A stretch of DNA of 64,000 nt from Dictyostelium discoideum (taxonomy: Eukaryota). The number at the start of each line of letters is the position of its first letter. The first letter of the stretch is position 1. The stretch is from assembly GCA_000004695.1 (NCBI GenBank), contig CM000152.2, forward strand, positions 32,001 through 96,000, read 5' to 3'. The notes under the pieces were generated by a model, which was not told the DNA's origin, searched no databases, and saw nothing but the letters and a program-made list of their open reading frames with translations. The position numbers were made by a program, and so were the translations under genes. Shown one piece after another: positions 1 to 64,000 of the stretch.

Positions 1-369
1 TTTTTAAAATATTATTACATCAATTTTTTATTAATTTTATTTTTTGAGTGAAATTTTATGGGTGAAATTAGATGATTTAAAATTATTTTTTTTTTTTTTT
101 TTTCACACTCTTATTAACCCAAATATTTAATTGCATTTAAAACTACACAATTCTGTTCCAAAAATAATTAATTATGATACAATCCACTGATGGTTCTAAC
201 AAATAATAATGCTTAGATGGCAACAAATAAAAAATAAAATAAAAAATTTTTTGGGAATTTTTTTTTTTTTTTTTTTTTTTTAATATTTTTTTTTTTTTTT
301 TTTTTCAACAATAAAAAAGAATTTTATTTTTTTTATTTTTTTTTTTTTTCAGATCTGCAGATATTTAAA

Positions 370-788
370 ATGATTGGTATAGTTTCAAAATTAATAAGAC
401 AAGGCACGGGTAAACAAGCATTAAAAGGTAACCTTGTTACAGTTCACTATACTGGTAAACTCGACAATAATGAAGGTAAAAAGTTTGATTCATCAAGAGA
501 TAGATCCACACCATTCTCTTTTGTTTTAGGTAATAGTCAAGTCATCAAAGGATGGGATGAGGGTGTATTAAATAAAAAAGAAGGTATGGTTATATTTAGT
601 TGATAATACATTATTTATTACAATCTCTTTAATGGTACTAATTTTTTTACTTTATATTAACCCAAGGTGACCTCATTGAACTTACCATCCCACCAGAGTT
701 TGGATACGGAAATCGTGCTATTGGCCCAATTCCTGCAGGAAGTACACTTTTCTTTGAAGTTGAGCTCTTAAAAGTTGACCAAAAATAA
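370..788 (+). CDS. FKBP-type peptidyl-prolyl cis-trans isomerase (FKBP12-like), 2 exons: 370..583, 667..788
   Basis: ORF 370..603 encodes [50 protein letters not shown] (FKBP signature). GTATGG donor at 584 and an ..CCCAAG acceptor at 666 join in phase to ..[39 protein letters not shown]. Length and spacing match FKBP12 ([15 protein letters not shown] vs GVAQMSVGQRAKLTI). Confidence 0.8.
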
Positions 789-995
789 ATAAAATCTCTC
801 ATAAAAAAAAAAATAAAAAAAAAATAAAAATAATAAGAATAATAAAAAAAAAAATTACAAGAATTTAAAAGCTCACCACGGGTTAGATATTTTCGTTCGT
901 GGAATGATATTTTTTTAAAAACTGTTTTTTTTTTTTTTTTTTTTTGAAAAATGTTTTTTTTTTTTTATTTTTCTTAAAAAAAAATAACACCAACA

Positions 996-3253
996 ATGTC
1001 ATCATCAATAATTGATAAAAGAGAAACAAAAAAAATTAAAATTGATAATAAAGATTTAAAGTTTAGTTCAGATAATATTTTCTATGAAAAGATTTGGAAG
1101 AACATAGTAATAAAGAATAAAATATTATCATTTTTAGAAATAAAGACATCTAGATTATTGGCAAAATATAAAAGTAATAAAATTAAACTCGTTAATAATA
1201 ATTTAGAATTGGATCATTCGCTATCAAAGACATTATATGGAGAAAAGAAATATTTCAAATATGATGAAATGATTAGTGTTGAAAAGATGTTAAAATATGG
1301 CAACAAAGAATTATTTAGGTATAAAGTATCTAGAAATGAAAAGGAATCAATGGTTTTCTCTGAAAATGATTCATATCGTATCTTTCAAAAATTTAAAGAC
1401 CAATTTAAAGATTATCAATTCTTTCAAGATCTATTTAATAACTATTCAAATTATTTCAAACCGAATCAACTTTTCGATATAGTAATAATATGTGATAATA
1501 TAATTGCTTTCAAAATTATAATAAATAAATTAAATACCATCATTTCACCCGAATTATTAAAATATTCTATAAAATGTGGTGCAATTGATATAGTCAAATA
1601 TCTTTTAAATATAATACAATCAAATAATAATAATAATTTAAAAATTGAATCATTTAAATTAAATGAAATAGAAATTATTAAAATTTTAGATGAAACGATT
1701 AAACCTAAATTTAGAGAAAGATTAAATAGGTTTTATGATAGTGATGAAAGGTATAATTTTTCAAACGATGATACTTTAAATGATTTTGGATTTAAATCAA
1801 ATTCAAGGGACGAATTCAATGTATTATATGATGTTTATAAAAATAAAAGAGTTTTTCTCTGTTTATTGAATATAGGAGTTACAATACCAACTAAAACTAG
1901 CAAAACCATTGAATGTTTATATAGTTTACATTCATTTGAAATTGATGGTTGTTTTTCAATTCTTCAACTGACATTAGAGTTTCTATTGGAATTATGTGAA
2001 ACCATTTACTATTTATCAGCATTGGTAGTTAAAGGTAATGATGGTATTGAATGCTCCAATAAAATTCAACAATTATTACCATTTGAAAAGTTTCAAACAT
2101 CAATAAAGAATTCATTCAATCAACAAGAATTAAAATTAACATTAAAACAACTGTATAGTAAATCAGAAAAAGTACAAGTAGAAATAATTCAACTTTTAAT
2201 TAAATCACTTTCAATGGTTTCTTATATTGATCGTAAAGATTATGAATTTAATGATCTTGAAAATGATATTCTCATTGATAAAGATGAAAGAATTCTAATA
2301 GAACTAGTTAATAATAATAATAATTCACAAAATGATGATTGTCAACATTTATTTAAATCTTTGAAATCAACAAAACATTTTGATATTCTTTATTCAAATG
2401 ATTACTATAAATCAAAATTTCAAATTCAATTTTTATTAAATTCATTTTACGATCTAAGCATTGATAGTTATTTATATAATCATCATGATATCTATGAAAA
2501 ACATTTAATGCTAATTTTATATCATTTCAAAATAAAATATCCAAATGATTATTATAATCAAATTAGTAAATTAGATTTCTTAAAAAATAAAAAACTACTT
2601 TCAAATGATTTCATTTGTAAAAATTATCAAGATTTTAAAGAGAATATTTTAAAATGTAATCAAAATAATAATAATAATAATAATGGCGAAGGATATTGGT
2701 CAACTTATTTTAAAGAACTTGAATTTTTAAATAGTCCATACCATGAAATTACCTTATCAACTCATTTGAGTTTAAATCAATTTATTTCAATTTTAGAATT
2801 AACTCCAGCTCAACAACAGTATAGTTGTTTATCAAATCCAGAGATTTTAGCATGGATTTTTGAAAATAGAGATTATGATTTAAAATCTGGTAGATGTATT
2901 CAACCACTGAATAAAACATTATTCAGTTATTTATTCCATTCAAATCAATTATCAAAAGCATTGAATGATATCGATTATTTTAATAATCCAGGTGAACGTG
3001 ATCATCGAAATTATCAAGATCTTTATGATCCTGATCATCATTTATTTGAAAGAATAAGTGAAGATGATGAGAATTTTGCTTTGAGAGAACTTTTATATAA
3101 ATTAAAATTAAAAAAATTAGAAAATCAAGGTGTTGATAGATACAATACACTTTTCAAAATATCTTTATTGAATGAAAGTGCAGTAGATAAAATTGTTAAA
3201 TTTAATTATTTAGACGATTTAGAAATAGTTTATAATTTTATAAATAAAATCAC

Positions 3254-3302
<49 letters not shown>

Positions 3303-3686
3303 CAAATAAATAAATATTTATTAGGATTAAAAAAAACATTGATTTTTAGCATTGGAAATTATAATAGAGTTTCTTGTTTAAAATTATTATGGATTTTGGA
3401 TAAAGATAATCAATCTTTCTTTTCCAATGGTAATAAATTATTAAGATATATATACACTCAAAAATTTAATTCTTGTGAAGTTCTCTCTGAAGTTTCTGAC
3501 ATTTTAAAAAATGACTTGGATTTTTCTAAAAAAAAAACAAAAAAACAAAATAATCATGAAAATGGGTGTGAGGAAGAAAGTAGTGATATAGATGAAGAAG
3601 ATGAGGACGGTAGTAATATTGATGAAGATGGCAGCGATATAGATGAAGACGAGCATGTAAATGAATATGCTGAAAGTGGAAATTAA
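996..3686 (+). CDS. hypothetical Asn/Lys/Ile-rich protein (896 aa) with acidic Asp/Glu C-terminal tail; no recognised domain
   Basis: Long uninterrupted ORF with Dictyostelium codon bias, an internal (AAT)n poly-Asn run and a C-terminal EEDEDGSNIDEDGSDIDEDE tail. A-rich sequence precedes the ATG. Confidence 0.5.
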
Positions 3687-3994
3687 ATAAAATAAAATAA
3701 AGTAAAATAAAATAAATAAAAAACAATAATAAAAAAAAAAAAAAATAATAAAAACTAGAGTAATAATAAAATAATAATAATAAAAAAAAATCTAATACAA
3801 TAAATACTTTTTTTTACATTAAAAAAATAAATTTAATGTAAATCAATAAATCAAAAAAAAAATAGATTTCTAAAGATATTTTAAAAAAAATATTTTAAAA
3901 AAAAAACTAAATAAAAAAATATAAAAAAAATATAAAAAAGAAAATGTGATGGTTATTTTTATAAAAACTAATTAAAAAAAATAATTAATAAAAA

Positions 3995-4050
<56 letters not shown>

Positions 4051-4054
<4 letters not shown>

Positions 4055-5113
4055 TCAAGAAGGCACCAGCTAAAACAACTGAAATTGGAAAACCAACTAT
4101 TCGGGTGACCAAAAATAGTGAACCAAATATCGCAATTTTTTTACATCGTCATCATCATCAACATCGTCATCTGGTAGTGATGAATACTCAATGTATTCAT
4201 CATCATCATCATCACCACCATTATCTTCTGGTAATGAAGAATCCTCGATATATTCACCCCATACAACAGTGAAACCGAGTGGTATTTCAAAACTAGCCGC
4301 TCAACATTTAAAGAACCCAGCTCCAGCCACACCAGATTCAAAAGAAGCACCAAGGGTTTCAAGAACATTAAGATCCCAATGTATTAACATCATCCTCTTC
4401 ATCATCTTCATCATCATCGTCATCACCATTATTATCCTCTGGTAGTGAAGAACCCTCAATATATTCATACTATTCAAAAGTAAAACCCAGTGGTGTTTCA
4501 AAACCAGCCGCTCCATATTTAAAGAAACCACAAGAAAATTGGCCAGCTCCAGCAGCGCCAGGTTCAAAGGAAGCACCAAGATTACTAGATCTCCCAATGT
4601 ATTAACATCATCGTCATCATTGTCATCACCATCATCATTATCATCCTCTTTATCCTCTGGATATGAAGAATCCTCAATATATCAGCCTCTAGATCAGCAA
4701 ACCCCAGTGTTGCTTTAAAACCAGCTCCAAATAAAAAGAAGTCAGCACCAGCCCCTCCACAAACAAGGAAATCACCAAGGGTTTCACGATCAAATTCATC
4801 ATTATCATCATCACCATTATCACCATCATCATCACCATCATTACTGTCATTACAGTCATCACCATCATCCCTATCATTACCGTCATCACCAACACCATCA
4901 TCACCATCATCACCATCATCATCACCATCATCACCATCATCACCATCATCATCACCATCATCACCATCATCACTATCATCACCATCATTATCATCTCTAT
5001 CCTCCCCAAGAGCAAAGAGAGCAGCACCAACCCCTCTAAATTCAAAGGAAGCACCAAGAGTTTCAAAACCAAATTCAAATTCTTCCCCAAGAAAGAAAAA
5101 AAGAAAAATTTAG
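4051..5113 (+). other. putative N-terminal tail region of the H3-variant gene: ATG at 4051 (MVKKAPAKTTEIGKPTIRV..) followed by 3-4 tandem ~200-280 bp units, with frame discontinuities between units
   Basis: Each unit encodes SSG(N/S/Y)EE(S/P)SIY..KPSG(I/V)SK.AA..LK.PAPA.P.SKEAPR(V/L)S, separated by (TCA)n Ser/His/Ile-ambiguous runs. Repeat landmarks: ggtaatgaagaatcctcgatatattca at 4229, ggtagtgaagaaccctcaatatattca at 4441, ggatatgaagaatcctcaatatatcag at 4660; ..aaagaagcaccaagggtttca at 4341, 4567, ~4766 and 5046. Unique segments sit in frames 1,0,1,0,2 successively. The last unit (frame 2: SPSSPSSSPSS..SPRAKRAAPTPLNSKEAPRVSKPNSNSSPRKKKRKI*) stops 2 codons before the histone fold in frame 1. 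An (A)60 tract lies immediately upstream of the ATG. Confidence 0.4.
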
Positions 5114-5385
5114 TATTAAGAGAAATTAAGAAGCACCAAAAATCGGATAAGCTTCTTTTACCTCTACTTTCTTTTTCTCGATTGGCCAGAGAAATTTTGG
5201 ATGGTTTCGGCACTAATTTAAGAATCACTCCTGGTTGTCTTATAGCTCTTCAATATGCTTTTGAATCCCACATGACTTTAATATTGGAGAATTGTGGTAT
5301 TATGGCTTTTTATGGAAAAAGAAAAACCATTAATAGAAGTGATATGAGACTTCATTCGAGAATTTGTCCACTCTTTAAAAATTAA
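5107..5385 (+). CDS. histone H3 variant (divergent, CenH3-like) histone-fold domain; as given it is out of frame with the upstream tail by 1 nt at an A7 run (5093-5107)
   Basis: Frame-1 translation NLVLREIKKHQKSDKLLLPLLSFSRLAREILDGFGTNLRITPGCLIALQYAFESHMTLILENCGIMAFYGKRKTINRSDMRLHSRICPLFKN* aligns residue-for-residue with H3 alphaN-alpha3 ([84 protein letters not shown]). ORF-table entry 5182..5385 is part of it, with a TTG pseudo-start. One extra A in the A-run would fuse ..SPRKKKRK to NLVLREIKK. Confidence 0.75.
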   Translation, partial: NLVLREIKKHQKSDKLLLPLLSFSRLAREILDGFGTNLRITPGCLIALQYAFESHMTLILENCGIMAFYGKRKTINRSDMRLHSRICPLFKN

Positions 5386-5702
5386 AATACCCTCAAATAA
5401 TATATAAAAAAAAACATAATAAAAATTTAATTTAAAAAATAAAGTTATTTATATTTATAAAAAATTCCACAACTGTTCCTTTAATTTTTTTTTTTTTTAT
5501 TTTACTGAATTATTAAATAAACAATTAAATAAAAAAAAATAAATAATAAATAATATTAAATAAAAAAAAACTAAAAAAAAACAATAAATTATAGATATAT
5601 TAAAAAAAAAAAAGATTTTAGATAGAAATTAAAAGAAAGTAAGAATTGATAAATATATATTAGAAGCAAAGAGATAATTTTATTTCCTTTTTTTTTTTTT
5701 AT

Positions 5703-7178
<1,476 letters not shown>

Positions 7179-7262
7179 TTCTATTGTGGTGTTGCATCGT
7201 GGGTGAGTTAGTGGATTTGGATGGTGTTTTTTTAAAAGAAAAAAAAAATGAAAAAATTAAAT

Positions 7263-7306
<44 letters not shown>

Positions 7307-7335
7307 CAAATCATTTTTTGCAAGTAGCAATATCA

Positions 7336-7431
7336 ATGATAATTGTAAAACCTTATTGGGTCGATCATCATGGTAAATAGAATTTAAAAAATAAAAAATA
7401 AACAAAAACATAAAATTAGAAAATGTTTTAA

Positions 7432-7471
<40 letters not shown>

Positions 7472-8956
7472 ATGATACAGGAACACCAATATTTTCAATT
7501 GATGTGCACCCTGATGGTAAAAGATTAGCTACATGTGGAGGAGATTCAAATATAAAAATATGGAATATTGAACCAATATCCGATGAGATTATGGAAGATG
7601 ATGCTGATGATACAAGCAACAAAAGAACAACAACACCAACACCAAAATTATTATATTCAATTAATTATGCACATTCAAAATCAATTAACAGTATCAAATG
7701 GTCAAAAGATGGTAGATATTTAGCATCAGTTTCAGATGATAGAGAATGTATAGTTTGGACACTTTCACCATTTCAATCAGCAAATACACCAGAGATTTGG
7801 ACGAGTATAGTTTGCCTTAAAGGTCATAGTGCTGATATCACCGATGTTATTTGGTCAGCAGATAATCAATTTTTAGCTACTTGTAGTTTAGATAAAACAA
7901 TTTTAATTTGGGAAACTACTAAATTTGGTATCTATATATTTTATACTATTTATTTATTTATTTTTATTTATAATTCTTGTTATTCTAACTTTTTTTTTAT
8001 TTATTTTAGGAATTATAAAAAAGTTAGAAAAACAAGAAAAGTTTATAAATGGAATTACATGGGATCCAATGGGTAAATACTTGGTTTCACAATCAGATGG
8101 TTTGATATGTATTTGGAATACTATCAATTGGAATTGTGAAAAAGTAATTAAAGATGTTGTTGGTGGTTTAGATTTAAAATCTTTCTTTTTAAGATCAAGT
8201 TGGACACCAGATTCTAAATATTTTATATCAACTCAAGGTTTTAATAAAAATAATCATTCAGCTATATTAATAGGTAGAGATAATTTTATAAATAATCATT
8301 ATGGTAATCATAATGACAATGGTAATGATGATGGTAATGATGATGGTAATGATGATGGTAATGATGGTAATGATGATGGTAATGATGACACCTTTGAATT
8401 GGTAGGCCATACGGATGTAGTTTCAGTTTCAAAATGTTCTCCAATTATATTTAAAGATAATTCAAATAATTATTTTTCATTAATTTTATTAGGAAGTGTT
8501 GATTCAACATTCTCATTATGGTTATCACCACCTACTACTACTACTACTACTACTACCGATACCAATACCAATAATAGTATTAAGAGATCGCCACCTCAAC
8601 TTATAATGGTTTGTAAAGAAGTTTTTAAAAATACAATACAAGATGTTTCATGGTGTCCTGATGGTTTATCATTTTTTGTTTGTTCAATTGATGGAACTAT
8701 TGCCTATATATCATTGAAACTACATGAAATTAGTGATGGATCACTTCAACCTATCAGTCATAGAGAAAAACAACAATTCTTTAAAAAATCTTATAATTTT
8801 AATTTACCAAATGAAATAGAACTATTTATTCATAAAAGAAATCAAATACCAACTAAACCAATCACTAGAACTACCCAAGAAGTACTATCTACTCAAAAAC
8901 AGTCAACAACTTTAACTGGAAAGAAAAGAATAACACCAGTTACAACTACATATTAA
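7336..8956 (+). CDS. HIRA-like WD40-repeat histone chaperone (HIRA N-terminal beta-propeller homologue, ~476 aa), 3 exons: 7336..7372, 7481..7927, 8010..8956
   Basis: Exon 1 MIIVKPYWVDHH(G) with GTAAAT donor. Exon 2 (acag|) GTPIFSIDVHPDGKRLATCGGDSNIKIWN.. matches the HIRA N-terminus (MKLLKPTWVNHNGKPIFSVDIHPDG..ATGGQDGKIRIWN). The exon 2/3 junction (GTATCT donor at 7928, ..ttttag acceptor at 8008-9) gives ..WETTKFGIIKKLEKQEKFINGITWDPMGKYLVSQSDG, cf. HIRA LTWDPVGKYIASQADD. C-terminal ..GKKRITPVTTTY* resembles the HIRA RRRITP motif. Phases were checked against ORFs 7504..8076 and 7925..8956. Confidence 0.75.
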
Positions 8957-9607
8957 AAATTCTTCTATTTTTGTGGATTTAAATAAACATGGATTTAGAT
9001 TATAATTATAAATTGTTGGGGAACTGTAAAATAACTCTTTTATTAAAACAAAAAAATAAAAAAAAATAATTAAAGAAATTTTTTTATTTTTTAATTTCTC
9101 CAGATATTTTATAATAATTAAAAAAAATATATATTAAGTAAAGAAAAAATAAATAAATAATATATAGTTTAAATTAAATTAAAGAAATTATTATGCTTTA
9201 CAATTTTTTTTTTTTTTTATTTGTTTTTTGGGGATGGGAATTACAATAAAAAAAAAAAAAAAATTTAATTTTTAATAATTATGCAAAATAATAATTTCAA
9301 AAATCGTTTATATTTTTCCGTTTTAAAAATAAAAATAAAAAAAAAAAAAATATGAAAATAAACCTTGAGAAAAGAAAAAAAAAAAACGTTTTTAGTTTAA
9401 TTCTGAAAATTTCCACAAAATAAAAAAAAAATTTTTAACTTTTTTTTTTTTTTTTTTATTCATTTATGATTTCCTACATTTATTAACATAATATAATACT
9501 ATAATTTTATTATTTGGAAGTGCTCTAAATATAAAATTAAATTTATAAAAAATAAAAGAAAAAAAAAAAAAAAACAAAAAAAAAATATAAAGATAATAAA
9601 AACACAA

Positions 9608-9862
9608 ATGCCAATGTTAGATGAAAATGCAGATACATTTCAATTCCAACATTCATTATTTCAATCACCATACTCACCATCTAAAAGTGAAGAAGATGAT
9701 ATATTAAATAATAAAATAAATGGTAATAGCAATAATTGTATCAATATAAATAGCGGTAGTAGTAGTAATGCAACAAATTGGATAGATGATGATAGTTTTA
9801 CTCAACACCATCTATCACCATTAAAAAATCCTCATTTTCAATATCAACACCACAATAATTTT

Positions 9863-9897
<35 letters not shown>

Positions 9898-10450
9898 ACA
9901 TTTATCACCAATAAAACAAATTAATTTAATTGATAATGAAAATCATAATTGGTTTGAACCTACATCTTCAACATTATCTACATCTTATTCACCAAGTTCT
10001 GATATTTTATTTTCATCGCCCTCTCCTTCATCAAATATTTTATCAAATACTTTACCAATACAATTTTATCATCAACCACAACAACAACAACCACAATCTT
10101 TTCAATTTTTACAACCAAAAACAACTTTAATATCACCATTTTCTCCAAATCAAACTAATACAATTAATATGACACCTCAGTCTCAACAACAACTTCAACA
10201 ACTCCAGCAACTCCAACAACAACAACAACAACAACAACAACCTAAAAAACAAATTAAAAAACCCCTACCAAATTTAAATAATATGATTTGTAAGGAATGC
10301 AATATAAAATTAAAAGCAAAATATATAAGTTTAGATGAGGTTTTATTTATGTGTCCAAAAGAGGGTTGTTTATTCCCATTGCAAGAAAAAGAAATGTGTT
10401 CCTTTATATTTGATTCTTGTTTATTTAAAAGACAACAAAATAAAAAGTAA
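9608..10450 (+). CDS. hypothetical Gln/Asn-rich protein (280 aa) with C-terminal Cys cluster (CKECN..x..MCPKEGC)
   Basis: ORF with ATG 9608. PolyQ/N low complexity, then ICKECNIKLKAKYISLDEVLFMCPKEGCLFPLQE, a possible zinc-ribbon-like motif. Sits just downstream of the HIRA-like gene. Confidence 0.45.
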
Positions 10451-10509
10451 TTTATTATAATAATTTTATAAAGTTTTAAAAAAAATAATTATTTTATTTA
10501 TTTATTTAT

Positions 10510-12486
10510 TTATGAAAAATGAGCATCTAAATAAGAAAATAATTTAAAGTTTGATTTTGTATGTGAAATTAATTTATAATATTCCCAAAGTGCTTTATAG
10601 AGGCCACCAACAGTAACTTTTTTTAAATGAAGAAAACTAATCATTTGAGTTAATTCATCAGTAAATTCTTGATCACCAAATGAAAAGTAAACTAAATCAC
10701 GACCAGCTTGAGAACCAGACATTAATTGAATGATTGATTTCAAATGTTTATCACCACCAAAAACACCACAACCCCAATTACCAGTTGCAACAGGTGGTGG
10801 AATGGTTAGGGAGACTCTATCAAAGAAACCACATAATGATTTATTTAATTCCCTTTCCACAGCAGAAGGTGAAAATTGTTGAAAACTATTACCACCATGT
10901 GGTAACTTTATGGCATCCATAGCTACGATACTTGTTAAACGTCTACCCATTTGATCATATGGTGTTTTGTCAATGTATGGACCATTCCATTGGAAACTAT
11001 CACCATAACCTGTGTATTTACTAAAACGTTGACTTCCAGTGATGATAACAGTTTCATTCTCTTGTAGGATTGATGTGAATAAACAAGATACTAACAACTC
11101 TGGATTAATGACGAATCTAATCTCCTCTTGAACACAACCATAACCTAAAACACCACCACCCAATGATTTATTTGCGAAATCAGCTTGTAACATACCAATG
11201 CCATTATCCTCGATTGTGCCCTCTGTAAAACAAGTTAAATCTCTTAATGTTGCAGTTGATCTCTCCCAATCGGGTATTTCACTCTCATCGAAAACTTGTC
11301 TATGAAATGATATTGTACCAGTTGGTGTTTTTTCGGTTACACATTTAAAATAATGAAATATACATTTTAATTTCGCTGCTCTACTTGGAATCATTTTACC
11401 AGAAAATAATGAATGGAAATTAATTGATGGGAATTTATCTTGATTTCCACCTCTACGATAATGATTATTATTATTGTTATTATTATTTGAAGTTATATTA
11501 CCTTGACGTGGAAAAGTACAAAGGAAAGCATTAGCCAATAAGGATGAAACTTGTTTTTGTGATAAAATGATTTCACGATCCACTGAACTCTTTAATAATG
11601 GTATTGGACGTGCACATAAAAATGGTAATTGTAATGCAAGTTTTATAATCTTTGGTAATGTTTGGCTAAAAAATTCATTGGTTTCACTCTCTGTAAATTC
11701 AGTTTCAAAGAAATCATGTAATCCTTGGAAATCCCAATTACTTCTTTGATTGTATGATTTAACTGCCTCTTCAAATGCTTCAGAGTTTTTGATTGGATTT
11801 GATAAAATCGTATTAATTAAATACCATTTACTTAAATATCTAACCTCTGTAACTGTTTTTATTTCATCTTCAATCGCATAACCACCATCGAGTGTAGTTT
11901 GTGTTAAACCACTCGATTGTCTACTTGTGGTTTTAACAGTAGCTTTATAAACATTATTCTTTGAACATGGTAACTTTACATAATCTGAATTCCAAACATC
12001 AACATATTTCTCACCCTCTAATGGTATTAAAAATATAGTATTACTCTGTTGTTCTTCTAATAAAAAATCATCAATATCTTCCATTTTATTATCTATATTT
12101 GAATTTGAATTTGAATTATTATTTATATTTGATGTTGAAGTTGTTGTTGTCGTCGTTGTCGTATTACTACTTTTTGATCTCTTTACTTCATTTTGATTTG
12201 GTAAATTATCATCAATCAATTGAGTTTGTTCAATTTCATCATTTTGAACTATTTTTGGTTTATTATTCTTATTTGATTCAATCTCTTTCGATATATAATC
12301 CAATTGAGTATTATTTACAATTGTATCTGTTCTTTCAATTTGTTTTCTTTTATTACTATTGTTGTTATTATTATTATTATTGCTATTATTATTTTTATTA
12401 TTATTATTTTCGTTGCTGCTGATGTCGCTTGGTGATTTCACTTTTGTAAAATAGTTTGTAATTTTACCTTTGTCTGGCGAAGACAT
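10510..12486 (-). CDS. poly(ADP-ribose) glycohydrolase (PARG)
   Basis: 658-aa ORF containing the PARG catalytic signature ..GGGVLGYGCVQEEIRFVINPELLVSCLFTSIL.. (GGG-X6-8-QEE) and conserved flanking macrodomain-fold blocks. Confidence 0.8.
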   Translation of the reverse strand: MSSPDKGKITNYFTKVKSPSDISSNENNNNKNNNSNNNNNNNNSNKRKQIERTDTIVNNTQLDYISKEIESNKNNKPKIVQNDEIEQTQLIDDNLPNQNEVKRSKSSNTTTTTTTTSTSNINNNSNSNSNIDNKMEDIDDFLLEEQQSNTIFLIPLEGEKYVDVWNSDYVKLPCSKNNVYKATVKTTSRQSSGLTQTTLDGGYAIEDEIKTVTEVRYLSKWYLINTILSNPIKNSEAFEEAVKSYNQRSNWDFQGLHDFFETEFTESETNEFFSQTLPKIIKLALQLPFLCARPIPLLKSSVDREIILSQKQVSSLLANAFLCTFPRQGNITSNNNNNNNNHYRRGGNQDKFPSINFHSLFSGKMIPSRAAKLKCIFHYFKCVTEKTPTGTISFHRQVFDESEIPDWERSTATLRDLTCFTEGTIEDNGIGMLQADFANKSLGGGVLGYGCVQEEIRFVINPELLVSCLFTSILQENETVIITGSQRFSKYTGYGDSFQWNGPYIDKTPYDQMGRRLTSIVAMDAIKLPHGGNSFQQFSPSAVERELNKSLCGFFDRVSLTIPPPVATGNWGCGVFGGDKHLKSIIQLMSGSQAGRDLVYFSFGDQEFTDELTQMISFLHLKKVTVGGLYKALWEYYKLISHTKSNFKLFSYLDAHFS

Positions 12487-12638
12487 TTTTTTATTGTATG
12501 TATTATATAAGTGTGATTAATATCACAGTGGTGTTAACTATTTTTTTTTTTTTTTGATCTTAAATTTTATTTTATTTTTTATAAAAATACAACAATGAAC
12601 CAAATCAAATAAGATTATTAGATTTTATTTAATTGAGG

Positions 12639-12673
<35 letters not shown>

Positions 12674-12704
12674 AAAATTAAATTTATTAATAAAATTAAA
12701 AAAA

Positions 12705-12739
<35 letters not shown>

Positions 12740-12862
12740 AAAAAACTTTTTTTTTCAAAAAAAAATAAAAATTATCAGAAAATATAAAAAATCATTTCAT
12801 TTTTTTTTTACGAGATATTTTCGTTCTGTTCACAGTTTTGGTTTTAGTAAAATATTCTTAAA

Positions 12863-12913
12863 ATGGAAATTAATAAAAATGATAATAATAATAATATAAA
12901 CAATAATAATATA

Positions 12914-13012
<99 letters not shown>

Positions 13013-13824
13013 CAAAATAATAATCAAAAAAATAATTATAGGAATTATAAACCAATTAAAACAGGTACATTAATACAACATCAAATATTACAACAAACAT
13101 TAAGTAATTTTCAAACAAAGAATAAAGTATTTCAATTGGGAAGCGATAAATTAATATTAATTTTCAAAGAAAATGAAACCATTTATTTCCATGGTACTAT
13201 TCAAGCACGTTCAATAATTGGATCGGTAGAAGTTTATGGATATACAATTACACCACAATCTACTACATACTATCCAATTTATTCACCATTTTGTTCACCA
13301 ACTTTATCAATTACAAGTAATAATAGTAATAATAAATTATACACATTAAAAGAAATAATAGAAAATCAATTAATTAAAATACCAGAATTAGTTAAAAATA
13401 AATTAAAAGAGAATGAAAAACAAATTGAAATTGATGAACCAACATTAGCAATTTCATCAATTATAGTATTAAAGATTTTAGATGATCATTGTGAAAATCC
13501 TAAAATGTTTACAAAGAAAAAGATTGAAATCATTGATTCATTTAAACTTTTAAAAGGTTTTTATCCATTATATCAACCAGATTTTAATACTCAATTATTA
13601 ACAATACCAAATGAATGGTTAAATTTAATAAATACTCAATTCTTATATAATGATCATTGTAATAATAATGGTTTATCAATTTTAACTTGTGGTGAAAGAA
13701 ATGTTGGTAAAAGTACATTTAATAGAATTTTAATTAACAAACTTTTAAAAAAGTATGTATATTATTAAATAATTTATATATATTTTTTAAAATATAATTT
13801 ATTAATTCTTTGTATTATTTTTAT

Positions 13825-13862
<38 letters not shown>

Positions 13863-14207
13863 TATACACATATAATTTTTATTGAAACTGATACAGGTCA
13901 AACTGAATTTACACCAAGTGGTATAATGTCAATTGATATTATAAATTCGCCATTATTAGGACCACCATTTACTCATTGTAAAAATAATCCATTAAAATCT
14001 TATTTCTTTGGTGATACATCACCAAAGAATAATCCAGAATATTTTTTAAATTTATCATTTCAATTAATTGATTGTTGTAATTTAATAAAACAACAATATC
14101 CAAATATACCAATAATTTTAAATACAAACGGTTGGTTAAAAAGTTTAGGTCTTCATTTAACTCAAGAAATTATAAAATATTTTAAACCAACATCAATAGT
14201 CCAATTA

Positions 14208-14272
<65 letters not shown>

Positions 14273-15023
14273 TAATAATAATAATAATTTAAATGATAAT
14301 TTAAATAATTTTATTAATAGATTTGATAGTACTGTTACATTTTCTCAAGATTGTATTAATCAATTATTTGAAGATTGTGATGATGATAATGATGATAATA
14401 AAAATTTAAAAACAACAATAATTACAAAATTATATTCAATTAATAGTATTAATAATTTTAGTCAATCAATATATAAACCAATTTTTAATTTGGGATCATC
14501 AGAAATTAGAAATTTAATGTTTAAAAGTTATTTTAAATTAGAGAGTAAAGGATCATTATCACATCAATCACCCTATCAAGTATCATGGAAAGAATTAAAA
14601 GTTAAAATTTTAACCAATAATGTACCACCAAGTCAAACTATGTATGCATTGAATGCAAGTTTAGTTGGAATTTGTATCGATGAAGATCCTGAAAAGAATT
14701 ATAAATATATATCATATAAAGTTGGTAATAATTTACCAACGATCATTAATCAATCACCTTTAATTTCACAATGTATTGGTTTGGGTTTAATTCGTTCAAT
14801 CGATATGGTAAATGGTTATTACTATATAATCACTCCAATCGATCCTTCATTACTTGAAATCTCAAATACAATTTTAAAAGGTTCAATTGAAATCCCTCAA
14901 ACTCTTACTATCTCTGTATCTTCAAAAGGTAAAATATTGGTACCATACCTTCAATTAGATGTCCTCTCTTCTTATGGAACTGGTTCAGATGTAATGAATA
15001 GACCTTCTTTCTTTGATGATTAA
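12863..15023 (+). CDS. polynucleotide 5'-hydroxyl kinase Grc3/NOL9 (Clp1 family), 2 exons: 12863..13752, 13862..15023
   Basis: P-loop ..LTCGERNVGKSTFNRILINKLLKK. A GTATGT donor at 13753 and ..aaaaag acceptor at 13860-1 join in phase to YTHIIFIETDTGQTEF.. (Clp1/Grc3 Walker-B-like DxDxGQ) ..ILNTNGWLKSLG... An (AAT)n poly-Asn insert follows the start. Confidence 0.75.
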
Positions 15024-15128
15024 AATAAATAAAATAAAATAAAATAAAATAAAAAAATATTAACTACTGCTCCCTTTAATTATTTATTATTAAAAATATT
15101 AATAATTTTATAATATTAAAATAAATAG

Positions 15129-15160
<32 letters not shown>

Positions 15161-15290
15161 AACAATTTTTTGTTTTATTTTATTTATTTACACAAGTGAA
15201 ATTAATCAACATTTTATTACACTTGATCTGATTGTTTTTTATTTTTATTTACTTTTTTTTTTTTTTTTTTAAAGTTTTTTACCTTATTAT

Positions 15291-16755
15291 TTAAATACCT
15301 GGTAAAGTGAATTTTGAAGAGAATTCTTCAACTTCTTTACGTAAATCTAATAATTCTTTTGATTTATTAATTTCAACAACAAAATCAACCAATTTCTTAC
15401 CGACACGACCTTGAATTTCAAGAGAGATTGAAACGATTCTATCAAGGAAATCAGCAATCTTTTCAAAATCGGCTTCCTTTAAACCTCTACTTGTGAGAGC
15501 AGATGAACCAATACGAATACCACCTGGTGAAATTGCATTGGTATCACCATGGACGGCATTTTTATTGACGGTGATATTAGCGATATCGGCAGCTTTTTCA
15601 AATTTATTACCAGTGAGTTCCTTTGGTCTTAAATCCCAAAGAATTAAATGATTGTCAGTACCATTTGTAACCAATTTATAACCTTTGTTCATGAGAGCAT
15701 TACCAATGGCAGCGGCATTCTTTTTAACTTGAAGGGCATACTCTTTGAATTCTTGAGAGTCGGCTTCTTTGAGAGCAACAGCAACACCAGCAATAACATT
15801 TTCATGTGGACCACCTTGGAGTGATGGGAAAACTGCGAAATTGATCTTTGATTCAATGTCGTACTCTTCAATTTCTTTACCATTACCATCGACTCTTTTA
15901 CCTCTTCTAAAGAAGATGATTCCTGAACGTGGTCCTCTTAAGGTTTTATGAGTGGTACTGGTGACAACATCACAATAATCGAATGGTGAATCCAATAATT
16001 GAGCAGCTACTAAACCACTGTAATGAGCCATATCACACATTAAATAAGCACCAACTTTATCGGCGATTGCTCTCATTCTCTTGTAATCCCATTCTCTTGG
16101 ATAAGCAGATGCACCTGAAATGATTAATTTTGGTTTGAACAATAATGCATTCTCTTCTAAACGTTGATAATCGATTAAACCATCAGCACCAATTTGATAT
16201 GGCATTGATTCGAAAAAGATTGATGATGCTGAAATCTTCTTCTTATCGGTTTGATAACCATGAGTTAAATGACCACCTGATGGTAAATCTAAACCCATTA
16301 TACGATCGTGTGGTCTTAATAATGCTGTGTAAACTGCGAAATTGGCTGGACTACCACTGTATGGTTGAACATTAACACCCCATTTACTCTCATCCAAACG
16401 GAATGCTTTTAATGCTCTCTTTTGACAAAGAGTTTCTAATTCATCAACAACTTCTGTACCACCATAATATCTTGAACCTGGATAACCTTCTGCATATTTA
16501 TTTGTAAAATGTGATCCTAATGCTTCCATAACTGCTCTTGATGTAAAATTCTATTTAAAAAAAAAAAAATAAAAAAATAAAAAAATAAAAATTATTAGAT
16601 TTTATTTTTAATTAAAAATAATGAATAAACAAAAAACATACTTCAGAGGCAATTAATTCTAAACCTTTAAATTGTCTATCTTTTTCTCTATTCATTAATT
16701 CAAAGATTTCATTATCAACTTCTTTTAATGGTGTATTACCTGATACTGAACCCAT
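15291..16755 (-). CDS. shmt1: serine hydroxymethyltransferase, cytosolic type (no presequence), 2 exons: 16755..16642, 16550..15291
   Basis: Exon 1 [38 protein letters not shown] with GTATGT donor. Exon 2 [25 protein letters not shown].. continues through the canonical PLP-binding ..[16 protein letters not shown].. motif. Exon lengths of 114 and 1260 nt are in frame with ORF 15291..16529. Confidence 0.9.
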
Positions 16756-16988
16756 TTTATATGTATATGTATATTATATAATTACTTGTGTGAGTAAAAT
16801 AAAATAATAAAAAAAAAAAAAAAAAAAAATGCAATAAAAAAAAAAATAAAATAAAATAAAAAAGTGTGAATTTTATTTTTTTTTTTTTTTTATTTTTTTA
16901 TTTTTTAGGCTTTTCCAAAAGTTTAATTGCCGAAATAAAAAAAAAAAAAAAAAAAAATTAAAAATTAATTAAAAATAGAAAATCTTTA

Positions 16989-17044
16989 GTGATCACGTAT
17001 TGACTCTTCATGTGATTTAATATTAAAAACCAGTCTCTGACTCA
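16989..17044. promoter_or_regulatory. two TGACTC(A) (GCN4/AP-1-type) motifs plus a GTGATCAC palindrome, 235-290 bp upstream of the SHMT start codon
   Basis: tgactc at 17001-17006, tgactca at 17038-17044 and gtgatcac at 16989-16996, in a locally GC-richer island within the AT-rich SHMT 5' flank. Confidence 0.3.
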
Positions 17045-17077
17045 TCGTTTTGCTTTTTCAAAAAAAAAAAAAATTAA

Positions 17078-17113
<36 letters not shown>

Positions 17114-17280
17114 AAAATCAAAATTGTTTGGACGGTCTCCAAAAATCTATTTTTAGATTGATTTTTTTTTTGTGTAAATTTACAAAACATCAAAATAAAA
17201 TTAAATAAATGGTTAACTGTATTAAAATTTTTTTTTTTATTTTAAAAAAAAAAAAAAACATTTTATTATTTTTTTTATTT

Positions 17281-17293
17281 ATTACATATATTC

Positions 17294-17387
<94 letters not shown>

Positions 17388-17391
17388 TTTT
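17281..17391. repeat. (ATT)n microsatellite, ~37 units, in the intergenic region between the SHMT promoter and the PLD 3' end
   Basis: Perfect ATT trinucleotide array visible directly at 17281-17391. Confidence 0.9.
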
Positions 17392-17403
17392 TTTTTTTTT
17401 TTT

Positions 17404-18584
17404 TTAAAGGAATAGTTTCATTGAGGTAATAATATCAGAATAAATTGAAGTTGGGGTTTCAAGTTCAGATAACATTGAAGTATTATATTCAATTAAGAAA
17501 CCATTGATTCCACATAAAGTTTCTAAAGCTTCACTTGTTAATTTGATAGAACCACGATTATATTGAGAGGTTTTAGTACAATTCTCGGGGATAGTGGTAC
17601 CAAATATTTCTTTATAGATAGCAGAATTTCTTTGAGCCATATTTCTCCAAATATCATGATAGGTACTATCGATGACTAAATCTTTGATACGATCGGATAG
17701 GAGAGGATCAGGGTTCGATATGAGACCCAAATGATACTCCCAAAGATTACATCTTAGATTATGAGCAAATTTAGCAGCTTTGTAGGGTAATCCATTCACT
17801 CTACTATCGACTAAATCACGATCTTCAATGATTGCACAAATTTCACTATCTCTTGAACCATTTAAACTTCGATCATTGATATTGGCACTACCAATGATTG
17901 CGATTTTATCATCCACTATTAAAACTTTACTATGAACATAGATTTGTTCGGTGAAGATGATATCACCATTGGCATCCCAATTTCTGAGGGAATTGATCGA
18001 TAGGTATTGATCGATGTCCATCTCTGGAAACTTTTTCAAAAGTTCCGTCTTTATACCTGTGATTGATTTCTCTGTATACTTTATAATTAATTGGGTGTCA
18101 ACATCATAGATATCACCTTCACAATGTACTGGTAACAATAGAATCACTCTAAACACTTGATTCAATAATACTGCCTTTTCAATTCTCTTATAGATTGCAA
18201 ATGCAATCTGATTATTTGGTTGAGTGAATCCAACTGATGATATGAAAAATTGGTTTTGTATATATATGAAATGTTGTGATAAATTTATTAAATTTAAATA
18301 TGCCTTATAGATTGAATTCTCTAATACTTGTCCTGCTGACCAACCACAAACTGATCTAACTATTTGAACTTTACATGTACCTCTTTGTTGTGGTGGTAAT
18401 GGTGGTTGATAATGATGATGATGATGATGATGATGTTGTTGTTGTTGTTGATTATTTAATTGATGTGGTAAACTATTATTATGAATTTCACCACTAATAT
18501 TAAAATTTAAATTATTTGAACTTGAATTTAAATTATTATTAGTTGTTGTAGTGGTAGTGGTAGAAGTAGTATTATTATTATTAA

Positions 18585-18663
<79 letters not shown>

Positions 18664-20843
18664 TGGTAATATATTTGTGCTTGTATTTAAATTATTATTA
18701 TTATTATTAATTGGTAACATATTTGTACTTGTATTTAAATTGTTATTATTTGTAGTAGTGGTAGTATTATTTGTATTATTTGTAGTATTCGTGCTTGAAT
18801 TTAAATTATTTATATTATTATTATTATTATTATTATTAATATTATTGGTATTATTATTAGCATTATTATTATTATTATTAATATTTGTATTTGGATGTAA
18901 AAATTGAGTTGGTGGTTGTGGATGTGGTATATTTAAAGGTGTTTCTAAAGAAGTTATAAGATATGGATAACTTTTATAATCACGATTTGAATCTTTAGCA
19001 TGATTCCAACGTTGAATGAAATTATAAGTGACATCACGAGCAGCTTTACCATCTAAAGAGATTGAAACGTCATGCCAAGGCATTCTAGGTTGAGTATTTC
19101 TATCGACTAAACAATCTTTCAAATTATTTACAGGTTTAGCAATACAACTATTGATATAATCAGCACCAGGGAAATTAATTTCTAAATTATCTTTAACGAA
19201 ATAGTATTCATTATCGTAACGACCAAAACAAAGATCTAAACCACCAATGAAAGCAATACGTTGATCGACAACCACAACCTTTTGATGATGTGACCAATAG
19301 AGTGGTAACATATGTGGATGTCTGATCACTTTAATATTACGACGATGCATTTTCTCAAAGAAACTCTTTACACCTCTACTACCCAAATCCATTGCAATCA
19401 TAGTTTCATCCCAAATTAGAATATAGATTTTCACACCTTCACTTGCTTTCTTCATCAATACACTATCCAAACGATATTTATCGGGTGTTTTACTCGTTGC
19501 AGTACGATTTAATGAAACATTTGGAGAGATCCACCAACCTGCTATATAGATTTCACTGGTTGCATGTTTCAATGCCTTGTAGACACCTTTAAAGTAAGTG
19601 CTACCATTGATGTAAGGAACAACGTTAATATCCTCCTGTGGTGAAGCGAATGAATGATACCTATAGGAACCTTTACTATTCTCTCTAATTGCATTAACAA
19701 AATTCGAAGCTCTATGAGAACTTAATGAAATAAATGTTTGCTCGGTATCATCGAATCTTCTTAGGACGAAATCGGTTGCTTCCTTATTACCATCGATTTG
19801 TTTACTTAGTGAACCCTTAAATAGTGATTTCAATTTCATATGATGTTTAGGATGTTCCTTTGGTATGATTTTAACATTGGTTTTAAAGAGACAAATCACT
19901 TTGGAAGGCTTTGAAAACAATCTTTTATAACCAATTAAAAAACCAGATCTAACTTCGAACCAACGTAATGAGTATGCTTTAATGATACCTAAATACTTTT
20001 CATAGTAAAGATAACCTGAAGCTTGTTTATACTTTATACTCGATTTTAAATAATCTTCAATGGGTTTTATATAACATAGATAAATCAAATCAAAGAAACC
20101 AAAACATCTCGGTATATCAGAGTTTGAAACGGACCTCTTTATAAACTCTTTCATCTCCAATGATGTATCCTTAAAGAAGGGTTGTTCCGATGACATTGAT
20201 TTCTGATAGAATGAATCCGATCTTGGGAATGATGGTGTACGTTGTATTGAATTGACTGTACTTAAACCCTCTCTATAGATATTGTTAACCACTTCATCGG
20301 GTGTACCAATTGAGCCTAAACCAAATACATTCAATACGGTTAGGGCATCAATGCCTTGAATCATCTCCAATAACTCTGTTTTATATACAACTCCCTCTGA
20401 TTTCTTTCTAACCAATTTAAAGACCAATTCCGATTTCTCTTTCAATGTACCTCTAGTCATAATTGAGATGATTTCAATCAAATGAATGATGGATGGATTC
20501 TTATTTGCCTCTAGATTATATCTCTTTCGAATGTATGAAAAAAGATTCTCTACCATATATTTTATGATCATACGATATTTAAGTATTTCAGAAGAACTAT
20601 CAATATAATCGAATTCATCTTCTTTTAAAGTTTTACCACCCCATAGATTACAATCTCGAATAATTGAAAATTGTGATCTATAAAGATTAATAGATTCAAT
20701 CTTTTCTTGTGATGGTGGTTTACTATCATCTTCATCATCGTATTCACCATAATAATATTCATCATCCATTGGTTTATCTGTATAACTTGCATTACTAATA
20801 TTACTAATATTACTACTTTCTAAATAACTATTATATTTATAAC

Positions 20844-20907
<64 letters not shown>

Positions 20908-22144
20908 TGTTGTGGCTGTTGTTGTTGTTTTAGGTGAAGATGATAATATTGTATCTTTTACTTTTGCTGTTGTTACATTTGATGTTTGTTGTTGTTTTTG
21001 TTGTTGTTTTTCTAATTCTACAGTATCTTTTATTGTTTCAACTCCTTCAAGTTTTTTTATAGTTTTATTTGATATAATTGTTTTCTCTAAATTTTGATGA
21101 TCATTTGTTGTTGTGGTTGTTGAAGTTGTTGTAGTTGTGGTTGTTGCTGCTGCAGTTAATTCTTCAATTGGTGTATTAATATCATTTGGATGTTTATAAT
21201 CATAAAGTATATTATTTAAACTATTATGATTTCCATCTTTTAAAAGTTGTTTTCTTAATTGTTGTTTTAATTGTTGTTTTTCATCTTCAACAAATTTAAT
21301 TGATTCATTAGTTTGTAAATCATTTGATAGGGTTGTTGTAGTTGTTGTTGATGATGAAGCACCTTCAGTACCTGCACCACCAGCACCAACAACTTCACAT
21401 AATAATCCTGATGATTCATTTGATATCTTTTGTTTAATTTTATTAATTGTTGTTGTAATTTTCTTTTCAATCATATGTGTAGTAGTATGATGATGATGAT
21501 TCTGATGATTCTGATGATTCTGATGATTCTGATTATGTGTCGATGATATTTCATCCACATTCAAATCAATCGAATTCATTTTTTTTGATAAACGTTTTGC
21601 TTGAGAATTTTTTAATGACATTGATGATATTGTCGATTCATCTTCATCATCTTGTTCAAATTCTTTACCTTCATCATCTTCATCCTCATCATCATCATCA
21701 TCTTCATCATCTTCGTCATCTTCATCTTCATAAATATCATCATATATATTATGTAAATATGAATTATCACTTGAATAATTATCATTATGATTATTTAAAA
21801 TATCATCTAAATTGGTTGTATTATTACCATTAACATTACCATTATTATTTATATTATTACTATTTGTAGTTGTTGTAGTTGTTGGTTTTTTAATATTATT
21901 ATTAGTTGTATTTAATGGTGTTGTACTATTACTATGGTTAAATGATTGATTTGAACGATGAGAACTATTAATTTCTTTTCTATATATAACATCCTCATTA
22001 TAGAATAATGATGATAATTCCTCAATTCCACTAGGTATATGTACTAAAAATGATAATGTTTGATAAATAATATTCTCTGTAAATCCATCTAAATCTAAAT
22101 TAATTCTATGAAATAAATCATATAATAATTTAATCTCTTCTTTT

Positions 22145-22182
<38 letters not shown>

Positions 22183-22446
22183 TTTTATTTTATTTTTTGG
22201 AAAATAGATGGAAATTAATAATTAATTGAAAAAAATAGGAAAATAAAATAAAAAAATAAATAACTTACAATATGAAATATTATAAAGATATTTTTCATCC
22301 TCTAATGAATAGGTTTCAACTTCAAATGGTTGAAATTTTGGTAAACTTTGTTGTTGTTGCTGTTGTTGCTGTTGTTGTTGTTGTTGTAGTACTCTATCTA
22401 CTACTGGTTTCAGTGTTCTCTTTTGTGGAGGTGTAAAAAAGTACAT
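17404..22446 (-). CDS. phospholipase D (two HKD motifs), ~1640 aa, 2 exons: 22446..22269, 22148..17404
   Basis: The large ORF has HKD motifs HHQKVVVVDQRIAFIGGLDLCFGRYD and YVHSKVLIVDDKIAIIGSANINDRS. The frame stays open upstream of the listed Met (21621) to a ..aaaaag acceptor at 22149-50. Exon 1 (ORF 22222..22446, MYFFTPPQKRTLKPVVDRVLQQQ..) ends at a GTAAGT donor at 22268. Phase 1 joins to (F)SKEEIKLLYDLFHRINLDLDGF... Confidence 0.75.
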
Positions 22447-22629
22447 TTGATTATTCTTTTATTTTTTTTTTTTTTTTCTTTTATTTAGTTTTTATCTTTA
22501 TTTTTTTTTTTATTTTTTTTTTGTTTTTGTTTTAATTATTTAAAAAATAAATTATTATTATAATAATAAATAATAGATAGTAAATATACTATGGTTGTGA
22601 ATATTTTTGTAAATGCATTATAAAGCATA

Positions 22630-22669
<40 letters not shown>

Positions 22670-22922
22670 TAGAGATTGATATAATTACAAAGTTAACTTT
22701 GGTGGTGAGAATATTTGTTTTAAAAAAAAATAAAAAAATAAAAAAATAAAAATTTTAAAAAAAAAATATAATAATTAAAAAATTGAAAATTAAAAATTAA
22801 AAATTAAAAATAAAAATAAAAAATTAATGAGAATATATGTTGAGATAAAAATAAAATACTATGGTATGTTTTGAAAACAAAAAGCGAAATGTGTATGTGC
22901 GTGGTGAGACAATTTATTAAAA

Positions 22923-22962
<40 letters not shown>

Positions 22963-23111
22963 ATTTTTTAAACCATATAAAAAAAAAGTCATCTTCGTGG
23001 GTTTTTTTTTTTTGATTTTTTATATTTTTTTTATTGTTTTTTGATGTTTAATGTTTGTTTTTATTTATTTTTATTATTTTATTTTTTTATTTTTTTTTAA
23101 AAATAATTTAT

Positions 23112-23969
23112 TTAAGAAAGGTCATGAGATACACCATTGAAAATATCAGATTTATGATCTTGTAATTGTGGTTTTGATTCATATACAGTATTTACAATTT
23201 CTCTTTTAGCACTTGTGTATACACCTTTTAATGCAATGAAATAAATTTTGGTAGTTGGCGAACCAAAATTTGATGGAAAATAAAGTGTAAGATGATTTAT
23301 ATTATTGAATTTTGTTGGTCTTTTTTTTTTTTTTTTTTGAAGAAAAATAAAATAAAAAATATGTGTTAATATAAATTTCTAATTGAATAAAAAAATAAAA
23401 TAAAATAAAAAAAATAACTTACTTTGTACTATAACCAATTTGACCTTCAAAATCTTCATGTAAATTCCATTCTTGAGTACATGCAAATGAATTAATATTA
23501 CCAAAGTCAATATTACTATTATTAATATATGCTTTCATTTTATTTGGTGAAGAACCACCATCGCCACCAATAATTATTATTGATTTAATTTGTGTTACTG
23601 CACCAAATGGAATATTTATAATTAATTCTTCATCGTCACAACTTTCAACAAACTTTTTAACAAAAAATTATTTATTTTATATTAGAAATTTATTTTCTTT
23701 ATTTTTTGAGAAAAAAAAAAAAAAAAAAATAAATAAATAAATAAAAAATAATAAAAAATAATAAAAAATAATAAAAAATAATAATAATAATACATTACAT
23801 GTTTAAGGTCATGTCTATCTTCCCATGATTTAAAAATATGTCTAACTGAACCTTTAACTTTTTCATTTAAACATGTAATTGTTCCTGTATCTAAATATCT
23901 ATTTAATGAATATTCAATTCCATCGTCAACACCATGAGAGTGACTAGAATCATTACATTGATGAGCCAT
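23112..23969 (-). CDS. PITH-domain protein (PITHD1 homologue), 3 exons: 23969..23799, 23652..23423, 23319..23112
   Basis: Exon 1 MAHQCNDSSHSHG..ITCLNEKVKGSVRHIFKSWEDRHDLKH with GTAATG donor. Exon 2 FVESCDDEELIINIPFGAVTQIKSIIIIGGDGGSSPNKMKAYINNSNIDF..GYSTK with GTAAGT donor. Exon 3 (K)PTKFNNINHLTLYFPSNFGSPTTKIYFIALKGVYT..*. It aligns along the whole of human PITHD1 (CLNESREGSGRGVFKPWEER..KFVESDADEEL..HLSIHISKNFGADTTKVFYIGLRGEWT). Confidence 0.75.
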
Positions 23970-23982
23970 TACTATCTATTAA

Positions 23983-24014
<32 letters not shown>

Positions 24015-24377
24015 TATTATTATTAATTATATATATATATTATATTTTTTGATAATTATTGAAATTACTCTTATTTTTAGCAGGTTATGTTTTAAAGAGA
24101 AATTAAAAAAAAAAAAAAAAAAAAAAAATAAAAAATAAAAAAACAAAAATTTATGTTCATGAATATTTTTAATTTTTTATTTTTTTTATATTTTTTTATT
24201 TTTCATTTTTTTTATTTTTATTTTTTTTTATTTTTTTTTTATTTCTTTTTTTTTTTTTATTTTTTTTTTTTTCAAATAACACAACAAGATTTAAATCTAT
24301 CTTTGTATAAGTGTAATTTTTTTGATTTTTTTTTTTTTTGATTTTTTTTTTAAAGTGTGTGATTAAAAATAAAATAG

Positions 24378-24410
<33 letters not shown>

Positions 24411-24544
24411 AAATTAAAATATTATAAATAATTATAATAATTAAAATAATATTATTAATAATAATAAAAAATAGTAATAAAAAATAATAATAATATAATA
24501 ATAATAATAATAAAAAAAATAAAAATAAAAATAATTTTTAAAAA

Positions 24545-27868
<3,324 letters not shown>

Positions 27869-27945
27869 AATAAAATAATTAATTTTTTAAACGATCAAAC
27901 ACATTTTTTTTTAATTTAATTTGGCCCAAGGTTTGTTTTTTTTGG

Positions 27946-27976
<31 letters not shown>

Positions 27977-28114
27977 ATTGTTTCCATACCTTTATTTCTT
28001 GAAATTGAGAAAAAATGGAAAAAAAAGAAATGACAGAAAGAAAAAAAGAAATGATCTTAAATAAATTTATTTTTATTATCTTTATTTTTTTTTTTTTTTT
28101 TTTTTTTTTATTGT

Positions 28115-28917
28115 TTAAAGTGATTTTACAATTAAACATTGTGAAGAAGTTGAACAACAAATCAAACGATTTATATTTGAATTAATATCGAAAGAATCAA
28201 TTGAACCAATTGAAGTTGGAAGTTGTAATAATGAAACTTCTTTACTATAGATATCAAATGTATTATTGATTTGATTTGGTAAAGTCATCATACCACCACC
28301 ACCTAAATTATCCTTATTGTATGAATATTGATAAATGAATCCATCCTCTGAACATGAATATAATTGATTTGGATTTGATTTACTAAATGATAATTCCCAA
28401 ACTTTTTTAAAAATTAGTAATTAGTAATTAATAATTAATTATGAATATATTATTTATTTATTATCTATTATCTATTATCTATTATTTATTTATTAATAAA
28501 TTACCATTTGAATTATGAGTTTTATTTTGATCAATTGAATAATCATTTCTAATATCAAAAAGATTAACTTGACCATCAGAACTACCAGCAGCAATGATAT
28601 GTTGTTCATCTTTGTGAATTGCCAAACTAAATATTCTAGGACATTGAGTTTTAATTGTTTTGACAGGTTGTGATGAATTTGATCTTATATCCCAAAATTT
28701 AATATATCTACCCAATTCACCTGATGTTATGATTTGATTGGATGTAATTGATTTTACAACATTTACACTCAATCCATCAATATATCTATTGGTATAAATT
28801 GGTATTAAATTTTCAATTGATAATAAATTCATAACACCATCATTACCAACTGTAACTAAACTATGTTGATCATAACTAATATCAAATGAATTTATACAAC
28901 TACCATTATTATTATTA

Positions 28918-28967
<50 letters not shown>

Positions 28968-29588
28968 ATTATTATTATTATTATTATAATTATTATTATT
29001 TATATTATTACTATTTACATTATTATTATTACTACTACTATTAAACCATATTCTTTCTTTTAATAAATTACATGTATCATAAGTGTCATTTATATTATTG
29101 ATATTATTATAATTTTCATACTTTTTATCTAAAAGACCATCATAACCTATATATTCAAATTTATTTGGTAAATTAAAAATTGAATACATAAAAATTGATC
29201 CTTTTGATGTTGACCCAATTATCATTGGTTTATTATTAATTTCAATAACTTTTAATTCTGTAACTATACCATCGATTGGTACTGATGCTAATTCTTCAAT
29301 TTCATCAGAGTTTTGTCTACTTTCTAATCCCCAAACTGATATCTTATTTTTCTTTTTATTTTATATTTTTTTATGTTTAAACATGTATATAGGTTAGTAT
29401 ATATTTCCCGAGATAAAAAAAAAAAAAAAAAAACTTTTTTTTTTTTTTTGGGTTTAAAAATTACTCACCGATAATACAGGGTGATTTGTACCTGTTACAA
29501 ATAATGATGTATCATTATGAAAATTTCTATTTAGAAATCTAACTTTATTTATTTTATGTGTGCTATAATGTACGCTGACTGAACTCAT
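28115..29588 (-). CDS. WD40-repeat protein, 3 exons: 29588..29469, 29342..28505, 28401..28115
   Basis: Exon 1 MSSVSVHYSTHKINKVRFLNRNFHNDTSLFVTGTNHPVLS with GTGAGT donor. Exon 2 is ORF 28482..29225 extended to the acceptor (ISVWGLESRQ..). WD-like repeats (..SLVTVGNDGVMNLLSI.., ..IIAAGSSDGQVNLFDIRN..) are interrupted by an (AAT)n poly-Asn run. A GTAATT donor after ..NSNG joins exon 3, (V)WELSFSKSNPNQLYSCSEDGFIYQY..*. Confidence 0.65.
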
Positions 29589-29665
29589 CTTTTTTAATCG
29601 AATTTATAAAAAAAAAAAATAAAAAAAAAAAAATTAAAAATAAAAAAAAAATGAAAATGAAAATG

Positions 29666-29701
<36 letters not shown>

Positions 29702-30036
29702 TTTAAATCTTATAAAATCATTTTATTCCTAAAAGGACAATGTTAAATTATTTGGGAAAAAAAAACAAAATAAAAATAAAAAAATAAAAAAATAAAATAA
29801 AATGCAGCACCATTGTCCTTTATGGTCTTAAAAGTTGATCAACACCATTCTGGGAGCAGTATTCTAAAATTGATTTGGTAAAATGTTTTTCAAAATTCAA
29901 TTCGATTGTGTTTGGAGAATTTTATAAATAAAAAAATAATAAAAACTATGTGTATATTCACCATAATATTTAAATGTGTATGAAATTTAACTTCTTTTGA
30001 AACCAACATTTAAAATTTTCATAACGAACATTATTT

Positions 30037-30073
<37 letters not shown>

Positions 30074-30452
30074 TTTTAAATTTTTTTTTTTTTTTTTTGA
30101 AAAATTTTTTTTTTTTTTTTTCATTTGGGCCAATATAAAAAAAAAAAAAAAGGGTTAATCATCGCTGTTTTTTTTTTTTTTCAAAAAGGATTGCCTGTCA
30201 TATAATAAACAATAACAACAATAGTTGATATTTGAAAGATAGATTGATAGACTATTTACACAATTTTTTATTTTTTTCTTTTTTAAAAAAAAATATTAAT
30301 TTTAAATATATAAATATAAAAAAATTATTTCTATAATAATAGTAACATAACTAAAAAAAAAAAAATAAAATAAAAAAAAAAAATAAAAAAAACAACAATA
30401 ATAAAATTTTTTTAAATTATAAAAAATAAATAAATAAATAAATAAATTAAAA

Positions 30453-32198
30453 ATGGAAATGATCAATACAGTAGCAGCATCTTTTTTATTAAAATATTTC
30501 ACCTTATTAATTAAAACACCAGAGAATTTAAAGGATTTCTATCACCAAAATTCAAAAATTACAAGAAGATTCGAGAATGGTAAAGCAAACATCTTAACTA
30601 GCTATGATAATGTATGTAGTTATTTATTTCATTTTACTAATATAGTTTTTTATTATATATATTCCATAAAAAATAATAATAAATTAAAATTTCCATATAT
30701 GAATATTCATATTAACTATTTTTTTTTTTTTATTTCATTTTTTTTTTAAAATTTTTTTTTTTTAATTTTTTTTTTTAAAATACCAAATAAAAAAAAAAAA
30801 AAATAGATTAATGAATTTTTAGTTAATAATTCAGCAAAGTTTGGAGGTAATGCAAATATTTCCTCTATTGATTGTCAACCATTAGGTGAATCGATCTTTA
30901 TGACATGTATTGGTTCAATTGGTTTCGATGGTAATGTTAGAAGATTTTTACAAAGTTTCTATTTAGAAAAGATTCAAGGTTCATTCTTTATCTCTAATGA
31001 TATTTTTGCATTCACTAGCGATGAAGTTTTTACTGTTGCCATTGAACAACCAGATGAAGCTTCAAACATTGAACAAGACTATCAACAACAACAACAACAA
31101 ACTGTAGAGGTTGAATCTACAACCACAACTACTACAACCACAACTGCTATAGTTGCTGCATCTCCAACTGTTGATGCTGAAATTGTTAAACAACCTGAAG
31201 AACCAGTAAAGGTTGAACAACCACCAACACCAAAAGCCTCAAATGTTGAACAAATCATTGAAACTACATCAACAACCACAACAACAACAACTGCTGCCGC
31301 TGCTGCTGTTACTACTATCAATGCATCAACATCAACTCCAACACCAACAGAAACAAAAGCTGTTGAAACCACTAAAAAACCAGAACCAACCACCAACACC
31401 ACCACCAACACCACCACCCCAGCTGAAAAACCAAAAGAAACCACTCCAGCTCCTCATCAAAAGCAAACTTGGGCTCAACTAGTTTTAATTAATAGCACAG
31501 CACAAACAGCATCAGCCTCAGAAGAACCAACTCAATCATCATCTTCATCTTCATCTCAACCATCATCTTCACCATCATCTTCATCATCTTCAGTAAACAA
31601 CAACAGCAACACCACCACCACAACCAACAACACCACCACTACCACAACTGCTAATAAACAAAAAGATGATCATCATTTCTCAAAAGATGGTAACACAGTT
31701 TTCATTAGTTTTAAGAGTTCCAAAGTTGATCAAGCACCAATTAAAGAGGCATTCAATCAATTTGGTGTTGTTTCCAATGTTAGAATTCTTACCGGTTATG
31801 GATTTGTTGAATTTGAAAAACCTGAATCAGTCCAAAATGCTTTAAACTATGCATCAACTCATAGTAATAAAATTAATGTTGCTGGTAATATAATTAAAGT
31901 CGAAGAAAGAAGAGGTGCTTTACCAACTGGAAAACAACAACAGCAATCACCACCATCATCATCATCATCACCTTCATCATCACAACCATTAAAACAACAA
32001 CCACAACAACCATATAAAAGACAACCACAAAATAATGGCGCAATTAATTTAAAATATAATAATCAACAAAATAAACCAAATTTAAATGGTAATAATATTA
32101 ATAATAATAATAATAATAATAACAACAATAATAGTAATAATCAAAATAATTTTAGAAAACCTCAAAAAGTTGATAATAAAAAAGAAGCATCCAAATAA
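30453..32198 (+). CDS. G3BP-like protein (NTF2-like domain + Thr/Pro/acidic linker + RRM), 2 exons: 30453..30611, 30807..32198
   Basis: Exon 1 MEMINTVAASFLLKYFTLLIKTPENLKDFYHQNSKITRRFENG..SYDN with GTATGT donor. Exon 2 INEFLVNN..NVRRFLQSFYLEKIQGSFFISNDIFAF (cf. G3BP1 RRFMQTFVL..NKFYVHNDIFRY). C-terminal RRM ..VFISFKSSKVDQAPIKEAFNQFGVVSNVRILTGYGFVEFEKPESVQNAL... Confidence 0.75.
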
Positions 32199-32770
32199 CC
32201 TTTTGATACATAAATTAAATATATAAACAAAAAAATAAAAAAAAAAATAAAAAAAAAATAAATATAAAAAAAAATAATAAAAACCAGTGAGTACACTTTT
32301 ATGTATTATAAGGAAGGAATTCTTAATTTAAAAAAAAAAAAAAAAAAAAATACCTCTTAAATTTCTTTCATTTTACAATTATTTTATTTAAGATCTAAAT
32401 AATTTTTGTCATACCAAACCACCACTTTAATTTTTTTTTTTTTTTTGGGAAATCAAAAAAATGAATCATTACAAACTTGTTTGTTTATATTTTTTCCAAT
32501 TTAGAAAATTTTATTAATTTTAATAATAAGAATCAATAAAAAATAATAAAATATTAATAGACACAGAAAAAACCTTTATTTTTATAAAAAAAAAAAAAAA
32601 AAAAAAATGGCCTTGCACAAATTCCTTGATTTTTAAGATCAAGATATTTTTTTTTTATTATTTTCAACCGACTATTTTTTATTAATAAAACGGTTTTTAT
32701 TTATTTTTTTTCAGTTCAATACATTTGGTCTGTTTTTTTTTTTTTTTTTTAAAAAATTTTAAATAATAAA

Positions 32771-34738
32771 ATGATTAATGAAATTTTAGATAATAAAATG
32801 AGTGATATTAGAAGCTCAGGAAAAAATGTGAAATTAGAGTCAACAACAATGACATCAGTTAAAGATTTACCAAGTTGGTGTTTTATTAAAAGTAGAGCAA
32901 TGTTAAAAGGAGATAATAAACCATTTGTTGTAAGTGTTTTGAATAGTTCGACAGAAACACCATCAAAGGGTTGGAAATGTGTATTATTTCAAACAAATAT
33001 AAATGATAAAGGTCAATTATGGCAATTGGTTGATGGTCATCTTTTATCGCAATTATATGGTAGTTTTGTATTGGATATAGATTCAGATAATAACAATGGT
33101 ACAGATTTAATTATAAATTCACAAATCCCTTCAAATAATGAAAGACAGACTTGGAAATTGGGTAGTAATGGTGAAATTATGAACAATCAAACCAAAATGT
33201 TTATTGGTGTTAAAGGTTCAAATAGCGCTCCAATCGATCCATCAAATAATGCTCAACTCGTTTGTGAATCAACAACCTCGGTTGACAATGTTTGCTTCCA
33301 ATGGGATTTAGAACCCTCATTTCCATTGAATTCAATTTTAACACAAACAACTGAACCATTTCCAAATTATACTGATGAAAAATTAAAAGCATATATTTAC
33401 ATTTCAAATAATTTAATTAAAGGTATTGATGATATTAGATCTCAATATACGAATAGTAATTATTCATTTAATTCATTTTCCAATGAATTGGTTAATATGA
33501 AATATCCAGATTCAATTAGTAAAGATAGTTTCGATGAAATTAAAACTCAATTACAATCTGAATTTGAACAAGTTGATTCAATTATAAATTTATTTAATAA
33601 TTATCAACAATTTCATATTGGTTTATTTGCTGATAATTCTGCAAGATTAAATCAAATCGTTTCAATCATACAATTTGATGATAAAACTACAAGTGTTGCC
33701 GGTTCAATCTTATCAATTATTTCAAATATTCTTAAATTGGTTTTAACATTTTTACCTCAACCTGCTGGTAATTTTGGTAATGTAATGATGGGTGCAATTA
33801 GTGTTAGTAGTGCCGCTTCAACACCAAATAAAGTTAATGTTGATCCATTTAAAGTTGAACTTTCAAAATTATGGGATTCATTAAGTTCAAATTTCGAAGC
33901 AATCTTATTCAATATGGGTACGATGGAATCAATGATTTTAAAAGATTGGGGTAAAATGAAAGCAGTTTATCAATTATTATCAACATCACTTGCTTGGACA
34001 CCAACAATGACTTCTCAATTAATTTCAACTGGTGCTACTGCTTATGGAATTTCATTATTACAAATGTTATTACCAGAAAAGTATCAAATTTATTGTTGGA
34101 ATCAAAATTTCGATGCAAAGTATGGTTTCGCACCAGGTTATCCTGCTCCAATTCCTAGTGACATACCAGAATATTGTACATGGACTGATGAAAATGGTGA
34201 TGTTCTTTTCATAGCATCTACAAGTGATTTACGTGTTCACCCTATTAAAGAAGTAATGGATATGGTTTGGAAAGATAATGTTGTTGTTAAAAAGGATTTC
34301 TATAGATCTAGAAATGGTTGGTCATTCCCAACTTCATTAGTTAATCGTATTACACGTTGGTTAATTCCAAATGTAACTAATAATACATCAATACCAATGA
34401 AATATACAATTGGTGATTTTAAAGGTGATAGTAAAACAACTTATCAACTTGACCTTCCAACATTTTCCACATCATATCCACTTGATGTATCTCATAATAA
34501 TAATGGTCATAATTATCATTTTACAATTACAATCACCAATGCACTTGATAACAGTAAAATTGCAAGTCTTGTAATCATTGTATCAGCAGTTGGTGGTAGT
34601 TTTTCTAAAGGACAATTAGGTGATCATAGTGTAACAAAAGGTTATCTTATTGGTGATCCAATTTTTAATACAAGTGTTAGGGATTCAACTTCAACATGTA
34701 ATATTATTGTTAATATTGACTATAATGATACAAATTAA
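32771..34738 (+). CDS. ricin-B-lectin-like (QxW repeat) domain protein, 655 aa; C-terminal ~450 aa of unknown function
   Basis: The N-terminus has three QxW-type beta-trefoil repeats (GQLWQL, RQTWKL, CFQWDL), consistent with a ricin B lectin fold. No signal peptide is evident and the rest has no recognised domain. Confidence 0.5.
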   Translation: MINEILDNKMSDIRSSGKNVKLESTTMTSVKDLPSWCFIKSRAMLKGDNKPFVVSVLNSSTETPSKGWKCVLFQTNINDKGQLWQLVDGHLLSQLYGSFVLDIDSDNNNGTDLIINSQIPSNNERQTWKLGSNGEIMNNQTKMFIGVKGSNSAPIDPSNNAQLVCESTTSVDNVCFQWDLEPSFPLNSILTQTTEPFPNYTDEKLKAYIYISNNLIKGIDDIRSQYTNSNYSFNSFSNELVNMKYPDSISKDSFDEIKTQLQSEFEQVDSIINLFNNYQQFHIGLFADNSARLNQIVSIIQFDDKTTSVAGSILSIISNILKLVLTFLPQPAGNFGNVMMGAISVSSAASTPNKVNVDPFKVELSKLWDSLSSNFEAILFNMGTMESMILKDWGKMKAVYQLLSTSLAWTPTMTSQLISTGATAYGISLLQMLLPEKYQIYCWNQNFDAKYGFAPGYPAPIPSDIPEYCTWTDENGDVLFIASTSDLRVHPIKEVMDMVWKDNVVVKKDFYRSRNGWSFPTSLVNRITRWLIPNVTNNTSIPMKYTIGDFKGDSKTTYQLDLPTFSTSYPLDVSHNNNGHNYHFTITITNALDNSKIASLVIIVSAVGGSFSKGQLGDHSVTKGYLIGDPIFNTSVRDSTSTCNIIVNIDYNDTN

Positions 34739-34830
34739 AAAAAAAACATAATTTTGAAAATAAATAAATTATCAATTTAAAATTTATTTTATTTTATTTT
34801 ATTAAATACTATTGAATTTTTTTTTTTTTT

Positions 34831-36282
34831 TTAATATTTTTCATATTTAAAGAGATTATTTTCAGCATAATCACTTTTATCTTCAACATCAGTGAAAAAT
34901 TCTTGATCAATAATTAGTGATTCAATTACATTGTTATTGTTTCTACATTCTTGATCTAAAAGTTGAATAAATTTTTCTTTTTTATTATGGAAATCATAAA
35001 TTTGGAAAAGCACTTTATAGTATTTAATTGATTTATTTGATTTAATTAATTCAATTATTGGTTTAATTGAATTGATAGCTTTAATATCAAATTGTTTTAA
35101 ATTTTTAAAACATGAAACGAATTCTAAAATTAAAGGATATTCTTCTAAATTTTTAAAATCTTGATTAAATTGTTTTTGTAATTCATCTTGATCTTCAATT
35201 TGACTTTTATTTTTTTCATTAAAATATTCTTCAATAAAGTTTTTACTTCTTTTCATTTCATTTATAATATCTGAACATCTATCAACAATTGATAAAGATG
35301 TTAAATTTGGTAAACCAACAGAATTAATTAAATTTTTCCAATCAGTTTCAACATTATTTTTTAGTGAGAAAAAGTTGTTATCACATTCACATGGTGCTGA
35401 TTGTTTTGAAGTTTGATTTAATTTCTTCATTAATGAATCAAAACAAAATGTAGCTGTTAATTTTTTTAATTTTGGAGTTAATAATAAAAGTGATAGCAAA
35501 CTTGATATATCAATATTATCAACTTTTAATTCTTCAATATCATTATAAATTGGTAAAAGGTCTTTTCGACTTAAAATTAAATCATTCCAATTGAAATCAC
35601 TTATTGAACCTTGAATTCTTAGTGAATCAATTTTTATAAATTTATCACCATCTTTTAAATTGTTAATTTTATAAAGTTTTGGATCAATTTTATCAACAAT
35701 TAAAACACCAATTTTATTAACATTTTTTGGTAACCTTGAATCTAATTTCAATAGTTTCAAATTCTTTATTTCAATTGACACATTATCATTAATCTTTAAT
35801 CCATTTAAAAATTTCATACTTGAACTTGAGTATCCATTTTTAAATGCTTGTAAATCAATATAAATTGAAGTTAAATTTGTACATTTTGAAATGGCATCAT
35901 TTAAAAAGTTTGAAATTTCAATTTCTTCTTCACTTGAACTGGTTGCATAATTTCTACTTTCAATTTTTAATAATCTAATATTTTCCAATCTATAAATACT
36001 GAAATCACTTCTATCTTGATTTTTTATTGTTGAAATATTACTTTCTGACATTGGATTGGTTGGATAATAATTATCTGGAATAAAATTAAAATCTTGACTG
36101 GTTGTTAAATTATTTGATAAGGTTTTAAAAAACTCCCAATTAACTAATGATAAATTAACAATAGAATTATTATTTTCATTAAGTTCATCTTCATTAAAAA
36201 AAATTTTTCTATTAAAATCAAAACATAAAAATTTTATAATATCTTTAATTAAATATAATGGTAATTCTTTATTTTTATTCAT
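34831..36282 (-). CDS. hypothetical Asn/Lys-rich protein (~483 aa), possibly F-box/LRR-like; probable true start Met at 36282 rather than the listed 36438
   Basis: ORF 34831..36438. The first 52 listed residues are poly-Phe/Leu from translating the T-rich 5' leader. The internal in-frame ATG at 36282..36280 sits in an A-rich context and begins MNKNKELPLYLIKDIIKFLCFDFN (F-box-like). Confidence 0.45.
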   Translation of the reverse strand: MNKNKELPLYLIKDIIKFLCFDFNRKIFFNEDELNENNNSIVNLSLVNWEFFKTLSNNLTTSQDFNFIPDNYYPTNPMSESNISTIKNQDRSDFSIYRLENIRLLKIESRNYATSSSEEEIEISNFLNDAISKCTNLTSIYIDLQAFKNGYSSSSMKFLNGLKINDNVSIEIKNLKLLKLDSRLPKNVNKIGVLIVDKIDPKLYKINNLKDGDKFIKIDSLRIQGSISDFNWNDLILSRKDLLPIYNDIEELKVDNIDISSLLSLLLLTPKLKKLTATFCFDSLMKKLNQTSKQSAPCECDNNFFSLKNNVETDWKNLINSVGLPNLTSLSIVDRCSDIINEMKRSKNFIEEYFNEKNKSQIEDQDELQKQFNQDFKNLEEYPLILEFVSCFKNLKQFDIKAINSIKPIIELIKSNKSIKYYKVLFQIYDFHNKKEKFIQLLDQECRNNNNVIESLIIDQEFFTDVEDKSDYAENNLFKYEKY

Positions 36283-36796
36283 TCTATTCTTTTTTTTTTT
36301 ATTTTTTAATTTAATCAATAAAAAAAAAAAAAAATAAAAATCATAATGGTGATTGGAAAATAAAAAGGAAATTTCAAAAAAAAAATAAAAAAATAAAAAA
36401 ATAAAAAAAAATATCAAAAAATCCTGTTCTGACGTCAATATCGACAGTGTGGCCTGTGTTATGGGTTGGATGAAATAGAAATAATATTATTTTTATTATT
36501 TCTATTTTTAATTTTAATTTTATTGTTTTTGTTTTTACATCTTTATTTTTTTTGTTTGTTAAAGTTTTTTATTTTTTTATTTATTTATTTAATTTTTTAT
36601 TTATATTATTTATTTTGGTAATAATTTTTTTTTTTTTTTTTATGATTGTTATTATAAATATCAATACTGATTATTGAGTTGCAATGAAAAATTAATATTA
36701 AAATTATATTAAATAGAAATAAAAATACAAATTAAAAAAAATGATTAAACTTTTAAAGTTTTGTAAACATTTTAATTTGTATGTTTTATTTTAAAA

Positions 36797-38424
<1,628 letters not shown>

Positions 38425-38946
38425 TATTTTAAAAAAATTTTAAAAAAAATAAAAATAAAGAGTATTAACTTTCTTTAAGAAATATTTTTTTTTATTTTTA
38501 TTTTATTTTTTTTTTTTTTTTTTTTTTTTATTAATAAATCGATGAAAAAAAATGAAAAAAAAAAAAGTATTCAAAAGTATTAAAAAAAGTGTTAAAAAAA
38601 AAGTGGTACTATTGAATTTAGTAAATACAAATAGAACACTCAAAAAAACACAAAATGAATGTAACCATTCTATTTTTTTATTTATTTATTTTTTTGAGGA
38701 ACAACGAGAGGGAATAATAAAATAAATTAAAAAAAAACCAAAATAATTGCATTTGAATTCTCTACTTGGCAGTTATTTGATTAAAAAATTAAAAAATGAT
38801 TTGTAAAATTGACCATTTATTCTTTTATTTTTAATTTTGATAATAATAAATATTGATTAAATTATGACATACCTATAAATTATTTTCAAAACTTACATAT
38901 TGTAATACGGTTTTTCCAATTCTTTATGATTTTAATATTATTTAAT

Positions 38947-39446
38947 TTAGTATAACAAATTATTTATTATTAACAATATCGCTATTATTAAGTTTATATT
39001 ATAAAATGAAATCGTTAACGATGGGGAAGTTGAAAAAGAATAATAAACTACAGTGAGATTAAATATTGAAAGATTACATTCTTTTGGTTTACAAAATGAG
39101 GATGGTATTAAAGGTGAACTACAAAAAAAGTTTAAACATTTAGCCTCTTCATTACATTTACTCTTGGCAATACATGATGACGGATTAACAGAGTAAATAT
39201 CAGTACAATTGATACGATTTCTAAAAAGACAATCACTAAATACATCTCCACTTTGTTGACAAAAAACTCCTACAAATTTACTTCTAGTCGTACAATATCC
39301 AACACCTGATTGTGAATCGCACTTAAATAAAATAAAATTAGATTGGAACAATATAAGTTTAATCTCTATTATTAATTTTTTTCTTTCTTTACCTTACAAA
39401 ATTCATATTCATTGCAATCATTATTTCCAGTTTTTTTAATTATCAT
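38947..39446 (-). CDS. truncated paralogue of the upstream Cys-rich gene (copy of its last two exons only, 142 aa, no signal peptide); 2 exons: 39446..39393, 39321..38947. Possibly a pseudogene.
   Basis: Exon 1 MIIKKTGNNDCNEYEFCK with a GTAAAG donor; the intron-flanking sequence cctttaccttacaaaattcatattc is shared with the paralogue. Exon 2 is ORF 38947..39351 from its ..ttaag acceptor, CDSQSGVGYCTTRSKFVGVFCQQSGD..CNLSIFNLTVVYYSFSTSPSLTISFYNINLIIAILLIINNLLY*, about 65% identical to exon D of the upstream gene. Confidence 0.5.
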
Positions 39447-39947
39447 TATTTTTAAATAATAAAAATAAAAAAATGAATAGTTTTATTTACAAATAATAAT
39501 TTTTTACCATTGAAATTAAAAAAATAAAAATAAAAATAAAATAAAATTAAAGGTGTGGTAAAAAAAAAAAAAGTAAACTACTTGTCGACAGTTTTTTTAT
39601 TTTTATTATTTTTTATTTTTTATTTTTTTTTTTCGAAAAATTAAAAATAGATTATTTAATTTGTGTTTGAGTAGTTTCACTTTTTATCCATTTTAAATTT
39701 CAAATAAACACTTCAAAATAAAAAAAAAATAAAAAAAATAAAAAAAATGGGATTATGAAAAAAAAAAATGAAAATAAAAAAAAAATTTATTTTAAAAAAT
39801 TTCGATTTGATTATTGTAATAGCCTGTTTTTTAGCGGTAAAAAAAAACATTTGGCGGTTAGAAAATATTTAAATAAAATTCACAATTTTTATTTTCACAA
39901 AAAAAAAAAAAAAAATTTTAAAATTTTAATTTCTATTTATATAAACA

Positions 39948-39981
<34 letters not shown>

Positions 39982-40017
39982 TATCCAAAAAGATATCAAC
40001 AAAAAAAAAAAAAAAGA

Positions 40018-40133
40018 ATGGATGTTGATATGTTTGATTATGATTTAGTATTATTTAATCATCATAATAAAAACAATGGTGATGAAAAGAAGAACAATTT
40101 ATTAAATTCACTTCAACAACAAATTACACAACC

Positions 40134-40176
<43 letters not shown>

Positions 40177-41025
40177 AAACCATTAGAAGATATTGATATT
40201 ATTAAATCACCAAGTAAAAAGAATGCAAAACTTGATGAATATGGTTTTGTAAAAGAGGATGAGTCTGAAAGTAAAAACGAAGATATTGGTGGTGAAACCT
40301 ATAAACAAGCTGGAAAAAGGATTTCAAAAGAACAAAAATGGATTCATATTGTAAATAATTGGAATGATTATTTAATTAATCAACCAGAGAAATTATTATA
40401 TCTATCTTCAAAAGGTATACCAAATAATTTAAGACCATTGGTTTGGAGAAAAATGTTAAATATAAATTATTTTAAAAATCAATATCATGAAAATTATTTT
40501 AAAGTATGTATTATTTAAATATAAATTCATTTAATTTATATTTATTAATTTTTTTTTTTTATATAGGAACTTTGTAATAAACCTTCAAATGAACATACTG
40601 AACAAATTGAACTTGATATTCCAAGAACATTTCCAAATCATAAAAGATTTTTTACTCAAAGAGGGTATGTGTAAAAAAAAAAAAAAACAATTAAATCCAC
40701 TTTATTAAATTTAATCTAAAATTGTTATTATTATTATTTTTTTTTTTTTTAAAAAATAGTAAAAATGATTTATTGGATGTATTACAATCATATTCTTATC
40801 ATAATCCAAATGTTGGTTATTGTCAAGGTATGTCATATATTGCTGGAGTTTTGTTAATGTTTTTATCACCAGAGGATACATTTTGGTTATTTGTATCCCT
40901 ATTGGAAAGGGAAACTATGGGTTATTATATTCCAGGAATGCCACAGTTAATTTTTGATTCAATTTTATTTCAAAAAATTTTAGAAATTGAAAATAAACCA
41001 TTAGGCCAACATTTAGTAAGTAGTA

Positions 41026-41068
<43 letters not shown>

Positions 41069-42034
41069 GGTAATGTTTATTAATAGTTTTTATTTTATTT
41101 ATATAAAAAAAAAAAAAAAAAGTTGAAAAATGGTATTGATCCATTATTATATGTTACTCCATGGTGGATGTGCTTTTTTACAACATTACCAGATTGGGGA
41201 ACAGTATTAAGATTATGGGATTTGATACTTTTGGAAGGTGTCAATTCTTTATTTCGTTTTTCACTTGTAATATTAAAATATTCTGCCGGCTTCTTATTTA
41301 AGAATAAAGGTGCCGATGGTTTATTACCATATCTATTAAGACCACCTATCGATGAAATTGGTGGTATCGATTTTTTACTCACTTCCGCCATGGAATTACC
41401 AATATTAGATTTAGTTAAGGAGGCTAAATCTATAATTGAAAAAGAAAAAGAAGAGGAAAAATTATTAAAAGAACAAAAACAACAACAACAACAACAGCAA
41501 CAGCAACAACAGCAACAACAACAACCTTTAAAGAAATCATCAAATAATGTTGAAAACTCAACTGTATTTGAAAGAATTATTAAATTTATTGATGGTGATG
41601 AAAATTCTGATAGTGTCAATAATAATAATAATAATGTAAATTTAGAAAATAATAATAATAATAATAATAATAATGAAAATAATATAAGTGAGAATAATAA
41701 TAAATTAAAAACACCAGTTAAATCAACAAGTTCAGGATTATTCTCAAAGAAATTAAAAGATTTTACAAATCGTATCAAATCAAGATTTGTTACTCATAGC
41801 TATCAACCATGTAATGTTATTTTAGAACAAAGATCAGCAGTATACAGAAAATCAATTGCAAGAAGACAATCAATTGCTAGAACAAGAAAATCAGTTTTAC
41901 CAAAACAAAACCAACAACCTTCTGAAGTTTTCTCTGATCCATTAACCAATGCTGAAACCAATACTACCACTACAACCACAACTACTACTGCTACAACTAC
42001 AACTACTACAACTTCAAATAATAACAATAATAAA

Positions 42035-42102
<68 letters not shown>

Positions 42103-43420
42103 CAATGGTACTATAAGAAAACCAAGACCATCAGTTATAGGTACTGTTGTTTCAACAAAAAGAAAATCAATTGTACCAAGACAATCGGTTACATCATCAA
42201 GACCATCAATTGCACCAAGAAAATCAGTTGTATCATCAAGACCATCAATTGCACCAAGAAAATCAATGGTACCAAGAAAATCAATTAAACCAAAAGTCTA
42301 TCTTTCAAAGAATGATCAAATTGATGAGAAAATGCCAAATGAAAAAAACAACAACAATGATAATAGTGTTAAAAATGATGAATGGGTTGAAAATAATGAA
42401 AAAGAATTTGAAAGATTTATTATTGATGATAATTATTCAACCAATACAAATACAAATACAACTACAAATACAAATATAAATATAAATAATAGTGCACTCA
42501 AAAATAGTAGTATTACCAATAGTGGTAGTAATAGCTTTAATAGAAAATATCAAAGCAGCTCACCAATACAAATGATATTACCCCCACCACCACCATCTTC
42601 AACACCATTATTAAAGATTTTATCACCAACCAATAGTAATTTAAATAATAGTGTTAACTATGGTACAAGTTTAAATAATAGTAGTAGTTATATAAGTAAT
42701 TATGGAGGTGGTAATAAACAACAAAACAAATCAAATAACAATAACAATAGTCAATTTACTTCACCAATGAAATATTCATCATTTAGATCACCAATTAAAA
42801 CACCAAATTCTAAAACTATTAATCAATCAGTTGATTTATTAAAAGAAATTATGAAAACTCCACCAAATAATAATAATAATAATAATGGTGGTAATAATGA
42901 AAAATGGACAAACTTTGTAAGTGGTAGTGCAAGTAATAGTATCTTAAAGAATGCATGTCAATTTGGTGAATTCTCATTCTCTAGTCCACAACAAAACTCT
43001 CCAAGTATTACAGAGAAACAATTCCTAAGGGAATTTTCAACTCCAACACCACTTAAAGAACGTAGTAATAGAATGGTCATTCAAACTCCTACTCAAACTC
43101 CAAACACTACTTCAAAGAAGAGATTATTATTTACAAATAATAATAATAATAGTAATAATAATGATGAAAACCATGAAAATTTCAAAAATAATAGTGATCA
43201 CCATCAACAAACACCTTCTAAATTTTTAAAACCAATTCCAATCTCACAACCATTATCATCAAAAAATACTAATAGTCTCAAAAATAATAATATCCTAAGT
43301 AATACTATGGAAATCCAAAATGATGAATGTTATTCACCATCATCATTTGAATTAAAAGAATTAAGTCATCAATCTTATATTTCAAAAAAACAAACAAAAA
43401 AATGGGATTTAAGAGTTTAA
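40018..43420 (+). CDS. TBC-domain Rab GTPase-activating protein, 4 exons: 40018..40503, 40567..40664, 40760..41015, 41123..43420
   Basis: Exon 1 ..GIPNNLRPLVWRKMLNINYFKNQYHENYFK, GTATGT donor. Exon 2 ELCNKPSNEHTEQIELDIPRTFPNHKRFFTQRG carries the Arg-finger IxxDxxR motif. Exon 3 KNDLLDVLQSYSYHNPNVGYCQGMSYIAG.. carries the YxQ Gln-finger, GTAAGT donor. Exon 4 LKNGIDPLLYVTPWWMCFFTTLPDWGTVLRLWD.. then a long polyQ/N/S/T tail. Phases were checked against ORFs 40018, 40722 and 41123. Confidence 0.8.
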
Positions 43421-43714
43421 ATAAATAAATAAAAACAAACAAATAATTAAAAAAAAAAAATACTAATTAAATAACAACTAAATAAATAAATAATAATTAA
43501 AAAAAAAAATAATAAAATAAATAAAATAAAATAAATAAAATAAAAAAATAAAATACTATTTTTTATTACTATTTATTTTATTTAAAATAAATAAATAAAA
43601 AATACTATTTTAAAAACAGCAATAAACAAATAAATAATAAATAATTTAAAATACTATCTTATTTATTTGTTTTATTTTATTTTATTTTATTTTATTTTAT
43701 TTTATTTTATTTTA

Positions 43715-43745
<31 letters not shown>

Positions 43746-44300
43746 CTTTATTTATATAAAAATAATAATTATTTTGGATACTGATTTTTTAAAATACATA
43801 ATATTTAGTTTTAATTTTTTTTTTTTTTTTTTTTCTTTATTTATTTTAAATAATAATTAAAAAAATAAAAATTAAATAAATAAATAATAATAATAATAAT
43901 AATAATGAAAATAATAATTAAATAATTAAAAAAATAATATTTTAAATTATTATTTAATATTTATTTTTTTAATTTTTATTTTTATGTTATTTTAATTAAT
44001 TATAAATAATATTATTAAAAATAATAAAATTTTAATTAATTATTACTACTATTTTCTAATTAAAATATTAAAAATAATAAAATAAATATATAAAATATAC
44101 TATTTTAAATTATTATCTAGTTATTTCATTATTTATTTTTTATTTTTTAATTATTTATTTAATTATTATTTTTTTAATCATTATTTATTTAATTATTATT
44201 TATTTAAAATAAATAAAGAAAAAAATTACCACTAAACAATATGTATTTTAAAAAATCAGTATCCAATAAAGTAATTATTTATCGATTATCGCCCCAATAA

Positions 44301-44344
<44 letters not shown>

Positions 44345-44994
44345 CAGTATGTTGTCTTCAAAATTTTTTTTTAAAATATGTCGATATAAAATCAAAATAA
44401 TTCCTGTGTTATCCAAATAATCACGGAAGAAATCAAAAAAAAATAAAAATAAAAATGAAAAAATAAATAAATAATTAAATTAAAAAAATAAATTAAAAAT
44501 AAATTGATTAAAAAAAAGGAAAAAAAAAAAAAAAAAAGGAAAAAAAAAAAAAAAAAAAAAAAAAAAAGATTTCAAAAAATTTTTTTTACTGTCCCATCAG
44601 TAGCCGTTTAATAAACTGAAAAATGAAAAAAAAAAAAATTAAATAAAATAAAAAAAAAAGAGAAAAAAAACCTAACCCATTTTTTTTTTTTCTTTTCTTT
44701 TTTTTTATTTGAAAAATTTGTTTTAAAAAAAAAAAAAAATATTTTTAAAAAAAAAAAATTTTTGAATATTTTTTTTTTTTTTTATCAAGCCATTTTTGTT
44801 TTCTAATTTTTTTTTTTCATTTGTAATTTTTTGTATAATATCTTGTATTATTTTTTATAACACTCAAACTATTTATTAAATAAAATGGTAAATATTATTT
44901 AATGATTACTTTAATTTCTAAATTGGATTATTTTTTTTTTATTTTTTTTTAAATAATTAATAATAAATAATAAAAATAAAAAAAAAATAACATT

Positions 44995-45098
44995 ATGGTT
45001 AGATATTTGGAGAAAATAAAAAAAAAAAAATGAAAAAATAAAAAAAAATAAAAAATAAAAATAATTTAAAAAGAATAATTATTCTAATGAAACATTAA

Positions 45099-45133
<35 letters not shown>

Positions 45134-45611
45134 TAATAAATAATAATAATAAATAATATAGTCCGCCTCAGCAGATCAAATTCAAGAATGTTTCAGTATC
45201 TTTGATAAAGATAATGACGGTAAGGTCTCAGTTGAAGATATTGGAGCTTGTTTAAGATCATTAGGTAAAAGCCCAACCATGGCAGATATTGAAGCATTAA
45301 AGACTGAAATTGGTGCTAAAGAATTTGATATCAATACATTAAAGAGCATTTACAAGAAACCAAACATTAAAACTCCACAAGAGCAACAAAAGGAAATGTT
45401 AGATGCATTCAAAGCCCTCGATAAAGAAGGCCATGGTACCATTCAAGGTGCTGAATTACGTCAATTATTAACCACTCTTGGTGATTACTTATCAACCGCT
45501 GAAGTTGATGAATTATTTAAGGAAATCTCTGTCGATAGTACTACTGGTGCCGTTTCATATGCAAGCTTAGTCAATACCATCGTTTCTGGTTATCCATTAG
45601 GCGGTTTCTAA
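44995..45611 (+). CDS. mlcE: myosin II essential light chain (EF-hand), 2 exons: 44995..44997 (ATG only), 45162..45611
   Basis: Exon 2 SASADQIQECFSIFDKDNDGKVSVEDIGACLRSLGKSPTMADIEALKTEIGAKEFD..SGYPLGGF* (149 codons) matches the Dictyostelium essential myosin light chain as I recall it (begins MSASADQ). The only in-phase upstream Met is a single-codon exon, ATG|GTTAGA at 44995, in an A-rich context about 160 bp upstream of the ..aatatag acceptor. Exon 1 placement is tentative. Confidence 0.75.
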
Positions 45612-45988
45612 ATTATTATTATATAAAAAAAAAAAAAAAAAAAATGAAATTTATTTTTAAATTATCATAAAATAGAAAAAAAAAAAAAAAACATTTAAAA
45701 AAACACTAAAAAATCCATATAATAAAAAATTGTAATAATTAAAAAAACAAAAAAGAAAAAAAAAAAAAAACAAACTGTTTTCTATTTTCATTTATTTCAA
45801 AGATTTAAATTTTCATATTTTCATTATTTTTAACAATCCAGAAGAAATCAAACCACACAAAAAAAATAAAAAAAAATTAAAAAAATAAAAAAAAATAAAA
45901 AAAAATAAAAAAAAATAAAAAAAAATAAAAAAATATAATATACACAATCAAAATTGTTTCTGAAGTCGTATTCTTTTTTTTTTTCTAA

Positions 45989-46014
45989 AGATAAACCTTC
46001 ATGAAGGTTTATCT
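45989..46014. repeat. 26-bp perfect palindrome agataaacctTCATGAaggtttatct
   Basis: Seen directly, about 380 bp downstream of the mlcE stop and 230 bp upstream of the OYE ATG. It could act as a hairpin terminator or a dimeric transcription-factor site. Confidence 0.6.
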
Positions 46015-46205
46015 ATTTTTAGTCAGAAACCAATGTTATTCTTTTTTAAATAGATATTTTTTTTTTTTTTTTTTTTTTACTAAAAAAAAATGTATAAATT
46101 AAAAAAAAAAAAAAAATTATTTTAAATCATTAATAAAAATAAATCAATAATACAATAAAATAAACTTTTTTTTTTTTTTTCTTAAATTATAGTTTTTATA
46201 AATAT

Positions 46206-46241
<36 letters not shown>

Positions 46242-46242
<1 letters not shown>

Positions 46243-47471
46243 TGGAATTTAAATATACATTTAATAAACCAATTAACTACATATCAGCTGGATCAATTGT
46301 AAATCAAGATCATATTGGTGATTCAAGTTCATCAAATGAAAAAGATGATAAACCAAAATTATTTTCACAATTAAAAATTAAGAATTTAAAATTAAAAAAT
46401 CGTATAGTTGTTAGTCCAATGTGTCAGTATTCAAGTTTAGATGGATATTTTAATGATTGGCATTTTAGTCATTATTCAAATTTTGCAAAAGGTGGTGCAA
46501 GTTTAGTAATAATTGAAGCAACATCAGTTGTACCAGAAGGTCGTATCACATATGGTGATGCAGGACTTTGGAAAGATTCTCAAATTGATGGATTAAAGAG
46601 AATCGTTGATTTTTCACATGAATTTGATAGTAAAGTTGGTATTCAACTTGGACATGCAGGTCGAAAAGGATCAAGTATTCCATTGTTTTTAGAAGGTGCC
46701 AGAAATTCAAATTCAATTCCAAACAATGATCCAAGTGGTAATGGTTGGAATGTATATGCACCATCGTCAATCCAATGGAGTGATAAAATGTCAATACCAA
46801 TTGAAATGTCAATTAATGATATTGAAAATGTTATTGAATCATTCAAGAAATCAGCAATAAGATGCGCTAAAGCTGGTATCGATTTAATTGAAATTCATGC
46901 TGCCCACGGTTACTTAATCAATCAATTCCTTTCATCAACTTCAAATAAACGTACCGATAGTTATGGTGGTGGCTCATTCGATGGTAGAATTAAATTACTA
47001 ATTGAAATCGTTAAATCAGTTCGTTCAGTTTGGCCAACTGAAAAGCCATTAGCTGTTAGAATATCTGCTGATGAATGGGTAGAGAATGAAAATGGTTGGG
47101 ATTTAAATGATTCAATTAAATTGGCAGAAATTTTAGAATCATTAGATGTTGATTTAATTGATGTTTCGACTGGTGGTAATAATAGTAAACAAAAGATTAC
47201 TTCAAAACCATTATATCAAGTACCATTCTCTCATGAAATTAAACAATTAATTTTAAAACGTTCTGGTAAATTATTAGTTTCCTCTGTTGGTTTAATTACA
47301 ACTGCTAATGAAGCTGAATCAATCCTTCAATCAAATAGTTCGGATTTAATAATGTTTGGTAGAGCTTTTCTTAGAAATCCTTTCTTACCAATTGAATTCG
47401 CTCATCAATTAAAATTAAGAATTGATTACACTTTACAATATCAACCATCAAGAATTCGTTATACAAATTAA
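46242..47471 (+). CDS. NADH:flavin oxidoreductase / Old Yellow Enzyme family (YqjM-like), 409 aa
   Basis: Single ORF with OYE motifs ..SPMCQYSS.., ..GASLVIIEATSV.., ..GIQLGHAGRKGS.. and ..IEIHAAHGYLINQFLSS.. (TIM-barrel FMN-binding signature). Confidence 0.8.
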
Positions 47472-47951
47472 AAAAAAAAAAAAAAAAAACAATTAAAGAT
47501 TTAAATTGAACTTTTTTTTGTTTTGACAAATTAATAAATATATTTCTAAAATTTCATTTATTTTATTTTATTTTTTATTTTTTTAGAAATGAAAAAAAGT
47601 AAAAATGATTAAAAAAATAAATAAATAAATAATATTTATTAAAAATAAAAATAAATAATAACGATTAAAAAAAAAAAAAAAAAAAAAATCTTTGAAAAAT
47701 TTTCCATATATTTGTTTTTTTTTTTTTATATTTTAATGTATATCTTGAAATTAAGATATTGGATTTTAAATATTTTTGGAATTTAATTCTTTGAATAATT
47801 GGACGTAGGATGTGTTTTTTTTTTTCATTTTTTAAAAAAAAAAAAAAAAAAATTTTGAAAGTTTTATTTTTTTTTTTATTTAAATTTTTTTTTTTATTTT
47901 TTATTTAACAATTCAAAAAAAAAAAAAAAAAAAAAAGGAATAACAAAAAGA

Positions 47952-48234
47952 ATGGAGAATCAACAACCAGAACAACAAAAAACACAAGAAGAAGAACAAC
48001 CACAATTAATTGAAAGAGAAATTGAAGGTGTAACAGTTATTCCACCACCATTCATTCAAGATCCAATAAACAGTGACACAAACATTATTCAAAAACAAGA
48101 GGTTGAACCATTAACGGAAACAAGAGACGAGACATCTCGTGATCTTTTAAAAACTATTCATTGTAGATTATGTGACTGTAAAATATTAACTCCAAATAAT
48201 GCTAAATTAGTTGAAAAACAAGTAAATATCTTTG

Positions 48235-48273
<39 letters not shown>

Positions 48274-48553
48274 TTTTTTTAATTTACTAAACAAAAAAAA
48301 AAAAAAAAAAAAAAAAAAATTACAAAAATAGATTACATTTATTCATAAAAAACAAAGTAATACAGCAGAGCAATTAAAATATATGTGGTTTTTACCAGAT
48401 ATGTTTTCATTTGAAAATATTGCATTTTCCAAGGATGTAAATGCCACACATAAATATTTAACATGCGCAGAGTGTGAAGCTGAAGTCATTGGAATTCATT
48501 ATATTTCATCAAAAGAAAATTATGTTGCACATGATAGAATTGTTTATAAATAA
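47952..48553 (+). CDS. Mss4-like (Mss4/Dss4 Rab guanine-nucleotide-exchange/chaperone family) zinc-binding protein, 2 exons: 47952..48221, 48332..48553
   Basis: Exon 1 ..LLKTIHCRLCDCKILTPNNAKLVEKQ with GTAAAT donor. Exon 2 ITFIHKKQSNTAEQLKYMWFLPDMFSFENIAFSKDVNATHKYLTCAECEAEVIGIHY..* (74 codons). The paired CxxC..CxxC clusters and DMxxFENI block are typical of the Mss4 fold. Confidence 0.65.
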
Positions 48554-48625
48554 ATAAAATTTAAAAATAATAATATAAAGATAATTAAAAATAGATTTTT
48601 TTTTTTTTTTTTTTCCTCCAAAAAT

Positions 48626-48664
<39 letters not shown>

Positions 48665-48767
48665 CGATTTTTTTTTTTTTTTTAAATTTTATATTTTTTT
48701 TATTTTTTTTATTTATTTTACTTTTTTATTTTACTTTTATTTTATTTATGTTTAAACACTAAATATT

Positions 48768-49314
48768 TTAATTGTCACAGGTGATTGCGTATTTGATGAG
48801 GAGATCAACAACTTTTTGTTTGTTGGCAGCAGTTTCGTTTCTGATGGTATCAATTTCTTTGTTAGCGTTGGTGGCTAATTGTGAAGCAGTTTCAGATGAA
48901 GCACCTAAATACTATAATTTTATAAAAAAAAAAATATAATACATTAATAAATGAGTTTAAAATAGATTATTATTATTTTTTTTAAAAAAAATGTGGTATT
49001 AAGAGATATTTTTTTTTTTTTTTTTTCCACACCACCATTTTTAAAAAAAAAAAAAATAATAATAATGTATAATCGTTTTTACTAATATACATTTTTATAA
49101 TTATTAATTTTAAATAAAATAAAATTTAACTTACTTTTGATTCATATTCTTTGTATTCTTTATCTTTTTTCTCTCTAAATTCTTTGATTTCTTTTTCAGC
49201 TTCTTCGACTGCTTTCTTTAATTTTTGAACTCTATCTTGTCTGGCATCTGCAACGATTTTTTGTGCAGTTCTTTCAGCATCTAATAATTTCTTAATACCG
49301 TCTTCTGATGACAT
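48768..49314 (-). CDS. vatG: vacuolar H+-ATPase subunit G, 2 exons: 49314..49135, 48911..48768 (107 aa)
   Basis: Exon 1 is ORF 49126..49314, MSSEDGIKKLLDAERTAQKIVADARQDRVQKLKKAVEEAEKEIKEFREKK.., the V-ATPase G N-terminal helix with a GTAAGT donor. Exon 2 (ttatag|) YLGASSETASQLATNANKEIDTIRNETAANKQKVVDLLIKYAITCDN*. Confidence 0.8.
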
Positions 49315-50031
49315 TTTATTTATATATTATATATTATATATTTATGTTATATTAAAAAAAAAAAAAGTTTATGAAAAATAAAAAAAAAAAAAAAATAAAA
49401 AATTTAAAAAAAAAAAATTAAAAAAAAATCAAAAAAAAAAAAAAAAATTTAAAAAAAAAAAATAAATTTCCCAGGAAAAAACTTTTGTTTTGAGTTTTTT
49501 TCTTTTTTTTATTTTTTTTTTATTTTTTTTTTTCTGTTTATTGTTTTCATTTTAATTTAAAATTGAAATGTAACCAGGACAAATTTAAACAAATAAAAAT
49601 AATCGATAAAAGAAAAAACAAAAATTAATTAAAATGAAAAAAAAAAAAAAATTAATTAAAATTAAAAAAAAAAAAATAAAAAAATAAATAATAAAAAAAA
49701 AAAACAAAAAAAAAAAAATGGATATTTTATAATTGTAAATCAATTTCATTTTTAGTATCAAAAAAAAAAAAAAAAAAAAAAGTGAAACCAGGACCCCTTT
49801 TAGTTACGTTATAAATTTTTTAACTTAAATTATTAAAATAAAAAAATAAAATGTGTATTTGTTTAGTTTTTTTTTTTTTTTTTTAATTTTATTTTATTAT
49901 TTTTTTTATTTTTTTTTGGAAATCATAGAAAAGAAAAAAAAAAAAAAAAATTGGAATTGGTTTTTTTTTCCAATTCCAAAGATAATTTAAATTCCAATTG
50001 TTTTTTTTTTTTGCCATATTTGAGTTGGGGG

Positions 50032-50062
<31 letters not shown>

Positions 50063-50289
50063 TTTTTTGTTTTAAAATATGGATTAATCTTTATATATAA
50101 ATGAATACTAGAAGCCACTCAACTTTTATTTATTTTCAAAGGTATCCACAAATACTCCAAAAATTTAATTTTAATAAAAGGGGAATAGTGAAATGAAAAA
50201 AAAAAAAAAATTAAAGAATGGCGTGATAAAAATCACCTTTACTCTTTCCTAAAATGAGAAAACTTTTTGTGAGGTTAGAAAATTTTTTG

Positions 50290-50334
<45 letters not shown>

Positions 50335-50866
50335 AAATAAAATAAAATAAAAAAAATAAAAACCACCTTTGGAAAAAAAAAAAAAAAATAAATAATGTAA
50401 AAGTGTTTTCAACAATAAAAAATTTATAAATAGAAACTTTTTTTTGAAATATTTTCAAAATAAAATCTGGAACTGCCTTTCAAGGAAATTGAAATCTGTT
50501 ATTTTTTAAAAAAAATGGTGAATCTTAATCACCATACCCACGCATTTCTTTTCAAATGTTGTGACTCTTCGCACTTTCCAGAATTTTATTTTTTTTTATT
50601 TTTATTTTTTTTTTTTTTTAATTTTTTTTTTTTTATTAATTTTATATTTTTTTTTTTTTTTTTTCATTTTTCAAACTAAATTAATTTAATTTTTGATTAA
50701 AAGAAATTACCTGGTTTTATTTTATTTTTTTTAAATTCATTTAATTAATAAATAATTTTTTTTTTTTTCATTTTTTTTTTTTTACTCAATTCAAAATAAA
50801 TTAAAAAATTTTTTATTTTAAAAATTCAATCAATTAATAATAATTTTAAATATAAAAATATATGAA

Positions 50867-50904
<38 letters not shown>

Positions 50905-51007
50905 CAACAATATCATTCAACAATAATAATAATTTTAAATATAATAATATTAATAAACAATAGTTTTAATTTTAGTTTTTTTTTTTTTAAAAATAAAAAT
51001 AAATAAA

Positions 51008-51317
51008 ATGGTTATGACAATTTCTCCAACGTTTCAATTTTTTTCAAATTATTTTAAAACAGCATGGGATTATTTATCAAATAATAATTATAGTGAATTA
51101 AATAATAATAAAAATAATAATAAAAATAATAATAATAAAAATAATAATTTTAATAATAATAGTAATAATAACAATAATAATAATAATAATAAAGAATTAG
51201 ATGTAAATATGTTTTTTCAAGATCAACAATTTGAAGATATAACTTCAATATTGGATAGTCCAAATGGTATAAATTTATTTTTTGAAGAATTTAAAAAAGA
51301 ACAAGAATTATTAGAAT

Positions 51318-51383
<66 letters not shown>

Positions 51384-51922
51384 TAATAATTGAAGAAGAT
51401 AATATTAAAAATAATTTTATAGATGATAATAAATTAATAACATTAATAAATAATAATCAAGAGATAATTCAAGCCAATCATTATGTATATAGAGCATTAT
51501 CATGGTTATTAAAACATGATTCATACTATGTTATGAATAATGATAATTATGAAATCCATCAATTAATTTTCCATTCAATATCGTGTGTTAAAAATATATT
51601 GGAACTTCATGAAATTCCATCCACTTTCTTACCAATTGTAATTATGTATGCCGATAATTTTGTTAAACGTTGTGGAATCAATAATAAACAATTGTTAAAT
51701 TTATTAATTTCAAGTTCAATAGTTTGTGTAAAATTCTATGGTGAAAGTGTAGCTGTCGATCATAAAGTTTTAGGTGGCTATTTCAATCTTACCAATAAAG
51801 ATCTTTGTTATATGGAAAGATTGTTTTTAAATGGTATCAATTTTCAACTTTATTCAAATAATAGCCAAGTTTTAGAATTTTTAGATTCAATCGAAAAAGA
51901 AAAACAATCTTTTGTTATATAA
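51008..51922 (+). CDS. cyclin-domain protein (Pho80/PCL-like cyclin box), 304 aa
   Basis: ORF with poly-Asn N-terminus and a C-terminal cyclin box ..YVYRALSWLLKHDSYYV..IHQLIFHSISCVKNILELHEIPSTFLPIVIMYADNFVKRCGINNKQLLNLLISSSIVCVKFYGESVAVDHKVLGGYFNLTNKDLCYMERLFLNGINFQL... Confidence 0.6.
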
Positions 51923-52074
51923 AAATAATAAAAAGAAAAAAAAAAAAAGAAAATTACCGATTCAATGTACATAAAATTTAACAAATCTCTTATTTATTTA
52001 TTTAATTATAATATAAATTTCAACCTGTAAATAAATCAAAAAAAATAAAATAAAATAAAATAAAATTATACATA

Positions 52075-52116
<42 letters not shown>

Positions 52117-52465
52117 TCATTCCATTTTAATTTTATTTTTATTAACCCATAATTTTGTCACATCTGTTTTAAAATTTAAATAAATCATATAAATATTCAT
52201 TTTTTTTAAAATAAATATTATTATAATTATTTTTAATTTTAATTATATTTTTAACCTTTATTAAATACATATATTTTTTCCATATCAAATAAAATTTTTA
52301 TAAATTAATTAAAACAAAATAATAAAAAAATTATAAAGTAAAAAAAAAAAAAAAAAAAAATTATTGTTTTAATAAATTAATATTTTACAGAATATAAAGG
52401 TATAATAAAAACTATTAAAAGTTGTTTTATTTATATATATTTATTTAATTTTTAATTTTTTTTTT

Positions 52466-52632
52466 TACAAGTCTTCTTTGTCGTATTTTTCATAGAAAGC
52501 AACTCTTTCTCTTTGCTTTTTTTTATCAACGCCATATTTAAAGAAACAACCTGCAATTGAACCTAAAATAAGGGCAACTCCAATATCTTGAACGAGTTGA
52601 GATTTAACAACTTTTGGTAATGCGTGTGTCAT
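52466..52632 (-). CDS. cytochrome c oxidase subunit VII isoform (cxgE/cxgS tandem-pair member); the sequence as given is 167 nt, so the conserved C-terminus is out of frame
   Basis: Minus strand. From the ATG at 52632, MTHALPKVVKSQLVQDIGVALILGSIAGCFFKYGVDKKKQRE.. is about 50% identical to the downstream paralogue (MSHALPALIK..KDIGYGLLLGIIPGVWFKYQ..). The shared C-terminal FYxxYDK motif (SFYEKYDKEDL* vs EDFYAAYDKRN*) is reached only in the -1 frame. The straight-through frame gives 59 aa ending ..RVLSMKNTTKKTCKKKN*. The break lies at or near a T8 run (52517-52524). Confidence 0.55.
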
Positions 52633-53176
52633 CTTTTTTTTTTTTTTTTTTATATTTATTATTATTATTATTATATTTTATTAAATTAATAATTTGTTTT
52701 AATAATTTTTTTATTTTTTTGTTTTTTTTTTTTTTTATATAAATATAAATGGTAGGTTTAAAATTGATATCTTACATTGTAATGTATTATGTATAGAAAA
52801 AAAAAATAATGGCTATGGATAAATTTTTTTTTTTTTTTTTTTTTTATTATTGAAGAAAAAAAAAAAAAAAATTAAGAAAATTAAATAAAATTAAAAAAAA
52901 ATATTAAACAATGGATGGTGAGTAGATTTTGTTGAAAATTTTGTTCGTTCAATCAATATTCCAATAAATAAATGAAATTTCATTTCCAGAGATCATTTTC
53001 CAAAAAAAAAATAAAAAATAAAAAAATAAAAAAAAATAAAAAAAAAAAAAAAAACAATAACAAAAAAACAATAACAAAAAAAAAAAAAAAAAAAAAAGAT
53101 TTATTTAAACTATTTGCTAGTGTTTAAATTTAAACAGTATTGTATATCCATTTTAAATTATTTGTTTATTTTGCGT

Positions 53177-53215
<39 letters not shown>

Positions 53216-53493
53216 CCTTTCAATTTTCTACCAATTTTTTTTTAACACATCAAAAAAAAAAAAAAAAAAAAAATCAAAAAAAAAATAAAATAATAATAAA
53301 AGTGAAATAGAGAAATTTAAATTAAAATCAAATCGAAAATAATGTTAAAAGGTAGTGTATTTGTTATATTGACATTGTTTTTTTTATTTTATTTTTTTTT
53401 ATATATAAATTTCTTTTAGTTGTTGGTTTTTTTTCTTAATATTATTGAACTTTACAACTTTTATTTTAATTTACTTTATATTAATGTTACTAT

Positions 53494-53655
53494 TTAATTT
53501 CTCTTATCATAGGCAGCGTAAAAATCTTCTCTTTTTTGGATAGATTGGCCAATTTGATATTTGAACCAAACACCTGGGATGATACCTAAAAGGAGACCAT
53601 AACCAATATCTTTGGTGATATGCATTTTAATGAGAGCTGGTAATGCGTGGGACAT
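53494..53655 (-). CDS. cytochrome c oxidase subunit VII isoform (second member of the cxgE/cxgS oxygen-regulated tandem pair), 53 aa, intact
   Basis: ATG 53655..53653. MSHALPALIKMHITKDIGYGLLLGIIPGVWFKYQIGQSIQKREDFYAAYDKRN* is a single-TM small subunit. The two genes share orientation and lie about 860 bp apart, matching the published tandem arrangement of the Dictyostelium COX VIIe/VIIs genes. Which copy is e and which is s was not resolved. Confidence 0.6.
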   Translation of the reverse strand: MSHALPALIKMHITKDIGYGLLLGIIPGVWFKYQIGQSIQKREDFYAAYDKRN

Positions 53656-54209
53656 CTAATTAATTTATTTTGTTTATTTATTTAATGTTATTAGTATTCA
53701 TTTTATATTTTATTTTAGTGATCAATAAAAAATAAAAAAACACTTACTTTATTTATTTTATGTGATTGAAGTGTATGTATGCGAAAAAAAATATGAAAAT
53801 TTTTTACACTATAAAATTTTTAAAAAAAATAAAAAAAAAAAAAATAAAAAAAAATAAAAAAAAAATAAAAAAAAATAAAAAAATTATCAAAAAAAAACAA
53901 AAAAAATTACAAAAATGAATGTATATTCATTTCACTGTTCATAATCCCACTTTTTCACAGAAACTTTAAAAAAAAAAACAATAAAATAAAATAATTTTTT
54001 ATACACAATTAAAAACAAATATATTTAAATAATCATTTTTTATTTTTTATTTTTTTTTATTTATTTTTTATTTTATTATTATTTATTTTTTATTTTATTA
54101 TTATTTATTCATTTTTTTTTTTATTATTTCTCAAATGGGTCCAAGTGTGTTAAGATATTAATATCAAAAAAAAAAAAAAAAAAAAATATATAAATAAAAA
54201 GTATATATT

Positions 54210-54313
54210 GTAAAAACCATTCAAGTTTGAGCACATACATATTAATTTTATATGGGCTCCCATATAAAAATATTTGAAATTACAAAAAGTGCGCAAATTT
54301 GAATGGTTTTTAC
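54210..54313. repeat. 104-bp imperfect palindrome: 25-nt arms gtaaaaaccattcaagtttgagcac / gtgcgcaaatttgaatggtttttac, and a central atatgggctcccatat palindrome
   Basis: Arms occupy 54210-54234 and 54289-54313 with 2-3 mismatches; the inner palindrome is at 54250-54265. It sits in the intergenic region between the COX VII pair and rpl14 and is less AT-rich than its surroundings. Confidence 0.7.
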
Positions 54314-55205
54314 AACAAGTATTTGCAACCCAAATTAAGTTAATAAACCAAAAAAAAGAGACTAATTTTAAACATAAAGATTTTAATTTTTTTTTTAATA
54401 TTGAACATTCTTTATTTTTTTTTTTTTTATTTGTCATTTTATTTTTTTTTTTTTTATTATATTTTATTTTATTTTTGAAAATTGAGTTGAAAAAAAATTA
54501 GAAAATAAAAAATACCTTTTTCCAGTTTTCCTAAAATAAGTAATACAAAATTTGCACTGTCGGACTTTACCCCAAAATTATTTTTTTTGATGTTTTATAA
54601 ATTAATTTAAATAATTTTAAATAATAATAATGAACATAAAATTGTAATAATATTTGATATTTCAAACAAAGATGAAATAAAAAATAAATAAAATATAAGA
54701 ATAAATTTAGTTTGATATTAAAATAATTATTGATTAGTGGGAAAAAAAAAAATTAATATATTTCAAGTGAATAAAAAAAAAAAAATTTTAAAAAAAAAAA
54801 ATGAAATAACGAATGGTGGAAAAAAAAAAATAACGAAAAAAATAATGCACTTTGTAAAACTGAAATTTTTCAATTTTTGAAATTTTTTTTTTTTTTATTG
54901 TTTTTTTACGCAGATACCAAACACGTAAGTTATTACATATCATGTATCACTTAGGGTCGCTATGTCACTCTCTCAATCAATTTCTTGGTGATGATTTAGC
55001 TATACTTCAATTTATAATAATAGATTTATTTGGATTCAATTAAAATGTTAAAGATTATATTGGGTTTGATAATGGATTGAAACCTATCACACAGAGAGAA
55101 AATGAGAAAAAGGATAGAGAGTGTACACAGAGATTATAAGTGGGACTCAATCAATCAACCAACTTCAACATCAGCTACTAATTTATAAATTAACCTATAG
55201 ATAAA

Positions 55206-55758
55206 ATGATCTCCAAATTCTCTCTCTTTGTCGAAATCGGACGTGTTGTTGTCATCAACTATGGTGAATACATCAACAAAACTGCCGTCATCATTGATGT
55301 CTTGGATCAAAACAGAGTATGTATTTCACACAATCAATTTGGGTTGTTGGTATGAAATTAAAGAACTAACAAAATTATTTATTATTAATAATTAGGCTTT
55401 AGTTGCTGGTCCACACAGTGGCGTCGAACGTCACATCATTAACTTCAAATGGATCAATCTTACTCCATTAAAAGTTAACATCCAAAGAGGTGCCAGAATT
55501 AACACCCTCATCGCTGCCATCAAAGCTGCTGACCTCGAAACCAAAATTGCTGCCCTCTCTGCCGTTAAGAAAATCAACGCAAGAGCCACCAAATCAAACC
55601 AAACTGATTTCGAACGTTTCAAAGCCAACCTCATCAGACGTAAACTCAACAAGAAAGTTTCAGGTGAAGTTAAGAAATTAGTTAACATTGCCAACAGAGC
55701 TGCTCACAAGAAAGCTGTTGCCCAAAAAGCTGCTGGTCACGTCAAGAAAACTTTATAA
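55206..55758 (+). CDS. rpl14: 60S ribosomal protein L14e, 2 exons: 55206..55316, 55396..55758
   Basis: Exon 1 [37 protein letters not shown] (cf. human RPL14 [30 protein letters not shown]) with GTATGT donor. Exon 2 (aattag|) [53 protein letters not shown] (121 codons). Codon usage is yeast-like and biased, typical of ribosomal proteins. Confidence 0.85.
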
Positions 55759-56367
55759 ATAAAATGTTTACTAATAATATAAAATTTTAAAAATATATAA
55801 AAACTATTAGTATTATTTTAGACCTCAAAAAAAAAAAGGATTTTTTATAGGTTACCCAACATTTATATCTCAAATTTTAAAAAACTTCAATTAGATTAAT
55901 TTTAAGAATGTTAATAATATTGGATTATTTTAATTTAAAAAGATATCAAAACTATTTTTTTTTTTTACTTTTTTTATTCATTTGTGTTGAATTGTATTAA
56001 TATAGATTTTCATTTTATTTTATAATTTCCTTAAAAATATGGATAAAAATAAAAATAGATTCAAATGAATTGTTTTAGATATATATTTTTTTTTTTTTTA
56101 TTTTTTTTTAATTTGGAAATAATAGAAAAAGGTTTAAAATTATTGGATATTAATTTGGTCATATTTTAAAATTAGGTGAAGGTTTAACCATTGATGAAAT
56201 TAATAAAGGATTATTTTATTTTTTTTATTTTTATTTTTTTTTTTTTCATTTTTTTATTTTTTTTTATTTTTTTTTTTTTTATTTTTCATAATTTTCATTC
56301 AAGAACGAACATATATATTTTTTCTATTTTTTTTTTTTTTTTTCTAAAACAAAAGAAATAAATAATT

Positions 56368-59113
56368 ATGCCATCAATTAATGAAAATGAAGATATTATT
56401 AATAAATTAAAGATGTCAACGATAACAGATGATATTATTATTCAACCAAGTATTGATGATTTACCATATGAAGAAGATGTTTCAAAGAATCCATACTCTG
56501 TTAATTGTTGGTTAAGATATTTAGAGTTTAAACAAGGTTCACCACAAAAACAAAGAAATTATATATATGAAAGAGCCATTAGAGAATTACCAAGAAGTTA
56601 TAAAATTTGGCATCAATATCTATTAGAAAGAACTTTAGCAATTAGAGGTAAATGTATTTTAGAAAATTCATTTGAGGCTGTAAATACATTATTTGAAAGA
56701 TCTTTAGTATTTTTAGATAAGGTAAATATTTATTATTTATTAATTTGAAATTTTAATAAATTTATTAATTTATTAATTTTTAAAATTTTATTTATTTTTT
56801 ATATAAAAAAAAAAAAATAGATGCCAAGAATTTGGATTGAATATTGCGAATTTTTAATGATACAAGAAAAGATAACATTAACTAGAAAAACATTTGATAG
56901 AGCATTAATAGCATTACCAGTTACACAACATTATAGAATTTGGAATGAATATACTAAATTCATATTGAAGAGATCTATACCATCATTAACATGTATTAGA
57001 GTTTATAAGAGATACTTAAAGATTCAACCAGAGAAAGTTGAAGAGTATATTGAATATTTAATAAAGATTAAAGAGTGGCAAGAAGTTGTCAATCAATTAA
57101 TTAAACTATTGGATAATGTTAAATTTAAATCGATTAAAGGTAAGAGTCGTCATGATCATTGGTTACAACTTTGTGAAATTCTATCATCATATCCAAAACA
57201 GATTACAGGTGTAGATGTAGATTCAGTGATTAGAAGTGGTATTGGCAAATTCAGTGATCAAATTGGTAAACTTTGGTGTTATCTATCAGATTATTACATT
57301 CAATTGGCACAATTTGAAAAGGCAAGAGACATTTTCGAAGAGGCATTAACATCGGTTGGAACAGCAAGAGATTTCAGTTTTATTTGGGAATCCTATACAC
57401 AATTTGAGGATTCATTAATCGCAGCAAAACAAGAGATACTAGAAGAGGATCCATCCGAAGATAATCTATTGGAATTTGATATTATCATTGAACGTTATGA
57501 AAATTTAATTCAACGTCAACCTTTATTATTGAATTCTGTAATGTTAAAACAAAATCCAAATAATGTTCAAGAATGGTTAAAACGTGTTAACCTATACTCT
57601 AATCCAACTCCAAATGTTAAAATGATCATTCAAACTTTTACTGATTCAATTAAATCAATTGATCCACAACTTGCAAAAGGTAAACTTTCAACTATCTATT
57701 CAACTTTTGCTCATTTCTATGAACAAAATAATAAATTATCTCAAGCTCGTTTAATATTTGAAAATTCTTTAACTGTAAATTTTAAAACAATTGATGATTT
57801 ATCAACATTATATTGTGATTATGCTGAAATGGAATTAAAACATAGGTAAATTATTTTATTTTTATAATATATTTAAATAAATATATATATATATGTATAT
57901 TAATATATTTTTTTTTTTTTTTTTTTTTTATTAAAATAGAAATTATGAAAAAGCAATTGAAATTTTAAAAAGAGGTACAGTTTCACCAAAAAAACAAAAT
58001 ACAATAATTGAAGAGAATGAACCAGTTCAAAAGAGATTATTTAAATCAATTAAAATTTGGACATTTTATGTTGATTTAGAAGAATCATTTGGAACTTTTC
58101 ATAATACAAAATCAATTTATGAAAAGATGATTCAATTAAAAGTGGTTACACCACAAATTATTTTAAACTTTGCAAAGTATTTAGAAGAGAATAAATATTT
58201 TGAAGATATGTTTAAAGCTTATGAACATGGTGTACAATTATTCCTATTTCCACATGTTCAAGATATTTGGATCACTTATTTAACCAAATTCATTCAAAGA
58301 TATGCCGGTATGAAATTGGAGCGTACTCGTGACCTATTCGAACAGGTTCTATCAAAAGTACCACCAAAAGAATCGATTATCTTTTATTTAATGTATGCAA
58401 ACTTTGAAGAACAATATGGTTTAGCGCGTCATTCAATGGCTGTCTATGATCGTGCAGCTAAATCTGTCGATAAAGAAGATAGATTCAAAATGTACTTGTT
58501 ATATATTCATCGTGCTTCAGAATTCTTTGGTGTTAACCAAACTCGTGAAATCTTTTCAAAAGCAATCGAACAATTACCAGATCAATACGTTCGTGATATG
58601 TGTCTTAAATTCGCTGATATGGAAAAGAAATATGGTGAAATTGATCGTGCTCGTTCTATCTACATTCATGGTTCTCAATTCTCTGATCCAAGAACTTCAA
58701 TGTTTTATTGGAATACTTGGAGTGATTTCGAAAAATTACATGGTAATGAAGATACATTCAAAGAAATGTTAAGAATTCGTAGATCTGTTCAAGCAAGTTA
58801 TATTACTCAAAATCCAACTTTAGCTTTATTAAATAAATTAAATAATAAAGATGATAAAGATGATAAAAATCAACAACAAAAACAACAACAACAACAACAA
58901 GAAAAACAACAACAACAGCAACAGCAACAACAACAAGCATCTACTTTAACCAAATCAAAACCTGTCACTGTTTCACTACCAGAAACAATTCAATATAATA
59001 AGAAAATCGAAAATGATGATGAAATTAATTTAGATGATGATGAAGAAGAGGAAGAGGAAGAAGATCAACTAGCAATTAAAGCTTTTCCAAAAACATTATT
59101 GAAAATAATATAA
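56368..59113 (+). CDS. syf1: pre-mRNA splicing factor SYF1/XAB2 (HAT/TPR repeat protein), 3 exons: 56368..56721, 56821..57845, 57940..59113
   Basis: The three ORFs 56368, 56821 and 58127 are in consistent phase through GTAAAT donors and (A)n..ATAG acceptors, joined as ..LVFLDK|MPRIWIEYCEFL.. and ..AEMELKHR|NYEKAIEILKRG... HAT repeats run throughout (NCWLRYLEFK, IWNEYTKFIL, SIYIHGSQFSDPRTSMFYWNTWSDFE). Acidic polyQ/E C-terminus. Confidence 0.8.
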
Positions 59114-59595
59114 AATAAAATAAAAAATTTTAATCATCACTTTTTTTTTGTTTTTTTTAACATTATACAAAAATATTATAAATAGTAATAATAATAATAA
59201 TTAAAAAAACTAAAGATAAATATTTATTTCTTAAATAAACTGGTATTAAAAAAAAAAAAAAAAAAAAAAAATCCAGTATAAAGTTAAATCTTATTTTTTT
59301 ATTTTAATAAACAATTGTGTTCCAGTTGCTGAATTACCACCAATATCTTTACATAAAGATAAAATATTGTGGTTGTGGTAATTATAAAAATAATTATTAA
59401 TTTTTAATTACAATGACTGTATCAATTTTTTTTTTTTTTTAATATTAATAAAAAAAATTAAATAGAAAATCAATACACTCATATCCTATTAATAAATAAA
59501 ATAAAAATTATTTTATTTTTAATTTATAAATTTTATTATCGTTAATATATTTTTTTTTTTTTTTTATTATTATTTTTTTTTTTTTTTTTCACATT

Positions 59596-59975
59596 TTAAT
59601 AACGTGGCAAATAAAATGGTTTGATGTACTGATGAAAAGCAATATCTCTATCAGTAATAGTTTTTCTTTTTCCATGAGCAGCCATTATAGCACAATCGGT
59701 CATTATAATATTCATGTAGCATTCAAAAGCAGTACGAAGAGCATGAATAGCACCGACACTCATTCTATAGCTTTTAGGATCGGTCCAAGCCCACAAAATC
59801 TGTCTTTTGATTTCTCTCAAAACTAAATTTCTTCTCTTAATTGGTTTTTGGGGATCATTAAAAGCTGGAGGTGAAACTGTTGGTCATCAGAAGATAATGG
59901 TGATAATGATGATGGTGATAATTGTTGATGGAAAGATCTCTGTAATCTTTTTTGCCTGCCCCTTGTTGGATTCAT
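59596..59975 (-). pseudogene. second divergent histone H3-variant paralogue. It lacks the alpha-N helix and has a 1-nt frame break between the N-tail and the histone fold (380 nt, not a multiple of 3). Probably a pseudogene, or a gene with a homopolymer-length error.
   Basis: ATG 59975 in AAAAATG context gives MNPTRGRQKRLQRSFHQQLSPSSLSPLSSDDQQFHLQL... In the -1 frame, ..SPPAFNDPQKPIKRRNLVLREIKRQILWAWTDPKSYRMSVGAIHALRTAFECYMNIIMTDCAIMAAHGKRKTITDRDIAFHQYIKPFYLPRY* (ORF 59596..59820). It shares the junction motif (K/R)RNLVLREIK with the 5.1-kb H3 variant. Relative to that gene, residues KHQKSDKLLLPLLSFSRLARE are missing, so the two REI repeats are fused. One extra T in tttt (59860-63 on the + strand) would restore a 126-aa ORF. 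Confidence 0.6.
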
Positions 59976-60467
59976 TTTTTATTTTTTTTTTTTTGTAAAT
60001 AAAATTCCTTTATTTATTTTTTTTTTTTATTATTTTTTTTTTTTTTATTATTTTGTTATTTTTTTTATAATTATTATTTTTATAATTATTCCCATTGAAA
60101 TCTAAAATTTGAACTAATGAAAAAAAGAAATGTTTTTCATATTTTTATATCTTTTTTTTTTTTTATATCGAGAAAAAATTAAAAAATGTTTAAATAAAAA
60201 AGATTTTTGGTAGTTTTTTTTTAATGATGTTCCTTGAAATTTTTATTATATTAACACTTGTCATATTATTATTAACACTTGTCATTTTTATTATTTTTTT
60301 TATTTTTATTTTTTTATTTTCTTTTTTTTTTTCCCAATGGGCCAAAAGACTTTAAAAAAAAAAGATAATTAATTTTATTTAAAATAAAAATCAATTATCA
60401 GCTATGATTTTTGAAATTATTTTATTTTAAAATAATATTTTCTACTTATTATTATTTTTTTTAATTG

Positions 60468-60794
60468 ATTATCACCACAATGACTGTTGTCAAACATCAC
60501 TGGTCCAAATCTCTGGTGGATTTAGTGATTGAAATGGCGAAAATGTCCAAACCATACATTTTCTATAATCTGAAACTGTTGCAGCAAATATGTCTACCAT
60601 CTTTTGACCATTTGATACTGTAAATTGATTTTGAATGTGCTCATTTAATTGAATGTATTAATTTTGGTGTTGTTGTTCTTTTGTTACTTATATCATCAGA
60701 ATCATCCTCCATAAGCTCATAAGATATTGGTTCCATATTCTATAATTTTATATTTTAATCTCCACCACATGTAGCTAATCTTTTACCATCAGGG
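60468..60794 (-). pseudogene. relic partial copy of exon 2 of the HIRA-like gene (~85% nt identity to 7505..7845), carrying an in-frame stop and indels
   Basis: Minus strand reads ..YYPDGKRLATCGG.. then ..MEPISYELMEDDSDDISNKRTTTPKLIHSIK* ..SIKWSKDGRHICCNSFRL*KMYGLDIFAISITKSTRDLDQ... Compare HIRA-like EPISDEIMEDDADDTSNKRTTTPTPKLLYSINYAHSKSINSIKWSKDGRYLASVSDDRECIVWTLSPFQSANTPEIWTS. It stands out as a non-AT-rich island in otherwise AT-rich intergenic DNA. Confidence 0.6.
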
Positions 60795-61232
60795 TAGTAA
60801 TAAATAAAAATATAGGTGTTGCTATTTGATTTTATTGAAAATAGAAAAAGATTGGAAAATTATAATTTCATATTTTTGTTAGTTTTTTTTTTTAATTCCA
60901 TTTAGCATTATGATAAACCCAATAAGGTTTTAGAATTATCATTGATATTTGTGAAAAATGATTAAAAAAAAAAAAAAAAAAAAAACATTTCAAATAAATA
61001 TCAAATACACACGTGTGTACCATTAAATAAAATAAATATTTAAAAAAAAAAAAAAAGAAAAAAAAAAAAATAAAAAAAAAAAAGCAAACCAATTTTGATT
61101 TGAGTTGTTTAGAAAATTAAAAATCTACAACAACCGTTAGTTATATAAATATTATTATTTTATTTTTATTTTTATTTTATTTTTATTTTTATTTATTTAC
61201 AAAAGAGTCTATATATATATGAATTATAAAAA

Positions 61233-61933
61233 TTATTGTATAATACATTTTGAAGTATTCGATGTTGTTGTTGTTGGATCATTTAAAACACCATCTTTAC
61301 AATATAAATGACAACGTACTACCTGTTTAAATATTTCATTAACACCCTGATTACAAAGTGAAGAACATTCTAAATACATAGTTGCTTTAATTTCTTTTGA
61401 TAATGCTAAACCTTGTTTATATGAAATTGGTGGCATTTGATTATTTTCTTTTAATAAATTTATAGTATTTTCATCTTCACGTAAATCACATTTTGTTCCT
61501 AATAAAATGATTGGTGTATGAATTGATGGTGCATATTGTCTAATTTCAGGTATCCATTTTTTTGAAACATTTTCAAATGATGTTGGTGAATCAATTGAAA
61601 AACATAATATAATCACATTAGTATTTGGATAGGTTGATGGACGAGTATTATCAAATTCTGCCAATGCTGATGAATCCCAAAATCCAACATGACATACTTG
61701 TTTATTATATTCTATATCTAATGAAGTTGCATCAACATGTGATGGTACATAACCTGTTGGAAATGAACCTGTTGAATATGTCATCATCATTGTAGTTTTT
61801 CCAGTTTTACTATCACCTAATACTAATAACTTTATATATGATCTTATATAAATATTACATTTTAAAATTACTATATAATTAGTAAATTTTAAATGATAAA
61901 CTAATAAAAATAATAATAATATTACTTTTGCAT
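61233..61933 (-). CDS. atypical Rho-family small GTPase (Rac-like fold, Rnd-like substitutions, CAAX box CIIQ), 205 aa, 2 exons: 61933..61926, 61842..61233
   Basis: Exon 1 ATGCAAAA + GTAATA donor. Exon 2 (..tatataag|) completes MQK SYIKLLVLGDSKTGKTTMMMTYSTGSFPTGYVPSHVDATSLDIEYNKQVCHVGFWDSSALAEFDNTRPSTYPNTNVIILCFSIDSPTSFENVSKKWIPEIRQYAPSIHTPIILLGTKCDLRED..SKCIIQ*. G1 is GDSKTGKT, where Rac has GDGAVGKT. Switch II is WDSSALAEFD, where Rac has WDTAGQEDYD. Confidence 0.75.
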
Positions 61934-62146
61934 TGTTTAAATTTCTTGTTTAAATTAAAAAAAAAAAAAAGTAAAAAATTAAAATTAAAAAAAATAAAAA
62001 AAAAAACACAAAGAAACGAAAAAAAAAAAAAATTAAATTAAAAATAAAAAATCTTCTTTGAAAATATCCAACTCACTTTTCAAAATAAAAAATTTTTAAT
62101 AGAAATAAAAAAAAAGCCAGTAATAAAATAATTTTCCAACGTTCAA

Positions 62147-62460
62147 AAAAGCTATTTTTAAACTTCAATTCTTTTTTAAAAAAAACAAAATTTAAAAAAA
62201 AAATTTGTGTTTATTTTTTTGAAAAAAAATGCATTTAAAAATAAAATTAAAAAAAAAGAAAAAAATAATAATGATGATGATAAAAATGATCCAAAAAAAC
62301 AGCTATTTTTAAACTTCAATTCTTTTTTAAAAACAAAATTTAAAAAAAAAATTAAATTTAAGTGTTTACTTTTTTGAAAAAAATGCATTTAAAAATAAAA
62401 TTAAAAAAAAAGAAAAAAATAATAATGATGATGATAATAATGATCCAATAAAAAAAAAAG
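62147..62460. repeat. direct tandem duplication, 2 x ~146-157 bp, in the intergenic/promoter region between the Rho-like gene and the next + strand gene
   Basis: The block cagctatttttaaacttcaattcttttttaaaaa..tgcatttaaaaataaaattaaaaaaaaagaaaaaaataataatgatgatgata(a/t)aaatgatcca repeats at about 62149 and 62293 with a few substitutions. Spurious ORF 62176..62388 overlaps it. Confidence 0.8.
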
Positions 62461-62750
62461 TTATTTTTTATTTTTTATTTTTTTTATTCCCTTCTCAATA
62501 ATATTATAAAAAAATTTCAAAAGAGCCCAACAATGGATTAAGAATAAGATTTAGAGTTGGTTAAAAGAAAAATAAGTTTTCAAAAAATTGATTTAATTTT
62601 TATTTTTTTTTTTTTTTTTAATTTTTTTTTTTTTTTTTTTTTACAAAATTTTTGGAATTCATGGTATAAAAACACACTTTTTTTTTTTTTTTTTTTTAAT
62701 TTGTTCTAGATTTCTTTGCGATATAAAGTGGCAAAATAAAACAAAACAAA

Positions 62751-62811
62751 ATGAGTCAAAAAAGTGTGTGCGTTACTTATTTATTATGGCTATTTTTTGG
62801 GTAAAAAAGTT

Positions 62812-62843
<32 letters not shown>

Positions 62844-63218
62844 TTGTTTATTATATAAATTCCTTGTTTTTTTTTTTTTTTTTATCCATATAGATTGTTT
62901 GGGTAAGTTCATTAAAAATAAAAAAAAACCAATTATTATGGCATAGTATTAGTATTAACAACCACCTATTTTTTTATTTATATAGTATCCATAGATTTTA
63001 TCTAAATCGTCCATGTAGTGGAGTTTTATATCTTTTCACATGTGGCTGCTTTTTTATTGGTAAATAAATAATAATAAAAAATTAATATAATTTAATGTAT
63101 TTTAAAAAAAAAAAAAATTAAACTCTTTATTCTATTTTATTAACATACAGGATGGTTCATTGATATTTGTTTAATTCCTGGAATGGTTGAAGATTATAAT
63201 GCAAAAGTAAGTTTTAGC

Positions 63219-63253
<35 letters not shown>

Positions 63254-63592
63254 AAAGTACACATTGATTTGATATACTAATATTTTTTATTTATAAAAAA
63301 AAAAAAAAAAAAAATATAGTATGACTCAATGAATAAAACAACAACAACAGTAACTCAAGTTGTTGTTCAACCAGTTTACCAAGGTTCACCACAACAACAA
63401 CCATACGGTGCCCCACCACAACAACCATACGGTGCTCCACCACAACAACCATACGGTGCTCCACCACAACAACCATACGGTGCTCCACCACAACAACCAT
63501 ACGGTGCTCCACCACCACAACCATATGGTGCTCCACCACCAGGCGCATATGCTCCACAAGGCAATTACCCACCACCATATGGTCCACAATAA
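62751..63592 (+). CDS. small membrane protein with C-terminal (QQPYGAPP)x6 Pro/Gln/Tyr repeat (annexin-VII-N-tail-like), 4 exons: 62751..62800, 62986..63059, 63151..63206, 63320..63592
   Basis: Exon 1 MSQKSVCVTYLLWLFFG with GTAAAA donor. Exon 2 (tatag|) IHRFYLNRPCSGVLYLFTCGCFFIG, GTAAAT donor. Exon 3 (acag|) GWFIDICLIPGMVEDYNAK, GTAAGT donor. Exon 4 (tatag|) YDSMNKTTTTVTQVVVQPVYQGSPQQQPYGAPPQQPYGAPP..GNYPPPYGPQ*, which includes ORF 63329..63592. All phases are consistent. Confidence 0.55.
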
Positions 63593-63738
63593 AGTAAAAC
63601 TATTTATTTCAAATAAAAAAAAAAATAAATAATGATAATAATAAAAATAATATGAAAAATTAAATAAAATATTATTTAAATAAAAAAAAAAAAAAAAATG
63701 TTCAAATTAAAAATATTGGATATTTTCAGATTTTCAGG

Positions 63739-63790
<52 letters not shown>

Positions 63791-63819
63791 AAAATTTAAT
63801 TTGTGAAAAAAAAAAAAAA

Positions 63820-64000
63820 ATGACATCAAAACATAGAAATACAAATAAAAATAAGAAAAGTAATCAAAATTTAAGTAACAATAGTAGTCATAATGATGAA
63901 TTATGTAGTGGTGGTAGTAGTAGTAGTATCAATAATAGTAATAGTAGTTTAGATGATGTTAAGAACAAAGGAGAGATATTTCAATCTATAAATAACATTT
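63820..64000 (+). CDS. 5' end of a gene continuing past the window (MTSKHRNTNKNKKSNQNLSNNSSHNDELCSGGSSSSINNSNSSLDDVKNKGEIFQSINNI..)
   Basis: ATG at 63820 after a (T)40/(A)n promoter-like tract. The frame stays open to the window end. Ser/Asn-rich, no domain visible yet. Confidence 0.35.
   Translation, partial: MTSKHRNTNKNKKSNQNLSNNSSHNDELCSGGSSSSINNSNSSLDDVKNKGEIFQSINNI

Follow-up and report, generated by a model that had tools for sequence, protein, structure and literature searches.

The stretch between positions 4051 and 5385 of the window (the whole 64,000-nt piece of Dictyostelium discoideum DNA analysed here) raises the question of whether it is a histone gene or what is left of one. 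Here an H3-type histone fold is preceded, from ATG 4051 on, by modular repeats rich in Ser, Pro and Lys that span about 1 kb. A sequence-only reading had offered two explanations, a variant with a long tail whose assembly carries several indels, or a decayed pseudogene, and both proved right in part: the gene is real and this copy of it is decayed, while the assembly indels did not hold. Taken together, the comparisons described below make it probable (about 0.85) that 4051-5385 is the AX4-type non-functional allele, or unitary pseudogene, of an H3-like variant gene of the D. discoideum group.

The locus can be divided into six coding-like segments, whose frame path 0>2>0>2>1>0 contains five breaks (Table 1), in agreement with the earlier statement that the tail has no single ORF into the fold. 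The start codon, ATG 4051 (MVKKAPAKTTEIGKPT), directly follows a poly(A) tract that is present as had been described, at the length given in Table 1 and not at 60 A, and the ORF surviving from this codon (4051-4272) encodes 73 aa only. The three or four tandem tail units that had been noticed, with TCA runs between them, correspond to three full units and one partial unit (DNA repeat copies spaced 199-226 nt), and (TCA/CAT)n runs were found where expected. Repeat unit 1 reads SSGNEESSIY..KPSGISK..LKNPAPATPDSKEAPRVSRTLRS at the protein level and unit 2 reads PNVLTSSS..SSGSEEPSIY..KPSGVSKPAAPYLKKP..SKEAPR, while segment 5 includes a 200-nt S/P-coding microsatellite (4796-4993) and the last partial unit (5003-5071). 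Beyond this segment, frame 1 runs on through a basic PRKKKRK motif (5087-5107) to a stop at 5111-5113. The last break before the fold is of 1 nt, as proposed, but its site is the A5 run of lesion 5, which adjoins an A7 run, and not the A7 itself. The ORF and frame reading of the locus found no in-frame ATG upstream of the fold in frame 0, and none before alpha2.

Table 1. Features of the locus and of the related sequences in the window.
Feature	Positions	Strand	Details
Pure poly(A) tract	3997-4050	+	Abuts start codon; ~54 A
Segment 1, frame 0	4051-4123	+	Conserved start MVKKAPAKTTEIGKPTIRVTKNSE; closes at lesion 1
Segment 2, frame 2	4124-4372	+	Short half-unit and repeat unit 1; closes at lesion 2
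Segment 3, frame 0	4373-4584	+	Repeat unit 2; closes at lesion 3
Segment 4, frame 2	4585-4680	+	Start of repeat unit 3, RSPNVLTSSS..SSGYEESSIY; closes at lesion 4
Segment 5, frame 1	4681-5106	+	Remainder of unit 3, S/P microsatellite, last partial unit
Lesion 5	5104-5108	+	A5 in window, A6 in intact allele
H3-type histone fold, frame 0	5107-5385	+	alphaN to alpha3, 92 codons and stop
HIR1/CAF1B-type WD40 beta-propeller gene	7336-8956	+	476 aa; introns 7373-7480, 7928-8009
h3v2 (DDB_G0277979) remnant	59596-59975	-	Exact primer matches
Decayed HIR1-like copy, exon 1 and 5' part of exon 2	60499-60942	-	Directly upstream of h3v2

The translated fold matches the Pfam Histone family (PF00125) with E=9.3e-18 and 65 bits, the cut-off being 26.4, and aligns with nucleosomal H3 (PDB chains) over 86 residues without gaps (E=6.6e-15, ~38% identity). 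The order alphaN-alpha1-L1-alpha2-L2-alpha3 is collinear with that of H3 and free of indels, which bears out the claim of a complete H3 fold at the 3' end. Residues R49, R69, R72, R83, R116, T118, D123, L126 and I130, which in H3 contact DNA or take part in dimerisation, are retained, and Q68, F84, T107 and H113 are altered; at 36-38% fold identity to H3 the sequence is that of a divergent variant and not of a canonical H3, as had been stated. The canonical N-terminal tail is absent. The suggestion that the tail units are copies of the H3 tail fared less clearly: BLASTP similarity to H3 begins only at residue 45, but in profile alignments the unit just before the fold, which DNA repeat analysis places in the tail repeat family, extends weakly into H3 residues ~15-44.

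Close relatives are scarce in the collections searched. A word-indexed protein search with the fold gave no match in 5.8 billion proteins, those of AX4 included, and a HMMER scan of 1.84 billion representatives gave no relative above ~41-49% identity, with only ordinary H3s or H3 fusions among the matches listed; the best single-copy match among those listed is P0140, on a 6-kb contig. In D. purpureum, tblastn detected no copy in the 20 kb around PARG, where the synteny of this gene is broken. No published description of this locus, of an H3v3 or of an H3 pseudogene was found in the literature, nor any pertinent work on the new 'cf. discoideum' assemblies.

The key to the broken frame is the orthologous locus in the genome of the wild isolate ACTFIW (GCA_054859355.1), which holds one intact, single-exon ORF of 567 aa (Pfam Histone, E=2.6e-18) and thereby upholds the view of tail and fold as parts of a single gene. 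Its product consists of a Ser/Pro/Lys-rich tail of ~475 residues, a basic RKKKRK motif and the full H3 fold, the tail being built of modules of ~70 residues (poly-S, SSG-x-EE-S-I-Y, KPSGVSKPAA, KKPAPA and SKEAPRVSR). A single ORF from start codon to fold is thus present in ACTFIW and absent in the window, which differs by five frameshifting deletions: 31 nt (lesion 1), 2 nt (lesion 2, TCTC>TC), 10 nt (lesion 3), 1 nt in ATA(A)T (lesion 4) and 1 nt at lesion 5, which puts the fold out of the tail frame. At the last site the aligner reported '+5', which, when the alignment is read directly, resolves to a +6 in-frame insertion and the -1. These five deletions are the cause of the frame path given above, and the match is exact. 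Also absent from the window, in both cases without a change of frame, are a complete 204-nt unit and 102 nt of microsatellite from the segment 5 region of ACTFIW. Once the frame is corrected, the two sequences share 435 aligned codons without a stop. Intact reading at the checked lesion sites is likewise seen in ACTFIR and in the ACTFIZ remnant (e.g. PRV..RSPNVLT in one frame), which marks the unbroken frame as the ancestral one, and shorter A runs precede the start codon of ACTFIW and ACTFIR at the position equivalent to the poly(A) tract.

The same window contains the closest known relative of the locus. Identity of the fold to H3v2 sequences is 45-52% (49-50% to h3v2 itself), against 35-38% for H3 and CENP-A, and BLASTP extends the match to h3v2 across tail and fold (E=3e-34), with tail modules common to both. 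This answers one part of the comparison with H3 relatives that had been proposed, the nearest being h3v2; for h3v1, the comparison covered the protein ends that the published primers specify. The AX4 annotation gives h3v2 an intron and a product of 96 aa (Dubin et al., 2010; PMC2995078). Its short ORF in the window (MNPTRGRQKR..) is frameshifted relative to the fold, the fold itself has lost 19 codons (the end of alphaN and alpha1), and the annotated upstream exon begins at 60285. In ACTFIW, h3v2 is intact, long-tailed and 285 aa long, whereas AX4 and the three other genomes (ACTFIR, ACTFIY and ACTFIZ) have decayed copies. Both H3-like loci have a HIR1-like sequence beside them. The gene near the locus matches PF24105 with 121 bits (cut-off 80.5) and yeast HIR1 with 1e-36, and the copy beside h3v2, which also occurs in ACTFIW and ACTFIR, shows 75% and 70% amino acid identity, stops and a frameshift (exon-1 remnant MIILKPYWVYHN). 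This arrangement points to an old segmental duplication from which the locus and h3v2 would have arisen as paralogs, the HIR1-like WD40 gene being copied along.

Decay of the locus is not confined to the window, since four of the five genomes examined have it disrupted. ACTFIR carries two nonsense changes and has lost 68 nt at one site and 1 nt at another; ACTFIY keeps a fold remnant only, with a 5-aa deletion in alpha1; and ACTFIZ keeps a tail remnant only, with stops. These lesions are independent of the AX4-type ones. Between the window and ACTFIW, dN/dS is 0.30 for the fold (6 synonymous and 7 non-synonymous changes, hence small counts) and 0.82 for the tail (small counts as well), while neighbouring genes have 0.07-0.10 and the h3v2 fold 0.59. 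The value of the fold, lying below the ~1 of an old pseudogene, suggests a recent inactivation, within the limits of such small counts.

How far the window represents the laboratory strain, and whether its breaks are real, can be considered together. PARG, racI, FKBP and DDB_G0295839, all neighbours in the window, are 100% identical to their AX4 entries and the published h3v2 primers match exactly; judged by these sequences, the window is AX4-type D. discoideum. The possibility that the gene is intact in AX4 and that the five breaks are errors of sequencing or assembly, in DNA rich in repeats and homopolymers, draws on the two single-base breaks of the five (the short A run of lesion 5 and ATA(A)T) and on long intergenic homopolymers that vary between two AX4-type assemblies. 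It is barely credible all the same, because the other three breaks involve 31, 10 and 2 nt and because a second, independent AX4-type assembly (GCA_054883475.1) is identical base for base over 4051-5385, although across 9.7 kb it departs from the window only in one base and in three homopolymers that lie between genes. The homopolymer check asked for earlier gave a divided answer, since the upstream poly(A) is 29 nt shorter in that assembly but lengths within 4051-5385 do not differ; assembly indels, the cause that had been put forward for the breaks, are contradicted. The long neighbouring ORFs of the window are all intact, four of them identical to AX4 proteins, and PARG and the gene for a 280-aa protein show in-frame indels only in codon alignments; moreover, the fold is missing from the 5.8-billion-protein collection in spite of its AX4 proteins. 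From the two AX4-type sequences, and from the report that h3v1 and h3v2 are the only extra H3-like genes in AX4 (Dubin et al., 2010; PMC2995078), we infer the AX4 reference state of the locus and regard its lesions as genuine, not as an assembly artefact. A locus that is truly broken could still function if the tail contained introns, if frameshifting were programmed or if only the fold were translated, and the well-kept fold (dN/dS 0.30) and a 250-aa spliced model at 4191-5113 from an automatic gene caller speak in that direction. This too is very improbable: the GC content is 33-43% throughout the locus (flanks 5-10%), a GC scan across it found no AT-rich intron of the Dictyostelium kind able to restore the frame, and splicing is therefore no rescue. 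The 250-aa model requires ~170 nt of atypical introns, covers the tail only and ends at the frame-1 stop ahead of the fold; a complete reading would need five shifts in three directions, the fold frame has no ATG before alpha2, and other genomes destroy the same locus in unrelated ways. That model has been flagged as an artefact, as has an automatic minus-strand gene model stretched (to about 5250) over the fold. The AX4 locus may still give rise to some residual product, whether an RNA, a shortened peptide or the 250-aa protein of the tail-only model.

Another view holds that the whole family, the locus together with h3v2, is non-functional everywhere and that the ACTFIW ORFs have merely escaped being hit so far. 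It is consistent with the dN/dS of the tail and of the h3v2 fold, with amino acid changes in the fold that are equally numerous on the ACTFIW and AX4 branches (polarised by eye), and with a low-complexity, TCA-rich sequence whose composition suffices to keep several frames open. We consider it unlikely, given that ACTFIW holds ORFs of 567 and 285 codons without a lesion, while the same divergence (dS ~0.10) brought AX4 five frameshifts here and gross deletions at h3v2, and at least four lesions here and two at h3v2 are present in ACTFIR, which is closely related to ACTFIW (fold dS 0.035). The earlier description of the gene as CenH3-like did not stand, and a role of the intact gene as a second centromeric histone appears decidedly improbable. 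Such a role would fit the long unalignable tail, a weak Pfam CENP-T_C match (under the cut-off), and the changes Q68>S, F84>I/V and T107>C; loss of Q68 and replacement of F84 and T107 are reportedly diagnostic of CenH3s according to Malik and Henikoff, and the three changes are found in the non-centromeric H3v2 lineage as well. The alpha1 of the locus reads FSRLAREI, as does that of human CENP-A. However, the closest relative is h3v2, identity to CENP-A (35-36%) is no greater than to H3 (36-38%), and loss in four of five genomes would be unexpected for a centromeric histone. L1 lacks an insertion relative to H3, which is a weak criterion in this clade, as DdCenH3 is itself reported to have a short L1 (PMC2995078). 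DdCenH3 is a different gene, h3v1 (619 aa, with other termini), described as the only centromere-specific histone, and h3v1 is not among the best 150 matches to the fold in the HMMER scan of 1.84 billion representatives.

Under the preferred reading, that of a unitary pseudogene, the intact form of the gene encodes a single-exon, 567-aa H3-like protein with a modular tail; with five deletions breaking the frame, translation from ATG 4051 halts after 73 codons and the fold has no start codon of its own, and most likely no histone product comes from the AX4-type locus. For the intact protein we infer a function solely from the integrity of the ACTFIW ORF. Such a protein would enter the nucleus by way of the RKKKRK motif, would pair with H4 through the fold that keeps the nine H3 residues listed above, and would expose a long disordered tail, probably phosphorylated. 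It may be speculated, with considerable doubt, that some wild D. discoideum lineages possess a functional family of two long-tailed H3-like histones (567 aa and the 285-aa H3v2), which arose with a HIR1-like chaperone gene, serves a conditionally dispensable chromatin role (e.g. in the sexual cycle or in genetic conflict), and lost both its members together, in separate events, in the lineage of the laboratory reference and in at least three others. If so, the textbook 'H3v2' of AX4 would be a relic, a state that offers a plausible reason for the failure of GFP-H3v2 to enter the nucleus. The D. discoideum histone inventory gains a previously undescribed H3-like locus, and the reference strain is a poor guide to this family, given that AX4 has remnants of the locus and of h3v2 where a wild isolate has full-length, long-tailed genes. 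The intact and independently broken alleles form a natural presence/absence system for studying the role of an H3 fold that carries a modular tail of ~475 residues.

The locus can finally be set beside the histones already known. With canonical and replacement H3 (1kx3, 5mlu) it has in common a collinear gapless fold and the main contact and dimerisation residues, but ~60% of its fold residues are changed, including the four altered positions named above and the C-terminal RRIRGERA, the canonical tail is lacking and the reading frame is broken in the window genome. DdCenH3 (H3v1, DDB_G0291185) is similar in that a Dictyostelium H3 fold is preceded by a very long N-terminal extension and L1 shows no lengthening, and differs in the termini given by the published h3v1 primers, which do not match the locus, and in being described as a centromere-specific histone, whereas the locus is dispensable. 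The likeness to H3v2 goes further: both have a K/R-rich junction ...K(R/K)RNLV(L/F)REIK, the derived residues AFE(S/C), C107, IMA and GKRKTI, and, in the ACTFIW proteins, an S/P/K modular tail of one kind; both lie in one 64-kb window, each beside a HIR1-like WD40 sequence, and AX4 has decayed copies of both where ACTFIW has intact ones. They are nevertheless two distinct loci on opposite strands, with 55 kb between them, the H3v2 group has a 2-residue L1 insertion that is absent from the locus, and the tail of the locus protein is twice as long (proteins of 567 against 285 aa), with extra poly-S / SSG-EE-S-I-Y modules. Lineage-specific, fast-evolving H3 variants and pseudogenes, such as the generative-cell H3s of plants (Talbert et al., 2012; PMC3380720), resemble it as divergent, taxonomically restricted paralogs of variable functionality without a clear ortholog beyond a narrow clade; the locus differs from these in its tail of tandem ~70-residue modules, in being kept or lost jointly with its sister paralog from one isolate to another within a single named species, and in its linkage to a HIR1-like gene.

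The H3-like locus at 4051–5385 (+) is, with a probability of roughly 0.85, a pseudogene allele of a new long-tailed H3 variant of the H3v2 type. The sequence-only reading had described an H3 fold, a modular tail upstream of it and multiple frame breaks, and in this it was accurate. The fold matches the Pfam Histone model (E=9e-18) and aligns without gaps to nucleosomal H3 over 86 residues (E=6.6e-15, 38% identity), and between the ATG and the fold lies approximately 1 kb of exon-like sequence with modules rich in Ser, Pro and Lys. These units are 61% identical at the protein level, TCA/CAT microsatellites sit between them, and their DNA repeat families show copy spacings of 199–226 nt, with a last partial copy at 5003–5071. 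The GC content is 5–10% in the flanks and 33–43% throughout 4100–5350; the regional makeup is that of typical Dictyostelium DNA. Coding-like reading follows the frames 0, 2, 0, 2, 1 and 0, the ORF from the ATG stops after 73 codons, and no ATG in the frame of the fold lies ahead of alpha2. The last break does exist before the fold, but in an A5 run beside the A7 run in which it had been placed. An antisense ORF of 179 aa (4689–5228, -) crosses the S/P microsatellite and the first part of the fold. It arises from the low-complexity composition and is no evidence for a gene; similar antisense ORFs also occur in a comparison locus (L003).

Features of the H3-like locus, its neighbourhood and the compared assemblies (window positions unless stated)
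Feature	Position	Strand	Detail
Sites differing from GCA_054883475.1	3997, 7265, 7434, 9232		three A/T homopolymers, one base
Start codon ATG	4051	+	directly after ~54-nt pure A run
Lesion 1	after 4123	+	-31 nt vs ACTFIW
Lesion 2	after 4372	+	-2 nt vs ACTFIW
Lesion 3	after 4584	+	-10 nt vs ACTFIW
Lesion 4	after 4680	+	-1 nt vs ACTFIW
Lesion 5	5104–5108	+	A6>A5 vs ACTFIW
S/P-coding array	4796–4993	+	200 nt, in tail
H3 fold	5107–5385	+	frame 0: NLVLREIKKHQKSDKLLLPLLSFSRLAREILDGFGTNLRITPGCLIALQYAFESHMTLILENCGIMAFYGKRKTINRSDMRLHSRICPLFKN*
Automatic model, 250 aa	4191–5113	+	'spliced', tail only; gene calls on GCA_054883475.1
Automatic model, 494 aa	5250–7178	-	extra exon overlaps histone fold in antisense
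HIR1/CAF1B-type WD40 propeller gene, 476 aa	7336–8956	+	PF24105 121 bits; yeast HIR1 1e-36
h3v2 fold	59596–59830	-	second H3-like fold
Decayed HIR1-like copy	60499–60942	-	exon 1 and 5' part of exon 2; directly upstream of h3v2
(GATGTT)n	L005 (ACTFIY) 17690–17840		in place of tail
TTTATTTA-like array	L008 (ACTFIZ) ~13990–14180		in place of fold

The orthologous locus was reached in other genomes through the nearby PARG protein, and further loci through the FKBP cluster, for a total of four more assemblies. In the isolate ACTFIW (GCA_054859355.1) it is an intact single-exon ORF of 567 aa (MVKKSPAKKTEIGKPT ... PRKKKRKNLVLREIKK ... ICPLFRN). The DNA alignment of the window with this allele contains 13 indels, eight of them in frame (among them the loss of an entire unit of 204 nt and a 102-nt loss in the microsatellite) and five frameshifting, whose sizes modulo 3 give exactly the observed frame path; once the window is read in the frame of ACTFIW, its 435 alignable codons are free of stops. 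ACTFIR, which is near ACTFIW (fold dS 0.035), has two nonsense substitutions and deletions of 68 nt and 1 nt, and has lost a unit. ACTFIY ('cf. discoideum') keeps only a remnant of the fold, with a five-residue deletion in alpha1, behind a (GATGTT)n array, and ACTFIZ (also 'cf. discoideum') only a remnant of the tail, with stops, the fold being gone. Since each lineage has different lesions, the ancestral gene was intact, and it has been inactivated more than once. Simple repeats stand in place of the missing gene parts in the 'cf. discoideum' genomes. The dS between AX4-type and ACTFIW/ACTFIR sequences, all labelled D. discoideum, is ~0.10 (PARG and DDB_G0295839 orthologs), about equal to that to 'D. 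cf. discoideum' (0.10–0.14), which suggests deep lineages inside the named species.

The published h3v2 (DDB_G0277979) primers have exact matches in the window, at 60285 and 59596, and four window proteins (PARG, spliced racI, spliced FKBP and DDB_G0295839) are 100% identical to AX4 entries. The neighbouring 896-aa gene was located on CM142509.1, a chromosome-scale record of the AX4-type assembly GCA_054883475.1, from which the window differs over 9.7 kb aligned by three intergenic homopolymers (29 A, 11 T and 3 T) and one base. Given these three length differences, the lengths of long A/T tracts, that of the poly(A) preceding the ATG among them, are unreliable or genuinely variable. The second assembly thus differs elsewhere, yet it is identical over 4051–5385, so that all five frame breaks stand in two independent AX4-type sequences. 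The sequence-only reading had left assembly indels and a decayed pseudogene side by side; the long-tailed variant and its decay stand, the assembly indels do not. That the breaks are sequencing or assembly artefacts is barely credible: besides this agreement, three of the five lesions span more than one nucleotide, the neighbouring genes are intact with only in-frame indels between AX4-type and ACTFIW (dS ~0.10, dN/dS 0.07–0.10), no protein bearing this fold was found in the large protein collections searched, and only h3v1 and h3v2 were named as extra H3-like genes of AX4 (Dubin et al., PMC2995078). It is also highly improbable that the locus is a working gene of unusual structure, for example with introns in the tail, as the GC profile holds no AT-rich, intron-like stretch inside it, and the 250-aa model requires ~170 nt of atypical introns, yet stops before the fold; this and the 494-aa model, in which the same gene caller carried the minus-strand neighbour on into the fold, look like artefacts. 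As a pseudogene, the window copy most likely gives no histone product, and at most could yield a 73-residue peptide from its ATG.

The annotated AX4 h3v2 (59596–60285, -) is likewise a decayed remnant. A frameshift separates its short ORF (MNPTRGRQKR...SSDDQQ) from ...SPPAFNDPQKPIKRRNLVLREIKRQ, its repeat tail has collapsed, and it has lost 57 nt that code for the alphaN end and alpha1, a state that may account for the reported non-nuclear GFP-H3v2 (Dubin et al., PMC2995078). The ACTFIW ortholog (6807–7664 of its h3v2 region, L009) is an intact single-exon ORF of 285 aa, in which a tail of ~190 residues, made of KKPAP-x-VSP-x-KEPAP repeats, precedes a complete fold, and it aligns with the 567-aa protein across tail and fold (E=3e-34). 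The other copies carry a frameshift and a stop in alpha1 (ACTFIR), a stop and a truncated fold (ACTFIY), or frameshifts and a stop (ACTFIZ). The HIR1-like gene follows the H3-like pseudogene after ~2 kb, and its 476-aa product may be the HIRA or CAF-1 p60 ortholog of the organism or a chaperone specific to the variant. The dead HIR1-like copy beside h3v2 is also found in ACTFIW and ACTFIR; with HIR1-like sequence beside both, the two H3-like loci go back to an old segmental duplication that also took in the HIR1-like gene. The neighbouring 491-aa ORF (5703–7178, -) has zero Pfam matches and carries poly-Asn and poly-Ser tracts of great length, among them an (ATT/AAT)n array of ~170 nt (5820–5990); its orthologs range widely, from 347 to 497 aa, across isolates.

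The tail of the intact protein is net basic (33% Ser, 17% Pro, 9% Lys, 31 S/T-P sites), with RKKKRK directly before alphaN, and the fold retains the main DNA-contacting arginines, T118 and the D123/L126/I130 dimer positions, with Q68, F84, T107 and H113 changed. From these features the protein is predicted to be imported into the nucleus and to pair with H4, while its tail would be disordered and phospho-regulated. The dN/dS is 0.30 in the fold and 0.82 in the tail, values based on small counts that would fit a constrained fold, a fast-evolving tail and recent inactivation in AX4. Both ACTFIW ORFs are lesion-free, whereas AX4 and ACTFIR have gained several lesions per locus over comparable or shorter divergence, which speaks for selection having acted on the genes in the ACTFIW lineage until recently. 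Within each genome the two are both intact or both broken; this pattern may reflect a common or coupled role, but a sample of five genomes is too small to show it. In the searchable literature no description was found of the H3-like locus, the 567-aa and 285-aa forms or the HIR1-like linkage. The locus revises the H3-variant inventory of D. discoideum, and although the window copy itself is a dead gene, the intact and broken alleles open a tractable natural-variation system.

Membership of the CenH3 class, as had been proposed, is improbable and, from the comparisons made, not supported. The FSRLAREI of alpha1 and the Q68/F84/T107 changes do resemble CenH3 features, but they are common to H3v2-type proteins; L1 is not lengthened, CENP-A is no nearer than H3, and the locus is dispensable. 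Moreover DdCenH3, described as the only centromere-specific histone (PMC2995078), is a different gene, h3v1. The tail had been regarded as a stretched H3 tail; BLASTP similarity to H3 ends at residue 45, but in profile alignments the last unit before the fold extends into H3 residues ~15–44, and as this unit belongs to the tail repeat family, it is plausible, if weakly supported, that the modules arose when the proximal H3 tail was duplicated. That the gene is not a canonical H3 is borne out by sequence comparison. Its fold group is 45–52% identical to the H3v2 group, and identity to H3 or to human CENP-A is 35–38%; the H3v2 group, in turn, has a two-residue insertion in L1 that the H3-like locus lacks.

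Follow-up and report, generated by a model that had tools for sequence, protein, structure and literature searches.

The annotated histone gene h3v2 of Dictyostelium discoideum is probably a pseudogene derived from a single-exon, long-tailed H3 variant gene

The window, that is, the whole 64,000-nucleotide stretch of Dictyostelium discoideum DNA analysed here, carries on its minus strand an annotated and published, hence known, locus on chromosome 3 of AX4, h3v2 (DDB_G0277979; "Histone H3.v2", 89 aa), the gene identifier of which is given by Dubin et al. 2010 (PMC2995078). Entries for the H3.v2 protein exist in NCBI, UniProt and dictyBase, the product being named "histone H3 domain-containing protein" in NCBI and "Histone H3.v2" in UniRef. 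Translation of the two-exon model, which we rebuilt on the genomic sequence (Table 1), is 100% identical over 89 aa to the AX4 database entry (P0001), and MTSVNNNMTSRRNLVLR is an example of a peptide expected from the annotated protein. The h3v2 literature makes no mention of an out-of-frame ancestral tail, of a 57-nt deletion or of a paralogue in the same window (hereafter, the 5.1-kb paralogue), the features with which the present analysis is concerned.

Table 1. Features of the h3v2 locus and of the related loci, in coordinates of the window.
Feature	Position	Strand	Basis or remark
Annotated h3v2 exon 1 (MTSVNNNMTS, 10 codons)	60256..60285	-	Model rebuilt; equals P0001
Annotated h3v2 intron, 420 nt (GTTAAT...TTAAG)	59836..60255	-	Model rebuilt
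Annotated h3v2 exon 2	59835-59596	-	Model rebuilt
Putative ancestral N-tail ORF (MNPTRGRQKRLQRSFHQQLSPSSLSPLSSDD...), Arg/Ser/Pro, 50 codons	59823..59975	-	ATG 59975, TAG 59825-59823
H3-like histone-fold ORF, 95 codons + TAA	59596..59883	-	ORF translation, PF00125
Frame-break junction GATGAC/CAACAG	59883..59888	-	Local alignments to L001; 1-nt gap vs paralogue GAAGCACCAAGAG
T4 run	59860..59863	-	In frame: GCT TTT AAT = A-F-N
Junction of 57-nt in-frame deletion	59802..59803	-	AX4/L001 DNA alignment and five-way protein alignment
psiHIRA, degraded copy of the 5′ end of a HIRA-like gene	60470..60985	-	Adjoins h3v2 upstream
Paralogous H3-variant locus (5.1-kb paralogue)	4051..5385	+	tblastn, DNA alignment; fold 5089-5385
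Functional HIRA-like WD40 gene, 5′ end, source of psiHIRA	7285..7837	+	Alignment, translation

The H3-like part of the locus is an ORF running from 59883 to 59599, with its stop codon at 59598-59596 and an in-frame TGA immediately upstream, at 59886-59884. It reads PTVSPPAFNDPQKPIKRRNLVLREIKRQILWAWTDPKSYRMSVGAIHALRTAFECYMNIIMTDCAIMAAHGKRKTITDRDIAFHQYIKPFYLPRY and comprises the junction, the start of alpha-N, the end of alpha-1, L1, alpha-2, L2 and alpha-3, with no in-frame ATG ahead of M40; 19 residues are missing from the complete alpha-N/alpha-1/L1/alpha-2/L2/alpha-3 set. The Pfam Histone profile PF00125 matches the ORF with 41.7 bits (cut-off 26.4; E 1.6e-10), the match spanning only positions 54-117 of the 122 in the profile. 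The best PDB matches are to Cse4 and H3 chains (E 4e-6 to 1e-3), those to H3 chains being weak, at 22.9 bits. An AF2 monomer model of H3.v2 has a pLDDT of 69 and three helices, the first of them fused, and a Foldseek search of PDB with this model returned nothing significant (best E ~1); with these values, the predicted structure is unusable as evidence. Upstream, in a frame offset by 1 nt from that of the fold, lies a second ORF, at the ATG of which the GC content rises exactly, from 0.04 to 0.3-0.4. In its 5′ part, it can be aligned with the beginning of the orthologous gene described below (MKRGGQKRSFNQQLSPSLSSDN), whereas 3′ of ~59884 it runs out of frame as far as its TAG. The proposal of the preliminary description that this Arg/Ser/Pro ORF represents the ancestral N-tail, 1 nt off the fold frame, is borne out by the ORFs and by the alignment to the orthologue. 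No continuous ORF extends from a start codon across both tail and fold.

The annotated model bypasses the frame break between the two ORFs by means of a short first exon and an intron. Exon 1 lies in AT-rich DNA, where it forms the first copy of a tandem repeat with a 21-nt unit. Neither a 30-mer nor a 12-mer from this exon was found in the orthologous locus of a sister isolate (L001), in which the whole ~340-nt AT-rich stretch holding exon 1 is missing, and it is probably not a real exon. The annotated intron is heterogeneous in composition, with a GC content of 0.107 for 59976-60255 and 0.371 for 59836-59975. Compared with the non-ORF 140-nt windows of the analysed stretch (mean 0.15, 99th percentile 0.35), the 140 nt at the 3′ end of the intron, at 37% GC, exceed the 99th percentile of non-ORF DNA; judged by its sequence, this part of the "intron" is coding sequence of the ancestral tail. 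The intron, with GTTAAT as its splice donor, is three times the usual Dictyostelium length, so that it falls outside the usual range in both size and composition. Furthermore, the re-annotation of an independent assembly (GCA_054883475.1) calls no gene at the h3v2 locus, and the published sizes of the product conflict (96 aa versus 89 aa). Exon 1 and the intron give the impression of having been introduced by gene prediction to rescue an ORF. Where the databases display a spliced protein-coding gene, our analysis points to a disabled single-exon gene and finds no support for either of the two.

The sister isolate, which is likewise labelled D. discoideum, carries the orthologous gene as KAM9952583.1 (hypothetical protein ACTFIR_007637; GCA_054859385.1). 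The two loci are syntenic, with flanks 82-89% identical, and the orthologue, like h3v2, sits between a Rac-like gene and psiHIRA on one side and a Syf1-like gene on the other. It shares with h3v2 the start (M..GxQKR..SFxQQLSPS..), the junction QKPIKRRNLVLREIKR and the C-terminus, and over junction and fold the nucleotide identity is 92.6%. In L001, one gene runs from the ATG through the tail into the fold, which implies that tail and fold were formerly parts of a single-exon gene. Unlike h3v2 of AX4, the orthologue has kept the 57 nt as well as a repetitive tail of ~170 residues. It also contains a TAA in alpha-1 (10615-10617) and a frameshift in the tail; the ATG frame stops after 46 codons, and the 242-aa NCBI model keeps an ORF only through 72-nt and 23-nt "introns". 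In this isolate, the one other lineage examined, the orthologue is disabled independently of AX4.

In AX4, the 5′ tail, in the ATG frame, joins at ~59883/59884, out of frame, an "APxVSP" repeat unit that shares its frame with the fold. Compared with the orthologue, AX4 has lost ~350-400 nt of tail repeats, and a further 36 nt of the tail are gone in frame. The frame break has to lie upstream of 59871, because the fold frame of AX4 (PPAFNDPQKPIKRR) corresponds there to that of the orthologue (TPASNDHQKPIKRR). The frameshift had previously been placed in the tttt run, but the codons of this run align in frame with GCT TCA AAT of L001 (PPAFNDPQKP in AX4 versus TPASNDHQKP in L001), and the break maps to ~59883/59884. 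The in-frame deletion of 57 nt corresponds to bases 10561-10617 of L001 and removed 19 codons (LQKSDKLLLPSLPFSRLV plus a stop in the orthologue) equivalent to H3 Y54-R72, a segment that begins with the last turn of alpha-N and runs through the linker into alpha-1, of which it includes the first ~2.5 turns. The missing block reported in the preliminary description is real but comprises these 19 residues, rather than 21, and it does not amount to a loss of alpha-N as was then suggested: the N-terminal part of this helix, NLVLREIKR, is still present, and the deletion joins it directly to the end of alpha-1. Nor did recombination between two REI-coding repeats, invoked to explain the loss, find support, given that L001, which contains the 57 nt, reads RLV-stop-QIL and has no second REI, and that the deletion junction displays only ~2 nt of microhomology ("ac"). 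The lesions of AX4 are not sequencing errors, because GCA_054883475.1 (locus L005), an independent Nanopore and Illumina assembly of a D. discoideum laboratory strain, carries the same ones. Within the h3v2 locus, it differs only at 59970 and 59998 and is identical over 59596-59969, the T4 run, the 59883-59888 junction and the 57-nt deletion included, which disposes of the suspected homopolymer error.

The second H3-variant locus of the window is matched at 5107-5376 (+) in a tblastn search with the h3v2 fold (E 8e-13); with a human H3 query, there was no match to the h3v2 locus at E ≤ 10. The DNA identity between the two loci is 75% over 101 nt and the homology reaches into the tail, and both encode the derived motifs NLVLREIK, GKRKTI and IMA. 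The earlier assignment of the two loci as paralogues, for which a nucleotide alignment had been called for, therefore stands and goes beyond generic H3 conservation. In AX4, the fold of the 5.1-kb paralogue is complete (58 bits to PDB H3) and it is the Ser/Pro tail, not the fold, that has been destroyed, by five frame-shifting indels. We regard this copy as a pseudogene in AX4 on the strength of these indels. The locus is identical in GCA_054883475.1, and a protein database search with its fold yielded no match. Its orthologue in another isolate is an intact ORF of 567 aa (L003, 17481-19184; GCA_054859355.1), and the fold in this lineage bears the mark of purifying selection (omega 0.28, p=0.014). 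Both the paralogue and the 567-aa orthologue resemble h3v2 in the NLVLREIK junction and in the GKRKTI of L2, and resemble the h3v2 lineage in the Ser/Pro-rich repetitive tail with ..APRVS.. units, but have, unlike h3v2, a complete fold, with an L1 of canonical length. Nucleotide identity between the h3v2 and 5.1-kb lineages is 62-65% for the fold and 73-83% for the alpha-N/alpha-1 segment. Gene conversion as the source of the high alpha-N identity is unsupported, L2 being equally conserved; to judge from the alignments, the pattern looks like functional constraint.

The segment upstream of h3v2, psiHIRA, is certainly a pseudogene fragment of a HIRA-like gene and contains stop codons and frameshifts, its splice donor being mutated. 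The fragment is 79% identical over 557 nt to the 5′ end of the functional gene in the same window (7285-7837), on an orthologue of which (L004) the Pfam domain Beta-prop_CAF1B_HIR1 was found, and it is present in L001 too. A single segmental duplication that yielded both the H3 pair and the HIRA/psiHIRA pair is unlikely, as the identities differ (62-65% for H3 versus 79-86% for HIRA) and so does the order of the elements. Surroundings of this kind, with psiHIRA next to h3v2 and the 5.1-kb paralogue broken, fit the decay of h3v2.

Comparison of h3v2 between AX4 and L001 gave dN 0.073, dS 0.098 and omega 0.75 over 90 codons with only 20 substitutions, whereas the neighbouring genes have omega values of 0.09-0.13. 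With these 20 substitutions, the estimate is compatible with neutrality (p=0.58) and departs from omega=0.1 (p=2e-5). Functional H3 variants that evolve fast, e.g., CenH3, typically have a high omega as well. The fold has diverged between the two isolates by 7.4% and the neighbouring psiHIRA copies by 16% (Fisher p=0.0016), suggesting either that some constraint outlasted the split of the lineages or that local mutation rates differ.

Collectively, our results indicate that h3v2 in AX4 is most probably a non-processed pseudogene, a duplicated, decaying gene copy that once encoded, in a single exon, a divergent H3 variant. The disabling lesions, recognized by comparison with L001 and the 5.1-kb paralogue, are confirmed in the independent assembly, and the pseudogene reading already put forward in the preliminary description remains the best one for this locus. 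The ancestral gene would have encoded a long repetitive N-tail rich in Arg, Lys, Ser and Pro, the junction ..QKPIKRRNLVLREIKR.. and a full alpha-N/alpha-1/alpha-2/alpha-3 fold. In the AX4 lineage, the repetitive tail has mostly collapsed and its ends have been rejoined out of frame at ~59883/59884, with the consequence that the original ATG at 59975 no longer reads into the fold; another 36 nt of tail have been lost in frame, and the 57-nt in-frame deletion has taken the counterpart of H3 Y54-R72, where the family is most conserved. Translation from the original start would then no longer give a protein that combines a tail with a competent H3 fold, and the annotated 89-aa protein would hang on a 10-codon exon and a 420-nt intron. 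What speaks against a pseudogene is that the fold ORF is open over 95 codons, that the 57-nt deletion is in frame, that no lesion is demonstrably common to AX4 and L001 and that the fold has diverged less than psiHIRA; h3v2 may still look coding-like because its decay is recent.

The strongest competitor of this interpretation, albeit a distinctly improbable one, is that H3.v2 is expressed as the annotated 89-aa protein, a new first exon having been recruited after the loss of the tail, and that its alpha-N-less fold has taken on a new non-nucleosomal, possibly cytoplasmic, role. Consistent with this are the annotation in all three databases, the intact ORF of exon 2 with its three AF2 helices (pLDDT 69), the slower divergence of the fold compared with neighbouring psiHIRA and the in-frame nature of the 57-nt deletion, which would even have removed a TAA of the L001 type if that TAA is ancestral. 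In addition, Dubin et al. (PMC2995078) fused GFP to an H3v2 insert amplified from genomic DNA and obtained a detectable, non-nuclear signal, whereas GFP-H3v1 marked centromeres. However, an N-terminal GFP fusion of genomic DNA would give cytosolic GFP, spliced or not, so that this result is not proof of a protein. Also against expression are the exon 1 unconserved in L001 and belonging to a tandem repeat in an AT-rich spacer, the overlong intron with its 37% GC 3′ end and GTTAAT donor, the omega of ~0.75 together with the stop that disables the orthologue, the re-annotation devoid of a gene at the locus and the discordant sizes of the published models. DDB_G0277979 is absent from the supplements of two published Dictyostelium RNA-seq studies, which is uninformative as to its expression.

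We give little credence to h3v2 being a transcribed pseudogene with a role at the RNA level, e.g., as a source of antisense or small RNAs directed at the paralogue or at other H3 genes: nothing specific favours such a role beyond the A-rich run before the ATG at 59975, a plausible promoter context, and the 62-75% identity to the 5.1-kb paralogue, and the sole near-identical target, too, is a pseudogene in AX4. Even less plausible is that tail and fold are joined during expression into a ~110-aa product, through programmed frameshifting or a 44-nt intron (GTTTCA...AAGAG). A GT...AG interval of this length (2 mod 3) does lie inside the overlap of the two frames, but 44 nt is far below the known sizes of Dictyostelium introns, the interval is coding-like, with 36% GC, and is kept as in-frame codons in the orthologue, there is neither a slippery heptamer nor a stimulatory structure at the junction, and the product would still be devoid of H3 Y54-R72. 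More generally, an intron as the cause of the frame break was rejected, since the overlap between the frames offers only GT..AG intervals of 13, 42 and 44 nt, all of them too short, GC-rich and represented by codons in the orthologue. Finally, an error in the AX4 reference sequence or assembly that conceals an intact single-exon H3 variant gene, as might be imagined from ORFs only 1 nt out of register with a T4 run in their overlap, has next to no probability, given the identity of GCA_054883475.1 over the region, the T4 run being in frame with the orthologue, a junction that is no homopolymer and the failure to find the intact 126-aa product among 5.8 billion protein clusters.

The value of the pseudogene reading is practical rather than conceptual, in that it amounts to an ordinary pseudogene and the correction of an annotation. 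h3v2 is carried in histone catalogues and phylogenies as one of a pair of divergent H3-like genes in a much-used model organism; should it prove to be a pseudogene whose exon 1 and intron are artefacts, it ought to be re-annotated and removed from histone analyses, and one study has already left it out on localisation grounds. The 5.1-kb locus, in turn, is a third, unannotated H3-like locus in AX4. The automatic models in the new assemblies, which span stops and frameshifts with impossible mini-introns, call for caution among users of the proteomes. On the evolutionary side, the family has undergone birth-and-death evolution within a very short time (dS ~0.05-0.13 between isolates). We raise only tentatively, as a rather unlikely case, that h3v2 and the 5.1-kb paralogue are remnants of an undescribed family of fast-evolving, long-tailed H3 proteins of the D. 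discoideum species complex that is functional in some wild isolates, to judge from the intact 567-aa ORF with its selected fold, and vanishing from the NC4-derived laboratory lineage. If true, a histone variant would be polymorphic for presence and absence inside one nominal species. The isolate with the intact 567-aa member is the natural place to probe the function of the variant.

Among known histones, canonical H3 and H3.3 (PDB 1KX3, 1AOI) share with h3v2 the PF00125 fold, in which LREI in alpha-N, alpha-2, L2 and alpha-3 can be aligned, although the match to canonical H3 amounts to only ~23 bits. Unlike canonical H3, h3v2 has no equivalent of Y54-R72, no tail with K4, K9, K27 and K36 and no in-frame start codon. 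The ancestral and orthologous h3v2 resemble in architecture the CenH3 type represented by H3v1 (DDB_G0291185, 619 aa), in which a divergent H3 fold at the C-terminus is preceded by a long low-complexity N-tail, and fast evolution is common to CenH3-type variants and h3v2. A long divergent tail is found in both the L001 orthologue and the 5.1-kb paralogue, and L1, which in the h3v2 lineage is 2 residues longer than in H3, is not extended in the paralogue; neither the tail nor the longer L1 is specific to CenH3. The likeness to H3v1 is drawn from architecture, not from sequence, and GFP-H3v2 is non-nuclear, unlike H3v1, the CenH3 of Dictyostelium (PMC2995078).

On the minus strand, the H3-like histone fold of h3v2 (DDB_G0277979) is encoded by an ORF that matches Pfam PF00125 with 41.7 bits (cut-off 26.4) and overlaps a tail ORF lying 1 nt out of register; direct reading of the sequence thus bears out the out-of-frame N-tail reported in the preliminary description. 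The window belongs to chromosome 3 of D. discoideum AX4. The locus is 100% identical to the AX4 database protein P0001 ('Histone H3.v2' or 'histone H3 domain-containing protein'), and rebuilding the annotated model by joining the exons across the intron gives this 89-aa protein exactly. We found no paper that describes the tail lying out of frame, the deletion within the fold or the paralogue treated below; a later histone survey omitted h3v2 from its H3 trees on the grounds of the non-nuclear localization of GFP-H3v2 reported by Dubin et al. 2010 (PMC2995078). Our analysis indicates that h3v2 is most probably a non-processed pseudogene and the annotated 89-aa protein a gene-model artefact. 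The gene would have been disabled by out-of-frame collapse of its repetitive tail and by a 57-nt deletion in the fold.

Coordinates of features in the window
Feature	Position	Strand	Remark
h3v2 annotated exon 1	60285-60256	-	encodes MTSVNNNMTS
h3v2 annotated intron	60255-59836	-	420 nt
h3v2 annotated exon 2	59835-59596	-	
h3v2 tail ORF	ATG 59975	-	50 codons, begins MNPTRGRQKRLQRSFHQQLSPSSLSPLSSDD...
h3v2 fold ORF	59883-59599	-	95 codons, stop 59598-59596
h3v2 frame break	59888-59877	-	GATGAC/CAACAG
Tandem 21-nt copies	60244-60285	-	ATGACAAGTGTTAATAATAAT
5.1-kb locus, indels	-31 at 4125; -2 at 4374; -10 at 4586; -1 at 4682; +5 at 5081	+	
5.1-kb locus, match to h3v2 fold	5107-5376	+	
psiHIRA	60985-60470	-	
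Functional HIRA-like copy	starts ~7340	+	
Palindrome	43480-44344		self-inverted match 43702-44344
Direct repeat	36909-37301 / 39034-39426		~400 nt
Small ORF	52465-52632	-	55 aa, MTHALPKVVKSQL...
Small ORF	53494-53655	-	53 aa, MSHALPALIKMHI...

Among 1.84 billion representative proteins searched with a profile, P0011 (KAM9952583.1, 242 aa) was the one specific relative recovered. Its locus in GCA_054859385.1, L001, is collinear with the window (Rac-like gene, HIRA fragment, h3v2 orthologue, Syf1-like gene and RPL14); Holland et al. 2025 (PMC12745789; Nanopore + Illumina) is the probable source of the assemblies compared. Given its 82-89% identity to the window and flanking-gene dS of ~0.09-0.11, L001 represents a sister lineage, despite its D. 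discoideum label. In L001, a single gene comprises both the tail ATG and the fold; its start, MKRGGQKRSFNQQLSPSLSSDN, corresponds to the AX4 tail start MNPTRGRQKRLQRSFHQQLSPSSLSPLSSDD and is followed by a tail of ~170 residues with KKPAPxVSPxKEPAP-type repeats and then ...TPASNDHQKPIKRRNLVLREIKR. Comparison with L001 identifies the AX4 fold frame upstream of the fold, PTVSPPAFNDPQKPIKRR, as the true ancestral frame, so the frame break must precede 59871. Previously suspected as the frameshift site, the T4 run at 59863-59860 instead lies within GCT TTT (Ala-Phe), an in-frame match to GCT TCA (Ala-Ser) of L001. In local alignments to L001, the 5' tail meets a single 'APxVSP' repeat unit in the wrong frame at the break, and ~350-400 nt of tail repeats as well as, in frame, 36 nt (KKPAPRSSRITP) are missing from AX4 h3v2. 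Aligned to the paralogue, the sequence likewise shows a gap of 1 nt at this position (GAAGCACCAAGAG versus GATG-ACCAACAG).

The full alpha-N/linker/alpha-1 is kept in L001 (NLVLREIKRLQKSDKLLLPSLPFSRLV*QILWAW), with 57 nt (L001 10561-10617), equivalent to Y54-R72 in H3 numbering, being absent from AX4 h3v2 and ~2 nt of microhomology found at the junction. In the nucleosome structure, alpha-N reportedly extends over ~44-57 and alpha-1 over ~63-77; taking these limits, the loss spans the last alpha-N turn, the connector and ~2.5 turns at the beginning of alpha-1, and what is left of the alpha-N start now joins the alpha-1 end directly. Thus, an internal segment is indeed gone, as previously proposed, but alpha-N was not removed entirely. 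Recombination between REI repeats, suggested as its cause, is unsupported, since L001 has RLV*QIL and no second REI. The L001 orthologue is itself disabled: a TAA at 10615-10617 falls within alpha-1, and the frame opened by the ATG is closed after 46 codons, a frameshift lying close to a T5 run. The NCBI model of KAM9952583.1 (L001 10001-10824) reaches 242 aa only via 'introns' of 72 and 23 nt (824-nt gene, 729-nt CDS), and because these span the in-frame TAA and the frameshift, automatic models in new Dictyostelium assemblies can hide pseudogenes.

GCA_054883475.1, an assembly made independently for D. discoideum, shares 99.7% identity with the window, the differences being nearly all in the lengths of long homopolymers. 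At h3v2, the 2 assemblies agree in the junction, in the T4 run and in the 57-nt deletion; the entire 5.1-kb locus is also identical, and no gene is called at h3v2 in the annotation of GCA_054883475.1. The h3v2 locus differs solely at 59970 and 59998, which could reflect real strain variation or assembly error; the former change is Asn2->Lys in the relic tail ORF, where the L001 orthologue likewise has Lys. The earlier pseudogene interpretation is supported, with both lesions recognized against L001, confirmed in a second assembly and accompanied by a disabled orthologue.

The most tenable alternative, though an improbable one, is that the truncated fold is expressed via a recruited exon 1 and has acquired a non-nuclear role. 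The 95-codon frame is still open, and between AX4 and L001 the h3v2 fold diverges more slowly than the adjacent, certainly dead HIRA fragment (7.4% versus 16%; Fisher p=0.0016). Against this, omega over the junction and fold (90 codons) is 0.75 (dN 0.073, dS 0.098), compared with 0.09 and 0.13 for the neighbouring Syf1-like and Rac-like genes; 15 of the 20 changes are nonsynonymous, which is compatible with neutrality (p=0.58), whereas omega=0.1 is rejected (p=2e-5). The disabled state of the L001 orthologue also speaks against this alternative. Furthermore, exon 1 is the first of 2 tandem 21-nt copies in spacer DNA with 10-18% GC, and the ~340-nt AT-rich stretch that holds it is missing in L001, where the HIRA fragment ends just ~30 nt before the ATG. 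The intron is atypical, too. GC content jumps precisely at the tail ATG, from 0.04 to 0.3-0.4, and stays high past the annotated intron/exon boundary; the 3'-most 140 nt of the 'intron' have a GC content of 0.371, whereas non-ORF 140-nt segments across the window average 0.15 (99th percentile, 0.35). With GTTAAT, the donor carries T at +3, whereas 2 real introns in the window begin with GTATGT and GTAAAT. Dictyostelium introns average ~146 nt and ~87% A+T, values against which one of 420 nt with a coding-like end would stand out as highly unusual. The annotated model thus looks like a gene prediction that provides a start codon and bypasses the frame break. The non-nuclear GFP signal seen by Dubin et al. 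does not help to decide, because N-terminal GFP on genomic h3v2 would yield a cytosolic signal, spliced or not. Recoding or a mini-intron is effectively excluded, and a sequencing error, including the tttt homopolymer error considered earlier, is even less credible, the lesions being the same in GCA_054883475.1.

No lesion common to h3v2 of AX4 and L001 could be demonstrated in the 2 lineages compared. The simplest reading is that h3v2 was still under some constraint when the lineages split and was later lost in both, independently and recently.

Searched against the window with tblastn, the h3v2 fold matched a single other locus, at 5.1 kb (E 8e-13); a human H3 query matched only the latter and missed h3v2. 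The 2 loci have the derived motifs NLVLREIK, GKRKTI and IMA in common and display 75% DNA identity across 101 nt, and the nucleotide-level comparison proposed earlier revealed homology extending back into the tail. Their paralogy, as originally asserted, therefore goes well past generic H3 conservation. Between the paralogues, omega is ~0.75 and dS ~0.6; the alpha-N/alpha-1 segment and L2 are conserved (73-87% nucleotide identity), the former being the part deleted in AX4 h3v2 and the site of the L001 stop. The AX4 locus at 5.1 kb (4051-5385, plus strand) has a complete fold (58 bits versus PDB H3 chains), which follows a Ser/Pro-rich 1-kb tail with repeated frame changes. The locus has no entry in the protein database searched, and Dubin et al. 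(PMC2995078) name no H3-like genes other than h3v1 and h3v2; it is a third H3-like locus, a pseudogene, outside the literature's list.

We recovered the 5.1-kb locus from 3 assemblies. In GCA_054859355.1 (L003 17481-19184, minus strand; dS 0.05-0.09 from AX4), it is an intact single-exon ORF of 567 aa that opens with MVKKSPAKKTEIGKPT..., continues with a Ser/Pro-rich repetitive tail and then reads ...RKKKRKNLVLREIKKHQKSDKLLLPLLSFSRLAREILDGFGNNLRV...CPLFRN; its Pfam Histone score is 66.9 bits. Relative to this ORF, AX4 carries 5 frame-breaking indels, all in the Ser/Pro tail region; omega is 0.28 for the fold (p=0.014 versus neutral) and 0.89 for the tail. In GCA_054859205.1 ('D. cf. discoideum'; L004 ~17392-17640, minus strand), a truncated remnant has a (GATGTT)n array in place of the tail, has lost NLVLREI and is 15 nt short in alpha-1. 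Judging from these sequences, the 5.1-kb member appears alive in GCA_054859355.1 and dead in AX4, the independent D. discoideum assembly and 'D. cf. discoideum', and h3v2 appears dead or dying in both lineages examined. The state of the members across lineages thus identifies a family of long-tailed H3 variants under birth-and-death.

Immediately upstream of h3v2, psiHIRA is a decayed duplicate of the initial ~550 nt of a HIRA-like histone-chaperone gene, with 79% identity over 557 nt to 7285-7837 (plus strand) and with stops, frameshifts and a GT->CT donor; the functional copy lies 2 kb from the 5.1-kb paralogue. psiHIRA is also present in L001, where the same Tyr codon has become a stop, and was therefore already dead in the common ancestor. 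By identity (79-86% versus 62-65%), it appears much younger than the H3 duplication. psiHIRA lies beside h3v2 and its source gene beside the other paralogue, the order relative to the H3 gene being reversed. The L001 Rac-like gene model (8422-9800) apparently extends into the HIRA fragment.

A neighbouring ORF is identical to AX4 poly(ADP-ribose) glycohydrolase EAL68144.1. Elsewhere in the window, a large imperfect palindrome (74% identity, ~690 nt) occupies the most AT-rich part (GC 0.11-0.13), and a direct repeat with 78% identity, its copies 2.1 kb apart, may represent paralogous exons or genes. Two paralogous small ORFs resemble the 2 cytochrome c oxidase subunit VII isoforms of Dictyostelium; no genes are called there in the new assemblies' annotations of the region.

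As a locus, h3v2 has been catalogued and published before, and reading it anew as a pseudogene involves only ordinary biology. New here are its corrected anatomy (frame-break position and exact deletion), the third, unannotated H3-like locus in AX4 and the intact 567-aa family member in a wild isolate. The predicted structure of h3v2 (AF2 pLDDT 69; Foldseek best E ~1) is not informative. By sequence, h3v2 belongs to the H3 branch of PF00125 but lacks 2 defining features of a working H3, the complete helix set and a continuous ORF. Its ancestral architecture resembles that of CenH3-type variants, with a long divergent tail and an L1 longer by 2 residues, though neither trait is specific to CenH3 and the L1 of the 5.1-kb paralogue is not extended; the Dictyostelium CenH3 is H3v1 (Dubin et al., PMC2995078), hence not h3v2. 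With its constraint weakly resolved, h3v2 agrees by sequence with a duplicated pseudogene in the features that can be tested.
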